Source: Octopus bimaculoides (lineage: Eukaryota). From it: a stretch of 64,000 nt of DNA. The stretch spans positions 73,815,939-73,879,938 of the forward strand of contig NC_068986.1 in assembly GCF_001194135.2 (NCBI RefSeq). The letters are read 5' to 3'. The translations under genes and the position numbers were made by a program. The notes under the pieces are model-generated. The model was not told the DNA's origin. It was given only the letters and a program-made list of their open reading frames with translations, and searched no databases. Positions 1 through 64,000 of this stretch are shown here, piece by piece. How positions within the stretch are numbered: the stretch's first letter is position 1; the number at the start of each line of letters is the position of its first letter.

Positions 1-16
1 TGACCACCTCCTGCCC

Positions 17-502
17 CTACACCTTAGCCCGTTCATGGCATCTGATTTGGCTTTTTAAACCAGACAGTGTTTTAAAAAAACACCCACACAGATTGCACCT
101 CTGATTTGCACTACCAATACGTGCAAGTTAGTTCTGCTCATTGTGGATCTTAACATGTCTTTTAAGACCCCCATTGGATTTGCAAACCCTCTGGCACACA
201 CCACATTCAAACGTGTGCACAGGCATATAATCAGAATAGCTGATTGAAGTTTGTTTTCCATGGGTTCTCAAGTGAGATTTGAGGCCAGCCAAAGACAGAC
301 ATGGTCTGTCACAGACGGTGCACACAAAAAGGTCCTTGTCATTCACCTTCTCGATCTTTACATTTTTCCTTAAATATCTCTTGAGCCCTGCTTGCATCAT
401 CCTGGCTTCTTCAAACGCTTTCACTCCACTCCACACCCTTGTTCGCCATCCAACTCGTTGGCGATTTTCATTCTCTGTCTTCCCTTCTTTGGACTTTTCC
501 AA
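17..502 (-). mobile_element. 3' end of an RTE-clade non-LTR retrotransposon ORF with three C-terminal C2H2 zinc fingers (one in-frame stop); 5'-truncated
   Basis: GWRTRVWSGVKAFEEARM matches the RTE post-RT motif (W...G...FE..R). It is followed by CTVCDRPCLSLAGLKSHLRTH and CGVCQRVCKSNGGLKRHVKIH. Reading through TAA at 128-130 in the same frame gives LARIGSANQR-CNLCGCFFKTLSGLKSQIRCH-ERAKV, with a stop at 17-19. Confidence 0.75.
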
Positions 503-722
503 TATTTCTGACGAAGATCTCTGCTCGAAACGTTAAATCCTTTCTTTTTTCTTTCCTTTCCAGAGCGTCCAATAACACTGTACTTATTCCACGTCCTCGC
601 ATTGTTTTTTCGTGTTTTTTCTTGCTTGTTCATGTTGAAATTGTTTATATATACTTATATATATATATATATATATATATTTATNNNNNNNNNNNNNNNN
701 NNNNNNNNNNNNNNNNNNNNNN

Positions 723-766
<44 letters not shown>

Positions 767-1476
767 TAATTTAAATACTTTGGGAAAATCAATTTCCAGA
801 TCAATCAGGTACAACCCTTCATCATATCTTGGGGTCTTATTTATCATATATCTATATCTTTATCTAGAAATATACAAAGTATCTAATAAAAGTCAATAAT
901 AATTCAGCTTTTTGGGATTAATAGATATGTGGGTATTCTATTTCAGATAATAGAAAAAAAAAAAATAACCTAATGAGTATATCTGAAAGTATGTATGGTA
1001 TCCATTTGCACATCACGAAATAATATTTAAGGGGATGTAACCATTATACCAGCAGGGTATATACTATACTTCCTTAATTATCTCCTACTTTAATTAACAC
1101 TTAAATTAATTAATTGTATATGTATAAATATATATACATCTTATTAATAGTTATGGCCAAGCCAACAGGGCAGTCCAAAAAATAGGACGAATGCTGCTGT
1201 TGATTAGCTCCAAGAGGCCATCGCCTCTAGCTAGCTATGTGGCACATGAACCTGTGTCCTTTATAACCTTCGAGCAGGGGAGGTCAGCCACTTCCCTTTG
1301 CTGGTTTGACATCTACAGGCTAGTTTCAGGGTGTATGCATATATATAGAGAGAGACTTAGAAATATTAATATTTCTATTTTTGAAAACCAGTGGATGTAT
1401 TCCACTGAATACATAAGTAAATAATTTTTCGTACAGATGGTCAGTAGCAATGCCTGTTGGTTCGGTTGCCCTACAG

Positions 1477-1800
1477 ACTTATTCTTTGTAAGCCTAGTAC
1501 TTATTCTTTTGGGCTCTTTTGCCGAACCGCTAAGTTACGGGACATAAACACACCAGCATTGGTTGTCAAGCGATGTTGGGGGGACTAACATAGACACACA
1601 AACATATATATATATATATGTATATTTACATATATATGATGGGCTTCTTTCACTTTCCGTCTACCAAATCCACTTACAAGGCTTTGGTTGCCCTGAGGCT
1701 ATAGTAGAAGACACTTGCCCAATGTGCCACACAGTGAGATTGAACCCGGAACCATGTGGTTCGTAAGCAAGCTACTTACCACACAGCCACTCCTACGCCT
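1477..1800 (-). mobile_element. tRNA-derived SINE, family A
   Basis: Reverse complement of the copy at 13772-14184 (AGGCGTAGGAGTGGCTGTGTGGTAAG head, GGTTCAATCTC box-B-like motif, internal TA/CA microsatellite). Confidence 0.85.
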
Positions 1801-1854
1801 ATATATACATTTACACATCGGTATGTACAATTATATGTGCATATCTGTATCTAT

Positions 1855-1912
<58 letters not shown>

Positions 1913-2897
1913 TAGACCAGAGTACATATACCTCCAAAGTGCATTACACTAAATACAAATAGTAACCTCAATTATGTAATAAGATGTGGAGAACAAAATT
2001 CAATAAAATGATATCATCATTGTAATTAGAAGACAAAAATCTCCATGCAAGGATGTTTACAATCTAAAAACAACAAGCAAATGAAGCACATTCAATATCA
2101 ACTAATCCAAATTTTGAAAAATAAAGTTGGTGTTAACTGGTGCTTTCTGCTGTAGAGACCATGTCACAGTAGACATCAAAATTAGGTGCAGTCCTTCATC
2201 TTACTAGCTTTCATCAAACCATCAAACCCAAGTCAGCATGGAAAAGAGACATTAAATGATGGTGTGATATAGACAATATATGAATTTTGCTCTAAAAGCC
2301 CATATGAAGATGTCTCTTATGGTAGCTGCCACAGTATAGTTTGTTCTAACAGAACCTCTACATTTAAGTGGGGATAAATAATACCTCTTGATATTAATAC
2401 TGCTTTTGTTGCTAATAAATATTTTTTAAATGATGATAATGAAAGTCAAAACAGTTAGGAGTGGATCTTGTCTTTAAAGCTTATTGCAGCAAGTAATGGA
2501 CATGTTTCAGTCTTGTTAGTTGTCATAAACTAGACTTGGAACTAATCACTACATATGTGTGTGTGTGTGTGCATGCATGCACGTGTGTATGTGTGTGTGT
2601 GTGTGTGTGTGTTTGTTTGTTTGTGTGCAGAGAGAGTGGATAAGGAATAATGATGTTGATAGAATATGTGATAAAGATGTTGAATATAATATTATCAGAT
2701 TATAATATTGTCAGATGCTTGGTCAACTGTCAATAGTATTATAACTGTTAGTTTCACCATCTGTTGGTGCATTATGTAATAATATTGATTCACCTTTATA
2801 CACACACACACACACACACACACATACACAGGTATGCACTTGTATGTATGTGTATGTACATTAGTACATATATATAAGTGTGTGGGGNNNNNNNNNN

Positions 2898-2947
<50 letters not shown>

Positions 2948-3171
2948 ATTCTACCATTCCTATTTCACTTAACATATAAAGATAGACAAGATGTTAGCAC
3001 ACTGGCTATAAAATCAAATATTACTGTCATTTTGCATTATATCACTGTATTATAGTTGTTAGACCATTCCTACATTACACATGTAGCTTTTCTTCAGTAA
3101 GTCACTGCCCAGCCTATGCTGACTTGAAAACGCAGATGTGAAAGAAAGAACAAATGAACATATTCATGTAT

Positions 3172-3221
<50 letters not shown>

Positions 3222-3539
3222 TGTCTGTAGTTTCTCTATATGGAAAAGAAGCAAACTCTAAAACATTGGGACAGTAATATATATTTAGAAGGTTGATTGT
3301 TATGGCAGGTCAAAGAGTGACCATTGAATTCACACCTATAAAGCACTTAGCTGTATAGGTAAGTCACCCATACAGCTAAGCACTTTATAGTTGCAAAACC
3401 AATGATCAAACTGGCTGGTCATAACAATCGACCTTCTAAAATATATATATATATAATATAAACGCTGGCAGGAATACATGTGTGCGTGTGTGTGTGTGTG
3501 TGTGTGTGAATGAATGAATGTATGTATGTATGTATGCAC

Positions 3540-3586
<47 letters not shown>

Positions 3587-3821
3587 NNNNNNNNNNNNNN
3601 NNNNNNNNNNNNNNNNNNNNNNNNNNNNNNNNNNNNNNNNNNNNNNNNNNNNNNNNNNNNNNNNNNNNNNNNNNNNNNNNNNNNNNNNNNNNNNNNNNNN
3701 NNNNNNNNNNNNNNNNNNNNNNNNNNNNNNNNNNNNNNNNNNNNNNNNNNNNNNNNNNNNNNNNNNNNNNNNNNNNNNNNNNNNNNNNNNNNNNATATAT
3801 ATATATATATATATATATATA

Positions 3822-4130
3822 CGAGGAGCTTCTTTCAGTCTCCGTCTACCAAATCCACTCACAAGGCTTTGCTCAGTCGGAGGCTATAGTAGAAAACACT
3901 TGAAAGGCACCATGCAATGGGACTGAACCCAGGACCATGTGGCTGGTAAACAAGCTACTTACCACACAGCCACTCTTGTGCCTATATATATCTACAGGTA
4001 CAGACCTAGCTTTGTGGTTAAGAAGTTCACTTCCCAACCATATGACTTGGGGTTCAGTCCCATTGTTTAGCATCTTGGGCAAGTGTCTTCCATTATAGCT
4101 GTAAGCTGATCAAAGCCTTCTGAGTAGATT
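3822..4130. mobile_element. Two partial family A SINE heads, head-to-head (3822-3982 minus, about 3997-4130 plus)
   Basis: Shared CCAAATCCACTCACAAGGCTTT and GGTTCAGTCCC motifs in opposite orientations. Confidence 0.7.
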
Positions 4131-4138
4131 TGTGTGTA

Positions 4139-4169
<31 letters not shown>

Positions 4170-4509
4170 ATTTATACAAAGAATTCATTCATATAGGGCC
4201 TTTTTGTTTCTAGTTTTTGAAATAAAACATGTTTTGGATGTTTATTGTTTGATAGACTGGGAGATTATTGTTCCCTCTGGAAAAAAGATGGAGACTAGAA
4301 AGGAGTCAGGCTGTAGAAACTTTGCTTCTATGTACTCTTGTCTGACTCATGAAAGCTTGGAAAAGTAGATGTTAAAACAGTGATGATGATATGTGCATGT
4401 ATAATGGAGATAAATCTACAGTTATTTATTTGAAAAGCTTAGGTGTAGGTATTAATATGATGCATAAGCATCAGATTGTTCCCATAAGCAAATAGAAATA
4501 ATGATTGAG

Positions 4510-4905
4510 GTGCCGGTGGCATGTAAAAAGCACCATTCGAGCGTGATCGTTACCAACATCGCCTTACTGGCACTTGTGCAAGTGGCATGTGAAAAGACAT
4601 TCGAGTGAGGTCGTTGCCAGTGCTGCTGGACTGGCTCCTGTGCAGTTGGCATGTAAAAAACACCATTTGAGTGTGGCTGATGCCAGTACCACTTGACTGG
4701 CCCTCATGCCAGTGGCACGTAAAAGCACCCACTACACTCTTGGAGTGGTTGGTGTTAGGAAGGGCATCCAGCTGTAGAAACTCTGCTAGATCAGATTGCA
4801 GCTTAGTGCAGACATCTGGTTTCACCAGTCCTCAGTCAAATCGTCCAACCCATGCTAGCATGGAAAGCGGACATTAAACGATGATGATGATGATGATGAT
4901 GATGA
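4510..4905 (+). mobile_element. Family D repeat: SINE or RTE-LINE 3' end with (GAT)n tail and internal tandem TGGCAYGTRAAAAGCAC units
   Basis: Ends CCAACCCATGCTAGCATGGAAAGCGGACATTAAACGATGATGATG; related copies at about 6600-6920, 53378-53830, 58545-58825 and 62993-63170. Confidence 0.7.
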
Positions 4906-5126
4906 TTGAGGATCCTCTTTACAAATTTGTTTCAGGATAATTGCCTTTCATCAGAGATGTAATGCTATTTTTTAGCTATACAGGTAACTTTGAATCTAAA
5001 TTTCTATATGTGGAAGTAACTTATATGCATAGAACAGTAACAGTTATCCTGATTTCCATATAAATGCATTAATCACCCACATTAAATTAGATAAAGTGAT
5101 AATATATTTATAATAATACATTTATA

Positions 5127-5303
5127 GGTGCAGGTGTGGCTATATGGTAAAAAGCTTGCTTCCCAACCACATGGCTCTGGGTTCAGTCCCACTGCATTGC
5201 ACTTATGGCAAGTGTCTTCTACTATAGCCTCAGGCCGACCAAAGTCTTGTAAGTGGATTCGGTTGACGGAAAATGAAAGAAGCCTGTTGTGTGTGTGTGT
5301 GCG

Positions 5304-5356
<53 letters not shown>

Positions 5357-5586
5357 TTGTATGTGTGTCTTTGCATCTGTGCCTGTCCTCCCATCACAGC
5401 TTGACAACTGGTGTCAGTGCATTTATGTCCCTGTAACTTACCTGTTTGGCGAAAGTGACCGATAGAATAAGCACTAGGCTTAAAAATAATAAGCCCTGGG
5501 TTTGAATTGTTCAACTAAAATCCTTCAAGGCAATACTCCTGCATGGTAGCAATCAAATGACTGAAACAAGCACAAAAATAAAAGAA
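5127..5586 (+). mobile_element. tRNA-derived SINE, family A
   Basis: AGGTGCAGGTGTGGCT head, GGGTTCAGTCCC, internal (GT)n, AAATGACTGAAACAAG tail. Confidence 0.8.
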
Positions 5587-6043
5587 TAGTAAATGCAGCA
5601 TCATTCAGAATACTTGAGATATATATATATAAAGAGATAAATCTGTAGATGCTTTTTCTCTATTCATTTTCGTTACCAACAACCAGCATGTAACTGCACA
5701 TCACAGTCTCCCTAGCATTACTTCCTTCCCTATTTACACTCTCTCTTGTCTGTCCCTCTTAGTCATCAATCTGGCTTTTATGTATCTTCTCAGTAATCTT
5801 AAACCGAGAAGAATTATCACAACACAGAGTAGAGAGGACTCTATATTCTTGTATGTGTGTCTATACACATGCATGCACCAGAAACACAATATGTATGAGT
5901 ATATATGTAGCATATGCTTCTGCACAGTATTTCTATCTGTCTATCTATCTATCACTTTATATGTGTGCGTGAGTGTATATTATAGGGTGTAGAAAATGAT
6001 CCAAACACATTTTTCTTGCGGATGTAGAAATCCTACATAAGCT

Positions 6044-6501
6044 TTTATTCTTTTACTCTTTTACTTGTTTCAGTAATTTGACTGCGGCCATGCTGGAGCA
6101 CCACCTTTTAGTCGAGCAAATCGAACCCAGGACTTATTCTTTGTAAGCCTAGTACTTATTCTATCTGTCTCTTTTGCCAAACCGCTAAGTTTTGGAGACG
6201 TAAACACACCAACATCATCGGTTGTCAAGTGATGGTTGGGTCACAAACACATGAACATGCACACACACACACACACACACATCACACACACACACACACA
6301 CACACATAACACACACACACACACACATATATATATACGTCGGGCTTATTTCAGTTTCCATCTACCAAATCCACTCACAAGTCTTTGGTCAGCCCACGGC
6401 TATAGTAGAAGACACTTGCCTAAGGTGCCACGCAGTGGGACTGAACCCGGAACCATGTGGTTGGTAAGCAAGCTACTTACCACACAGCCACTCCTACGCC
6501 T
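6044..6501 (-). mobile_element. tRNA-derived SINE, family A, near full length
   Basis: Colinear reverse complement of 13772-14184, including the (CTTTTACT)n tail. Confidence 0.85.
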
Positions 6502-7277
6502 AAGACACCTGTTTCTACCTCTCTATCTCTTTGTCATCCTCTGACCTTTCATCTTCTGACACAATTTCCCCTCCTCAAATGCTCCTGCCCCTCTCACAAT
6601 TCCTTGTCTTGTGAGTTACTTGGTGACCCTGCCAGTGCTGGTGCCACGTAAAAAGCATCCAGTCCACACTGTAAAGTAGTCAGCATTTGGAAGGGCATCC
6701 AGCTGTAAAAATCATGCCAAAACTAATCTCACATGTGCTAGTGCCATGTAAAAAGCACTGAGTCCACTCTGCAGAGTGGTTGGTGTTAGGAAGGGCATCC
6801 AGTCATAAAAGCACTGCCAAAACAGACAGAGTAGCATAAAGAAGTTTTTCTACCTGGCCAGCTCCTGTGAACCATCCTACCCATGCATGCATGGAGGATG
6901 GACGTTAAACAATGATGATTAGGATGATGGATAGAAAGCAACAACTTCTATCTATTTGTTTGTCCATTTCACACTAGTGTTGATGACATGATAAAATGCA
7001 CCCAATTCTGGATATTAGGAAGAGTATTCAGTCCTAGAAACCATGCAAAAATAGAATATATGATTAGATCCCACGATCACAGCCATGGTTATCGGTTGCT
7101 TTTTGACTTCTTTCAACAGAACCTCTTCCTTTGACCTATCTATCTGAACATTCTGCCTTCAGAAAAGCTGCCTGGGTTTCATGTCTGTTTTGGCCTGGTT
7201 TTTTAGAATGGTAAAAAAAAGGGTCCTAAAGAGACTTTTATCAGTCATTATATTTAGATATAATCATTAGCATGCCA

Positions 7278-7455
7278 TGCAAAACGCTTAGCAGTATTTT
7301 GTCTGACTTCACATTCTGATTTCAAATTCTGAGGTCGACTTTGCCTTTCATCCTTTTGGGGTCGATAAGCTACATACCAGTGAAACACTGGGGTCATTGT
7401 AACCGACTAGTCCCCTTCCACCAAATTTCAGGCCCTGTGCCCTTAGAAGAAAGGA
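7278..7455 (+). mobile_element. SINE family B (GAGGTCGACTTTGCCTTTCATCCTTT core)
   Basis: Core recurs at about 11226-11410(-), 11560-11660(-), 33285-33470(-), 40693-40873, 42875-43090, 52337-52550, 58905-59105, 61481-61893 and 62040-62230(-). Confidence 0.75.
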
Positions 7456-8227
7456 GTATATTTAGATACATAGTTTTTATTTTTTTATGATGCACCAAAT
7501 AGCTGTGGCATTTGTGTGTGTGTGCATGCATTCATGTGTGTGTGTGTGTTGGGGGTAGGCACAGAAACACACACACATGCATTTGCATATACTCACTCAC
7601 ACTCTCATACACACTCACTCTTTCTCCCTCTCTATCTCATACACACATACACATACCAAACACACACACACACACACACACATGCACACACACTCTGTTA
7701 TTTTTTTTCCCTCTACATAAACATGTATACATAAATATGTGGGATTTGTACATCCACTAGGAAAATATGTTCAGATCATTCTGTACAGCCTATAAATTTC
7801 ATGTGGATGTGTATGTGTATACACGAGTAACAGAAACATGTATATACCAATCATATTTTAAGCCCTTTGCCTCAGTGAAGGTATGTGTGTGTATGTGTGT
7901 GTGTAAAGGTATATGTGTTAGCTGTGGCAAGGGGTGTATAAAATGCAATACATATGTTTTTCCCTTGTTGGTGTTCATTTTCTAAGATATAAGGTTCCTT
8001 CTTTTTTCTGCCAGTTCTTTCTACCTCATTGATCAACCAGCTTACATGTACCAATCTTCTGTTACCAACCCCAAACTTTCTGTAATCTTGGCAATATTTT
8101 GCTGCTAAAGTTGTCAGTGTTGCTATGGAAACAGAATTGTTTTTAGTGTTATTTTTCTTTTTTCCTTTTTTTTTTATTCTGGTAGTCTCATAAACTTTTC
8201 TCATGAAACATTCCCATATACTGACAT

Positions 8228-8423
8228 CTATGAATAGGACAGAGCACATGCACACATACATACACACACACATGCACTACGTGCACACACACATACACAC
8301 ACGCGCACGCACACGCACACACACACACACACACACACTTGCATGCACATATGATGAAGCTGATATATATCCACGTACCTGTACATACATATACATTCAT
8401 ATTTACAGACATATACACACATA

Positions 8424-8475
<52 letters not shown>

Positions 8476-8485
8476 NNNNNNNNNN

Positions 8486-8550
<65 letters not shown>

Positions 8551-8574
8551 CACAGACATAGGTATCTGTCTTCC

Positions 8575-8605
<31 letters not shown>

Positions 8606-9324
8606 TATATGTGTGTATGTATGTGTACATATATGTCTCCTCTCTCTCTATACATATATATATATATCTATACATATTTGTCTCCCCCCTCTCTCTCACT
8701 CTGTACACACACACACACACACGCACACACACACACACGCACACACGCACTCACACGCGCGAGTGTTTAACCACATATGTGGATGCATAAATTTGTATCC
8801 ATATCCATGTATGTGTCGATATGTGTGTGTGTGTATGTGCATGAATAGATACACATATATAAACAATTAAAAATACAGAATATATTTATTTGTCATCTAA
8901 AAAAGAGATGTCTAGAATTTTGTACAGGAATTTATGGACACACACATACAACCCATACAACCTTCCATCTAAGAATACAAACGCAGTCTCTTTACACATC
9001 TGTCTTTATCAATCTTGTTTTGTTCTCACATACACATAGTCTATCCAATGCCCATACACTTAAACATATTCATGCATAGCTGTATATACATTAGCATACA
9101 AAATATTTACATATCTATTCGCAGAAGTCAAAATTTGTTAATTGTTTTTAACTGAATTTCATTCACTCAGTCACTCACTCCCCCCTTTCTCTCTCTCTCT
9201 CTATATCTATATATATATATATATATAAACACATATATATATACATATATAAATATGCATATAAACCTATATGTATACATATATATACATATATATAAAT
9301 ATATAAGCATATATATATATATAA

Positions 9325-9367
<43 letters not shown>

Positions 9368-9507
9368 CATATGCATACATATATATATATATATACATGC
9401 ACATATATATGTATACATACACACACACATATATATACACACACATACATATATATAAACATACATATATGTATACATGTATAATATATATACCAATATA
9501 TATATAN
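8228..9507. repeat. Compound microsatellite field: (CA)n, (TA)n, (TG)n, (CT)n
   Basis: Directly visible; abuts N-gaps at about 8477-8485 and 9507-9893. Confidence 0.95.
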
Positions 9508-9910
9508 NNNNNNNNNNNNNNNNNNNNNNNNNNNNNNNNNNNNNNNNNNNNNNNNNNNNNNNNNNNNNNNNNNNNNNNNNNNNNNNNNNNNNNNNNNNNN
9601 NNNNNNNNNNNNNNNNNNNNNNNNNNNNNNNNNNNNNNNNNNNNNNNNNNNNNNNNNNNNNNNNNNNNNNNNNNNNNNNNNNNNNNNNNNNNNNNNNNNN
9701 NNNNNNNNNNNNNNNNNNNNNNNNNNNNNNNNNNNNNNNNNNNNNNNNNNNNNNNNNNNNNNNNNNNNNNNNNNNNNNNNNNNNNNNNNNNNNNNNNNNN
9801 NNNNNNNNNNNNNNNNNNNNNNNNNNNNNNNNNNNNNNNNNNNNNNNNNNNNNNNNNNNNNNNNNNNNNNNNNNNNNNNNNNNNNNNNNNNNNCTCTCTT
9901 TCTCTCTCCC

Positions 9911-9971
<61 letters not shown>

Positions 9972-10874
9972 TGAATTTATGTTTCTTTATATAGATGTTT
10001 TATTGCTAGATTGAAAACTGTTTTATTTTCTCTTCAGTTGTCACTTCCATTATCAACTCACCGTCATCATCATCATCATCATCATTTGATTTTTATGGAT
10101 GTATTTCTGTGATGTCATTCACAACGATACAAAATTACACTCATATTTGTATATGAGTTTAATTTCTCATGAATTATTGTTAGGAAATTAAAGATTGATA
10201 ATATTTTATGTCATTTTAATTTTTCACTGTATTTTATTTAAAATTTCTGTCAGTTTTAGAAATAAATATTTACTTAATTGTTTTACACACACACACACAC
10301 ACACACAAACACAATACATATACACATACATACGCACACCTCAATTTGCATTGCATCTAATTCATTTCAGCATTCGTACATGTTAGTTAAATATTATAGG
10401 GAGATTCTAGAAATGCTTAAAATGTAGTGTGAAGAAAAACAGAAGAGACTGAGATTAATCTTGTTAATCAATATTTATAATCTTATCCTAAGTTCTCTTT
10501 AGTTCACCTTTTCCTACCATTAAATCTGGATGCTTCTTCATCAGACTTGCATAATCTATTCTTATGATCTATCTGTAACCATCGCAGTGGTAAATTGCAT
10601 CAACTGTTGAGTGCAAGCAAACTGAGAAAAGCTGTGATGTATTAAGACTATTGGCAGGATAGGCTGCTACACTGGTATGAATCTATGATGTAAACAGTGG
10701 AATCTCTGCTGAGTTGAAACAGTCCTGTCTATGCATTGACAGTGGAAGGCTCCTTTCTAATATAACAGGCACGTCAAGAAAGGCAGAAATGATGATGAAG
10801 TCATAATCTGTTGGATGCTGCATATGAAATGGGATTGGGATGACTGGGAAATTTCAGTTCAAACCAAAAGTGGA

Positions 10875-10875
<1 letters not shown>

Positions 10876-10921
<46 letters not shown>

Positions 10922-11035
10922 TAACAATTCTGCTACTGCTGCTGCTGTTGCTAATAATAATAGTAATAATAATAATAATAATAATAATGATGATGATGAT
11001 AATGATAATAATAATAATAATAATAGCTTAAGAAG
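10876..11035. repeat. Compound trinucleotide repeat (AAT)n/(GCT)n/(GAT)n
   Basis: Directly visible; source of the poly-N and poly-I pseudo-ORFs. Confidence 0.95.
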
Positions 11036-11658
11036 CTAGAATGGAGCAAGGATTGTAAGGAAGGTGGCAGAAAGTTGAAGAAGGAATGACCCAAAAGAAC
11101 TTTGGCCATTTGATATGACTTGCTCTTTTGGTATCGTGTTGGTATAATATCAGCCAGAGCAAAAGCATCAATGGAAATAATAACGATAATAATAACTGTA
11201 ATAATAATGATAATAATAATAATAATAATTCTTTCTACTGTAGGCTCAAGGGGAGAGAGGCTAGTTGATTACATGAACCCCAGTACTCAACTGGTACTTA
11301 TTTTATTGACCTGAAAAGATGAAAAGCAAAGCCAAGCTTGGTGGAATTTGAACTCAGAACATAAAGATAACTGAAATATTGCAAAGCAGTTTGTCTGGCA
11401 TAAGAATAATTCTGCCTGCTTATCCACCTTATAATGATAATAATAATAATAATAATAATAATTGGTAATGATGATAAAAATAATAAGGATAATGATGATA
11501 ATAATAATCCTTTCTGCTATAGACACAAGGCCTGAAATTTAGTGGAGGGGACAATCTATTACACTGACCCCATTACACATCTGATACTTATTTTTATCAT
11601 CCCTGAAAGGATGAAAGGCAAAGTTGACCTCGGCAGATTTTGAACTCAGAATGTAAGG

Positions 11659-11691
<33 letters not shown>

Positions 11692-11701
11692 AATAATAAT
11701 A

Positions 11702-12520
11702 ATGGTATAAAAGATGGGCTACAACAAATATTCTGCTTAATACCCCAGATTTGCTTGTCAGTTGTTTGACCTTAACCAGTTGAGCATGTCCCTTGGTGGC
11801 AGACGATATGTGCATCTCTGATCATGAGCAGCAGTAATGGAGGAGCATCATAGCCATGTGTTGAGAGAAATTATTTGGGGTTTGAATAATTCACTTTTGG
11901 AAACATGGGTGTTTTGCTCAACATCCTTAAACAAACCATATTCAGGGACCTTTTGAGCAGGTTGGGCTACTCGGCCTGAAGAAAATTCTAACTGGGCCCC
12001 ACCTGTGAGGTCATGTGCTGTTTATCTTGATATGAAATCACCATGTCGTGCACATATGGCTGTGATACATGTGCCTGGTGTACCCTTATCAGACGGGTAG
12101 TCATGATGGGTATAATGGGCTTCGTATATTTTACCCCAGTGTCCCTTTGACGGCATGCACTGCTCTCTCACTCAATAATGATAATAATCTTGTTATAAAA
12201 GATGGGTTACAACAAATATTCTGCTCAATACCACAGATTTGCTTGTCAGTTGTTTGACCTTAACCAGTTGAGCATGTCCCTCATTCAGGGACCTTTTGAG
12301 TTGGATGGGTTACTCAACCTGAAGACAATTCTAATTGGACCCCACCTGCAAGGTCATGCACTGTTTAACTTGATATAAGGTTTCTATGCCATGCACATAT
12401 GATTGTGATGCATGTGCTTGGTGTCTCCTTATCAGACGGGTAGTCATGATGAGTATGCTGGAGTTTGTACCCCAGTGTCACTTTGATGGCATGACTGCTC
12501 TCTCACTCAATAATAATAAT
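11702..12520. repeat. Tandem pair of an unclassified ~480-bp interspersed repeat; second copy internally deleted; (TAA)n between and after
   Basis: Both copies start TATAAAAGATGGGYTACAACAAATATTCTGCT and end CTGCTCTCTCACTCAATAAT. Copy 2 jumps from GAGCATGTCCC to ATTCAGGGACC. Confidence 0.8.
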
Positions 12521-13771
12521 AATAATAATGATGATAATAATAATAACAATTTCTCACATTGGCACAAAGCCTATAATTTGAGGGGATGGTCAGTCAATTA
12601 CATCAACCCCCAGAAATATGAAAGGCACAGGTGGCAATGGTAGGATTTGATCTCAGAATGCAAAAAGCAGATACAAATAACACTAGGCATTTTTTCTGAC
12701 TTCAAACAATTCTGTCAGCTCACTGCCTTAATGACTGTTTCTAACTTAGGTACAAGGTCATCAATATTGAGAAGACGCTTTTAGTCAGTACTACCAATCA
12801 CAATACATTGTTGGTATTATATTTTGTCAAATCTGGAGGGATGAAAGCCAAAGTTAAACTCAACAAGATTTGAACTACTATTTTTGATTTACCCTATGGT
12901 TCATATTCATGTGTATTTACTAATCATATCAAAGTGGACATATATTCATTCTAATTTCATTTTTTTTTTTCTTTATTTCAAACTTTCTAAAAATGATTTT
13001 AAAAGCAAAATTTTAAGTAAGTTTCAAAATGTTATTTTTTAAAAAATATTTGTAAGTAAATATACTTTTTTTCTTAAATTAGAAACGTTTTTTCACTTTC
13101 TCACTCAATAAATTGTTTTTCTTTTGTTCTTTCAGGTAAGTTGTGAACATTTTTGCTGGTAAGGAAAACTGCCTTTTTTGTATGTTATTTTTATATTATT
13201 TGTATTATAGTATATCTATTTTCTAAGTCTCTTATAAATTTATTTGTTTGAGATGTATTATATATATTTTTTATGAATACCAGGCATTTATTTACATAAA
13301 ACTTATAGTCTAGAAATGTTTATGCAAAATTTTTTTTTGACATTTAATTTCTGTGTGACCAAATATCTGATGTAAGCCAAAGAACTGAAATCATATTTTG
13401 ATGTCATACATTTTGGGGAAGAATAATAAAGCTTTCCAACAGACCCATCATTGGTTCACTGCCTTTCATTTAATGATAGTAGATAGGGAGTGTCAGTAAA
13501 ACTGTGGCAGAATCAGTACTGCAAGGGTGTTTTGTTTGAAAATACTGACTTACCAGTTTGCTCATTGACTTGTACATTTTACAATAATATTTCACTCACA
13601 ATCTTTTAGTCAACAGAAAATATTTCAATGGATGTTTATGTTGTTTGATTCCAAAAGTATATTTTACCTCTGGTTTTGTTATTTCAGGTAAGGACAAAAA
13701 GTTATCAGAAATTACTATACACACACACACACACAATGGGTTTCTCTCTCTTTTGCAATAAAATAAAGACT

Positions 13772-14184
13772 AGGCGCAGGAGTGGCTGTGTGGTAAGTAG
13801 CTTGCTTACCAACCACATGGTTCTGGGTTCAGTCCCACTGTGTGGCACTTTGGGCAAGTGTCTTCTACTATAGTCTCGGGCCGACCAAAGCCTTGTGAGT
13901 GGATTTGGTAGACGGAAACTGAAAGAAGCCCGTCGTATATATGTATATATATGTGTATGTGTGTTTGTGTATATGTTTGTGTCTGTGTTTGTGCCTCCAG
14001 CATCGCTTGACAACCGATGCTGGTGTGTTTACGTCTCCGTAACTTAGCAGTTCGGCAAAAGATACCGATAGAATAAGTACTAGGCTTCCAAAGAATAAGT
14101 CCTGGGGTCGATTTGCTTGACTAAAAGGCAGTGCTCCAGCATGGCCTCAGTCAAATGACTGAAACAAGTAAAAGAGTAAAAGAG
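13772..14184 (+). mobile_element. tRNA-derived SINE, family A, full-length young copy
   Basis: AGGCGCAGGAGTGGCTGTGTGGTAAG (box-A-like), GGGTTCAGTCCC (box-B-like), CTTTGGGCAAGTG (CORE-like motif), CpGs retained, (AAAAGAGT)n tail. Confidence 0.9.
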
Positions 14185-14293
14185 TACTAGTTAACAACAA
14201 AATGACAAATTTATTTTGTCACTTTGGGCTCTAGGCTCAGATTGACCAAAGCCCTTTGAGTGGATCTGGTTGACGGAAACTGAAATAAGCCTG

Positions 14294-14342
<49 letters not shown>

Positions 14343-14461
14343 TGTGTGTGTGTGTGTGTTTGTTTGTCGCCCACCACTGTTTGATAACCAGTGTTGGCTT
14401 GTTTATGCCCCTGTAATTAGCAGTTTAGCAAAGAGACTGACTGAATAAGTATCAAGCTTAA

Positions 14462-14683
14462 CCCTTTTATTACCATATTTCTGCTGAGATGGTCTGTGCT
14501 TCTTTCAATTAATTTTACATATAACAAAGAATTTAGTAAAATAACTTAGTTATCATTCAGCTAGTGTTAGGAAAATGAATTGTGACTAAGGTTTGGTGTA
14601 AGATTTTAATTTAGAACTTTTGAAAACAAGACGTTTGTACTACAGAGCCTGAGGCGGTTTCAGGCAGGTTGATACCAAAAGGG
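14462..14683. mobile_element. piggyBac-like MITE inserted in a family A SINE
   Basis: TTAA at 14458-14461 and 14684-14687; termini CCCTTTTATTACC / GATACCAAAAGGG; SINE sequence resumes on both sides. Confidence 0.75.
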
Positions 14684-14971
14684 TTAAAAACAGAAAAAAG
14701 TACTGGGTTCAATTCTTTTGGCTAATAATTCTTCAAGGAGGTGCCCCAGCATGGGTATATTCTAATTATTGAAACAACTAAAAGATAGAAGATATATATT
14801 TTTCTTCAACTCTTGGTATTTGAGATTGTGTGTATAAGAATGTGAGAAAATGTGTATGTATGTAAATGGGTATTATTGTGTATGTCGACCTGTATACGCG
14901 TGTGTGTGTGTTCATGTGTCTACATGTAAATGTGTATTTTATCAAGAAGTGTACTCCAAGAAGTGCTTTAA

Positions 14972-15192
14972 CCCATTAGCATTTAAACTGGCCATATCCA
15001 GCCAAAATATTCTTTTTGTTTTATGTCTAAGCCAGTCAGATCTGGTGTTTTATACCTCCCCTACAATGTCAGTCTAAAATATAAACAGTCACATCATAGA
15101 AATCTTGAAGCTATGAGATAATGCATCATTAATTCAAAGCAATGTGAATAAATAAGCATTATGTCTGAGAGAGTAATCTGAATGCTAAAGGG
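14972..15192. mobile_element. piggyBac-like MITE (CCCTTTAGCATT TIR family)
   Basis: TTAA-CCCATTAGCATT ... AATGCTAAAGGG-TCAA; homologous to 18640-18860 and 41023-41240. Confidence 0.75.
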
Positions 15193-15576
15193 TCAAAACT
15201 TTGGGCAGACTTACACTGTTTCAATGTGATAGATGTGAGTTTGAGTCTTTCATTCTTTCTAAAAGAGTCTCAGTTTGTCTATGATATTTTGTTTTCACTG
15301 ATTATGCATATGGAAAACTACTTACAATCAAAGCATCCTGACATTATTCATAGATGTGTATTTCTGCATGTGTGTGTAGATAGACTTAGTCAAGTGATCC
15401 TTGTAATCTGCAATAATACAAAAAAAAAAAAAAGATCTCAATGTTACAAACAAAAGGAAGGATACTTATTGTTTATTGTCTTTTGTTTTCTCAGAACAGC
15501 TGAGTCATAACATCTGGCAATATTGAAGGAAGCCGATAAATATCAAATTTGTGTATATTTGTGCGTGCGTGTGTGT

Positions 15577-15620
<44 letters not shown>

Positions 15621-15666
15621 TTGTCTTATCATCCACTTTCCCATGTTTGTATGGGTCAGATGGAAC

Positions 15667-15831
15667 TTACAGAGATAGATTTTCTTCGGCCAGAAAAACA
15701 AGAACAAAAGAAATCAAAATGAAAGCAAAACATCCAGACAGAATTGGCAATGGCAGTTGTTGTAACTTGACAGTAGAAGTCTTTAAGAAAGGAGATTTGA
15801 TTAAGTCTTTACCTATTTCCAATGTTTTAGA
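15667..15831 (-). pseudogene. Degenerate duplicate of the candidate terminal exon at 18146-18349 (acceptor TAG changed to TGG)
   Basis: SKTLEIGKDLIKSPFLKTSTVKLQQLPLPILSGCFAFILISFVLVFLAEENLSL*; ungapped homology to the 18.2-kb copy over 39 codons; last residues derive from an adjacent SINE-like fragment. Confidence 0.35.
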
Positions 15832-16408
15832 CCAGAGAAATTCAATTTACATGTCTTAGAAAAGCTGTTACACACACACTCACCCCCACCACACAATTTA
15901 CATACACACGCGCACACACTTTATAAGCTAGGTGAAAACCTCATAATGTGCCTTTAAGAGCTCTTATCCCATTATTTGGCCACCACATGATATCCTACAG
16001 TGGGGTATACCTAGAGCTGGATATACATGTGGCACTCCTCTTCACCTAAGAATAATACAAGAATAATATACCCTGAGGATGGAGGATAACAGGCTTTAAT
16101 AGTAGATCACAACATTTGTTCCCAACAGGAATTAATTGTATTCCATCTAATAAAGAACCCCACATGGCTGTTGCTGAACAGTATTCAACTGTATAATAAT
16201 TATAAAGAAAATTCTATAATGGTATTTTGATATAATCTCAGCAACTTAAATCCAGTGTGCAGTGCAGAAACAAATGTTGTATTCTACTATTAAAGCTTGA
16301 TATCCTCCATCTTGATGTTTATATTTTCCTTATATATATATATTTTTATGCATATATATATTCTTTTACTTGTTTCAGTCATTTGACTATGGCCATGCTG
16401 GAGCACTG

Positions 16409-16444
<36 letters not shown>

Positions 16445-16446
16445 CT

Positions 16447-16682
16447 AGAAAGGACAACAAAAGAAAAGAAGAGACCTCGATATTATGTAAATAGAGGAAT
16501 TTATCTGCAAAAATATGTGACACTTATTCGGTAGCCATGATAAAACTCCAAGTTTCAGATGCCGGTCATTTAACGGTCATTTTTCACAGGAATTTTCAAT
16601 GGCTGGATAACTGAAGAGATGGTGGCGTGGGTTCCCACCCCGGCATCCGAAACTCGGAGTTTTATCATGGCTATTTTTACAG

Positions 16683-16683
<1 letters not shown>
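16447..16683. repeat. Fold-back (hairpin) element, family H, between (TA)n tracts
   Basis: 34-bp inverted arms at 16532-16565 and 16640-16673 with 2 mismatches; sibling of 22745-22970. Confidence 0.8.
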
Positions 16684-16740
<57 letters not shown>

Positions 16741-16744
16741 CTTA

Positions 16745-17200
16745 AGAAACTGATAGTCTGCTATTCACATAACAGTAGTAGTCCTTCGAAGCTGATAGTA
16801 TATAATCATGGTTTCAATTCAGGAGATATTGGCATGCTTGGCTACACCAGTGTCCTGTCCTGTCACTGGATGTGCATGGTTTACCGCAGATATCTCTGGT
16901 GGTATAAGTTTAAGATTATAGTAGTATTGTCTATAACTTGTCCGGATTCCAGAGCCATATAAGAGAGCAGGTACAACAATTGCCATATATGCTATAAGTT
17001 TACTTGTTTGTTTGAAATCATGACCTTCATATACACATCTTCTCAGATGTCCAAGGGTTACATTGGTACATTTTATTCAATATTTGATTTCCTTAGCAAT
17101 ATCAGTATCTTTATAGATGTTTGCTCAGATATTGCAAGTGCCATCTGTCCATGTACCTGAATGACCAGACAAATTTATTGTTTCTTGGGTGGCTGTTGAT
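16745..17200 (-). mobile_element. Decayed RTE-clade LINE reverse transcriptase C-terminal region
   Basis: Patchwork translation DIAKEIKY*IKCTNVTLGHLRRCVYEGHDFKQTSKLIAYMAIVVPALLYGS...YHQRYLR*TMHIQ*QDR...IETMIIYYQLRR follows the RTE pattern KEI..RI..A...FGRL..RV.....TKI.VY.AVVLPTLLYGSETW...HQRCLR.I..I.WQDR. Confidence 0.75.
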
Positions 17201-17213
17201 GTAACAGCATAAA

Positions 17214-17254
<41 letters not shown>

Positions 17255-18145
17255 ATGCATGCACATGTAAGTACGTATGTATTTAAAACAAATCAAGACT
17301 CATTGACTAGAGGCTTACTGATAATTGTTTTAGTTCAATATTTATTGTAGAAGTAATTTAGCTAATTAATTGTGTGTGTATGTGTGTGTGTGTGTGTACA
17401 ACCTGTTTACGTTGGTCATATCTACAATCATGTTAAAAGCTTGCTTCCCAATCACTAGGTTTCAGGTTAAGTCCTGCTGTGTGGCACCTTGGACAAGTGT
17501 CTTCTGCCAAAACACTCCATGCTAACCAATGCCTTGTAAATGGATCTAGTAAATAGAAGCTGAAAGAATTTTGTCTTATGAGTATATGTGTGTGTGTAGG
17601 ATTTTGTCTGATTTTGTGTATGTGTGTGTGTGTATGATTTTGTGTGTGCGTGTCTGTCTCCATCACCACTTGACAACCAGTATTAGTTTGTTTACATCAC
17701 TGTAATTTAGCAATTTGGTAAAAGTGACTAATAGAATAACTACAAAACTGTTTTAAAAAAAGACACATAAGTCCTGGGGTCAATTAGTTTGACGAAAACT
17801 CTTCAGGGTGGTACCCCAGCTTGGCCAAGTAAAAGATAAAAAGTAGTTGAGATGTGTACCTCTCTATCACTAGAAAAAGTAGTAACATTTATTGCTTCAC
17901 GGAAATAGACAGATGATATTCTTGTGTCCATTATTGAAGTAGTATTTGAGTTATATTAAATATATCCAGTTTTATTGGATTGCTTTCTCTGTGTTAATTA
18001 CTTTGAACTATTTAAAATCAATTTTTCTCTCAGCTACTGAGAATCATCACAGTAATGGAAATATAAACCAAAAATATAAAATAAATGAATACAGAATTAA
18101 CTGAGGTCAACAGAAAATTAAGCTGTCACAAACGTTTTCTAGTTT

Positions 18146-18349
18146 TCAAATGGAAAAAAAAATGGAGAAAAAGACCCCTTTGAATGAACCAAAATAAAAG
18201 AAAAAAACCTTCAAAAGAACAAAAAGAAAAAATAGAATGAAAACAAAGCATCCAAAAAGAATCGGCAATGGCAGTAGTTGTGGTTTGACAGTAGAACTCT
18301 TTAATAAAGGAGATTTGATTAAATCTTTACCTATTTCCAGTATTTGAGA
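18146..18349 (-). CDS. Candidate 3'-terminal coding exon of an unidentified gene; hydrophobic C-terminal tail (TM or GPI-signal-like)
   Basis: Acceptor TTGACTTTCTCTAG with upstream CTAAT; 67-aa phase-0 frame SQILEIGKDLIKSPLLKSSTVKPQLLPLPILFGCFVFILFFLFVLLKVFFFYFGSFKGVFFSIFFSI*; AATAAA at 17971-17976 on the minus strand; no upstream exon identified. Confidence 0.35.
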   Translation of the reverse strand, partial: SQILEIGKDLIKSPLLKSSTVKPQLLPLPILFGCFVFILFFLFVLLKVFFFYFGSFKGVFFSIFFSI

Positions 18350-18639
18350 CTAGAGAAAGTCAATTTGTATATTAGGAAAGCTGTTAGTTGTAAATCCCAT
18401 TTAGAGGACAAAAGTTGGTTTAATCAGCTTTGGCTGTTGTATTTATTATTGCTAAGAGAGGAGTAGCTAGAGACTTAATCTAAGTTTCCTACTTCTGTGA
18501 TTTATATTTGTCTGTGACTTTATTATGTTTTCATATTGCCCCATCATCATCCTCATCCTCCTCCTCCTCATCATCATTGTCATTGTCATCATCATCACCA
18601 TCACCACCACTTATAGCTCTACCTTCACCATTTTTTTAA

Positions 18640-18860
18640 CCCTTTAGCATTTAAACTGGCCATATCTGGCCAAAATATTCTACCTGCTTTATGTTCAAAC
18701 TGACCTGGTCTGACCTCTCACACCAACCCTACAATATCACTCTAAAAATTAACAGCTGCCTCATCCAAAATCTCAAAGCTACAAAATAATGCATAATTAA
18801 TTCAAAATGGTGAGAATAGATAAGCATTTCATTCGACAGAACAATGTGAATGCTAAGGGG
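18640..18860. mobile_element. piggyBac-like MITE
   Basis: TTAA (18636-18639) CCCTTTAGCATT ... AATGCTAAGGGG TTAA (18861-18864). Confidence 0.85.
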
Positions 18861-18924
18861 TTAATATATATATATGCTAACTGACTGTCTGGCTTCTTTT
18901 TACATGTCTTGTTTTGCAGTTCTT

Positions 18925-19350
18925 TTATTCTAGTATTCTTTTACTTGTTTCAGTTATTTGACTGCGACAATGCTGGAGCACCACCTTGAAGGGTTTTAGT
19001 CAAACAAATTGACCCCAGGACTTATTTTTAAAGCCTAGTACTTATTCTATCAGTTTCCTTTGCTGAATTGCTAAGTTACAGAGATCTAAATGCACCAATT
19101 GTCTAGCAATGATGGTGGGGGGACAAGCACAGACAGAAAGACACCCCCTACACACACACAATGGGTTTCTGTCTCTCTCTCATACACACACACACACAAT
19201 GGGTTTCCTTCAGTTTCCATCTACCAAATCCACTCACAAAGCTTTGGTTGGCTTGAGGCTATAGGTGAAGACATTTGCCCAAGGTGTCATGCTATAGTAC
19301 TGAACCTAGAACCATGTAGTTGGGAAGCAAGTGTCTTAGCACACAGCCAC
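18925..19350 (-). mobile_element. tRNA-derived SINE, family A (diverged)
   Basis: CTTTTACTTGTTTCAGT tail complement and CCAAATCCACTCACAAAGC motifs. Confidence 0.75.
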
Positions 19351-19489
19351 CAAGTTTTCTCAAGTCTGATCAAACTCTTTACAACATCCATTTTCTTTCA
19401 CAAAGCTCAGTCTTTCTGCTCTCTGATTAGAAAACCTTTTTGTTTGTTGTTCATTTGTTAGCCATGGCTTCAAGTGCACTTTTTTTAAA

Positions 19490-19950
19490 ATCCTGGGCCT
19501 CATGGTATGATATTGTCATTGCTCACACTTGTTAGTCACCTGTATAACAGAATTTAACTCTTAACTACAAGTGGGCCACGAGGCTTTCAGCTGCCAATGA
19601 TGTCAACTACTCCTATGTATTTTGATCAAACTTTCACCACTCCTTTGTTTAATCTGCATCATTGACCACACAGCACTGTTGACTTTCTAACTGTATTCTA
19701 TGCAAGACCATTGAATGCTGTTGCCTATTTGTAATTCCTGTTGTCACTTTGTGCCATTGTTATAACCATGCACACTGGCCTTTGTCCTTGCTATTTGTCA
19801 TATTCTGCAGTGACAGTTAGCTCATTATCATTTAGAACTTCCCATGGGTATCTTCTGATCATGAACAGTGTGGTTACTACAAGAACTATATTGAACAATA
19901 GGGGCTTGAACACAGTAACTTTACATTTATTCGTTGAATGAATTCTTCAC
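19490..19950 (-). mobile_element. Decayed RTE-clade reverse transcriptase core fragment
   Basis: SPLLFNIVLVVTTLFMIRRYPWEVLNDNELTVTAE corresponds to the RT motif SPLLF.IV.......PWELLYADDL...AE. Confidence 0.65.
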
Positions 19951-20739
19951 TCATTAATCCATTAATGAGCTCAGTGAGGAGCCCCTTAATGGAATAACTA
20001 ATTATTGTTATGTTATGTTATTTTCTTGTTAAAATATTGACATATTTCAAATTATGAAACAATGTCAACTCGTGAATAGATAACCCCTACTTTTTGACTA
20101 GCAAATTTAAACAATATATTTGTATTACTATTTTAATTGGAGGATTTAAATGACACGTACTTAAAAAAGTGAAAAAATGAATATGAAGCAGAAATATATA
20201 GAGATTATAGCTGAGAAAATGCTGTGATTATTGGCTAATATAATGTATAGAATGATTGGAGAATATTCGTAAATACTGAGAAAATGTATAATGCTGAAGA
20301 AATATCAGATTTGTTAGAGGGTTTTACCTAGAGGAAATATTGGAACTGAATAGAATATTAATGAGAAAACTATACGTCATGTAGCAAAACTAACAGAAAT
20401 ATTGGAAGAACTTTATATATTACATAACAAAATTAACAGAAATATGGATAGCTTGCAAAACTTATCTTGGACTCTTTTCTCTTTGGTGATAGCTTTTATT
20501 CAAACTTGTAAGACTGCAATCTTTGAAAAAAGCCACATATTATCTCATTATATTTGTGACTGGGTATGAAAATCATTTTGTGGGTGGGCTGGGTATGGTG
20601 AATGGTAGCAACAATCTCAGTATTTTCTTTGCATTCATCTGTTATCTACAACATACACTTGTGTTGAATACTTTGGTAGGCTCATCACATATCCTTTTAA
20701 TTATAGGATATTTAGGGTATTGTTTCATAATTATCCCCT

Positions 20740-21066
20740 TTGAAACCATGCAATTTTGGGTTCAGTTCCACGGTGTGGCACCTTGGTCAAATGTCTTCTA
20801 CTAAAGCCTGGACCTGACCAATGCCTCATGAGTGAATTTGGTGGGCAGAAACTGCATGTATGTATATTTGTGTTGTGTTTGCCTCCCACGAATGTTTGAC
20901 AACAGGTGTTGGTTCATTTAAGTCCTCAGAACTTAACAGCTTGGCAAAAAAGGTCGATAGAATAATACCAAACTTCAAAAAAAAAATATGTACTGGGGTC
21001 ATTTGTTCAGCTTTAACTATTAAGGCAGTGCTCCAGCATAGCCACAATCCAACAACTGAAACAAGT
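20740..21066 (+). mobile_element. tRNA-derived SINE, family A (diverged)
   Basis: GGTTCAGTTCCACGGTGTGGCACCTTGG ... GGCAGTGCTCCAGCAT ... ACTGAAACAAG. Confidence 0.7.
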
Positions 21067-21299
21067 GAGGGGTCACTGCTCCTCAATGTGGATCTTGGGA
21101 CTTACACCCTCTTCTACCCTTAAAATACAAGTAGGACTCAGAATATTTTTTTGTTCATTGTTCTCTGTTATAGTCTCTTGTCTAAAAAAAAAAACTCCTG
21201 GGAGACATCAGTTTCTTGAATTGACTTCAAAACATGACTAGATTACATATATTTTTATTGGCTTCTGGTCATTGACTGGCAAAGTTGACTTTGAAGCTA

Positions 21300-21790
21300 A
21301 AGCTTTTAACTTAAACTTTAACTTTAGGTCATCTTATGCTGCTCAGTGCGTTGGGTAACAAGCTTCCCCCACTGGGTTCACATCCATTTCATGTCATGCT
21401 GATTGTCTTCAGGTCAGTTTCAAATGTGTTCCACCTAGTGATCTTTGGCCTAACCCTTTTATGTATGCTGAAGGGAGGTACCTAAGTCAGGACTTTTTTT
21501 GTGTGTTGTTGACTGACTCTACTGAGAATGTGGCCAGCCAGATGGAATTGGTGCTCTGCTACAATTTCTTGCAGTTGTTGTGACCTTACTCTACTCAGAA
21601 TCTCCTCATTTGTGACATGATCCTGCCAGCTGACCTTCAGCACTAAACTAAAGCAATAAACTTGATAACTTATAGCTTCAAATCCCACTTCTCTGCCCTT
21701 CAGAAGATCACTATGAAAGCAGCACCATGAAGCCAAAATAAATTTTGAGTGAAACTGTTTGGTAGAAAACAACAAATATTATTCACTAGT
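21300..21790 (-). mobile_element. 3' end of an RTE-clade LINE (RT C-terminus, stop and short-repeat tail)
   Basis: LKVSWQDHVTNEEILSR...HLAGHILSR...LT*VPPFSIHKRVRPKITRW...DLK..., then QWGKLVTQRTEQHKMT*; followed by AGTTAAAAGTTTAAGTTAAAAG. Confidence 0.8.
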
Positions 21791-22164
21791 TGTCTGAAAA
21801 CATGTCTGAATGCTGTATGAGGTGCAGTGTTGGAGTAAAGCATTATTTGCAGTAGTTTGTAATGAAAGAACATGTCTAGATTACAGATGTATGAGAGATG
21901 TAGTTGTAAAGTGAGTTAGTGTGAGTTGTAAGTGTAAATGTTAGTGAAATGTCAAAATGGAGACATCAATAAAATGTAAGAATTATTCTTCATAACAAAC
22001 ATTGAACACTGTTTGTAAAAGCTATTTGTCCACTAAGATGTACAAATAACATACATAGATGCATGCATGCATACATACATAAACATACAACTTGTATACA
22101 TGCCTACATATGTATACATATATGCATTCATACAAGCGTGTGTGTGTATGTAATGTATGTATGA

Positions 22165-22195
<31 letters not shown>

Positions 22196-22705
22196 CATAT
22201 ATATAAAATATTGTATAGGAGTCTATACATGGAGATGGGACCATCATGTGGATTCCTTACATGCTAGAGAGGGCAGTCAAAATCCAAACTGCGAAAGAGA
22301 TATTCTTACATTGCATGTTCTTGTAGAACACTTGAATGAATAAAAATCTCAGTTAACCCTATACCCATGAATTTCACCATTAATGATCAAATAAATCAAT
22401 TAGTCAATCAATTGATTAATTAACCATTCATGGCTCGTTAGTAAGGTCGCTGGAAAATGCATAATTATGAAACTATAATACATACCAAAAATACAAAGTA
22501 AACATATGTGCACTTAAGTTCTATCTTTATACATCAAGAATTCAGATCAAATGCCCCCAATCAATGTGCAGAGTTAGAGTAGTACAGTAGTGAATAAATT
22601 CACCATATATTATCCAACTAAAAATCTAAATATTTAACTATGTAAATACAGGGTAAAAATTATTAAACTGACAATTAATGCCAGTATTATCCTGTATTTA
22701 TATAG

Positions 22706-22744
<39 letters not shown>

Positions 22745-22747
<3 letters not shown>

Positions 22748-22970
22748 AAAAATATGTGACACTTATTCAGTAGCCATGATAAAACTCCGAGTTTCAAATG
22801 CTGGAGTGGGAGCCCACGCCAACATCTCTTCAGTTGGTGTGGTTCCCACCCCGGCATCCAAAACTCGGAGTTTTATCATGGCTACTGAATAAGTGTCACA
22901 TATTTTTACAGATAAATTCCTCTATTTGCATAATATCGAGGTCTCTTTCTTTCTTTTGTTGTCCTTCCTA
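22745..22970. repeat. Fold-back (hairpin) element, family H, flanked by (TA)n
   Basis: 22745-22910 is a near-perfect inverted repeat with ~75-bp arms and a ~13-nt loop, plus a ~60-bp one-sided extension. Confidence 0.85.
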
Positions 22971-22974
22971 TCAA

Positions 22975-23014
<40 letters not shown>

Positions 23015-23275
23015 CAACCAAAAGCACATATATATAGGTATATATGTTTGATAAACAGACTGGAATATATTTAGGCACTTAAACCACTCTGCGATCACTT
23101 TGACACTTGACACGTACACTCTGTACCTATTCAGGCAACACCAATTTGATGGAGGGAGCGAGCTAATGTATGGCACATACATTTGATTACTATAAACAAA
23201 TCATTTGTGTAGATCATTTGACAAAAGCTGAACACTCACACATCATTTTCAATAGGAGGGTCCATCACATATATA

Positions 23276-23400
23276 TATGAGGCGTGTTCAAAAAGTATCT
23301 AACTTTATTTTTCCTGTTGAAACTAATGCTATGTGGGTAAAATCCTTTGGGTGAGAGGTGACATCACCCATCCTGTGCAAGTGGGAATCTCTCTCAATAA
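23276..23400 (+). mobile_element. Possible isolated Tc1/mariner terminus
   Basis: TA-TGAGGCGTGTTCAAAAAGTATCTAACTTT resembles mariner TIR starts; no partner TIR found. Confidence 0.3.
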
Positions 23401-23459
23401 ACTCCATCTGATCCATGCAGGCATGGAAAAGTGGATGTTAAAATGAATGAAATGATATC

Positions 23460-23780
23460 TTTTATCTTTTACTTGTTTCAGTCATTAGACTGTGGCCATG
23501 CTTGTGCACTGCCTTGAAGAACTTTTAGTCGAATTTATCTACCCCAATACCTTTTTAAGCCTGATACTTATTCTATCAATCTCTCTTGCCAAACTGCTAA
23601 GTTACGGGTACATAAACACACCAACACTAGTTGACAAATGGTGATGGGGGGATAAACACACACACACACAGATATATATGTATACATTTATATGATAGCT
23701 TTGGTTGGCCTGAGGCTATAGTAGAAGATAGTTGCCTAAAGTGCCACACAGTGGGACTGAACCTGGAACCATCACACAGC
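23460..23780 (-). mobile_element. tRNA-derived SINE, family A (partial)
   Basis: Family A tail and body motifs in reverse orientation. Confidence 0.7.
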
Positions 23781-24699
23781 CAATGACGATGAGGGTATAT
23801 GCACACCCAGTTGTAACCATAGTAAAGGACATATGATATAATTATACCTTTTGAGCCTTAAGCATAATCAGTGTTATAATGATGGTTTCTCTCTTTCTCA
23901 TCCCTCTCTTTCACCTTCTCTCTCTCTCTCTAACACACACACACACATATACACACATACACATATCTGCATTTGTGAAATTATATTTTGATGAGCTGTT
24001 GTTAAACTTCATTTTTTTTAAATTTCAAATCTCAGGGAGACGCCTTTACTTTTTATTCCTTCAGGGTAAATAAAACAAAGACGATCTTTCGTTGGTTATA
24101 TACCTCTTTATCCCTCCAGAAATGTTCTTTTCTGAAAACCAAATGGATCAATGCTTAATCTTATGTTGCTAATAGAATTGATAAAAAACAAGGAAAAGCA
24201 CCCTTAGAAAAAAAAAAAATGGATCTATTAGAGGAAGCTATATGTACATACACACAAGCATGCACACATACACACACTTACACATACATATACATACATA
24301 AACATAAAGAAGAAAACAGTTTCATACATATTAGATTAATTATGTTTATTCTAAACCTCGTTATTGGAAATCCCTTTTATTTCCTTTTTTCCTTTTTTCC
24401 TCATTCATTTTTTTTTTCTATGATTCTTTCTTGTTAGCAACATAATACCGAAAAGGACTTCCCTCAGAATATAAAAGAAAAAATATTTTCCCAGAACAAC
24501 ACATGATTCCAGCAAAGTTTTAGCTAGTGTTTAGTTGAATAACTCATATACAAACAATACATGTTCAGCTTCCTCTGTCACATATGGCTTCTATTTCTAA
24601 CTCAATTTTTCGCTCTCTTCCTTTCATTTATTTTCGGTTTTTGTTTTACCATTTCTCAGCTGTCTTTTGTTTCCACTTGCACTTCTTTTCTTTTCAGAC

Positions 24700-24702
24700 C
24701 AC

Positions 24703-24758
<56 letters not shown>

Positions 24759-24771
24759 TNNNNNNNNNNTT

Positions 24772-24819
<48 letters not shown>

Positions 24820-24820
24820 T
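24700..24820. repeat. (CTTT)n tetranucleotide microsatellite spanning an N-gap
   Basis: Directly visible. Confidence 0.95.
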
Positions 24821-24844
24821 CCCCTCTCTCACTTTATATATATT

Positions 24845-25660
24845 CATTTTGCATGTTTCAGTCATTTGACTGCAGCCCTGCTGGAGCACCGCATTGAAGG
24901 GTTTTAGTCAAGCAAATCAACCCCCCAAGACTTATTTCTTAAGCCTAGTACTTATTATATCGGTCTCTTTTACTGAACCACTAAGCTATGGGAACATAAA
25001 TGCACCAACATCGGTTGTCAAGCAGTGATGGGGGGACAAACACAAAGACACACACAGATATATATATATGTATATACATACATACATACACACGGTGGGT
25101 TTCTTTCGGTTTCAGTCTACCAAATCTACTCACAAGGCTTTGGTAGGCCCGGGGCTATAGTAGAAGATATATTTGCTCAAGGTACCATGCAGTGGGACTG
25201 AACCCAGGACCATGTGGTTGGGAGGCAATCTTTTTACCACACATCTACACCTGTGTGTGTGTGTGTATCTCTATTCTTTTCTTCTCATCTTTTTACTTAC
25301 TTCAGTCATTGGACTGTGGCCATGCTGAGGCCACCCCCTTGAAGGGTTTAGTCAAGCAAATTCGCCCTAGTACTTCCTTTTTGAATCTGGTGCTTATTGT
25401 GTCAGTTTCTTTGGCTGAACCACTAAGTTGTAGGGATGCAAACAAACTAGCATCAGTTGTCAAGTGCACAATCACAAAGGCAAACACACACACATATATA
25501 TAGTTTCTGTCTACCAAATTCAATCACAAAACATTGGTTGGCTTCGGTCTATAATAGAAGACACTTGCCCAAGGTACCATGCTGTGGGCACTTACCCAAA
25601 GTACCATGCCCAATGTACTCAAAACCACATGGTTGCAAAGTGAGCTTCTTAATGACACAG
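24845..25660 (-). mobile_element. Two tandem family A SINEs (about 24845-25250 and 25280-25660)
   Basis: Each has the TTGTTTCAGTCATT / CTTACTTCAGTCATT tail complement and the CTATAGTAGAAGA / CTATAATAGAAGA motif. Confidence 0.75.
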
Positions 25661-26204
25661 CCATTCCTGACATATGTATGCATTCATATACATATATGCA
25701 TGTGTATACATGATGTCAGTTCTCTTGTGACTTAGGAAGACCATCACTATCAAATATAATATGTCGCTTTGAATTAATCATGCATTATCTTGTAACTTCG
25801 AGAGTTTAATAATGTGGCAGTTTATTTTTAGAAGGACATTGTAGAGTAGGTGTGAGAGGCCGGATTTGGTCAGTTTGAACATAAAGCAGGTAGAATATTT
25901 TAGTCAGCTATGGCCAGTTTGAAGGTGTGTGTCTCAGTGGTAGGAGCGTTGGGCTCACAATTATGAAGGACACATTCTTTGTAAGCCTAGTACTTATTCA
26001 ATCGGCCTCATTTTCCAAACCACTAAGTTATGGGGATGTAACCACACTAACACCGGTTGTCAAGTGGTGATGTGGGGGACAAACAAAGAAACTTTAATTT
26101 CATTAAGCCTTCTAAAGTCCCAATCAGAGGAATATAATGCTGAAAACAATTTTGAAAGTGGTCAAATTTAAAGGTGATCACTGTAGCACTAAAATGTAGC
26201 TATG

Positions 26205-26270
<66 letters not shown>

Positions 26271-27651
26271 TGTGCATACACACATAGCTGTATGCAGGTA
26301 TGTAGACACTCACACATGTAAACAATAAACATTAAAATCTGAGCTAAGTAGTGATGGTCTGTATTGAAAGTTAGTGAGTATAAACAATTGAAAAGACAAA
26401 AAAAAATCAGAGTGGGTGTGTTGAATAGACTCCTGACTTTTTTTTTGTGCTTGTGTGTTTTCGTTTTCTTTTTTATTTTTTAAGCTTCTTTCAGAATCCT
26501 TATATTTTCAGCCACAGAAATTATGACTTTACCTTGGAACAGCTTTTCAAAATTTTACATATCCATTCCATAAATTCTTTTGTTTTTCACATTTTTCAAA
26601 AATTTGAGGGGAATTCCAGGTGAAAAACGTAGCGATAATAATTTCTGAAAAAAAAAAAACAAAAAAAAAGAATCTGCTTTTAAAACTTCAATTATTTTAA
26701 AATCCCTAATCTCCCTCCCCAACTTTCAGAATACCTTCCTCACTCTTGTACCATCATTCTGCATATTTATAAACTTGACTGCTCATTTCCACATGCATGA
26801 ATGCTTGGCATTAAAACAGCAGACAAAATGAGGGAGGCCTTAGTGTAGTTGCTTGACATGCTTGAAATAACAGCCAAATGTTTGAGAAGAAGTTTTTTCC
26901 AAAATTTCAATCTTAAAAACCAACTCTTTTCCCAATTACCAGAATAACAATGCCCATTGTGCATGCATGGATGTCTGTTGAATAAGTAGATAATACAAGG
27001 CAGGCCTCAATGTGGTTGCTTGACATGCTAGAAATGACAGCCAATGCTTTGAAAAAAATGTTTTCCAAAATTCCATCCATTTTAAATCACTCATTACCTA
27101 ACAATATTTGAAATCCTTAACATTCATTCTCCACCCATTCTTATGATTTATTTGGTCTATTTTATTAGTTGTTATATAATATGACAATCTAATTTGAGTT
27201 ACTTGAAATGGTAATATCCCATGTCCAATAATATTATGTGGTATAATTCTCTCAGGTCACTTTGGTGATTAATGCAAATTCCTTATATTTCTATTCACAT
27301 GGGAGTCACTAAGTAAACTAATGAAGTCCCTACAGTCATTTGTTGCAAATTTTACTGGTTAAATTATTATTAAGAACAGATTCTGAATTGATGTTGAATT
27401 TGAATAGTGAAATAAAACAAAATGACAACAACTTAACTATTGGAACTAGATTTATTAACACCTATAAACTTTATTCAACTCTACATACAACATCAGTCAT
27501 TCTGGAAAGACAAGTCCTACAAAGTAATTAAAATTGTGTTTGAATTTCCCTGACCATATAACCATTGTCAGCCAGTGATTGAATATTACCTATACTGGTG
27601 AAACTTGCAGACTACTGATATAGTTAAAATGTTCACTTCAGTTTGCAATCA

Positions 27652-27995
27652 TAGGTGCAGGGGTGGTTAAATGGCAAGAAGTTTTCTTCCAAACCTTATG
27701 GTTCCTTGTTCATCCCCACTGCGTGATATTTTGGACAAGTATTTTCTACTATGACCTTGGGCCAGCCAAAGCCTTGTGAGTGAATCTGGTCAATGGAAAC
27801 TGAAAAAATCCCATTGTATATATATAAATATATATATATATCTGGAGAATCTACTAGAATAGATGCAAGTGCTAATATATGATTTATAAAAGCATGTGAC
27901 ATATTAATAAAAATCTGTAAATTTACAACCATCCAGATATCTGAGTACCTTATTTTTTCTAATATATAATTCCTGTATATCAACTCCAAACCTCC

Positions 27996-28040
<45 letters not shown>

Positions 28041-28270
28041 AATAAGTGTGTGTTTTTGTGTCTGTGTTTCTGTGTTTGTCCCCCACCACCACTTGACAAC
28101 TGGTGCTGGTGTGTTTATACCCCTGTAACTTAGTAGTTCAGCAAAAGTGATGATAGAATAAGTGGCAGGCTTAAAAAAAAATATTTCTGATGCCACTTGA
28201 TTTGACTAAGAAGTTCTTCAAAGTGGTGTCCCAGCATGGACACAGTCTAATGACTGAAACAAGTAAAAGA
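27652..28270 (+). mobile_element. Family A SINE with ~170 bp of extra sequence in its central microsatellite
   Basis: Head AGGTGCAGGGGTGG at 27652; body resumes at the (CA)n/TGTTTGTCCCC block; tail TAATGACTGAAACAAGTAAAAG. Confidence 0.7.
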
Positions 28271-28489
28271 TGTGGTTCTGAGTTCAGTCCCACTGAGTGA
28301 CACATTTTGGGTCCTTTCTACCATAGTTTTGAATTGAACAAAACTTTGTGAATAAATATGGGTTGGCAGAATCTTTTTGAAAGCTCACTGGATGGACTGA
28401 ATCTGTTCTTGCTTGGAAACAGGTGATGGTTGCTGTCAAGAAGGGTATCTGGCAACAAGAAAAACCACTTCAATTAGTTCCATCTAACC

Positions 28490-28852
28490 TGGGATCCATA
28501 CCACCCTTGAAGGGTCCATATTAAATTTCTGGTGGTCCATGCAAGCAAAATAATAAATTGGAGAGCCACAGTAGTATTTTAGGGGTCCATGAAAAAATGT
28601 TGCTTTAGATGTATTTATAGCATGAAATAGCTCAGTTTCTTTCTCTAATGTTTGGCATAGTTCAAACTACACAAGTGAATGTTTGAAAATAAAAATAGGA
28701 ATTTTGAAAGAAGTATCAAATGACTGTGGGGATCGTAGCTTGCTTACCAACCACATGGCTCCGGGTTCAGTCCCGCTGCGTGGCATCTTGGGCAAGTGTC
28801 TTCTACTATATCCTCGGGCCAACCAAAGCCTTGTGAGTGAAAGAAGCCCATC

Positions 28853-28900
<48 letters not shown>

Positions 28901-29146
28901 TTGTGTGTCTGTGTTTGTTCCCCCACCATCGCTTGACAACTGATGCTGGTGTGTTTACGTCCCCGTAACTTAGCGGTGCGGCAAAAAGAGACCGATAGAA
29001 TAAGTACTAGGCTTACAAAGAATAAGTCCTGGGGTCCATTTTCTCAACTAAAAGCGGTGCTCCAGCATGGCCATAGTCAAATGACTGAAACAAGTAAAAG
29101 AGTAAAAGAGCAATCAAAGGGGTCCATAGATAGAAAAAATGGTTGA
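28490..29146. mobile_element. hAT-like MITE interrupted by a 5'-truncated family A SINE (28737-29110)
   Basis: Sequence matches 30270-30545; right end AATGGTTGAGAACCATTG resumes after the SINE tail. Confidence 0.65.
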
Positions 29147-30269
29147 GAACCATTGAGGGCACTAAAACAACAATGATGATGATGAGCTCAATGGTTGTGT
29201 TAGGTTTTCTGTAATTTCAATGTTTAAGTTACCACATGTTGTTATACACAAAACTGGTGCTATTATAAATGGGTATTACTTAATGTGTTACTTATTTGCT
29301 TGATCACTGAATTGATTTATTTTATGAAAATAGTACATGTTAATATCTTCTACAATTGTTGTTCAAAATTTAATCTTGCATTATTTTCTTATGATTTCTA
29401 CAGAAAAACATATTTCTTTAATTATTTGTTGAAAAGCAGTGCATAAAACTTCAAAAGGCACTTCTAAACACACTTCTAGATTGCCTTGGTCAAAGATGAG
29501 CTGTATATCAAGCTTTTGCAGAGCCTCCAATATTGGTCAGGGGAAATGTAATTTTGGATCAGAGACTAGAACCCATCATATATATATATCATATGTTGCA
29601 TGTGTGTGTGTGTGTGTATGTGTTACTGTTTCCGTGCCATTTTTTTACACCTAAAGAACCATTCTGTCCTTGAGAAAGGTGACTATCTCTGAGATCGAAT
29701 AAACAAATCTACCTGAAATTAGAAGCAGTGGTTGCAAGGAATGGCTTTTAATAAACAGACTTTTCAATATCCCTCTGTAAATATTCGCTTTGTTGAATAA
29801 ATTAATGGCTCTTATTCAACACACACTCTACAGCACTTAGTTCCGATAATTCCCAGTCTCTCTTGACCTTGAAGCTTTATGAAATCAATTAACTTTCTCT
29901 GATCAATCCAAAACACACCTACTTTCTTGTATGAATGCCTACTATGATGCAAAGGAACTTTAAAGAATTCTTCATTGAACATCTATTCACCAAAATCAAA
30001 AGAGAGATAGAGGTGGAATTGAAATATAGCAATGAAAATGAAGAGACGGCTGAATACAGTGTACTTTGCCGTCACATTTAGCTTAAATGGAGTAAGTGAA
30101 ACATGAGTTTCTTCCATTATTCAGTATCCACTTGTATTAACTACTCTTATATAGTCAATTAGTACTGAAAAATCGTGGTTTCACTTTAGAACTCTTCAAA
30201 TAAATGTTAGTATTCTTAGCTCACTACATGTTAAATGAATGATCTTTCTAAGAAACTATTTTCAGTTGG

Positions 30270-30545
30270 GCCTGTTTAAATTGGGAACCCAAAATAGTAT
30301 TTTAAGGACCCCTGAAAAATTTTGCTTCAGATGTATGTATTTGTATGTATTGCAAGAAACACTAGGTTTCTTTTTCTAACATTTTACATAGTTCAACCTA
30401 CACAAATTAATGTGTGAAAAACAAAGTAGAAATTTTGGAATAAGTTTCTATAAAACATCAAATCACTCTAGGGAGCTCGGTGTCCACCAGAATAAAATAG
30501 TAATCAAAGAGATCCATAGATTAAAAAATGGTTGAGAACCCCTGG
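30270..30545. mobile_element. hAT-like MITE (partial)
   Basis: Ends ATGGTTGAGAACCCCTG, the reverse complement of a CAGGGGTTCTCAAC terminus typical of hAT MITEs. Confidence 0.65.
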
Positions 30546-31537
30546 TGTAAAGGAATTAGCTTAAATACTGCAAACCATTTTGTCTCATATTCTGCCAAAT
30601 GTGCCAAGATCATTAATGGTTTCCAGGTAATTATCATTTCTGTAATAGGTGAGCTGGTACTTAGAACATCAGTAATGACTTCTAGTTAGTTAACTCTTCG
30701 GTAAAAGGTGAATTTGTCTCTGGAAGATCATTAACGAATTCTGGGCAGTTAATAGCCATTACTTGACCATTCTAAACAAATTGATACCTACAAATTCTCT
30801 TGGATGGTTTACTGTTGTTGTGGCTCAGGCATTTAGCAATTATTGATCTAATATATTCATTAAGTCCATTTGTTATTTTAGTGTTAGATAGAACAATGAA
30901 ATGTTTATTTCTAATTAAAAAGCCAAAACTGTAAATTTCCATTTGATTTATATGAAAAATTTATTTGACATTAAATGTTTAGATTTAAGTAACAATATAT
31001 ATAAATATNNNNNNNNNNNNNNNNNNNNNNNNNNNNNNNNNNNNNNNNNNNNNNNNNNNNNNNNNNNNNNNNNNNNNNNNNNNNNNNNNNNNNNNNNNNN
31101 NNNNNNNNNNNNNNNNNNNNNNNNNNNNNNNNNNNNNNNNNNNNNNNNNNNNNNNNNNNNNNNNNNNNNNNNNNNNNNNNNNNNNNNNNNNNNNNNNNNN
31201 NNNNNNNNNNNNNNNNNNNNNNNNNNNNNNNNNNNNNNNNNNNNNNNNNNNNNNNNNNNNNNNNNNNNNNNNNNNNNNNNNNNNNNNNNNNNNNNNNNNN
31301 NNNNNNNNNNNNNNNNNNNNNNNNNNNNNNNNNNNNNNNNNNNNNNNNNNNNNNNNNNNNNNNNNNNNNNNNNNNNNNNNNNNNNNNNNNNNNNNNNNNN
31401 NNNNNNNNNNNNNNNNNNNNNNNNNNNNNNNNNNNNNNNNNNNNNNNNNNNNNNNNNNNNNNNNNNNNNNNNNNNATATATATATATATATATACGATAT
31501 GTGTATTTGTGTGTGTGTGTGTGTACGTGTACACACA

Positions 31538-31698
31538 GCTGTGTGGTAAAGAGCTTGCTTCCCAACCACATAGTTCAGGGTTCAGTCCCACTGTGTGGCA
31601 CCTTGCACAAGTGTCTTCTACTATAGTCTTGAGCCAACCAAAGCCTTGACAGTAGATTTGGTAGATGGAAATTGAAAGAAACCTCTTGTATGTATGTA

Positions 31699-31732
<34 letters not shown>

Positions 31733-31921
31733 CTATGTGAGTATGTATCTTTGTGTTTATCTTCCATCACTGCCTGACAACCAGTGTTTGTGTGTTTACA
31801 TCCCCGTAACTTAGTGGTTCAGCAAAAAGTCCGATAGAATAAGTACTAGGCTTAAACAAAAATAAGTCCTGGGGTCAATTTGTTTTGACTAAAACTCTTC
31901 AAGGTGGTGTCACAGTTAAAT
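31538..31921 (+). mobile_element. tRNA-derived SINE, family A
   Basis: GCTGTGTGGTAAAGAGCTTGCTTCCCAACC ... GGGTTCAGTCCC ... GAATAAGTACTAGGC. Confidence 0.8.
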
Positions 31922-32109
31922 GCCTGAAGCAAGTAAATGATAAACGAAGTAATAAATATTAATGTGTAACACACCGATTTCAAGTTACTGAAGTTGTTTC
32001 CTTTGAATGACTTTCGAAATTATTTGATATGGACTCTAATTGCTGTTGGAGTCATTTTGTTTATGTTCTGCTGTTTTCTTAGTCTCATAATGCTTAACTA
32101 ATGTTTTCA

Positions 32110-32512
32110 TTCTTTTGTTCTTTTACTTGTGTCGGTCATTAGACTGTGGCCATGCTGGGGCACCACCTAGAAGAATTTTTTAGTGGAATGAATCGACCCC
32201 CAGTACTTAATTTTTTAAGCCTGGTACTTATTGGGCTCTTTTACCATGAAGTTACGGGGACATAAACACACTAACACCAGTTGTTAAGTGGTGATGGGGG
32301 ACAAACACAGACACAAAGACATACACATAACTATAAACATATATATATATATATGATGGGCTTCTCTCAGTTTCCATCTACCTAATCCACTCACAAGGCT
32401 TTGGTTGGCCCAAGGCTAAAGTAGAAGACACTTGTCCAAGGTTCCACGCAGTGGGACTGAACCCAGAACCATGTGGCTGGCAAGCAAGTTTCTTACCACA
32501 CAGCCACACCTG
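32110..32512 (-). mobile_element. tRNA-derived SINE, family A
   Basis: Reverse-orientation copy, ending TTACCACACAGCCACACCTG. Confidence 0.8.
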
Positions 32513-33666
32513 TACATATCATGTTCATAAATTTTGATGTTCAAATTAATTCTCTCCTTTTTCTCATTGGTAAATCTAATCAATATATATATAATACACT
32601 ATGTGTCATCAATATATATTTGATATGCTATATGTATTTGTATATGCACTTATTCCACTATTCATTATTTTAGTTCATATATTTCATTATATTACATCAT
32701 TACCTTTTATTTTCAACTTACTGAGAGGTATCACATACTCAACTTTAGCCTATTTACTTATTACACTGCGTGCATGTTTTTCCTCCTTTAAGCAGAACAA
32801 AAAAAAAAAAAAAAAAAAANNNNNNNNNNAAAAAAAAAAAAAAAAAAAAATTCAGAAGGCCAAGTTGGTGCCTCCTTATGTCTATAGAAGAAATATTTTT
32901 CTTCAGGAACTTTTGCAGTGAATATGACTAATAATGCTTATTATGTACATTTGTATCCTTTGCATGGAATGTGTCAGATATGTTGTAAATGTGCAGCTTT
33001 AGCATAAACTAAATCTGCTGTCCCTGGAAAACCTTTTGAAAATGTCTGTAACCTGTTTGTAAGATCATGTTTCCATGAACTTACAATAACAAAATACCAA
33101 AATATATACATATTATGTATATATTTTGGTATTTTTGAATGTATATACATGTGCAACATTTGTGAAATTAGGTAGAGCATTTATTGTAGAAAAATAACAT
33201 AATGTAGATAATGAGTGAATCATTGACTACAACATTTTTTCATATATATATATTCGTTTCAATTTTTTTTAGAAAGCCAGCGATTTGGTGGGAGGGGGTA
33301 GGTCAATGACATTGCCCCAGTGCTCGACTGGTACTTACTTTATCAACTCTGAAAGGATGAAAGGCAAAGCTGACTGCAATGGAATTTGAACTCTGAATGT
33401 AAAAATAAGATGAAATGCTGCTAAGCATTTTGTCCGGTGTGCAAATGATTCTACCAGCTTGCCACCTAGAGAACATATTATACATGTTAAAAGTAATCAA
33501 ACCTGTATAATATTTGTGGAATGACGTGTATAATTTTATTAAGGCAGCGAGCTGGCAGAAATGTTANNNNNNNNNNNNNNNNNNNNNNNNNNNNNNNNNN
33601 NNNNNNNNNNNNNNNNNNNNNNNNNNNNNNNNNNNNNNNNNNNNNNNNNNNNNNNNNNNNNNNNNN

Positions 33667-34037
33667 TGTGTGGTAAGTAGCTTGCTTACAAACCACATGG
33701 TTCCAGGTTCAGTCCTACTGTGTAGCACCTTGGACAAGTGTCTTCTACTACAGCCTAGGACAGACCAAAGCCTTGTGAGTGGATTTGGTAGAGAGAAACT
33801 GAAAGAAGTCCATTGTAGATATGTATGTGTGTGTTTGCGTGTCTGTGTTTCTCGCCCCATCATCACTTGACAACCAATCTTGGTGTGTTTACATCCCTGT
33901 AACTTAGTGATTTGGCAAAAGCGACTGATAGAATAAATACTAGGCTTACAAAGAATAAGTCCTGAGGTTGACTTGTTTGACTAAAGAGGTGGTTCTCCAG
34001 CATGGCTGCAGTCAAATGACTGAAACAAATAAAAGAA
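33667..34037 (+). mobile_element. tRNA-derived SINE, family A
   Basis: Starts at a gap edge; standard family A body and tail. Confidence 0.8.
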
Positions 34038-36927
34038 TATATATTGGTAAAAACAAGGTAAAGGTCATTAATTTAAAGTACATTTAAGAATAACAATGGA
34101 ACATTTACTGATACTGAGAGTAGAGTCAAATTTGTGAAAATTAGTTCTACTGAGACTTCACCACACACACACACACACACACACACAAATGTGCGTGTTT
34201 ACGTATGTGTGTATGTTGTAGACAGTGAGATGTGATTTGGGGTGGGGGATTTGACTACAATTTCTTGCAACCTAATGGAGTTTTCTCTTGCTGGTTCATA
34301 CTTACGTATGTATATTCAATAGTCACTAAAAAAATATTGCTATTGAATAGATTGCTATTTTTTGTCTTTTTCCTTTTTTTGGTGCAATCATTGGCATCAA
34401 TTCTGATTTAAAAGGTCTTATTTGGTTATTCTGATGTCTGTGTTTAATATAAGAAGCATAGATGATATATCTGTTCTGTTTTTATTTGACAGTTGGATAT
34501 GTAAAGATATGTCTGTCTTCAAGCTAGAAAACAATTTCATTCTCAAATAGGAACAGGCATGGCTTTGTGGTCTGGAGCTTGCTTATCAACCATATGGTTC
34601 ACTGTTTAGCCCTTCTGCATGGCACCTTGGGCAAGTGTCTGCTTGGGCAAGTGTCTTCAATTCATTCGACTAAAATATCTTCAAGGTGGTGCCCTAGGAT
34701 GTCTGCTGTCTAATGAGTGAAACATTTAGAAGATACATAGGGAGGCTATATTGAGTTGCTTACAATTGATTGCCTCCTTGAAAATTTTTTAACCCCTACT
34801 CACTTTCTAATAGAGGAATCTAGGAAACAGAAATTGCTAACTGTTCAGTAAAAGCAGAAACGAAAGCAGTATGATACTAGGGTACACCAATAGCTAGAGT
34901 AATTTAAATCTTTCCAAATGACAATAAAAGATTCAAAAGCAGAAAAGCAAAGGAATACTATAACTACACCATGCAATCGAACTGGATCAGTTATATGGTT
35001 GGGTTACACTCATGTCGGCTACTTGACCCTTTCAAATAATAATACAAATATAAGATTCAGATTGCATTATTTTTGCTACAAAATTTACTGCAGAATCAAA
35101 TAGATTTAAATCATCTTTGGATTCTGTTAAGGAAATTCCATGGAAAAAGAGTTTTCTATTTACCAGTAGTCTTTTAAATCTAGAATTGTTCCAGTAATGA
35201 AAAAAATCTCATTAAAATAATTGAAAATATTCTCCTAAATGAAAATAGTAGCATAAAAGAAAAATGACTTGTGTGAATGCTACAAAAAATACCATATCAT
35301 TTATAGGGAAAAACTAAACCATTTTTTGAGTCAGGAATTGGTACAAATATATTTGTTAAGACACAAATAAACTATCAATGTCACCATTATATTTGCTCAA
35401 GTCCCTTATTAAAAGCTTTGTAATGAAGTATTCATCCAAGTAATGCTGTAGCTATTTACTCCTGAAAGCCTTCTTCCTCTGCATGATTGAGCTCTCATAT
35501 GAAACTCTTCCCTGTTAAATAGTATGGATCATGTGACCATTGGGCTGAGTCACATGACACAGTATGCAAAATTGGCAGTGCTGCAACACCATAAATATCA
35601 ATTCTCTTCTTTCTCTTTTATAAAGTATTTGACTTCTGGTATAGACATGGATTCATTTTCAAACTCATCTTTTGTTGTAGAAGCCACCTGCATCGTTGAA
35701 GCCAATTGCATTTCTAGATAATATAAAGATAGTAGTAGAAAGAGAAAAGCAGTGGAGAAGGACAAGAAGAGTGATAGTAGTGGAAGAAAAGAGAAAGAAA
35801 TAGTGTTTGCATTGAGAAAGGGAATAATATTTATTTTATATTCAAGTATCTCTGCTATTATTTCTATCTATTTAGTAGGTTATTATATTGAGCATACACT
35901 AGAGTACAACATCAGTGGTGATCACAGCTGTAATGAAGAAAGTAAGGAAGTCTCAGATGTATTCTTTCAGAGAAGACTTATTATGAAATAAGACAGCTAA
36001 CAAATGTGTAAATTATGAATTAAGAGGTCAAATTTAGTTTCAGAAGTGTTCCAAGCATATTAATCTAAATTTCAGATCATTACAATAATCATGGATGGAG
36101 AATAACAAATTGTCCCATCATTTCAATAATATCTCATCAGTAATTATAATACAGTTTTGTTTGTTTGGTCCGTTTTCCTGGTTGTCTGTAATCAGAATTG
36201 ATTAATTACAGATCTCGTAGACTGTGGGTTGGACAGAATATTTGATCATATGAAGTATTTTAAAATTAAACACTATGTTGATTATCTAAACAAAAAAACA
36301 AAATGTAAAAAAAAAAAAAAAAATATATGTTGATTTTGGGAACAACTTTTAAAACTTGATGCAGACTTTGCACAAGAGGGAACAGTAATGACCCTGTTTT
36401 ATCATAAAAGTTAAATTAATATAATTGAAATGAAAAATTTTGCAGTAAAGTAGCAAAGTTGTTTCCTCATAAAAATCATATTTGTCACTCATATTGCAAA
36501 ATTAATTGTACATTAATTATTACAATTACTACATGTAGTTCTGTGTATAATCTATTCACAGAATATTATTAGAAAGGATCTTGTTATATGTTACTGTGTT
36601 CCACAATCCTCTCTGTAACGACACTAAGTTACATCAAGCCATGATGCACTCCAATTATCTAGTCTTAATTCTGAGATACTACCATGACCATATTCCAATT
36701 ACACTACTTTCTGTGATCTTCCTTCCTCTTCTGCATTATCAGACTAGTTATGGACTTCTCCTCAAGTGTTCATAAAGTTTGTAATAAATAAATATAAAAT
36801 AATAATTCTGTCTTTGTCCTTTCAACATGTATCTAACTCACTTTCAACTGCTTCATCTTATTGGGTTGAACACCTTACTAGAATGGTAGATTACAAGTTA
36901 CCTAAGCAGTATGGTAAATGTCCTAGA

Positions 36928-37711
36928 CCAGGGGTTCTCGACCAATTATTAGCTATGGATCCCTTTGATTACTATTTTGTTCTGGTGGACCCCATAGCCA
37001 TTCGATGTTTAAAAACTAGTTTTATAGAAACTCCTTTCAAAATTCTTATTTTGCTTTTCACACATTAACTCGTGTAGGTTGAACTCTTTACTCTTTTTTT
37101 TTACTCTTTTTACTTGTTTCAGTCTTTTGACTGTGGCCATGCTGGAGCACCACCTTTAGTCGTGCAAATCGACCCCAGGACTTATTCTTTGGAAGCCTAG
37201 TACTTNNNNNNNNNNCCGAACCGCTAAGTTACGGGGACATAAACACACCAGCATCGGTTGTCAAGCGATGTTGGGGGGACAAACACAGACATACAAACAC
37301 ATACACACATACATATATATATATATACATATATACGACGGGCTTCTTTCAGTTTCCGTCTACCAAATCCACTCACAAGGCTTTGGTCGGCCCGAGGCTA
37401 TAGTAGAAGACACTTGCCCAAGGTGCCACGCAGTGGGAATGAACCCGGGACCATGTGGTTGGTAAGCAAGCTACTTACCACACAGCCACTCAACTATGTA
37501 AAATGTTTGAGAAAAAAACTTAACTGTTTCTTGTCATAAATACTAATACATACATGTAAAGCAAAGTTTTTTCAAGGGCCCTTAAAATACTATTTTGGAT
37601 CCCCAATTTACTATTTTGTTGTGTGGATCCCCAATTTACTATTTTGTTGTGTGGATCCCCAAAAATCTTATATGGACCCTCAGGGGCTATTTGGACTCCA
37701 GTTGAGAGCCA
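36928..37711. mobile_element. hAT-like MITE containing a family A SINE (37085-37490, minus) and a 28-bp internal tandem duplication
   Basis: Left end CAGGGGTTCTCGACC, right end GTTGAGAGCCACTA. The SINE sits at GTTGAACT|ATGT with AACT on both sides; GGATCCCCAATTTACTATTTTGTTGTGT is repeated at about 37598-37660. Confidence 0.7.
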
Positions 37712-38110
37712 CTATCCTAGACATAAAGCTGAGAAACATTTTAGGGATGACATCAAAAACAACCTTAAGGCTCTTAGTGTGGATGTTGAAAACTGGGAGC
37801 AGATGGCAGAAAATCAATTGATTTGGAATGGAGTGATCTATGATGGTTGTAAAGCTTTTATAACAAGAAGAATACGATGCTCCCTTTTGAAACTAGTCCT
37901 TTGTGAATAGGACTTGGCTTCAATCCCAGACATTTTTCCATCTGAAAATGTTTGTTACATCTGCAGCAGGGCTTGTTTGTCCAAAGCTGGACTTGCTGGT
38001 CATATGAGATCTCACGGCAGCATTTACTAATTGAAAAGATAGCCCTCTTCTCTAAAGAAGTAACAATTACCATCTATCTATCTATCTATCTGTCTATCTA
38101 TCTATCTATT
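37712..38110 (+). mobile_element. 3' end of an RTE-clade LINE with one C-terminal C2H2 zinc finger and (CTAT)n tail
   Basis: KHFRDDIKNNLKALSVDVENWEQMAENQLIWNGVIYDGCKAFITRR; in frame after TAG (37908-37910): DLASIPDIFPSENV-CYICSRACLSKAGLAGHMRSH-GSIY*, stop at 38028-38030. Confidence 0.8.
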
Positions 38111-39704
38111 TATCTGTCTGTCTGTCTGTCTGTAAGAAGGGTGTGCTGTTGGAGAGAGAACGAGGGGAGTGGTTAGTAGAACTATTTGGGAAAAAAAGGG
38201 TTGAAATAACACCATTTCAGTATAGATACGACGAGCTGCCAGCTGTTGTATTTTTTGACAATATAAAACAGTATTTGTTGTAATTTTGTGTTAAGGAAAA
38301 GATACAAGACTATAAAGTAAAACTGTAATTTAAAAAAGCAGTAAAATGGAACTACCTACTTTGTGGGGTAGGAAAGCTATTTCATTCTCACATTAATTAT
38401 ATTCATAATTCATCCGATATATGTTTTCATGTACCCCAATGTATTGCTTTGTCTGTCCTTGTGCTGTCCCCTCTATGTTTTGGCCGTAGTGCCAAAATAA
38501 AGAAAAGGGTGTTAGTTCAACTGTGTTGGTTTACTGTGTTAGTTCAGCATGTGTTAGTTTAACAGTCGGTAGTTGAACAGTGAATACTGAGTATCGTACC
38601 TATGTTTGAGTAGTACAAAGTGCATTCTGTGTTAACATATTTCTACAATAAGTTATTTTTAGATAAATATAACCAGCTATTTATTTGTGTTATACCATTT
38701 TGCAGCAGATGTGTATACCCAAGTCATAACAATATCAGATAATCTTTGCACCATGTACAACATATACTTGCATATATTTTAGTGTTCTCACACAAGCTCA
38801 CATATTAGCATACAACTGGGTGCCTAGAAAGTTTTTCCCATCTTTTGGTTAAAATTAATAACCAATCATTATTCATTTATCTACCATTCAGTTTCATCTA
38901 ATTATAACCTTAACAAAAGTGCATTGATCACAAATGGCAATAATTTGAATGATTTAGAAACTAAATTACAAATAACTAAAAATATCATGTTTATTGGTCT
39001 GTCAATTCTCTAATTGTATTACTAAGAATGTTATAATGGTAAGAAAACTGATTTAATAACTTGACTTTTTTTCAAGCTTTTATTCTACAGATTGATTAAT
39101 ATTTTTATCAACATTGAATGATTTTGAATACCCTGTGTGCACACATATATACATATAGATCATCATCATTTTAACATCCACTTTTCCATGCTTTGATGGT
39201 TTGGATAGAGTTTATTGAGGTAGATTTTCGACAGCTGGATGCCGTTCCTGTTGCGAACCCTCAAGCATTCCCAAACAAGGTAATATTTCCCCATGGCCAG
39301 ACATCTTCTCACACTATTTTGGAAATGAATGACACTGTTTGTAATGACAGTGAAAATAATTTACAACAACTGTGTTATGATGAGACAAGGACCCCCCCCC
39401 CCACACACACACACAAGCCCATAGATGCGCGTGCATGTAAACGTGTGTGTGAGTGCACACACACATATTCTATGGGCTTCTTTTAGCTTCCATTTGCCAA
39501 TTCCAATCACAAAGTTTTGTTTGGCTTATGGCTATAGTAAAAGACACTTGCAGTGGGACTGAACCCAGAACCATGCAGTTTAGAAACAAACTTCTTACCA
39601 CACAGCTTCACCTACGCCTACACAGACAGAAATATACATGTGTACATGTGTATGTGAGTTGTTTATTGTGAAAAAGGGGAAAGCTGCATTCGATCACAAA
39701 TGAT

Positions 39705-39962
39705 CATAAGATTGCACCCAGAAAGTTCCCCTCTGAGACACAAGTCCAGGTAAGGTGGTTTTTTTGGAAGACCAGCAGTCACCCATGCATACCAGCCTCC
39801 CCCTCTCCATACCAAGATAAAAGCAAAGACCAATACAGCTTGGCACCAGTGATATCACAACTCATTTTTACAGCTGAGTGAACTGGAGCAACGTCAAATA
39901 AAGTGTCTTGCTCAAGAACACAACACACAGCCCAGTTTGCAAATCGAACCTACTACAATTGT
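39705..39962 (-). mobile_element. tRNA-derived SINE, family C (partial)
   Basis: Reverse complement of the 45820-46154 and 60879-61197 body (AAAGTGTCTTGCTCAAGAACACAA). Confidence 0.75.
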
Positions 39963-40169
39963 GAGATAATTACAGAGGATATCTACAGAGATAAATATAC
40001 ATTTTTATAGATAACAGGCAATGCTATAGAGATCTAGATATAGCAGAATTTCTGGATGTAAACATAGATTTTAATCCTATTGGTAGAAGGCTAATATATA
40101 TGTTTTCCTTGGATGACTGCTTTCCTTTTGTCCTGTTGTTACCATTATTTATTAATGAAATAAATTAAA

Positions 40170-40470
40170 CAATGAAATCTCAGTAATGTAGGATTTACTT
40201 CCAATCCCATCAGTCACACCATGTGAATTTCTTTTGGATGAAAATCAATTTTAGAAGTGATTAGTGTTGCTTTATCCTGTTAACTCTTAGACATCTTCTT
40301 CACTCTGTGTCCATAAACAATCCATGTTTTCATCATCCATCACTGTCCATTTTAAAAATACTTTTTGTTGTGTTTCATAAAGCATGTCAGAAATAATGGG
40401 GATGTAATACATTCAGTTTTTCTCAGATACATTCTGTATGGAAGCCACAAAGCATAACAATTCACGGAAT
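40170..40470 (-). mobile_element. Decayed mariner transposase fragment
   Basis: SEKN*MYYIPIISDMLYETQQKVFLKWTVMDDE, then after a frameshift TWIVYGHRVKKMSKS*...TSKIDFHPKEIHMV; matches mariner EKNL..RI.IC..L......FLKR.VTGDEKWI.Y...KRSW......K..LHPKK. Confidence 0.6.
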
Positions 40471-41022
40471 AAAAGAGAGATATTTCATTTAAAATAGAGA
40501 GTGATATTTTGTTTCTGTTTTGAGTATCTTCTCCAAATCCAATGTGGACTTGTGTAGATTTATTGTCTGTTACTGTTGTTTAGGCCCTCAATGAGCAGAC
40601 TTATAATCAAAGAGGTTCTAATTGAAATCTTACTTTCTCATAAATATAGTAGTGTAACTGTGTTGGCATTATCTAGTGTATATTACGGTATCAGGCAAAA
40701 CGCTTAGCAGCATCTCATCTATCTTTACGCTCTGAGTTCAAATTTGGCCAAGGCTGACTTTGCTTTCATTCTTCTGGGGTCAATAAAATAAGTACCAGTT
40801 GAATCCTGAGGTTGATGTAATTGACTTATCCCTATTTCGAAATTGCTGGTCTTGTGCCAAAATTTGAAATCAGTATCTAGTGTATATTTCTATTGTTAAG
40901 ATGACAGAGTATGATTTGAAGAAGACTTGACTACAGTTTCTTGAGAAGGTCTCTCCATGTTTCATCTCTTTTGAATATCATTCATAGTGAAAAATCTACA
41001 GAAGAGATTCTAAAGACTTTAA

Positions 41023-41240
41023 CCCTTTAGAGTTTAGGTTATTCTGTTAAATGTAATGCTTATTTATTCATATTGTTTTGAATTAATCACGAATTATCTT
41101 GTAGCTTTAAGATTCTGATGACGTAGTTTATTTTTAGAATGACATTCTAGGGAAGGTGTGAAGGGGCCAGATTCTGCCAGCTTGAACACAAAGCAGGTAG
41201 AATATTTGGGCTGGATATGGCCGATTTAAATGCTAAAGGG
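41023..41240. mobile_element. piggyBac-like MITE (opposite orientation to 18640-18860)
   Basis: TTAA-CCCTTTAGAGTT ... AAATGCTAAAGGG-TGAA. Confidence 0.75.
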
Positions 41241-41298
41241 TGAAGGGTGGAATATCCAGCTTTAAACTGGTAAAAAGTTTTTTCAACTAAAATCCAAA

Positions 41299-41332
<34 letters not shown>

Positions 41333-43189
41333 GGGTTGCTGTGTCATCTGGTTTGTGTTACTAGTCCATGGATTTACATCAGGAAGCTCAGTCTGCTTTG
41401 GTAGACTAACAGCCACTGCAGCAGTAGAGTTGTGGTCTCAGCTGCAATGCTTGAATTCTAAACCACTGTGTACCACTGTGTGCCACTGTTGTACAGGAGG
41501 GAGAGCTCAGTTGTTGGTTTTATTTTTACTAGCATGCTTGTCATCAGCAGCAAGCTTCAGCTTTTCTTTTCCACCTTCCACAAAAGGAGGTCCTCTCATC
41601 ATGTCACATTCATGTTCAGTGACTTCATATCTCTTGCAGACATTTTTGATACAAAGACAACGGTCATCCTTGAATACAGTTTACACGGTTCTAAATAAAC
41701 TGATTACATGCAGTGTTGGATTAACCATTAAGCAAAATAAGCACATACTTAGGCATCAAAGGAAGTGATGGTGGGGACACACACACACACACACACCACA
41801 GAAATGGTAAATGGTTTATGGCACAAAAGAAATTACTTTAAACTTGATAAAATGATATTCAAAGTGGTTTATATGATTAGAAATATAATTTCAAAGTGCT
41901 CATGGTGTCATAGTGAGGATCTGATCAAAGATTGCAATTAAAAATGTAGGAGAAAAAATTTCAAATATAAATAAAGTGAATGTATAGAAAAATAAACATT
42001 ATTTTACATCTTACTGCTTCACTTGGAAAAATAAAAAAACTATTTTATAGTTTATAACTGTTTATATTTTGAATTATATATCTTGAATCTTTTAAGTGCT
42101 TAAGGGCATTTACGAGTCTTAATCCAGGCTTGATTACATGGCATCTAATATACAGTTGACATGGTTCTGTACACTTGATATATTGTTTACATGGCTCCAT
42201 GATGTCTCAGTGAGACAACGTTGTAACAATTTGAAGATGCTGGTTGTTTGGGCCTGGGCCAAGATCTCGCCATTGGCCTCGCATGCACCTTCTCCTGCCA
42301 ACATACACTCACACGCATGTACACATAAGGCACATATCCAGCTCGCTATCAATTCTCATCTATAATAAACCAGCTTCAATAAATCTCTCTCTCTCCACAC
42401 ACACATACACACACACACGCACACATACACATGCACAAACACACATGCATATTCTTTTATTCTTTTACTTGTTTCAGTCATTTGAGTTTGGCCATGCTGG
42501 AGCACCACCTTAAAGGGATTTTAGTCTACTTGTAAGGCTGTTACACTCATGGTCCCTAGATTGTGGGTTCAATATCTGGGCTCAGTGGTGCATTGTATTC
42601 TTGAGCAAAACACTTCATTTCACATTGCTCCAGTCCCATTTTTGATCAAGGGGAATGTTGGCCTGCTTGCCTAGTGAGTGGGGTGGTGTTACTTGAAGGC
42701 TAAAACAATGCAAAAATGCATTGTGACCAGCAATGTGTAACAATATCTGATAGCCTGGTTGGTCATGTGATTACATGATACACACGCACATATGTATGTA
42801 TTTGTGTGTGTGCGTGTATGTGTATATGCATGCGTGATGCTGACTTCCTATTAATAGCGAGGCAAAAAAAGGCAGTGAACTGGCAGAATCATTAGCAATG
42901 CTGGGCAAAATGCTTAGTGGTATGTATTTTGTCCGTCATTATGTTGTGAGTTCAACATAATGAGGTCAACTTTGCCTTTCATCCCTTGTCGAGTCAATAA
43001 AATAAGTACCAGTAGAGCACTGGGGTCAATGTAATTGACTTATCCCTGCCCCTAAAATTGCTGGCCTTGTGCCAAAATTTAAATCCAATAGTTACGCAAA
43101 AAGCAGCAATATATGATACAATAATTCAATATAAAAAGTTTGTTAATAAGTAATGCAGAAGCTAGCATTGAATCATCTGTTTTACCACC

Positions 43190-43680
43190 AGTAATTTAGT
43201 ATACTAAACTATATACTACTACTACTACTGCATGAATATCTGTACATAAATAGTATTGCTGCACCAGTAATTGTGCATATATAGTTATGATGCACCAGTA
43301 ATTGTACATATATAGTAATACTACAGCAGTAAATGTGCATACTAACCTATATAAAGTTGTTACACCTGTAAATGTGCATATATAACACTGGTGCACCAGT
43401 ACTCGTCCATGCTAAACTATGTAGTGTTGCTGCACCACGTTGTGCAGCAGGAATTGCACGTATAAACTATATCATGCTGCTTCATCAGTAATCATGCATG
43501 CTGCAGTGTAGTGTTAGTGCACCAGTAATTGTGCATACTAAAGTATATAGTGTTGCTGCATCAGTAAATGTGCATATATAACTCTGCTGCACCAGTTATT
43601 GTGTATACATACTAAAGTGTGCAGTACTGCTACATCAATAATTCAACTTCACATTATTGCTTATCACCAGTCATACAATT
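43190..43680. repeat. Degenerate minisatellite with core GCACCAGTAATTGTGCATA and irregular ~30-45-bp units
   Basis: About a dozen imperfect recurrences of the core are visible. Confidence 0.75.
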
Positions 43681-45249
43681 TGCTAAAGTTTCCTATATTC
43701 CAGATTGCTATCTTCTTAACTACCTTTGATTGCGTTCTATTCATAAGTTGTCCAATTAACATTGTAGTGCCATAATATAACGATGGGTAGAATGGTGGTG
43801 TGGGATGAGAGGTAATACTGCTGCTGCTGCTGCTGCTGCTTCTTGCTTCACAGAACTGAAGCCAAATGGAGGCAGTGTCATTTATTATTCAGTCTCAATC
43901 GGAATTCAACTGTTTTTGTTTTCTGTCAATGCTAAACTAATGAGTTTTGATTTGTCTAGCCCCACTGGATATAACAAGATAAAAAGACACTAGTAATGGA
44001 CAGTAATTTCTGTTCTGTAGTTCTTCAGGGACGAAGGTTCATTGCTATATCTTATTTATCTATTGTTTTTTTAAATCATTCATGAGAGGACAAGGCTATC
44101 TTTCTGTCAATAAACGTTCTATTTCTTGTTAGAGTTTACAGTTCTGTGTTGCTTTCATATGTTTATACATCTAGACTAGCTATAGAACTGAGCACTGAAC
44201 TTTAATTTTTAAAGAAGTTGTGACACAGTGCCACATTGCAGTTTCTGTTGTCAGTGAATGAAATAAAACAAGAAATTCATCATAATTTGACGTCCCACTT
44301 TTCCATGCTTACATGGGTCAAATGGAAATATGTCGAGGCAGATTTTCTATGGCTAAATGTCCTTTGTATATTAAAGAAGGTTATTCCAATGAAATTTTAT
44401 TCTCCTTTATATTGCACTCAACACTTTAAAAATGGAGGAACAGTCTAGATAATGTAATCCTAGATACTATAGGCATAAAAAAAAACAAGACTGGATAGTC
44501 ACAACTAGAATGCATTTAATTGTAGATCTGCTTGATAAGACCTGACCTGTGGTTATACAACAACAAGATTAAATCCGATCATTTTACAATAGATACAGAT
44601 CTCCTGTTTCTTCACCAAATTAAATTTTGTTGAAATCCATACAAGTAATTTTTTGGCGAAGAATCCTTTTTTTTTTTCTAAACAGCAAACAGCAGGTTAA
44701 AAACTAGATGGAATTTTAGTTTGCCTTAACATATACTGAAATTTTCTATTAAGCTAAAGATTCCAAACAATGGGTTAAATATGACCCCTGGGATGTAAAC
44801 ATTTACATGATAGAGGCTATATACACACACACACACACACACATCCACATATATATATATATATATATCATATCATATCTGAAGATTAAGTATTTATTTA
44901 TTACTGTTTATTATTTACTAATTCTATGATGTAAAATCTTAATAATAAATTCATTCTATATTCTTTTTCCTATTGGCTACTTGTATTTTTTTTACAAGAA
45001 AGTAGGTGGGGCTTGGTGAAAAAGATGGCAGCACATCTCTTTTGTTCACTGTACATTACGTTCTTTCACATATGCCAATTGCTCGTCTCTCAATCATTCC
45101 TTCCACTTCTCAATTCCCACTGCACTATGCTTCCAGTGTGACTGAGGATGGCAGTAGACATCTTCTGTTTATCATACACTGCTTCCAGGGTAACTAAAGT
45201 TGCCTCTGAACCCATTCTAACCTTATCCTTCACACACTTTTATGCTAAT

Positions 45250-45700
45250 GACCTGTAAATGACCCACCTGCTTTCCATTCCCTCTGCCACTACTCACATC
45301 ACTCAGTCACTTCAGACCATCTTGTAGCCTATGTGTTGGTGGCTACACTGGACCACTTGTGCCATGTTTATTCCACCTTCCCCTTCCCACCCTGTACTGC
45401 CTGTCATCACCCCTGATTCCTCTGATTGTCAGCATATTCTTGCTTCTTCTTTTCTCACACATCTTGGACCACACTCATCACTCTGTCTCCTGGGTTACAT
45501 AGGCCTCTGTCATCCCTGCTAATATCTCAATCATGTTGTGTTCACTAGAAATACAAATACTTACCTTGGAATACAGAGTACTCCTATCACTCTATCCCTT
45601 ATCACACATACCCCTTATCATGATTCTTTTCTTTTTGCCTCACTCATACATTCTTCTCACTGCAAAGAGATCAGCAAGTGAGCAGAGACACGGGGTTGTA
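45250..45700 (-). mobile_element. Highly decayed RTE-like RT C-terminal fragment
   Basis: Fragments RIMIRGMCDKG*SDR and GRGR..KTW resemble RMLRWMCGV...DR and RGRP.K.W; many stops and frameshifts. Confidence 0.4.
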
Positions 45701-45819
45701 AAGGCCTTTTAGCCTTGTTGAGGACATGCCTTCTCTCTGGAGCTGGTATCATGGATAAAGCACAGTGTACACTCTATAAAGTGATTGATGTTAAGATAGT
45801 TATTCAGCTGCATAATGAA

Positions 45820-46154
45820 GGCACATAACTCAGTGATTAGAGCATTGGGCTCACAATCATGAGGTAGTGGGTTCGATTCCTGAACCAGGCTGTGTATTTT
45901 TTTCTTGAGCAAGAGACTTTATTTCATGTTGCTCCAGTTCACTCAGCTGTAGAAATGAGGTGTGAGGTTACTGGTGCCAAGTTATATTGGCCTTTGCCTT
46001 TCCTTTGGATAACATCAATGGTGTGGAGAGGGAAGGCTGGTATGCATGAGTGACTGTTGGTCTTCCATAAACAGCCTTGCCTGGTCTTGTGCCTCAGAGG
46101 GTAACTTTCTAGTGCAATCCCATGGTCATTCATGAACGAAGAAGGTTTTACCCC
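45820..46154 (+). mobile_element. tRNA-derived SINE, family C, full length
   Basis: CTCAGTGATTAGAGC (box A), GGGTTCGATTCC (box B), CTTGAGCAAGAGACTTTATTTC CORE-like block. Confidence 0.85.
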
Positions 46155-46505
46155 TTTCCTTATTCAGCTGTAGAAAACAAACCAAAAATGAAATGGGTGT
46201 GAAATGAGGTCCCCTGACCCATGTAGGTAAACAGTACACCCGAATGCATGCTAATTCAAACACGATGTCCCTGCAACTTAGCAGTTTGGCAGAAAAAAAA
46301 AAAACCAATAGAATAAGTATCAGGCTTAAAAAAACATAAATACTGGGGCTGATTTATTTGACTAAAAGTTCTTCAAGGTGGTGCTCCTGCATGATTTCAG
46401 TCTAATGACTGAAACAGATCTAAAGTAAAAGATAAAACATAACTTCTCAGCATGGAAAGCAGATGTAAAATGATGATGATAATGATGTGTGTATGTATGT
46501 GTGTA

Positions 46506-46569
<64 letters not shown>

Positions 46570-46715
46570 CGTGCGTGCGTGCGTAAACATATTTTTATAC
46601 TGAGGCATGATCAACAAATTTCAAGGCGAGACTGGCAAATAATTTAGCTTCATTTAAGGATAGAGAGAAAATGCATTGCACAAGCTTAAGTGTATTTATC
46701 TGGTTCCTTAAAATA

Positions 46716-47931
46716 TTCGGTCATCCCATAAATAATGTGGGATTTTTACACTTCTTTTATTTTTCAAAATTAAGATAAACAAAGTTCTTTTCTAATCTAA
46801 AATATTCTTCCATCTATCTGGTAGACTTGCAAGGCCGCTCTTTCAAAATTCACTTGTTCATGATGAAAAATATTCCTCCAGTGCTTTTCTGACTTCGTCT
46901 ACATAATTCACATGTTTCCCATCCTAATGATTTTGAAGACTGTGGAACAAATGATAATCAGATGGGGCAATGACCCGCGAATATGGTGGGTGAGGCATCG
47001 TTTCTCATTCAAACTGCTCCAGCCTTTGGGATGTCTTCCTTGCTGTATGTGACTGAGCACTATCCTGATGGAAGAACACCTTTCGTCTTGAAACCAAAGA
47101 TGGTCATTTTTCTTCTAGCACTGACTTAATCTGCTCAAGCTGTTTGCAGTAGATCTTTGTTATCGTTTGGTTTGGGTTTAAAAGTTCAAAGTAGACTAAA
47201 CTTTTCATATCCCACCAAACAGATAACAGCACCTTACGTGGGCAGAGACCTTCTTTAGCCTGGGGTGCCGGTGTTTCTCCTTTCCCTACCCACTGTCTTC
47301 GGTACTTGACATTTTTATAGAGAACCCATTTCTCGTCACCAGTCACTATTCAGTTTAAAAAAGGTTCATTCATGAAACATGACAGTAAAGCAGAGCACAC
47401 ATTCACTCTCTGCGTGTTATTAGACTTGGAAAGTTTGTGAGGAACCCATTGACTCAATTTGCTGATTTTTCCAATGGCATGCAGGTGTCGACAAATGGTT
47501 GAATGACCAAATCCAAGCTTATGATGGTATTTTGTTCCACCAGGGTTTGCAGGACATCCTTGTTGAGCTCTACAGATCTTCCAGGATGAGGCTCATCTTC
47601 TAGGTTGGAGTTTTCGGCTCGGAATTTCTGGAACCATCGTTGACACTGGCTTACGCTTATTGTCTGGTTCTCATAAACTTCATTAATACTCCTCACACTT
47701 TCTGTTGCATTGTTGCCTTTATTGAACTCCTAAAGCAAAATATGCCGAATATGCTCGTTTGTCACTTCCATTATAGTTTTGAAAATTAACTGTTAAAATC
47801 GAACTGCACTGTTCAAAACTTGCACTAAGAATAAGTTTTATAGCAAGTTGATGCAGGTAGTTTATCCCATCCCCCTCTGACTTTTAGTTCACACAATTGA
47901 AAAAAACTGCATTATTTATGGGATGACCCAA
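46716..47931 (-). mobile_element. Full-length (1216 bp) inactive mariner DNA transposon
   Basis: TA-flanked TIRs: TTCGGTCATCCCATAAATAATG (46716 onward) and the reverse complement of TTGGGTCATCCCATAAATAATG (ending 47931); TA at 46714-46715 and 47932-47933. Confidence 0.92.
46790..47771 (-). pseudogene. Mariner DD(34)D-type transposase pseudogene
   Basis: MEVTNEHIRHILL*EFNKGNNATES..., QRWFQKFR, EDEPHPGR, MTGDEKWVLY, RKVLLSVWWD, FHQDSAQSH, HPPYSRVIAPSDYHLF, LPDRW; several stops and frameshifts. Confidence 0.9.
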
Positions 47932-48710
47932 TAGAAACAATAACTTCAAGATAGAATGGTAATTAACGGACTTAGCAGAACTTTACGTAATTGAGGGGTG
48001 GGGTGGAGATGAAATTTATGTATAGAAGTATTCCATATTTTCACATTGAAACACCAGTTGCTTAATAGTAGGCAAGAACAAGCTCTAAGATGTTCACACC
48101 TTTACAGAAGGGCAATCAGATACGACCATGGAAGAGATTTATAATTAAGTAAGCACTATGTAAATAGGAGATGCCTGAGTTTACATTGTAAAGGTCAATG
48201 TAATATCTAGTCTGCGTATATCAAGTAGTAATCAATATTCTCCATATGTACAACAACATATTTGATAATTCTTGCAATAGAAATACGAGAATAAAACTAC
48301 ACGTAAATTAAAACTTGATTTATACAAATAAAAATTCAAATTGACCAGGCAAGTAAATTATATACATCTGATATATTTAGACTATATCTGAATTAGTGAC
48401 CAGTAATTGTACACAATCTCTGAAACTTACTAATTCATAATTCACCTACGCTACTATTTTTATATTAAGAAAGGAAAAAAAGTACTTCGACCTAATTAAA
48501 GGTCTAGTACTCTTGATTTGAAATTCAAACCTAAGGTCAGTATCGGGTCAACTTTATTACAGTTTTTATAGCCATATCAGGTTTCCAAATCTTCCTCTCA
48601 CATTCTTTGCACTGGAAAACTATACCCACCTACAAAATATGAGGTTAGCTAAGCCTACATGTACTAAGTTTGCTTCAGACCACATCAGTTGATGGACCTT
48701 GGGTAAAGTT

Positions 48711-49068
48711 GCAGGAGTGGCTGTGTGGTAAGTAGCTTGCTTACCAACCACACGGTCCTGGGTTCAGTCCCACTGCGTAGCATCTTGGGAAAGTGTCTCC
48801 TACTATAGCCTCGGGCCGACCAAAGCCTTGTGAGTGGATTTGGTAGATGGAAACTGAAAGAAGCTCGTCGTATATATGTATATATATATATGTGTGTTTG
48901 TGTTTGTCCCCCTAGCATTGTTTGACAACTGATGTTGGTGTGTGTATGTCCCCGTCACTTAGCAGTTTGGCAAAAGAGTCCGATAGAATAAGTCCTGGGG
49001 TCGATTTGCTCGACTAAAGGCAGTGCTCCAGCATGGCTACAGTCAAATGACTGAAACAAGTAAAAGAG
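48711..49068 (+). mobile_element. tRNA-derived SINE, family A
   Basis: GCAGGAGTGGCTGTGTGGTAAG ... GACTGAAACAAGTAAAAGAG. Confidence 0.88.
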
Positions 49069-49489
49069 AGAGACTAATAACCTGTCAAAAGTTACTAAAT
49101 GCAAATGAAAATTGCAAGATCTCTATGCAGCAGAAACATGCATCAGACACATTTAAATCAAATAGAAGTAAAAAAATATGCAGGTGTACTAATCTCTGTA
49201 TTCATTGTAATTGTCTTGACTATTTACTTGGTAAAATATTTATTTATAATCCAGTGAAGTGAACCCAGGATTTGCCCATTGGATGAAATACATTAGGATA
49301 ACTTACCATAAGTAATCTTATATGCTCCTTGTAGCTCAAAACGGTTAGCCATAACCAGGATTATAACTGAGTGCTCATACGGTACCTGCCTGGATACTTT
49401 ATCCCTATCTATTCATTACACACACACATAGAGAGAGAAAGAGAGAGAGAGAGCTTTGAAATGTATTCTATCATATAGAACTGTGTTTT

Positions 49490-49720
49490 TCTTATGTTTT
49501 TATAATATTTCATTGCTATATATAATTTAGAAGTGTTGTATTCTACTATGTGGAACATTATGTTATATACAATATATTACTGCTATATATAACTTAGAAA
49601 TGTATTCTACCATATAGACTGTTGTGTTATATATAACATTATATGGCTATATATAGCTTAGAAGTTAAGTTGTGTTCTGTCATAAAGACTACAATATAAT
49701 TATATTGGACAGAATGTTAT
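49490..49720. repeat. Degenerate AT-rich tandem repeat (~65-bp unit, about 3 copies)
   Basis: GCTATATATAAYTTAGAA / GCTATATATAGCTTAGAA recurs three times, each followed by a TRTTCT motif. Confidence 0.55.
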
Positions 49721-51039
49721 GTGTAATCCAAAAGTATTCTAACAAGTACAGTTAACGACTCACACCCACACACATACAAGATATTATTTATGGCATGGAT
49801 GAAGTATATTTTATATGTTTAGTGAAAGACTTTATCAAGTTTCAAAATTAAATTTGACAATGTGAAATAAGAAGAGTTGTGAAGAAGAAATGCTAAAATC
49901 TTGTTTAATTACTTTTCTGCTGGCTGTTTTGTTGCGGCTTTTAATGGACTGTAAGTTTAGATAGATGGACATTGATGCTAACAAATATTTTAAAATGTTC
50001 TTTAATGCAATAAGTTTTCTCTTATGAAACAATTTTATAGTTACACTGTTAATGTTAGTTACTCTTGCATCTTTAATTATATTGAGCTTATAATCCTATC
50101 TATGGCACGAACAACGAATATATTTCTAATCTTTCCTTCATTTTGAAACAGAATACAAAAAAAGAAAAGAAAAAAGAAAAATAACAATGTTAAAACAATT
50201 TTTAATGTTATTAAAATAGCAGTGGTTGTAGCTATTATTAGTGTTGCTCTGCTCTTGTTGAATGGCATTCTGGCACTGAGATGACTAAATAAACAATCAT
50301 AAAACCAGATTTTTAGCTGTGTTACAGTGAGGTTTTATTATCATTGTAAAAATGCTGTTTTTGGATGAAGGGGCTTTTAACATCATCACTGCTATCATCA
50401 TTTTCATTTTATGCTTGCTTTTGCTATGTTGGCATATGTTAAATGAAAGTTTTTGAGACAGTATTGCCTGACTGGATGCCCTTCCCAGTACCAACTATTG
50501 TTTTCAAATACAATTCTTTATTCCCCGTTCTTCTCTTGTTGAACTACCAAGGTTGTGGGTCACAAACAAACAAACTTTCTGACAAAGTGTTGTCAATGCA
50601 AAGTGTTATGGTGTGGGTATACATGTCTGGTGTAAAATGGCATTACATACATAAATAACCTAACACAGAATGCACGCCATATTACTCAAATATAGGTACG
50701 ATGCTCAGAATTCATTGTTCAACTTCCAACTGTTATACTAATACACGTTGAACAAACACAGTAAACCAACATGGCCACTAACACCATCAACTACCTCCTT
50801 GACAGTACACTCAGTTCTTATTTATTGTAATTGGTTAGTCCATCTTCAATCACATGGGGGTGTTCAGGATTCTCCCATAACACAGACACAGACACACATG
50901 CATACATAGAAGCATGCAAACATAAACATATATGTATACACACACACTTACATTTACATACACTCACACAGATTGCCCACACACACTTGTGGTGGGCTTC
51001 TGTATAGTTTCTGTCAGGCAAATTTCACTCACAAAGCAT

Positions 51040-51275
51040 TACGGTGGTAGTAGCAGTAGGTAGTTGTGTTGGTATTGGGTGGTGGTGGTAGTAAAAGTTG
51101 TGGGTGGTTGTGTTGTTTGAAGTAGTAATAGTAATAGTAATATTAGGTGTTGGTAGAAGTAGACAGTGATGGAGGTGGTGGTTGTAGTAGTAGTTGTAGT
51201 AGGTGGTGGTAAGAGTATTTAGCAATAGTAACAAAGTTGTTGTTTTTGCTGTAGTTGTGGTGGTGGTGGTGGCAG
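51040..51275. repeat. Degenerate (GTR/GTT)n triplet low-complexity tract
   Basis: Directly visible. Confidence 0.85.
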
Positions 51276-51627
51276 TGGTTTATTGCTTGCTTTACCCACC
51301 AAACAAACTAAAAGAGAAAACTAACTTTTCAATTAAGCAACTCCCACTTAGACGCATGTCATGTTTAATGGATTCCTTTATCTATTACTATTTAACATTT
51401 AAACAAACAATATGATGAAAATTTGCCTGTTTCAAATGTTATATCTGTTGTACTTAAAGAACTGACATATTGCTATATTAAGGTTAAGAAGAAGATGCAC
51501 TGAATTCTCTGAATATGATATATGTGCATACATATATATATCTACAACTATCAAATAGAATTATGGAAATCATTCATAAAATTGTTATTAGCTATGTCAA
51601 ATACAGTGAGGGAGGAATATTTACTGC

Positions 51628-51628
51628 A

Positions 51629-51661
<33 letters not shown>

Positions 51662-51678
51662 AACACACACACACAAAC

Positions 51679-51777
<99 letters not shown>

Positions 51778-51778
51778 A
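51628..51778. repeat. Long (CA)n microsatellite
   Basis: Directly visible. Confidence 0.98.
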
Positions 51779-52309
51779 AGTCAGAATTTACTTGCAAATG
51801 GACGTATGTACATACTTACATCTACATGTGTATATAGATGCATATCAGGGTACAGGACGTTAGAAAAATGAACTACAGACAACGGAACGAACACATAGGA
51901 AAACAGATAGCCACTTGGAATTCACACACACATTGACACATGTACGTACAGATGCACAAGTATGTAGACACATATATCAACATAGATATATAGATATACA
52001 TATAATATATAGACATACATATACATATAGATTTTTTCAATAAATAAATATGGTATTTCAATGTGTGTGTTTGACAGGGTGGGCATGTGGGAATGTTTAT
52101 ATGTATGTTTTACATGTTTTGTTTGAGAATGAATGATGGACGATACTCTTGACCTTCACAATCTCTCTGAGGCTGATCAGATTGATGTGGTTGGTGTGCA
52201 GCAGGAACCAACCACAAGTTAACACTTGAAGGAAAACACAGAAGTGAGTTGGGACTTCAGAAGGCTGATGACCTGGGAAGAAAGTATTGAAAAAATATGG
52301 GTATTATAG

Positions 52310-52980
52310 GGTGCAGGTGTGGCTGTATGGTAAGAACGTGAAATGCTTAGCGGTATTTTGTCTGCCGTTACGTTCTGAGTTCAAATTCCGCTGAGGTCGA
52401 CTTTGCCTTTTCATCCTTTCGGGGTTGATAAATTAAGTACCAGTTACACACTGGGATTGATGTAATTGACTTAACCCCTTTGTCTGTCCTTGTTCATCCC
52501 CTCTATGTTTAGCCCCTTGTGGGCAATAAAAAAAATAAAATAAAATAAGAAGTTTGTTTCTCAACCACATGGTTCTGGGTTCAGTCCCACTGCGTGACAC
52601 CCCAGGCAAGTGTCTTCTACTATAGCCTTGAGCCAATCAATGCCTTGTGGATGGATTTGGTAGATAGAAACTGAAAGAAGCTGTGTGTGTGTGTATGTGT
52701 GTGTGTGTGTGTGTTTGTTTGTATGTATATATGATTGTATATTTCTATGTGTGTGTGTCTTTGTGTCTGTGTTTGTCCCCTCTCCAACGCTTGACAATCG
52801 ATGTTGGTGTGTTTACATCCCTGTAACTTGGTGGTTTGACAAAAGAGACCAATGGGATAAAGATTAGGCTTTAAAAAAATAGTCTTGGGATCGATGGATC
52901 GATTTGATTGACTAAAACCCTTCAGGGCACTGCCCCAGCATGGCCGCGATCAAATGACTGAAATCAATAAAAAATAAAAG
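52310..52980 (+). mobile_element. Family A SINE with a family B SINE (about 52337-52550) inserted in its tRNA-like head
   Basis: GGTGCAGGTGTGGCTGTATGGTAAGAA, then the family B body, then A-rich AAAATAAGAAG, then family A resumes at TTTGTTTCTCAACCACATGG; AAGAA occurs at both junctions. Confidence 0.8.
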
Positions 52981-53377
52981 AAGAAAAGATAAAAAAGTAT
53001 AGGGCATAGGGAGAGACAACACATTTGTGAGTCTTGGCATTAACTCAAAACAAGCACCCTACCGTCTGCTCTTCACTGTGAATAAGAATCCCTTTGTTGC
53101 AGAAGTAGTAGCTTCTTGAAACATTTTCCAATCCATTTTTTTATTTTGATACTTTGCTCTTGGAACAACCACTTTCTCTGTTGATTTGGCCACTTCTTTG
53201 AAAGTGAATGTAGAAGCAACCAGCTACTTCACTAGTGTTCCTTGGTTATTTAAAGACAATTTTAAAAAATCGTTGTTTGCCCCTCTGCAGTTAGATCAGG
53301 AAGAAATATTTGCAGACTCATTCTTTACATGTCTAGGCAGGTTTGCAAGTTCAAAATATGCTGTGTGCTGTAGGGTA

Positions 53378-53830
53378 TCATCATCATCATCATCATCATC
53401 ATCATCGTTTAACGTCCGCTTTCCATGCTAGCAAGGGTTGGATGATTTGACTGAAGACTGGCAAGCCAGAAGGCTGCACCAGGCTCCAATCTGATCTGGC
53501 AGAGTTTCTACAGCTGGATGCCCTTCCTAACGCCAACCACTCCAAAAGTGTAGTGGGTGCTTTTATNNNNNNNNNNGCCAGAAGGCTGCACCAGGCTCCA
53601 ATCTGATCTGGCAGAGTTTCTACAGCTGGATGCCCTTCCTAACGCCAACCACTCCAAAAGTGTAGTGGGTGCTTTTATGTGCCACCGGCACGAGGGCCAG
53701 TCCAGCGGTACTGGCAACAACCTCGCTCGAATGATTTTCTAACGTGCCACCAGCACAATTGCTAGAAGGCAACGCTGGTAACAATTACACTCTAATGGTG
53801 CTATTTACAGGCCACTAGCACAGAAGCCAA
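53378..53830 (-). mobile_element. Family D repeat with (CAT)n tail complement
   Basis: (CAT)n CGTTTAACGTCCGCTTTCCATGCTAGC...; includes an artefactual duplication across the N-gap. Confidence 0.8.
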
Positions 53831-54049
53831 ACAGCTGCTCTGACAAACGTCTCCCTTTTTGATATCAGTGTACTCAGCTCACTTGTCTCATTTGTACATG
53901 GCATTCTGAGACACTGGTATTTTTACGTGTGACACGTCAGGAAGAAGTGTTTTATCAGTTGCAGATATAAGCACTGATCAGAAAAACAATTCTGTTCACT
54001 GAAAATATAAACAAAGCCAGTGGCTTTGGCTAGACTCAAAGTTTTGGCT

Positions 54050-54100
54050 ATATCTGACTGATGAGGCACAGCATGTCGAAAAACTGGTGTTCCAGAATGC
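54050..54100 (+). ncRNA. Hammerhead-ribozyme-like motif (type I topology, imperfect)
   Basis: CTGATGA(54058-54064)-GGCA-cagca-TGTC-GAAA, then AAC tggt GTT C and possible TCTG/CAGA stem I; two extra A residues relative to the canonical fold. Confidence 0.35.
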
Positions 54101-54532
54101 TGTGCACCAGTGAGATGAGTGTGCTGAGCACGTTATTGTTTAAAAGGGAGAAATTATTTTTCTGTGACATACACTACAGCACCCAGCATATTTTGCATTG
54201 TGCCAGCCTAAACATGTTAAAAATGAATATGCAAGTAGTCATTCAAACAATTTGTTTCACTGAAACTCTTACTGCTAACTACTCGTGTACGTCTGCTCCA
54301 TATGAAGTCTACCGTCACTGTTAGCCTGGTTGTGATCCTTCTGGACCTGTTGTGTGGCCATAATGTACATGGGGTAACTAAACTGGCACTTTGTTGTTTA
54401 CGATAACAAGGGTTCCAGTTGATCCTGTCAATGGAACAACATGCTTGCTAAATTTATGTGCAAGTGGCTGAGCACACCACAGACATGCACACCCTTAACA
54501 TTGTTCTGTAGGAGTATACCTGCATGGACAAC

Positions 54533-54573
<41 letters not shown>

Positions 54574-54999
54574 CAGCATGACACACAATATGACAAGGCT
54601 GGCTCTTTGAATTACAGGTCCTACTCATTTTTGCCCAGCTGAATGGACTGGAGCAATGTTAAATAAAGTGTCTTGCTCAAGAACACAATGTGCTGCAGGT
54701 AATCGAACTTGCGACCTTACGATTGTGAGCTGAATACTCCTAACCACTAAGCCACACAGTTTGACTCTCACTGCTATACCCAACAGACTATACTGCACTG
54801 CACTACTTTATCTTCAGCTGCTGAAGATAAAGTATCTTGATCATGAACACAACACACAGATTGTGACAGAACATGTGTGACCTGCTGACCTCTTAACTAC
54901 AGCCGTCCATGTTGTTTATAGCAGTAGATTCTACTCATTTGGAATACTGAAGTTCATATGCATAGTGTGTGTGTGTGTGTGTGCATGCACATGTAAATG

Positions 55000-55450
55000 G
55001 GATGCAGGCATACACTGAAGTGGTGGAGTAAATTTGATTTGCATTCATGAAGTCTCCTGTATTTGAACTCAGTATGCCACACTTTGGATTAAGTGTCCTT
55101 CTTCTACAATTCCCTTGGTTTGATATGGTACACTGTAAAGAATTAGTATGTACTCCTTTTATGCATATAATGCATGAATAAGTCACTAATGATAGCTGAG
55201 CCTCGTCTTCTTTTCTGCTAAGTCTTTTGTTTTTCCTGAGATTTCCTTCGAAGTCTTTTGATTCTAAGATACACTTCCATGTTTAGATTTTCTTCTCTAA
55301 GTCTTTGGCAGGTTCAGCTATAAGTATGAAATCACTGATTTCATCCAAGTGTTCTTGAGAATAATAAATTCTAAGTGTCTTTGTTAAGGTTTGTGAAACT
55401 AAATTGAACTCGAGGGTAACTGAGAACTGATCCCTGATCAACATCATCCT
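55000..55450 (-). mobile_element. Decayed RTE-clade reverse transcriptase fragment
   Basis: DQGSVLS, PLEFNLV, ILIAEPAKDLEKKI*TWKCILESK, then CIICIKGVHTNSLQCT; follows the QGSVLSPLLF...YADDLVLIAE...WK..LE.KG order of RTE RTs. Confidence 0.65.
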
Positions 55451-56279
55451 GTTTGATATGGCCATTTGCTACGTCCCTTACTGTGTGTGTATGTGCACAT
55501 AATCACACGCACACACTGTTTAATTCTTCCCTCTGTTGCTATCCAAAGTTTTCTGTTCCAAGGAATATTCATCTATTTTATTATTCTCCCTTATTTCCGC
55601 ACCCAATGTCAACATTCTTGTTCACATATAATTGATGTTACCTTTATATATTGGTACTACCTTTATATATTCATAGTTTTTTTTTGTTTTTTTTTTAATT
55701 ATCTTAACATCCTACAACACTCTACACGTCTACACATATACAGGTCTTGCAAACAGGCATATAGTGTACACAAACAATATTTGCAAAAACCATATACTAG
55801 AAAATATTACCAAGTTTTTACAACACATACATACATGTACACATGTAAGTACATATGCATATGTATGTTTGCATGTATGTCTATTTATATATATATATAT
55901 ACACATCTATACTTTTGAAAGGCAGAGCTATCCATCTAATCTCCACCATGACACCATTTTAATAACAGATGTTATTGATCTTTATATAAAACCTAGCAAT
56001 TTTCTTCTAGATGACTTGTGAATCAAGAAAAGGAATTGATTTGGAGGGAAAATTTCTAAACGAAAATTATTACACACATACACAAAAAAACATACACACA
56101 CATGCGCGTGCACACACATGCGCGTGCACACACACACACATACACACACTTACAAACACATGTGGGCACACATGCATATCATTACCGTAATCATCGTTTT
56201 ACATCAGATTTCAATGCTGGGGTAATATGTCATTGCCCTGTCCAACCCATGCCAGCACAGAAAGCAGGTGAAAAATTAT

Positions 56280-56310
<31 letters not shown>

Positions 56311-56516
56311 ACACACATGTATATGTATGTGTGTGCGTGTGTGTGTATAGGTACATTGGTGCAAGCAAGAAAAATAGAACTCAAAATATGAATATTCTTC
56401 TATTCTTTTACTTGTTTCAGTCATATGACTGCAGCCATGCTGGAGCACCATCGTTAGCCGAAGAAATTGACCCCATGAGTTATTCTTTTACAGTGTGACA
56501 TTTCTTTTGTAGTTCA

Positions 56517-56551
<35 letters not shown>

Positions 56552-57129
56552 TATATTTTATATTTGGTTTCCCATGCTAGCATGAGTTAGATGAATATGT
56601 ATTACGAAGGCGTTGTTGTTATAGCTGGTTGCCCTTTCTGTCACTTATCCTTACTGGGTTTTCAGATAAGGAAGTTTTCAATCCGCTCTTCTTTGAAAGT
56701 ACAGTACAGTGCTGCTGGATGACTCATTGATAGCTCATTGCTATATTTTGAAAAAGGACAAAATGCAAACGCCACATAAACACATACCAACAAACATAGA
56801 CCCACTCATATACATGCATTTGAACATACAGACACACACTCAGACACATCTAGATATGTGATACACTTCATACGGTTTCTATCAACCACATTTACTCCAA
56901 AGTTATTGGTTGGTTTCAATCTATAATAGAAGACACCTACCCATGCCACTGTGTGATGGGATTGAACTCGACAGCATGTGTTTGCACAACAAATTTCTTA
57001 ACCACACCACCATGTCTGTACCTAAGTATATACATATGTGTGTATGTGTGAGAATGCATGTGTATTTATCAGTAGCTATCTACAGTTACATTTTTAATAT
57101 GTATGTATACATATTTTTACATATAGCTT

Positions 57130-57171
<42 letters not shown>

Positions 57172-57715
57172 GCATGCATGCTTACATATTCTTCTTCAGC
57201 AATCGATTGGAGATTGCAAGTTTCAGCAAACAACAGACACCCACACACTCTGCAAACATGCACATACATATGCACACACATAAAAATATATATCTGTATG
57301 ATGTAAACATACACACATGCATACACACACATACACTCACAGTCATACACATACAATCACATACATACACATGCATACATACATGTTTGTTTGTTTTTTG
57401 CATATGAAAACAGTTAAACATTAAGTTGAAGGATTACTTAATACTTTTGAGTGAACTATAATATTTATTTTTTTACTTACTGTCAGAGACCGTCTAAAAG
57501 TAAATAAATACCAACAGTAACCATGGAATTTCATGGTTACTTTGAAAACTCAAAGATGGATGGAAATTTATTGAGAACAGCAAGGAATCATTTCTCTTGA
57601 AATTTTTTTTCTCTCTAAAACAAATGAATTTTGAGATGGTGTAAAACTTCACATAGGTGGTATTGTAGCTGCCCGCCCCTGAGCTGTAAATTATATAAAA
57701 ATATACCAGTAATAT

Positions 57716-58132
57716 AGGTGCAGGAGTGGCTGTGTAGTAAGTAGCTTGCTTACCAACCACATGGTCTCGGGTTCAGTCCCACTGTGTGGCACCTTGGGCA
57801 AGTGTCTTCTACTATAGCCTAGGGCCGACCAAAGCCTTGTGAGTGGATTTGGTAGACGGAAACTGAAAGAAGCTTGTCGTATATATATAAATGTATGTAT
57901 GTGCGTGTATATGTTGTTTAGCTGTATTTATCCCCACAACATCGCTTGACAACCAATGTTAGTGTGTTTAGGTCCCCGTAACTTGGCGGTTCGGCAAAAG
58001 GGACCGATAGAATAAGTATTAGGCTTACAAAGAATAAGTCCTGGGGTTGATTTGATTCGACTAAAGGCCGTGATCCAGCATGGCTGCAGTCAAATTACTG
58101 AAACAAGTAAAAAAAATCAAAAAATAAAAGAG
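57716..58132 (+). mobile_element. tRNA-derived SINE, family A, full length
   Basis: AGGTGCAGGAGTGGCTGTGTAGTAAG ... AAATTACTGAAACAAGTAAAA. Confidence 0.88.
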
Positions 58133-58352
58133 TAATATAGGCACAAGCATAATAGTTCTAAGTTTGGTTTCACTGCAGAGTAACATGGACTATGGTCTAA
58201 TATAGCTTTGACTTTGGTGTTTCTCCCTCTCCCTTTCTCTTTTCCTCTCTCTCTCTCTCACACACACACACTTCTTTTCATTTTAATTAGGACTACTCTT
58301 ATGTTGAGTGAATTAAAATTATATGAACATAAAATATAATTATATACATACT

Positions 58353-58500
58353 CGGTGGGAGTAGCAAATATTCGAATGAGACTTTCGAAGACTGAAGTGA
58401 AGAAGGGTTCCATGCCAACGGCGGTCGAGCATGGGTCAATCTGTCCTAAGAAGTGGGCGAAAGCTTCCATGAAGGGCGCTGGATCCGTTGCGAACGAACG
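58353..58500 (+). pseudogene. 28S (LSU) rRNA fragment, retroposed pseudogene
   Basis: GGTGGGAGTAGCAAATATTC...GAAGTGAAGAAGGGTTCCATG...CATGGGTCAATCTGTCCTAAG matches the conserved eukaryotic LSU segment GGTGGTAGTAGCAAATATTC...GAAGTGGAGAAGGGTTCCATG...CATGGGTCAGTCGGTCCT (recalled, not searched). Flanked by TACATACT direct repeats at 58345-58352 and 58501-58508. Confidence 0.88.
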
Positions 58501-58544
58501 TACATACTTTCCTTATATACATCTTTTCAATGAATACACATGAA

Positions 58545-58825
58545 GCCAGTGACCCCTGACTGGCTCCTGTGCTGGTGGCACGTAAAAAGTACCATCCGAA
58601 TGTGGTCAATGCCAGTGCCGCCTGACTGGCTCCTGTGCCAGTGGAACGTAAAAAGCACCCACTACACTCTCAGAATGGTTGGCATTAGGAAGGGCATCTC
58701 GCTGTAGAAACCTTGCCAGATCAGATAGGAGCCTGGTGCAGACTACTGGTTTGCCAGTCCTCAGTCAAGCCGTCCAACCCATGCCAGCATGGAAAACGGC
58801 CGTTAAATGATGACGATGATGATGA
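58545..58825 (+). mobile_element. Family D repeat with (GAT)n tail
   Basis: Ends CCAACCCATGCCAGCATGGAAAACGGCCGTTAAATGATGACGATGATG. Confidence 0.8.
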
Positions 58826-59472
58826 CACACATATATGCATATACATATATGCAAACATATTGATATGTATATATTTCCAAAGGTCGTGCACTAGCAGAAT
58901 CATTTACCTACCTGGCAAAATGCTCAGCAGTGTTTTGTCTGTCTTTACTTACTGGACTCAAATTTTGCTGAGGGTAACTTTGCTTTTTCTCCCTTCTGGG
59001 GTCGGTAAAATAAGTACCAGTTAAACACTGGGGTTGATGTAATTGACTTAACCCGCCCCCCCCCCAAAAAAAAAATTAGTGGCCTTGTGCCAAAATTTGA
59101 AACCAGTATACATACATACATGTCTTACACACACACATGCACACACATTACGTTTTAGGGTCAGTTTTCTTCTCAATGCAAAACTTTCTCAAAAAAAAAA
59201 AATACTTCTGACTGCATTTTATCTCCTGGAGATTCCTTTCTGTTTAAAATTTAATCTATTTGAAAATTCACAATCCCAATTTTTAATCAAACATTCTCAA
59301 AAAGAATTGTTAATTCATTCTATATAAGAAAAATGTTCTCAAGTTTAATGCCAGTTTAATAAGTGCTATACAGGAGCTCAATCAAACTGTCTTAAATAAT
59401 AATGATAATACAGTTCTATATTTAAGAGATGAATAATTATGTACATTATTTACATTTGACAGATATACCCAC

Positions 59473-59543
59473 GGGCATATGACATAGTGGTTAAGATCAC
59501 AGGCTACTAACCCCAAGATTCCAAGTTTAATTCCAAGCAGTAA

Positions 59544-59578
<35 letters not shown>

Positions 59579-59720
59579 TCGAAAAATACCTTAGGAATAA
59601 GAACCCAGGTTCAAAACTTCCCCAAGACACCTGATGAAGGCTGGAGGGTATATCAGCTGAAACGGTGTTAACAACAAACAAGATGAGGATAAATATCTGT
59701 CAAATGTAAATAATGTAAAT
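59473..59720 (+). mobile_element. tRNA-headed SINE-like element carrying a hammerhead-like core
   Basis: GGGCATATGACATAGTGGTTAAG (box A), GTTTAATTCC (box-B-like), (AAT)n spacer, CTGATGA-A-GGCTG-loop-CAGCT-GAAAC at 59631-59663, (AATGTAAAT)n tail. Confidence 0.6.
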
Positions 59721-59879
59721 AACCATAATAATCATAATAGTAGTTCCAGGTTCAGTCCCACCATGCGGCACTTTGAGTGAGCATCTACTATAGCCTTGGG
59801 CTGACCAAAGCTTTGTGAGGGAATTTGGTAGACAGAAACTGTATGAAACCTGTATTGGAGTGAGAGAGGCAAGAGTGTT

Positions 59880-60215
59880 TATAAATGATAGGAAAGCTTG
59901 TAGAGTATTTGTGGATGGATGAATGAATTTTGATGTTGCTCAAAGGGGTAAGGAACCAACATGATGCGGCGGGGGTAAACCAGCATATGCTGCTGGGCCC
60001 TGTTGCTGATATTGGGGGTTACGTTCCATACCTTGACCCGAGCATAGAATGGGGCTTGGGCCTTTGAGTTGGAAAATGAATGGAATGCCTGGTGTGTGTC
60101 TTGTTGTCACTACCCACTCCTAAAAAAATGGAGAATAGGCCTGGGTATAGATGATGATGATGATGATGATGACGACGGCGATGGCGGCGGCAATGACGGC
60201 GACGGTGGTGGTGGT
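59880..60215 (+). mobile_element. GC-richer retroelement 3' end with (GAT)/(GAC)/(GGC)n tail, lying between two halves of a family A SINE
   Basis: SINE 5' half at about 59745-59850 and 3' half at about 60215-60430; the insert ends GGCCTGGGTATAGATGATGATG. Confidence 0.45.
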
Positions 60216-60878
60216 GTGTGTGTGTGTGTGTGCTTGTCTTTGTATCTGTCTTTGTCCACCACCACTGCTTGACAACCAGTATTGGTGTGATTGCATCCTT
60301 GTAACTTAGTGGTTTGGCAAAAGAGAATAATAAAATAAAAGTAGCAGGCTTTTGAAAAACACAAGTCCTGGGGTTGATTTGTTCAACTTGAACCCTTCAA
60401 AACGGTGCCCCAGCAAACACTAAAACAAGTAAATGGTCTGTGTTTGAGTGAGTGAGCATGTGCGTATGTGTGTCTGTCCACACAAGTCTGTTTTCTGTTT
60501 ATGCCACTTAAAACTAATTATGTTGTTTATATAATGTAACATAACAGCTTAACAAATAACACATTGGTAAAATGTACCAAACTTAAAAATGGACATTGAG
60601 GTCATTATGCCACTCTAAACCCTCGTATGTAAAGCCCCAGCATGGCCCAGTCCAATAGCCAGTAAAATACTTAGTGATTAAAAGAGTATATACTTTATTT
60701 AATATTTATTCAATAATGATTTGTCTGAAGAATGACAAAAATGTATTTCTTCAGATAATGTCTTTGATTTCCTTCCACAGGTTATCTGTCAAATGTCTTA
60801 TGAATCATATTAATTTTATACCTTTGGTTTTGTCCCCTAATTAGAGCATATTAGAGTATAGTTACATCCTCAGTGAAT

Positions 60879-61197
60879 GCACATGGTCCAGTGGTTAGAG
60901 CATTGGGCTCACACTCATGAGGTAGTGAGTTCATTTCCCAGACTGGGTTCTGTGTTGTGTTCTTGGGTAAGACACTTTATTTCATGTTGCTCCAGTTCAT
61001 TCAGCTGTAGAAATGGTGCCAAGCTGTATCAGCCTTTGCTTTTCTCTTGGATAACATTGGTGGCATGGAGAGGAGAGGCTGGTATGTATGGGCGACTGCT
61101 GGTTTTCTATAAACAACTTTGCCTGGACTTGTGCCTCAGAGGGGAACTTTCTAGGTTCAATCCCATGGTCATTCATGACTGAAGCGGGTGTTTACCC
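60879..61197 (+). mobile_element. tRNA-derived SINE, family C
   Basis: GCACATGGTCCAGTGGTTAGAGC head; colinear with 45820-46154. Confidence 0.85.
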
Positions 61198-61480
61198 TTT
61201 ATTTTATATATTCAGAAACAAGTACAATGATATTATAGATATAATAGATATAAAAGTTTTGATTGAGCAGATGACAGTTAATTGCATTTAAGCATATGCA
61301 CTAAGTAACTCATGAGTAAGAAGGGAATCGTTTGATTATGTATTACTACACTTTTTATTTCTTCATCTTCATTAACCAGTATTTCTACTAATGATTCCAC
61401 GCCACTACTATTTTAACTGCTAGTATTGTTCAAAGTATATTCAGATGTGTGTGTGTGATAATGTCTCTCATGTCTCAAGG

Positions 61481-61893
61481 CAGAAACGTTAGCACGCTGG
61501 GCGAAATGCTTAGCATTATTTCGTCTGCTGTTACGTTCTGAGTTCAAATTCCGCCAAGGTTGACTTTGCCTTTCATCTTTTCAGGGTTGATAAATTAATA
61601 CCAGTTATGCACTGGGGTTGATATAATCGACTTAATCCCTTTGTCTGTCCTTGTTTGTCCCCTCTATGTTTAGCCCTTTGTGGGCAATAAAGAAATAAGA
61701 AACGTTAGTACGCCAGGTGAAATGCATAACAGTATTTCATCTGTCTTTACGATAGGAGTTCAAATTCTGTTGAGGTCGACTTTGCCTTTCATCCTTTCAA
61801 AGTCGATAAATTAAGTACCAGTTGCATACTGGGGGTGATCTAATTGACTGCCCCCCCCCAAATATTTGGGCCTTGTACCTAGAGTAGAAAAGA
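61481..61893 (+). mobile_element. Two tandem family B SINEs
   Basis: The AGAAACGTTAGYACGCYRGGYGAAATGC head and the GACTTTGCCTTTCATCYTTTC core each occur twice. Confidence 0.85.
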
Positions 61894-63398
61894 ATGTCTC
61901 TCATGTCTTTTTTCTTCTGCTCTCACTGTTACTATATACACTCAGGTAAACACTCTCTTCTCTCTCTCTCTCTGTCCCTCAACCTTCAACTAACCACTTC
62001 CCGGGGTAGAATATGTACACTAACATATTGGCTTCAAATTTTAACACAAGACCTACAAGTTTGGGTGGGGTTGCAGGGTAAGTTAATTACATCAACCCCA
62101 GGACTCGACTGTTACTTATTTTATCAACCCTGAAAGGACAAAAGAGAAAGTTGACCTTGGTGGAGTTTGAACTCAGCCTGTAAAGATGGACAGAATGCCA
62201 CTAAGAATTTTGCATGACATGCCAGTTCCACGTCTTTATCTACACTAACATATTAATATCATAGGCATTTATAGATGCACAAGTACACACACACACACAC
62301 AGAACCTTTCTGTCTATTTTTCTTCTCTTTTCTTCCCACCCTCATTGTACATATTTTGAGTATCTTTTTATCTTTATTTTTCTTGTTACTTTTTGTATTT
62401 TTTGTAATATCTTTTTTTTTTCCAATGATTAAAAATCTTTTAATTTTATTTTACTTTATTTTGGTGTTATATTTAAGTTATCAAACAGGATTGGATAAAA
62501 AAAAATTGCAATTTATTTCAGCTAAAATCAGTAAAATTTAATTCTCATAGTTTAATCACAAATAACTGCTTATGGCATTGTATGTACATTATTGGAAATC
62601 TTTATCAGTTTGTCTGTGATACTAGCCAAACAACATTGTGCTTCTTCACACAAGTAAAGAAATACTCTGATGCAAGCCCACACATCTTCATGCACGTACA
62701 AGACACATTTTTTTCCTTCTGCAAAATATATAGCAACTACAGAAATAAATATTGGTAACTAATGTATAATATTACATATAGGGTGTTTCATAATGGAGAC
62801 TTGATTTTCTGGGAAGAAATTTTGGGCGTGTCAGTATGGCAATATTATCATTATTTATATATGTGGTGATATTGCTATATGTGTGGTAATACTACTGTTA
62901 TATCCCTTATGTGTGTGTGTTTGATAATATCACTGGTACACACACACACACACACACACACATGCGTGCGCACACCTGTAAATATGGATTCATCATCATT
63001 ATTTAACATCCATTTTCCATGCTGGCATGGGTTGGATGGTTTAACAGTAGCTAGCAAGCTGGAGGGCTGCACCAGGCTTCAATAATCTGTTTTGCCAGAG
63101 TGTATTGGGTGCCTTTTATGTGATGCTTTTTACATGGTGCCAGAATGGGTCCTTTTTATGTGGCACCACACACACACAAGTATATTAATTTATGGTGGTA
63201 GATGTTGAAGTAGATAAAGTTACAATTAATAGTGATAAAGATTTCCAATTGGGTTAAAAAGAACCTTTGGATGGAAATATTCAAAGGCTGTTCCCACATC
63301 TTTTATAAACATGACAGACATTCTATCATTGAACCAAAGCAATATCCATAATATCATTGTTCTATCTTAATGTAAGAGTTGTAAAGTACATAGTAAAA

Positions 63399-63662
63399 GG
63401 GTAAAGACCCCCTTTGGTAATGAAAGACAATGGGATTGCACTTAGAAGGTTCCCTTTGAGGCACATATATGGGCAAGATGTTTATGGAAGACCAGCGGTC
63501 ACCCATACATACCAGCCTCTCCTCTCCAGGCCATTGATGTTATCCAAGGGAAAGGCTTGGCACTAGTGTGCTCAAGAACACAAAACACAGCCTGGTCTTG
63601 GAATCAAACTCATAACCTCATGATTGTGTGACTAATGCTCTAACCACTGAGCCATTCACCTT
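63399..63662 (-). mobile_element. tRNA-derived SINE, family C (internally deleted)
   Basis: GGGTAAAGACCCCCTT ... GCTCTAACCACTGAGCCAT. Confidence 0.8.
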
Positions 63663-64000
63663 CACCAAAGTCGTAGTGTGTGTATGTATATATATATATA
63701 TATATATATATAATAATATTATTAGGGACAAAATCCAAAATTACAGGTAAAAAACTCAATTAAAATCAATTTATAAAAAATTAAAATTAAATTGAGCCTT
63801 ATAGATAAAGTATATATAAAATATATATAGTTTTAGGGAAAATAACCAATTTCCAAGAACTCATCGATGAAAATCCACTATCACATATAGAAAAATTAAT
63901 AATTAAAAGCACAATAAATGAGTATAATATAAAGTAAAGTAAATATCATAAGATAAATATAATAAAAAGAATACACGTGTTTCATAACCAATTTTCAAAT

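What the first reader, a model, noticed from the sequence alone, without database searches (positions are those of the whole stretch)
58345..58508. Tailless 28S rRNA retropseudogene whose 3' end appears to lie at the hidden break
A 148-bp GC-rich, CpG-retaining piece of LSU rRNA sits in AT-rich DNA between perfect 8-bp direct repeats (TACATACT), with no poly(A) tail. That is the signature of target-primed reverse transcription of a non-polyadenylated RNA. Relative to the vertebrate sequence as I recall it, differences are compensatory (TTCGAA/TTCGAA at 58371-58376 and 58384-58389; CCATGC/GCATGG at 58410-58415 and 58429-58434), so the template was a functional, divergent rRNA. The fragment stops just after the conserved GTCCTAAG...GAAGGG block, inside the D7a region where protostome 28S is cleaved into alpha and beta halves. 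Inference: a LINE enzyme, plausibly RTE given its abundance here, primed on the free 3' end of 28S-alpha, leaving a genomic record of the processing site. Tailless retropseudogenes are described in mammals; I know of no description tied to the hidden break in molluscs.
Basis: partly seen in the sequence, partly recalled or inferred. Interest (0 to 1): 0.78.

Follow-up and report, generated by a model that had tools for sequence, protein, structure and literature searches.

The report
Dead 28S rRNA fragment insertion
A 148-base piece copied from the animal's own large ribosomal RNA was pasted into AT-rich DNA of one species after it split from a relative that still shows the empty site; it is an ordinary decaying insertion, and I found nothing that ties its end to the 'hidden break' of the ribosomal RNA.

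Summary
Window 58353-58500 is a sense-strand piece of eukaryotic LSU rRNA (Rfam, E 1e-18). It has no A-tail and lies between perfect TACATACT repeats. A related species (coded organism C) has a single-copy contig with the empty site and one TACATACT, so this is a true insertion with an 8-bp target-site duplication. RNA reads of the same species give the living 28S. It is colinear with 58351-58488 apart from 13 differences, 8 of them in CpGs, which fits decay after insertion.

The hidden-break reading is not supported. Colinearity stops at 58488. The last 12 nt (TGCGAACGAACG) do not match what follows in the living 28S. 94-97% of RNA reads that reach 58488 run on, with a median of 45-73 nt, so there is no dominant RNA end there. 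RNA contigs run on by 32, 81, 101 and 324 nt. The break itself could not be mapped because no 28S reference could be fetched. The RTE attribution is untested.

Most likely this is a LINE-driven, tailless retro-insertion that started inside the exposed D7a segment. It is a new member of a known kind and of modest interest.

The parts
58345..58352 (+). Left copy of the target-site duplication, TACATACT. Its last two bases, CT (58351-52), also match the living 28S (…GCAGATCT|CGGTGG), so there are 2 nt of microhomology at the 5' junction and the duplication is 6-8 bp.
   Evidence: the upstream 28S sequence comes from loose ends of DNA and RNA contigs; single copy in the empty site of organism C
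58353..58488 (+). Sense-strand copy of 28S rRNA, Rfam LSU model from about 1456 to about 1575. It covers the GTPase-associated-centre helices, the next hairpin and the start of expansion segment D7a. It is 5'-truncated and 3'-truncated. It differs from the living 28S at 13 positions: 58359, 58377, 58383, 58393, 58400, 58412, 58432, 58439, 58442, 58454, 58470, 58474 and 58480.
   Evidence: RNA reads; 8 of the 13 differences lie in CpGs of the source; CpG count falls from 17 to 9
58489..58500 (+). 12-nt 3' tail, TGCGAACGAACG, containing (CGAA)2.5. Its origin is unexplained. It is not like the living 28S continuation (CACGAAAGCGGT…), is not an A-tail, and is not shared by any other copy.
   Evidence: local alignment score reached by 30% of shuffles; unique in the window; no other contig of A, B or C covers 58493-58501
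58501..58508 (+). Right copy of the target-site duplication, TACATACT.
58396..58415 (+). Upstream conserved marker of the protostome hidden-break interval (Natsidis et al. 2019), 2 mismatches. The downstream marker is not in the insertion.

Best explanation
This is a dead, non-functional retro-insertion of an internal piece of the species' own 28S rRNA, made once in the lineage of organism A after its split from organism C.

Inferred steps:
1. A LINE-encoded endonuclease nicked the bottom strand at 5'-…ATGTA/TATAA-3'.
2. The freed 3'-OH primed reverse transcription on 28S rRNA supplied in trans.
3. Synthesis started inside the surface-exposed, weakly structured D7a expansion segment, either by internal initiation or after a template switch. 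The unexplained 12-nt (CGAA)n-like tail would be the trace of that start. It did not start at a natural RNA 3' end.
4. The cDNA ran about 136 nt through the GTPase-centre helices and stopped.
5. Its end was joined to the top strand, nicked 8 nt away, through a 2-nt CT microhomology. Fill-in then produced the 8-bp duplication.

Since insertion the copy has decayed neutrally, mainly by CpG to TpG/CpA changes. It is not transcribed in the libraries examined.

Shown: the insertion polarity, the duplication, the source, the decay pattern, and the lack of an RNA end at this place today.
Inferred: the RNA intermediate, the LINE enzyme, and internal initiation.
For: - Empty site with one TACATACT in organism C, at single-copy depth 58.4.
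- Filled site identical over 58286-58540 in an independent run of A, at depth 47.2.
- Sense-strand colinearity with the living 28S over 58351-58488, with no spacer or other rDNA context.
- 2-nt microhomology at the 5' junction.
- 8 of 13 differences lie in source CpGs, in a genome with CpG o/e 0.29. Non-CpG divergence is 5/104, compatible with A-C flank divergence of about 4-7%.
- B and C rDNA carry the living letters at 8 of the 13 sites; the other 5 were not listed for them. The changes therefore lie on the copy's side.
- No read is 95% or more alike to the locus, so it is silent.
- RNA reads and contigs run through the point where the copy ends.
- The continuation region folds weakly.
- In human, tailless retropseudogenes, including ten 28S-derived ones, end in single-stranded regions, and internal priming was favoured over truncated RNAs (PMC5322556).
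- Several LINE clades are recently active in Octopus vulgaris: Dong-R4, CR1, L1-Tx1 and RTE (PMC13282606). This applies only if organism A is an octopus, which I could not verify.
Against: - rRNA has no intron or A-tail, so nothing in the sequence proves an RNA intermediate rather than a DNA fragment of rDNA.
- The 12-nt tail is unexplained. It matches neither the living 28S nor any element I could compare.
- There is no visible complementarity between the start of the duplication (TACA…) and the RNA just 3' of the truncation point, which the mammalian internal-priming model expects.
- The target is not an L1-type TT/AAAA site.
- No LINE RT or endonuclease was identified in the window, so the enzyme is unknown.
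- The read evidence against an RNA end comes from libraries of unknown selection. Oligo(dT) capture could favour A-rich, unprocessed precursors.
Confidence: 0.55

Rival explanations
1. One reading: a LINE reverse transcriptase primed on the free 3' end of 28S-alpha created by the protostome hidden break in D7a, so the copy's 3' end records the processing site.
For: - The copy ends inside the interval bounded by the two Natsidis markers.
- An AU-rich stretch holding UAAU (GCAAAUAUAAUAGC) starts 17 nt after the last colinear base in the living 28S.
- There is no A-tail.
- Cephalopod papers assume a hidden break (PMC10755191; PMC9547907).
Against: - Colinearity ends 12 nt before the duplication, and the tail does not match the living RNA.
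- 94-97% of reads reaching 58488 run on, with a median of 45-73 nt, and no pile of molecule ends is reported.
- RNA contigs run on by 32 to 324 nt with no common end.
- Ends of likeness of other genomic 28S fragments are scattered.
- No cephalopod was in the Natsidis data set.
- In Octopus bimaculoides the break that was mapped is in H88, not D7a (PMC13321053).
- In human, truncated RNAs were rejected as templates of tailless copies.
Confidence: 0.12
2. DNA-level event: a fragment of rDNA, or a stray rRNA cDNA, was captured as filler during repair of a staggered double-strand break. One such case is the footprint of an excised DNA transposon that makes 8-bp duplications, such as hAT.
For: - Nothing in the insert proves an RNA intermediate.
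- 8 bp is the hAT duplication length (my own knowledge).
- A short unexplained filler-like 12-mer sits at one junction.
- DNA-transposon remnants exist in the window: a mariner-like transposase at 47107-47729.
Against: - It needs two events (insertion, then excision with capture) where target-primed reverse transcription needs one.
- Both duplication copies are perfect, whereas excision footprints usually damage them (my own knowledge).
- The insert has no terminal inverted repeats.
- The insert is strictly sense-colinear with mature rRNA and has a microhomology 5' junction, as in 5'-truncated LINE-type insertions.
Confidence: 0.12
3. Secondary copy: the template was not rRNA itself but a transcript of an older 28S-derived pseudogene, or of a mobile element that had captured this 28S stretch (an rRNA-derived SINE-like family).
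For: - Many other decayed copies of this same 28S stretch exist at single-copy depth in A, B and C.
- Some of them are transcribed.
- The copy has 5 non-CpG differences from the living 28S.
- The tail is foreign.
Against: - No other contig in A, B or C shares the 28S-tail junction or covers 58493-58501.
- The differences are mostly CpG decay, as expected after insertion.
- The copy (about 91% alike to the living 28S) is closer to it than the other copies are to this copy (16-24 differences per about 110-140 nt).
Confidence: 0.07
4. Assembly artefact or chance repeat: the rRNA piece was mis-joined into this locus and the 8-mers match by chance.
For: - rDNA is very high-copy.
- The flanks are TA/CA-rich, and identical 8-mers 156 nt apart occur at 0.9% of window positions.
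Against: - An independent run has one contig identical across both junctions at single-copy depth.
- 13 runs of organism A hold the region's words.
- The copy differs from the rDNA at 13 sites.
- Organism C shows the precise empty site.
Confidence: 0.01

Closest known systems
Tailless retropseudogenes of mammals (Schmitz et al. 2004; Noll et al. 2015, PMC5322556)
   Same: Both are copies of a non-LINE cellular RNA, 3'-truncated, without an A-tail and flanked by target-site duplications. In both, the 3' end lies in a poorly paired region of the source RNA. The human set includes ten 5'-truncated 28S-derived cases.
   Different: The mammalian class is tied to L1. It has a W/AAAA-type target motif and complementarity between the target and the RNA at the internal priming site. 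Here the target is ATA/TACATACT, no such complementarity is visible, a 12-nt foreign tail is present, and the host is a mollusc whose LINE repertoire is dominated by other clades (if the host is an octopus).
LINE-chimeric retrogenes made by template switching (Buzdin and colleagues, early 2000s; recalled from memory, not re-read here; related: bioRxiv 10.1101/2025.02.02.635956, listed)
   Same: The layout would match: the 5' part is a cellular RNA, the 3' part is what the reverse transcriptase copied first, and one duplication surrounds the whole.
   Different: In the known cases the 3' part is a recognisable L1 or Alu 3' end with an A-tail. Here it is only 12 nt and matches nothing I could test.
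rRNA-derived SINEs such as SINE28 (Longo et al. 2015; recalled from memory, not checked here)
   Same: A 28S-derived sequence dispersed in the genome by retroposition.
   Different: A SINE family shares boundaries and a tail among many copies. Here no other copy shares the 28S-tail junction.

Membership tests
Tailless retropseudogene (Schmitz 2004 / Noll 2015) | Derived from a cellular, non-LINE RNA | tested here: met
   Rfam LSU match; 125/138 identity with the species' own 28S RNA reads
Tailless retropseudogene (Schmitz 2004 / Noll 2015) | No 3' oligo(A) tail | tested here: met
   The 3' end reads …GCGAACGAACG, directly followed by the duplication
Tailless retropseudogene (Schmitz 2004 / Noll 2015) | Flanking target-site duplication (8-35 nt in their screen) | tested here: met
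   Perfect 8-bp TACATACT; single copy in the empty site of organism C
Tailless retropseudogene (Schmitz 2004 / Noll 2015) | 3'-truncated relative to the source RNA, at an internal single-stranded region | tested here: inconclusive
   Truncation is shown: the living 28S runs on. Single-strandedness rests only on a weak fold of a partial sequence and on D7a being a surface expansion segment (PMC6925239).
Tailless retropseudogene (Schmitz 2004 / Noll 2015) | L1-type target motif and complementarity of the target to the RNA at the priming site | tested here: not met
   The target is ATTATA/TACATACT. The RNA 3' of the truncation is CACGAAAGCGG…, with no match to TACA….
   Marker 1 at 58396-58415. 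Marker 2 is not reached in the copy, nor in the 30 nt of living 28S beyond it.
   94-97% of reads reaching 58488 run on (median 45-73 nt) and no pile of ends is reported. RNA contigs run on by 32-324 nt. Caveat: library selection is unknown and the break itself was not mapped.
   Ends of likeness are scattered: 58430, 58438, 58449-53, 58468-70, 58473, 58477-79 and 58488-90. They were measured against this decayed copy, not against a 28S reference, and 58488 is where any longer copy would be clipped.
RTE-mobilised element | 3' end shared with, or recognisable by, a resident RTE LINE | not testable with these tools
   No repeat library of the species was available. No RT or endonuclease domain was found in the window ORFs scanned. 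The tail CGAACGAACG is unique in the window.
rRNA-derived SINE family | Many copies sharing the same boundaries and tail | tested here: not met
   Only the locus itself covers 58493-58501 in A; nothing does in B or C.

The most novel reading that the evidence does not exclude
The copy's 3' end (58488-58500) marks a minor or past cleavage or trimming site in the D7a segment of this lineage's 28S. If so, TSD-flanked rRNA fragments scattered in mollusc genomes would be a fossil record of rRNA processing ends. A sharper variant: this species' 28S is largely unbroken in D7a today, as the run-through reads suggest, and the copy records a processing state that has since been lost or reduced.
Probability: 0.1. 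Interest if true: 0.6.

Novelty: new member of a known kind. Interest (0 to 1): 0.28.

Why it matters
As it stands, this is a clean, dated example of a tailless rRNA retro-insertion outside mammals. Both the empty and the filled site are available, the duplication is exact, and there is a junction microhomology. It shows that some reverse-transcribing machinery in this mollusc can insert an RNA without an A-tail.

It also gives a small neutral-decay clock: half of the CpGs are lost against about 5% of other sites.

It would matter more if a genome-wide census showed preferred 3' ends, because that would separate internal priming from use of natural RNA ends. It would also bear on whether this animal has the canonical D7a break at all.

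Tried and rejected
1. Rfam at gathering threshold on the whole window gave nothing. The permissive whole-window scan gave only simple-repeat look-alikes of miRNA families, and its filters missed the LSU piece. Only the local scan finds it.

2. Fetching a real 28S of the species, so as to map the break, failed:
   - An exact-pattern scan of metagenome contigs with the living D7a sequence gave 0 hits.
   - Two protein searches with open frames of the reconstructed 28S found only rDNA ORFs of other eukaryotes, at most 93% identical and all divergent in D7a.

3. One read-laying run was lost to a filter on 58098-58133. A first attempt at the orthologous site was swamped by the SINE. A second, at 85% likeness, missed the flanks. 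The third, at 80% and without the SINE, found the empty site.

4. Organism B: the site was not recovered in three runs.

5. Tail origin: alignment to the living continuation was not significant. A 4-nt CGAA slippage duplication would give 9/12 matches, but that is an after-the-fact fit and I do not rely on it.

6. RTE check: Pfam on the large ORFs and on motif-picked ORFs found no RT or endonuclease. It found only a mariner-like transposase and a C2H2 finger.

7. Species identity: a search with the C2H2 ORF found no relatives, so 'octopus' remains my unverified impression. Organism names were coded.

8. hAT-type terminal inverted repeats in the insert: none.

Full report
**What is there.** The window reads TACATACT (58345-52), then CGGTGGGAGTAGCAAATATTCGAATGAG…GGATCCGTTGCGAACGAACG (58353-58500), then TACATACT (58501-08). 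A local Rfam scan places 58357 onward on the eukaryotic LSU rRNA model from position 1456, + strand, at 77.7 bits and E 1e-18. Posterior support is high up to about 58475. This stretch covers the GTPase-associated-centre helices, the following hairpin and the start of the variable D7a segment. The 8-bp repeat is exact. The insert has GC 0.53 and CpG o/e 1.25, in DNA with GC 0.25-0.35 and CpG o/e 0.29. There is no A-run at the 3' end. The upstream hidden-break marker of Natsidis et al. (PMC6925239) sits at 58396-58415 with 2 mismatches, and the downstream marker is absent. The descriptive part of the finding is therefore correct.

**Is it a real insertion?** Counting alone is not decisive in this repeat-rich window. 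TACATACT occurs 4 times on the + strand, and identical 8-mers 156 nt apart occur at 0.9% of positions, nearly all in tandem repeats. Comparative evidence settles the question.
- Public runs of the same species (coded organism A) hold the region.
- One independent run has a 319-nt contig at single-copy depth (47.2) that is identical over 58286-58540, across both junctions.
- In a related species (organism C), a 162-nt contig at single-copy depth (58.4) lies on 58259-58352 with 4 differences. It then jumps to 58514 with only TTCC in between. It reads …TTATATACATACT-TTCC-(T)ATATACATC…, which is the empty site with one TACATACT.

So 156 bp (148 bp plus an 8-bp duplication) were added in the lineage of A after the split from C. 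Organism B's site was not recovered. Mis-assembly and chance are excluded.

**What was the template?** RNA reads of organism A laid at 80% likeness give the living 28S.
- It is colinear with the window from 58351 to 58488 and differs at 13 fixed positions.
- Eight of the 13 lie in CpGs of the living sequence (seven transitions and one transversion). CpG count falls from 17 to 9. Five differences are elsewhere, 5 of about 104 non-CpG positions.
- The rDNA contigs of B and C carry the living letters at 8 of the 13 sites; the other 5 were not listed for them. The changes are therefore on the copy's side.
- Flank divergence between A and C is about 4-7%. Decay after a lineage-specific insertion explains the differences.
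- The A-T at 58412/58432 is G-C in the living rRNA. It arose in the copy by two CpG decays that happen to hit paired bases.
- Upstream, the living 28S reads …GGGTGCAGATCT|CGGTGGTAG. The CT that ends the left duplication also fits the rRNA, giving a 2-nt microhomology at the 5' junction.
- No read is 95% or more alike to the locus, so the copy is silent in these libraries.

**The 3' end.** Likeness to the living 28S stops at 58488.
- The living RNA goes on CACGAAAGCGGTTGTAGCAAATATAATAGC (0.99 agreement), whereas the copy has TGCGAACGAACG and then the duplication.
- The 12-mer is not significantly like the continuation, since 30% of shuffles score as well.
- It is unique in the window.
- It is not shared by any other contig of A, B or C. 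Only the locus itself covers 58493-58501.

Its origin is unexplained. Candidates are a lost D7a variant of the source rDNA, a start with slippage on CGAA, or a few bases copied from another template before a switch.

**Test of the hidden-break idea.** If the copy's end were the free end of 28S-alpha, RNA molecules should end within about 12 nt of 58488.
- Instead, 67 of 69, 65 of 68 and 41 of 45 reads that reach 58488 run on. The median overhang is 45, 62 and 73 nt, which is about what unbroken RNA gives with 150-nt reads. No pile of molecule ends is reported.
- The reads therefore also cross the AU-rich, UAAU-holding stretch 17-30 nt downstream, which would be the textbook place for the cut.
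- RNA contigs from four further runs run past 58488 by 32, 81, 101 and 324 nt, with no common end.

Caveats:
- Library selection is unknown, and oligo(dT) capture could favour A-rich precursors.
- Contigs persist on rare bridging reads.
- I could not obtain a 28S reference to profile coverage directly.

- Natsidis et al. sampled no cephalopod.
- Cephalopod papers only assume the break.
- The one mapped break in Octopus bimaculoides is in H88 (PMC13321053).

The hidden-break link is thus unsupported, though not formally excluded.

**Other copies.** At single-copy depth (15-90, against 10^4-10^5 for rDNA), A, B and C each carry many other decayed pieces of this same 28S stretch with different flanks.
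- In A, 19 of the 36 contigs laid at 85% are under 90% alike.
- Their ends of likeness are scattered: left ends at 58355-58389 and 58440, right ends at 58430-58490.
- These ends were measured against a decayed copy, so this is not a proper census.

It does show that rRNA-derived fragments are common here, and that none shares this copy's tail. That argues against a SINE-like family.

**Mechanism.** The simplest account is target-primed reverse transcription by a resident LINE enzyme acting in trans on 28S rRNA:
1. A bottom-strand nick at …ATGTA/TATAA.
2. Initiation inside the exposed D7a segment, by internal initiation or after a template switch.
3. About 136 nt of cDNA.
4. Joining through the CT microhomology.
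5. A second nick 8 nt away, and fill-in.

This is what human tailless retropseudogenes look like, including ten 28S-derived ones. For those, internal priming in single-stranded regions was preferred over truncated RNAs (PMC5322556). Two defining L1-linked features are not met here: the target motif, and complementarity between target and RNA. I therefore file it as working like that class, not as a member of the L1-dependent family.

Which LINE did it is open. I found no RT or endonuclease in the window ORFs scanned. In Octopus vulgaris the recently active LINEs are Dong-R4, CR1, L1-Tx1 and RTE, in that order (PMC13282606). That paper applies only if the host is an octopus, which I could not verify. 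A DNA-level capture at a staggered break cannot be excluded from the sequence, but it needs more steps.

**Verdict.** This is a new member of a known kind, and interest is modest.

Noticed in passing
window 58545-58825: A SINE-like repeat lies directly downstream of the insertion. It has an internal 40-nt direct repeat 66 nt apart and a (GAT)n-like tail. Contig depth is 10^6-10^7 in organisms A, B and C, and it is abundant in RNA reads, about 2000 per direction in 6% of a run.
   Followed up: partly
living 28S of organism A, 17-30 nt beyond window 58488 (not in the window): RNA reads cross the AU-rich, UAAU-holding stretch of D7a (GCAAAUAUAAUAGC), and one RNA contig runs 324 nt further. The canonical protostome break is not evident at this place in these libraries. 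D7a is longer than the mollusc median: marker spacing is over 122 nt against 105. This could mean that the animal lacks, or only partly uses, the D7a break.
   Followed up: partly
genomes of organisms A, B and C (contigs laid on window 58351-58490): Many other decayed copies of the same 28S stretch occur at single-copy depth. One, with left flank CCATAATTGTACATTTTCATCGTTTATTTT, is shared by B and C. One, with left flank TCGATTTGGTAGAGTCATTGCTCAAAATAT, is seen in DNA and in RNA of A. One is embedded in a 2160-nt RNA contig.
   Followed up: partly
window 58489-58500: The 12-mer TGCGAACGAACG between the rRNA part and the duplication has no identified source. Together with the preceding CGTT it forms a perfect small hairpin, CGTT-GCG-AACG.
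   Followed up: partly
window 47107-47729 (- strand): A remnant of a mariner-like DNA transposase, broken into several frames (Pfam Transposase_1 E 6e-21, HTH_48 E 6.5e-14).
   Followed up: no
window 131-532 (- strand): A 134-aa open frame with two C2H2 zinc fingers (Pfam). No relatives were found in the large protein collection.
   Followed up: partly
window 58227-58284 and many other places (e.g. 8381-8842, 9218-9434, 27998-28079, 57033-57334): (TC)n/(AC)n and TA/TG-type simple repeats. They produce sub-threshold Rfam look-alikes of mir-297, mir-3149, mir-466 and mir-1277, which are artefacts.
   Followed up: no
window 16822-17076 and 21485-21778 (- strand): Short open frames with motifs I recall from the region after the RT domain of LINEs (…VPALLYGSG…, …SWQDHVTNEEIL…). 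Pfam gives no hit, so this rests on memory only.
   Followed up: partly
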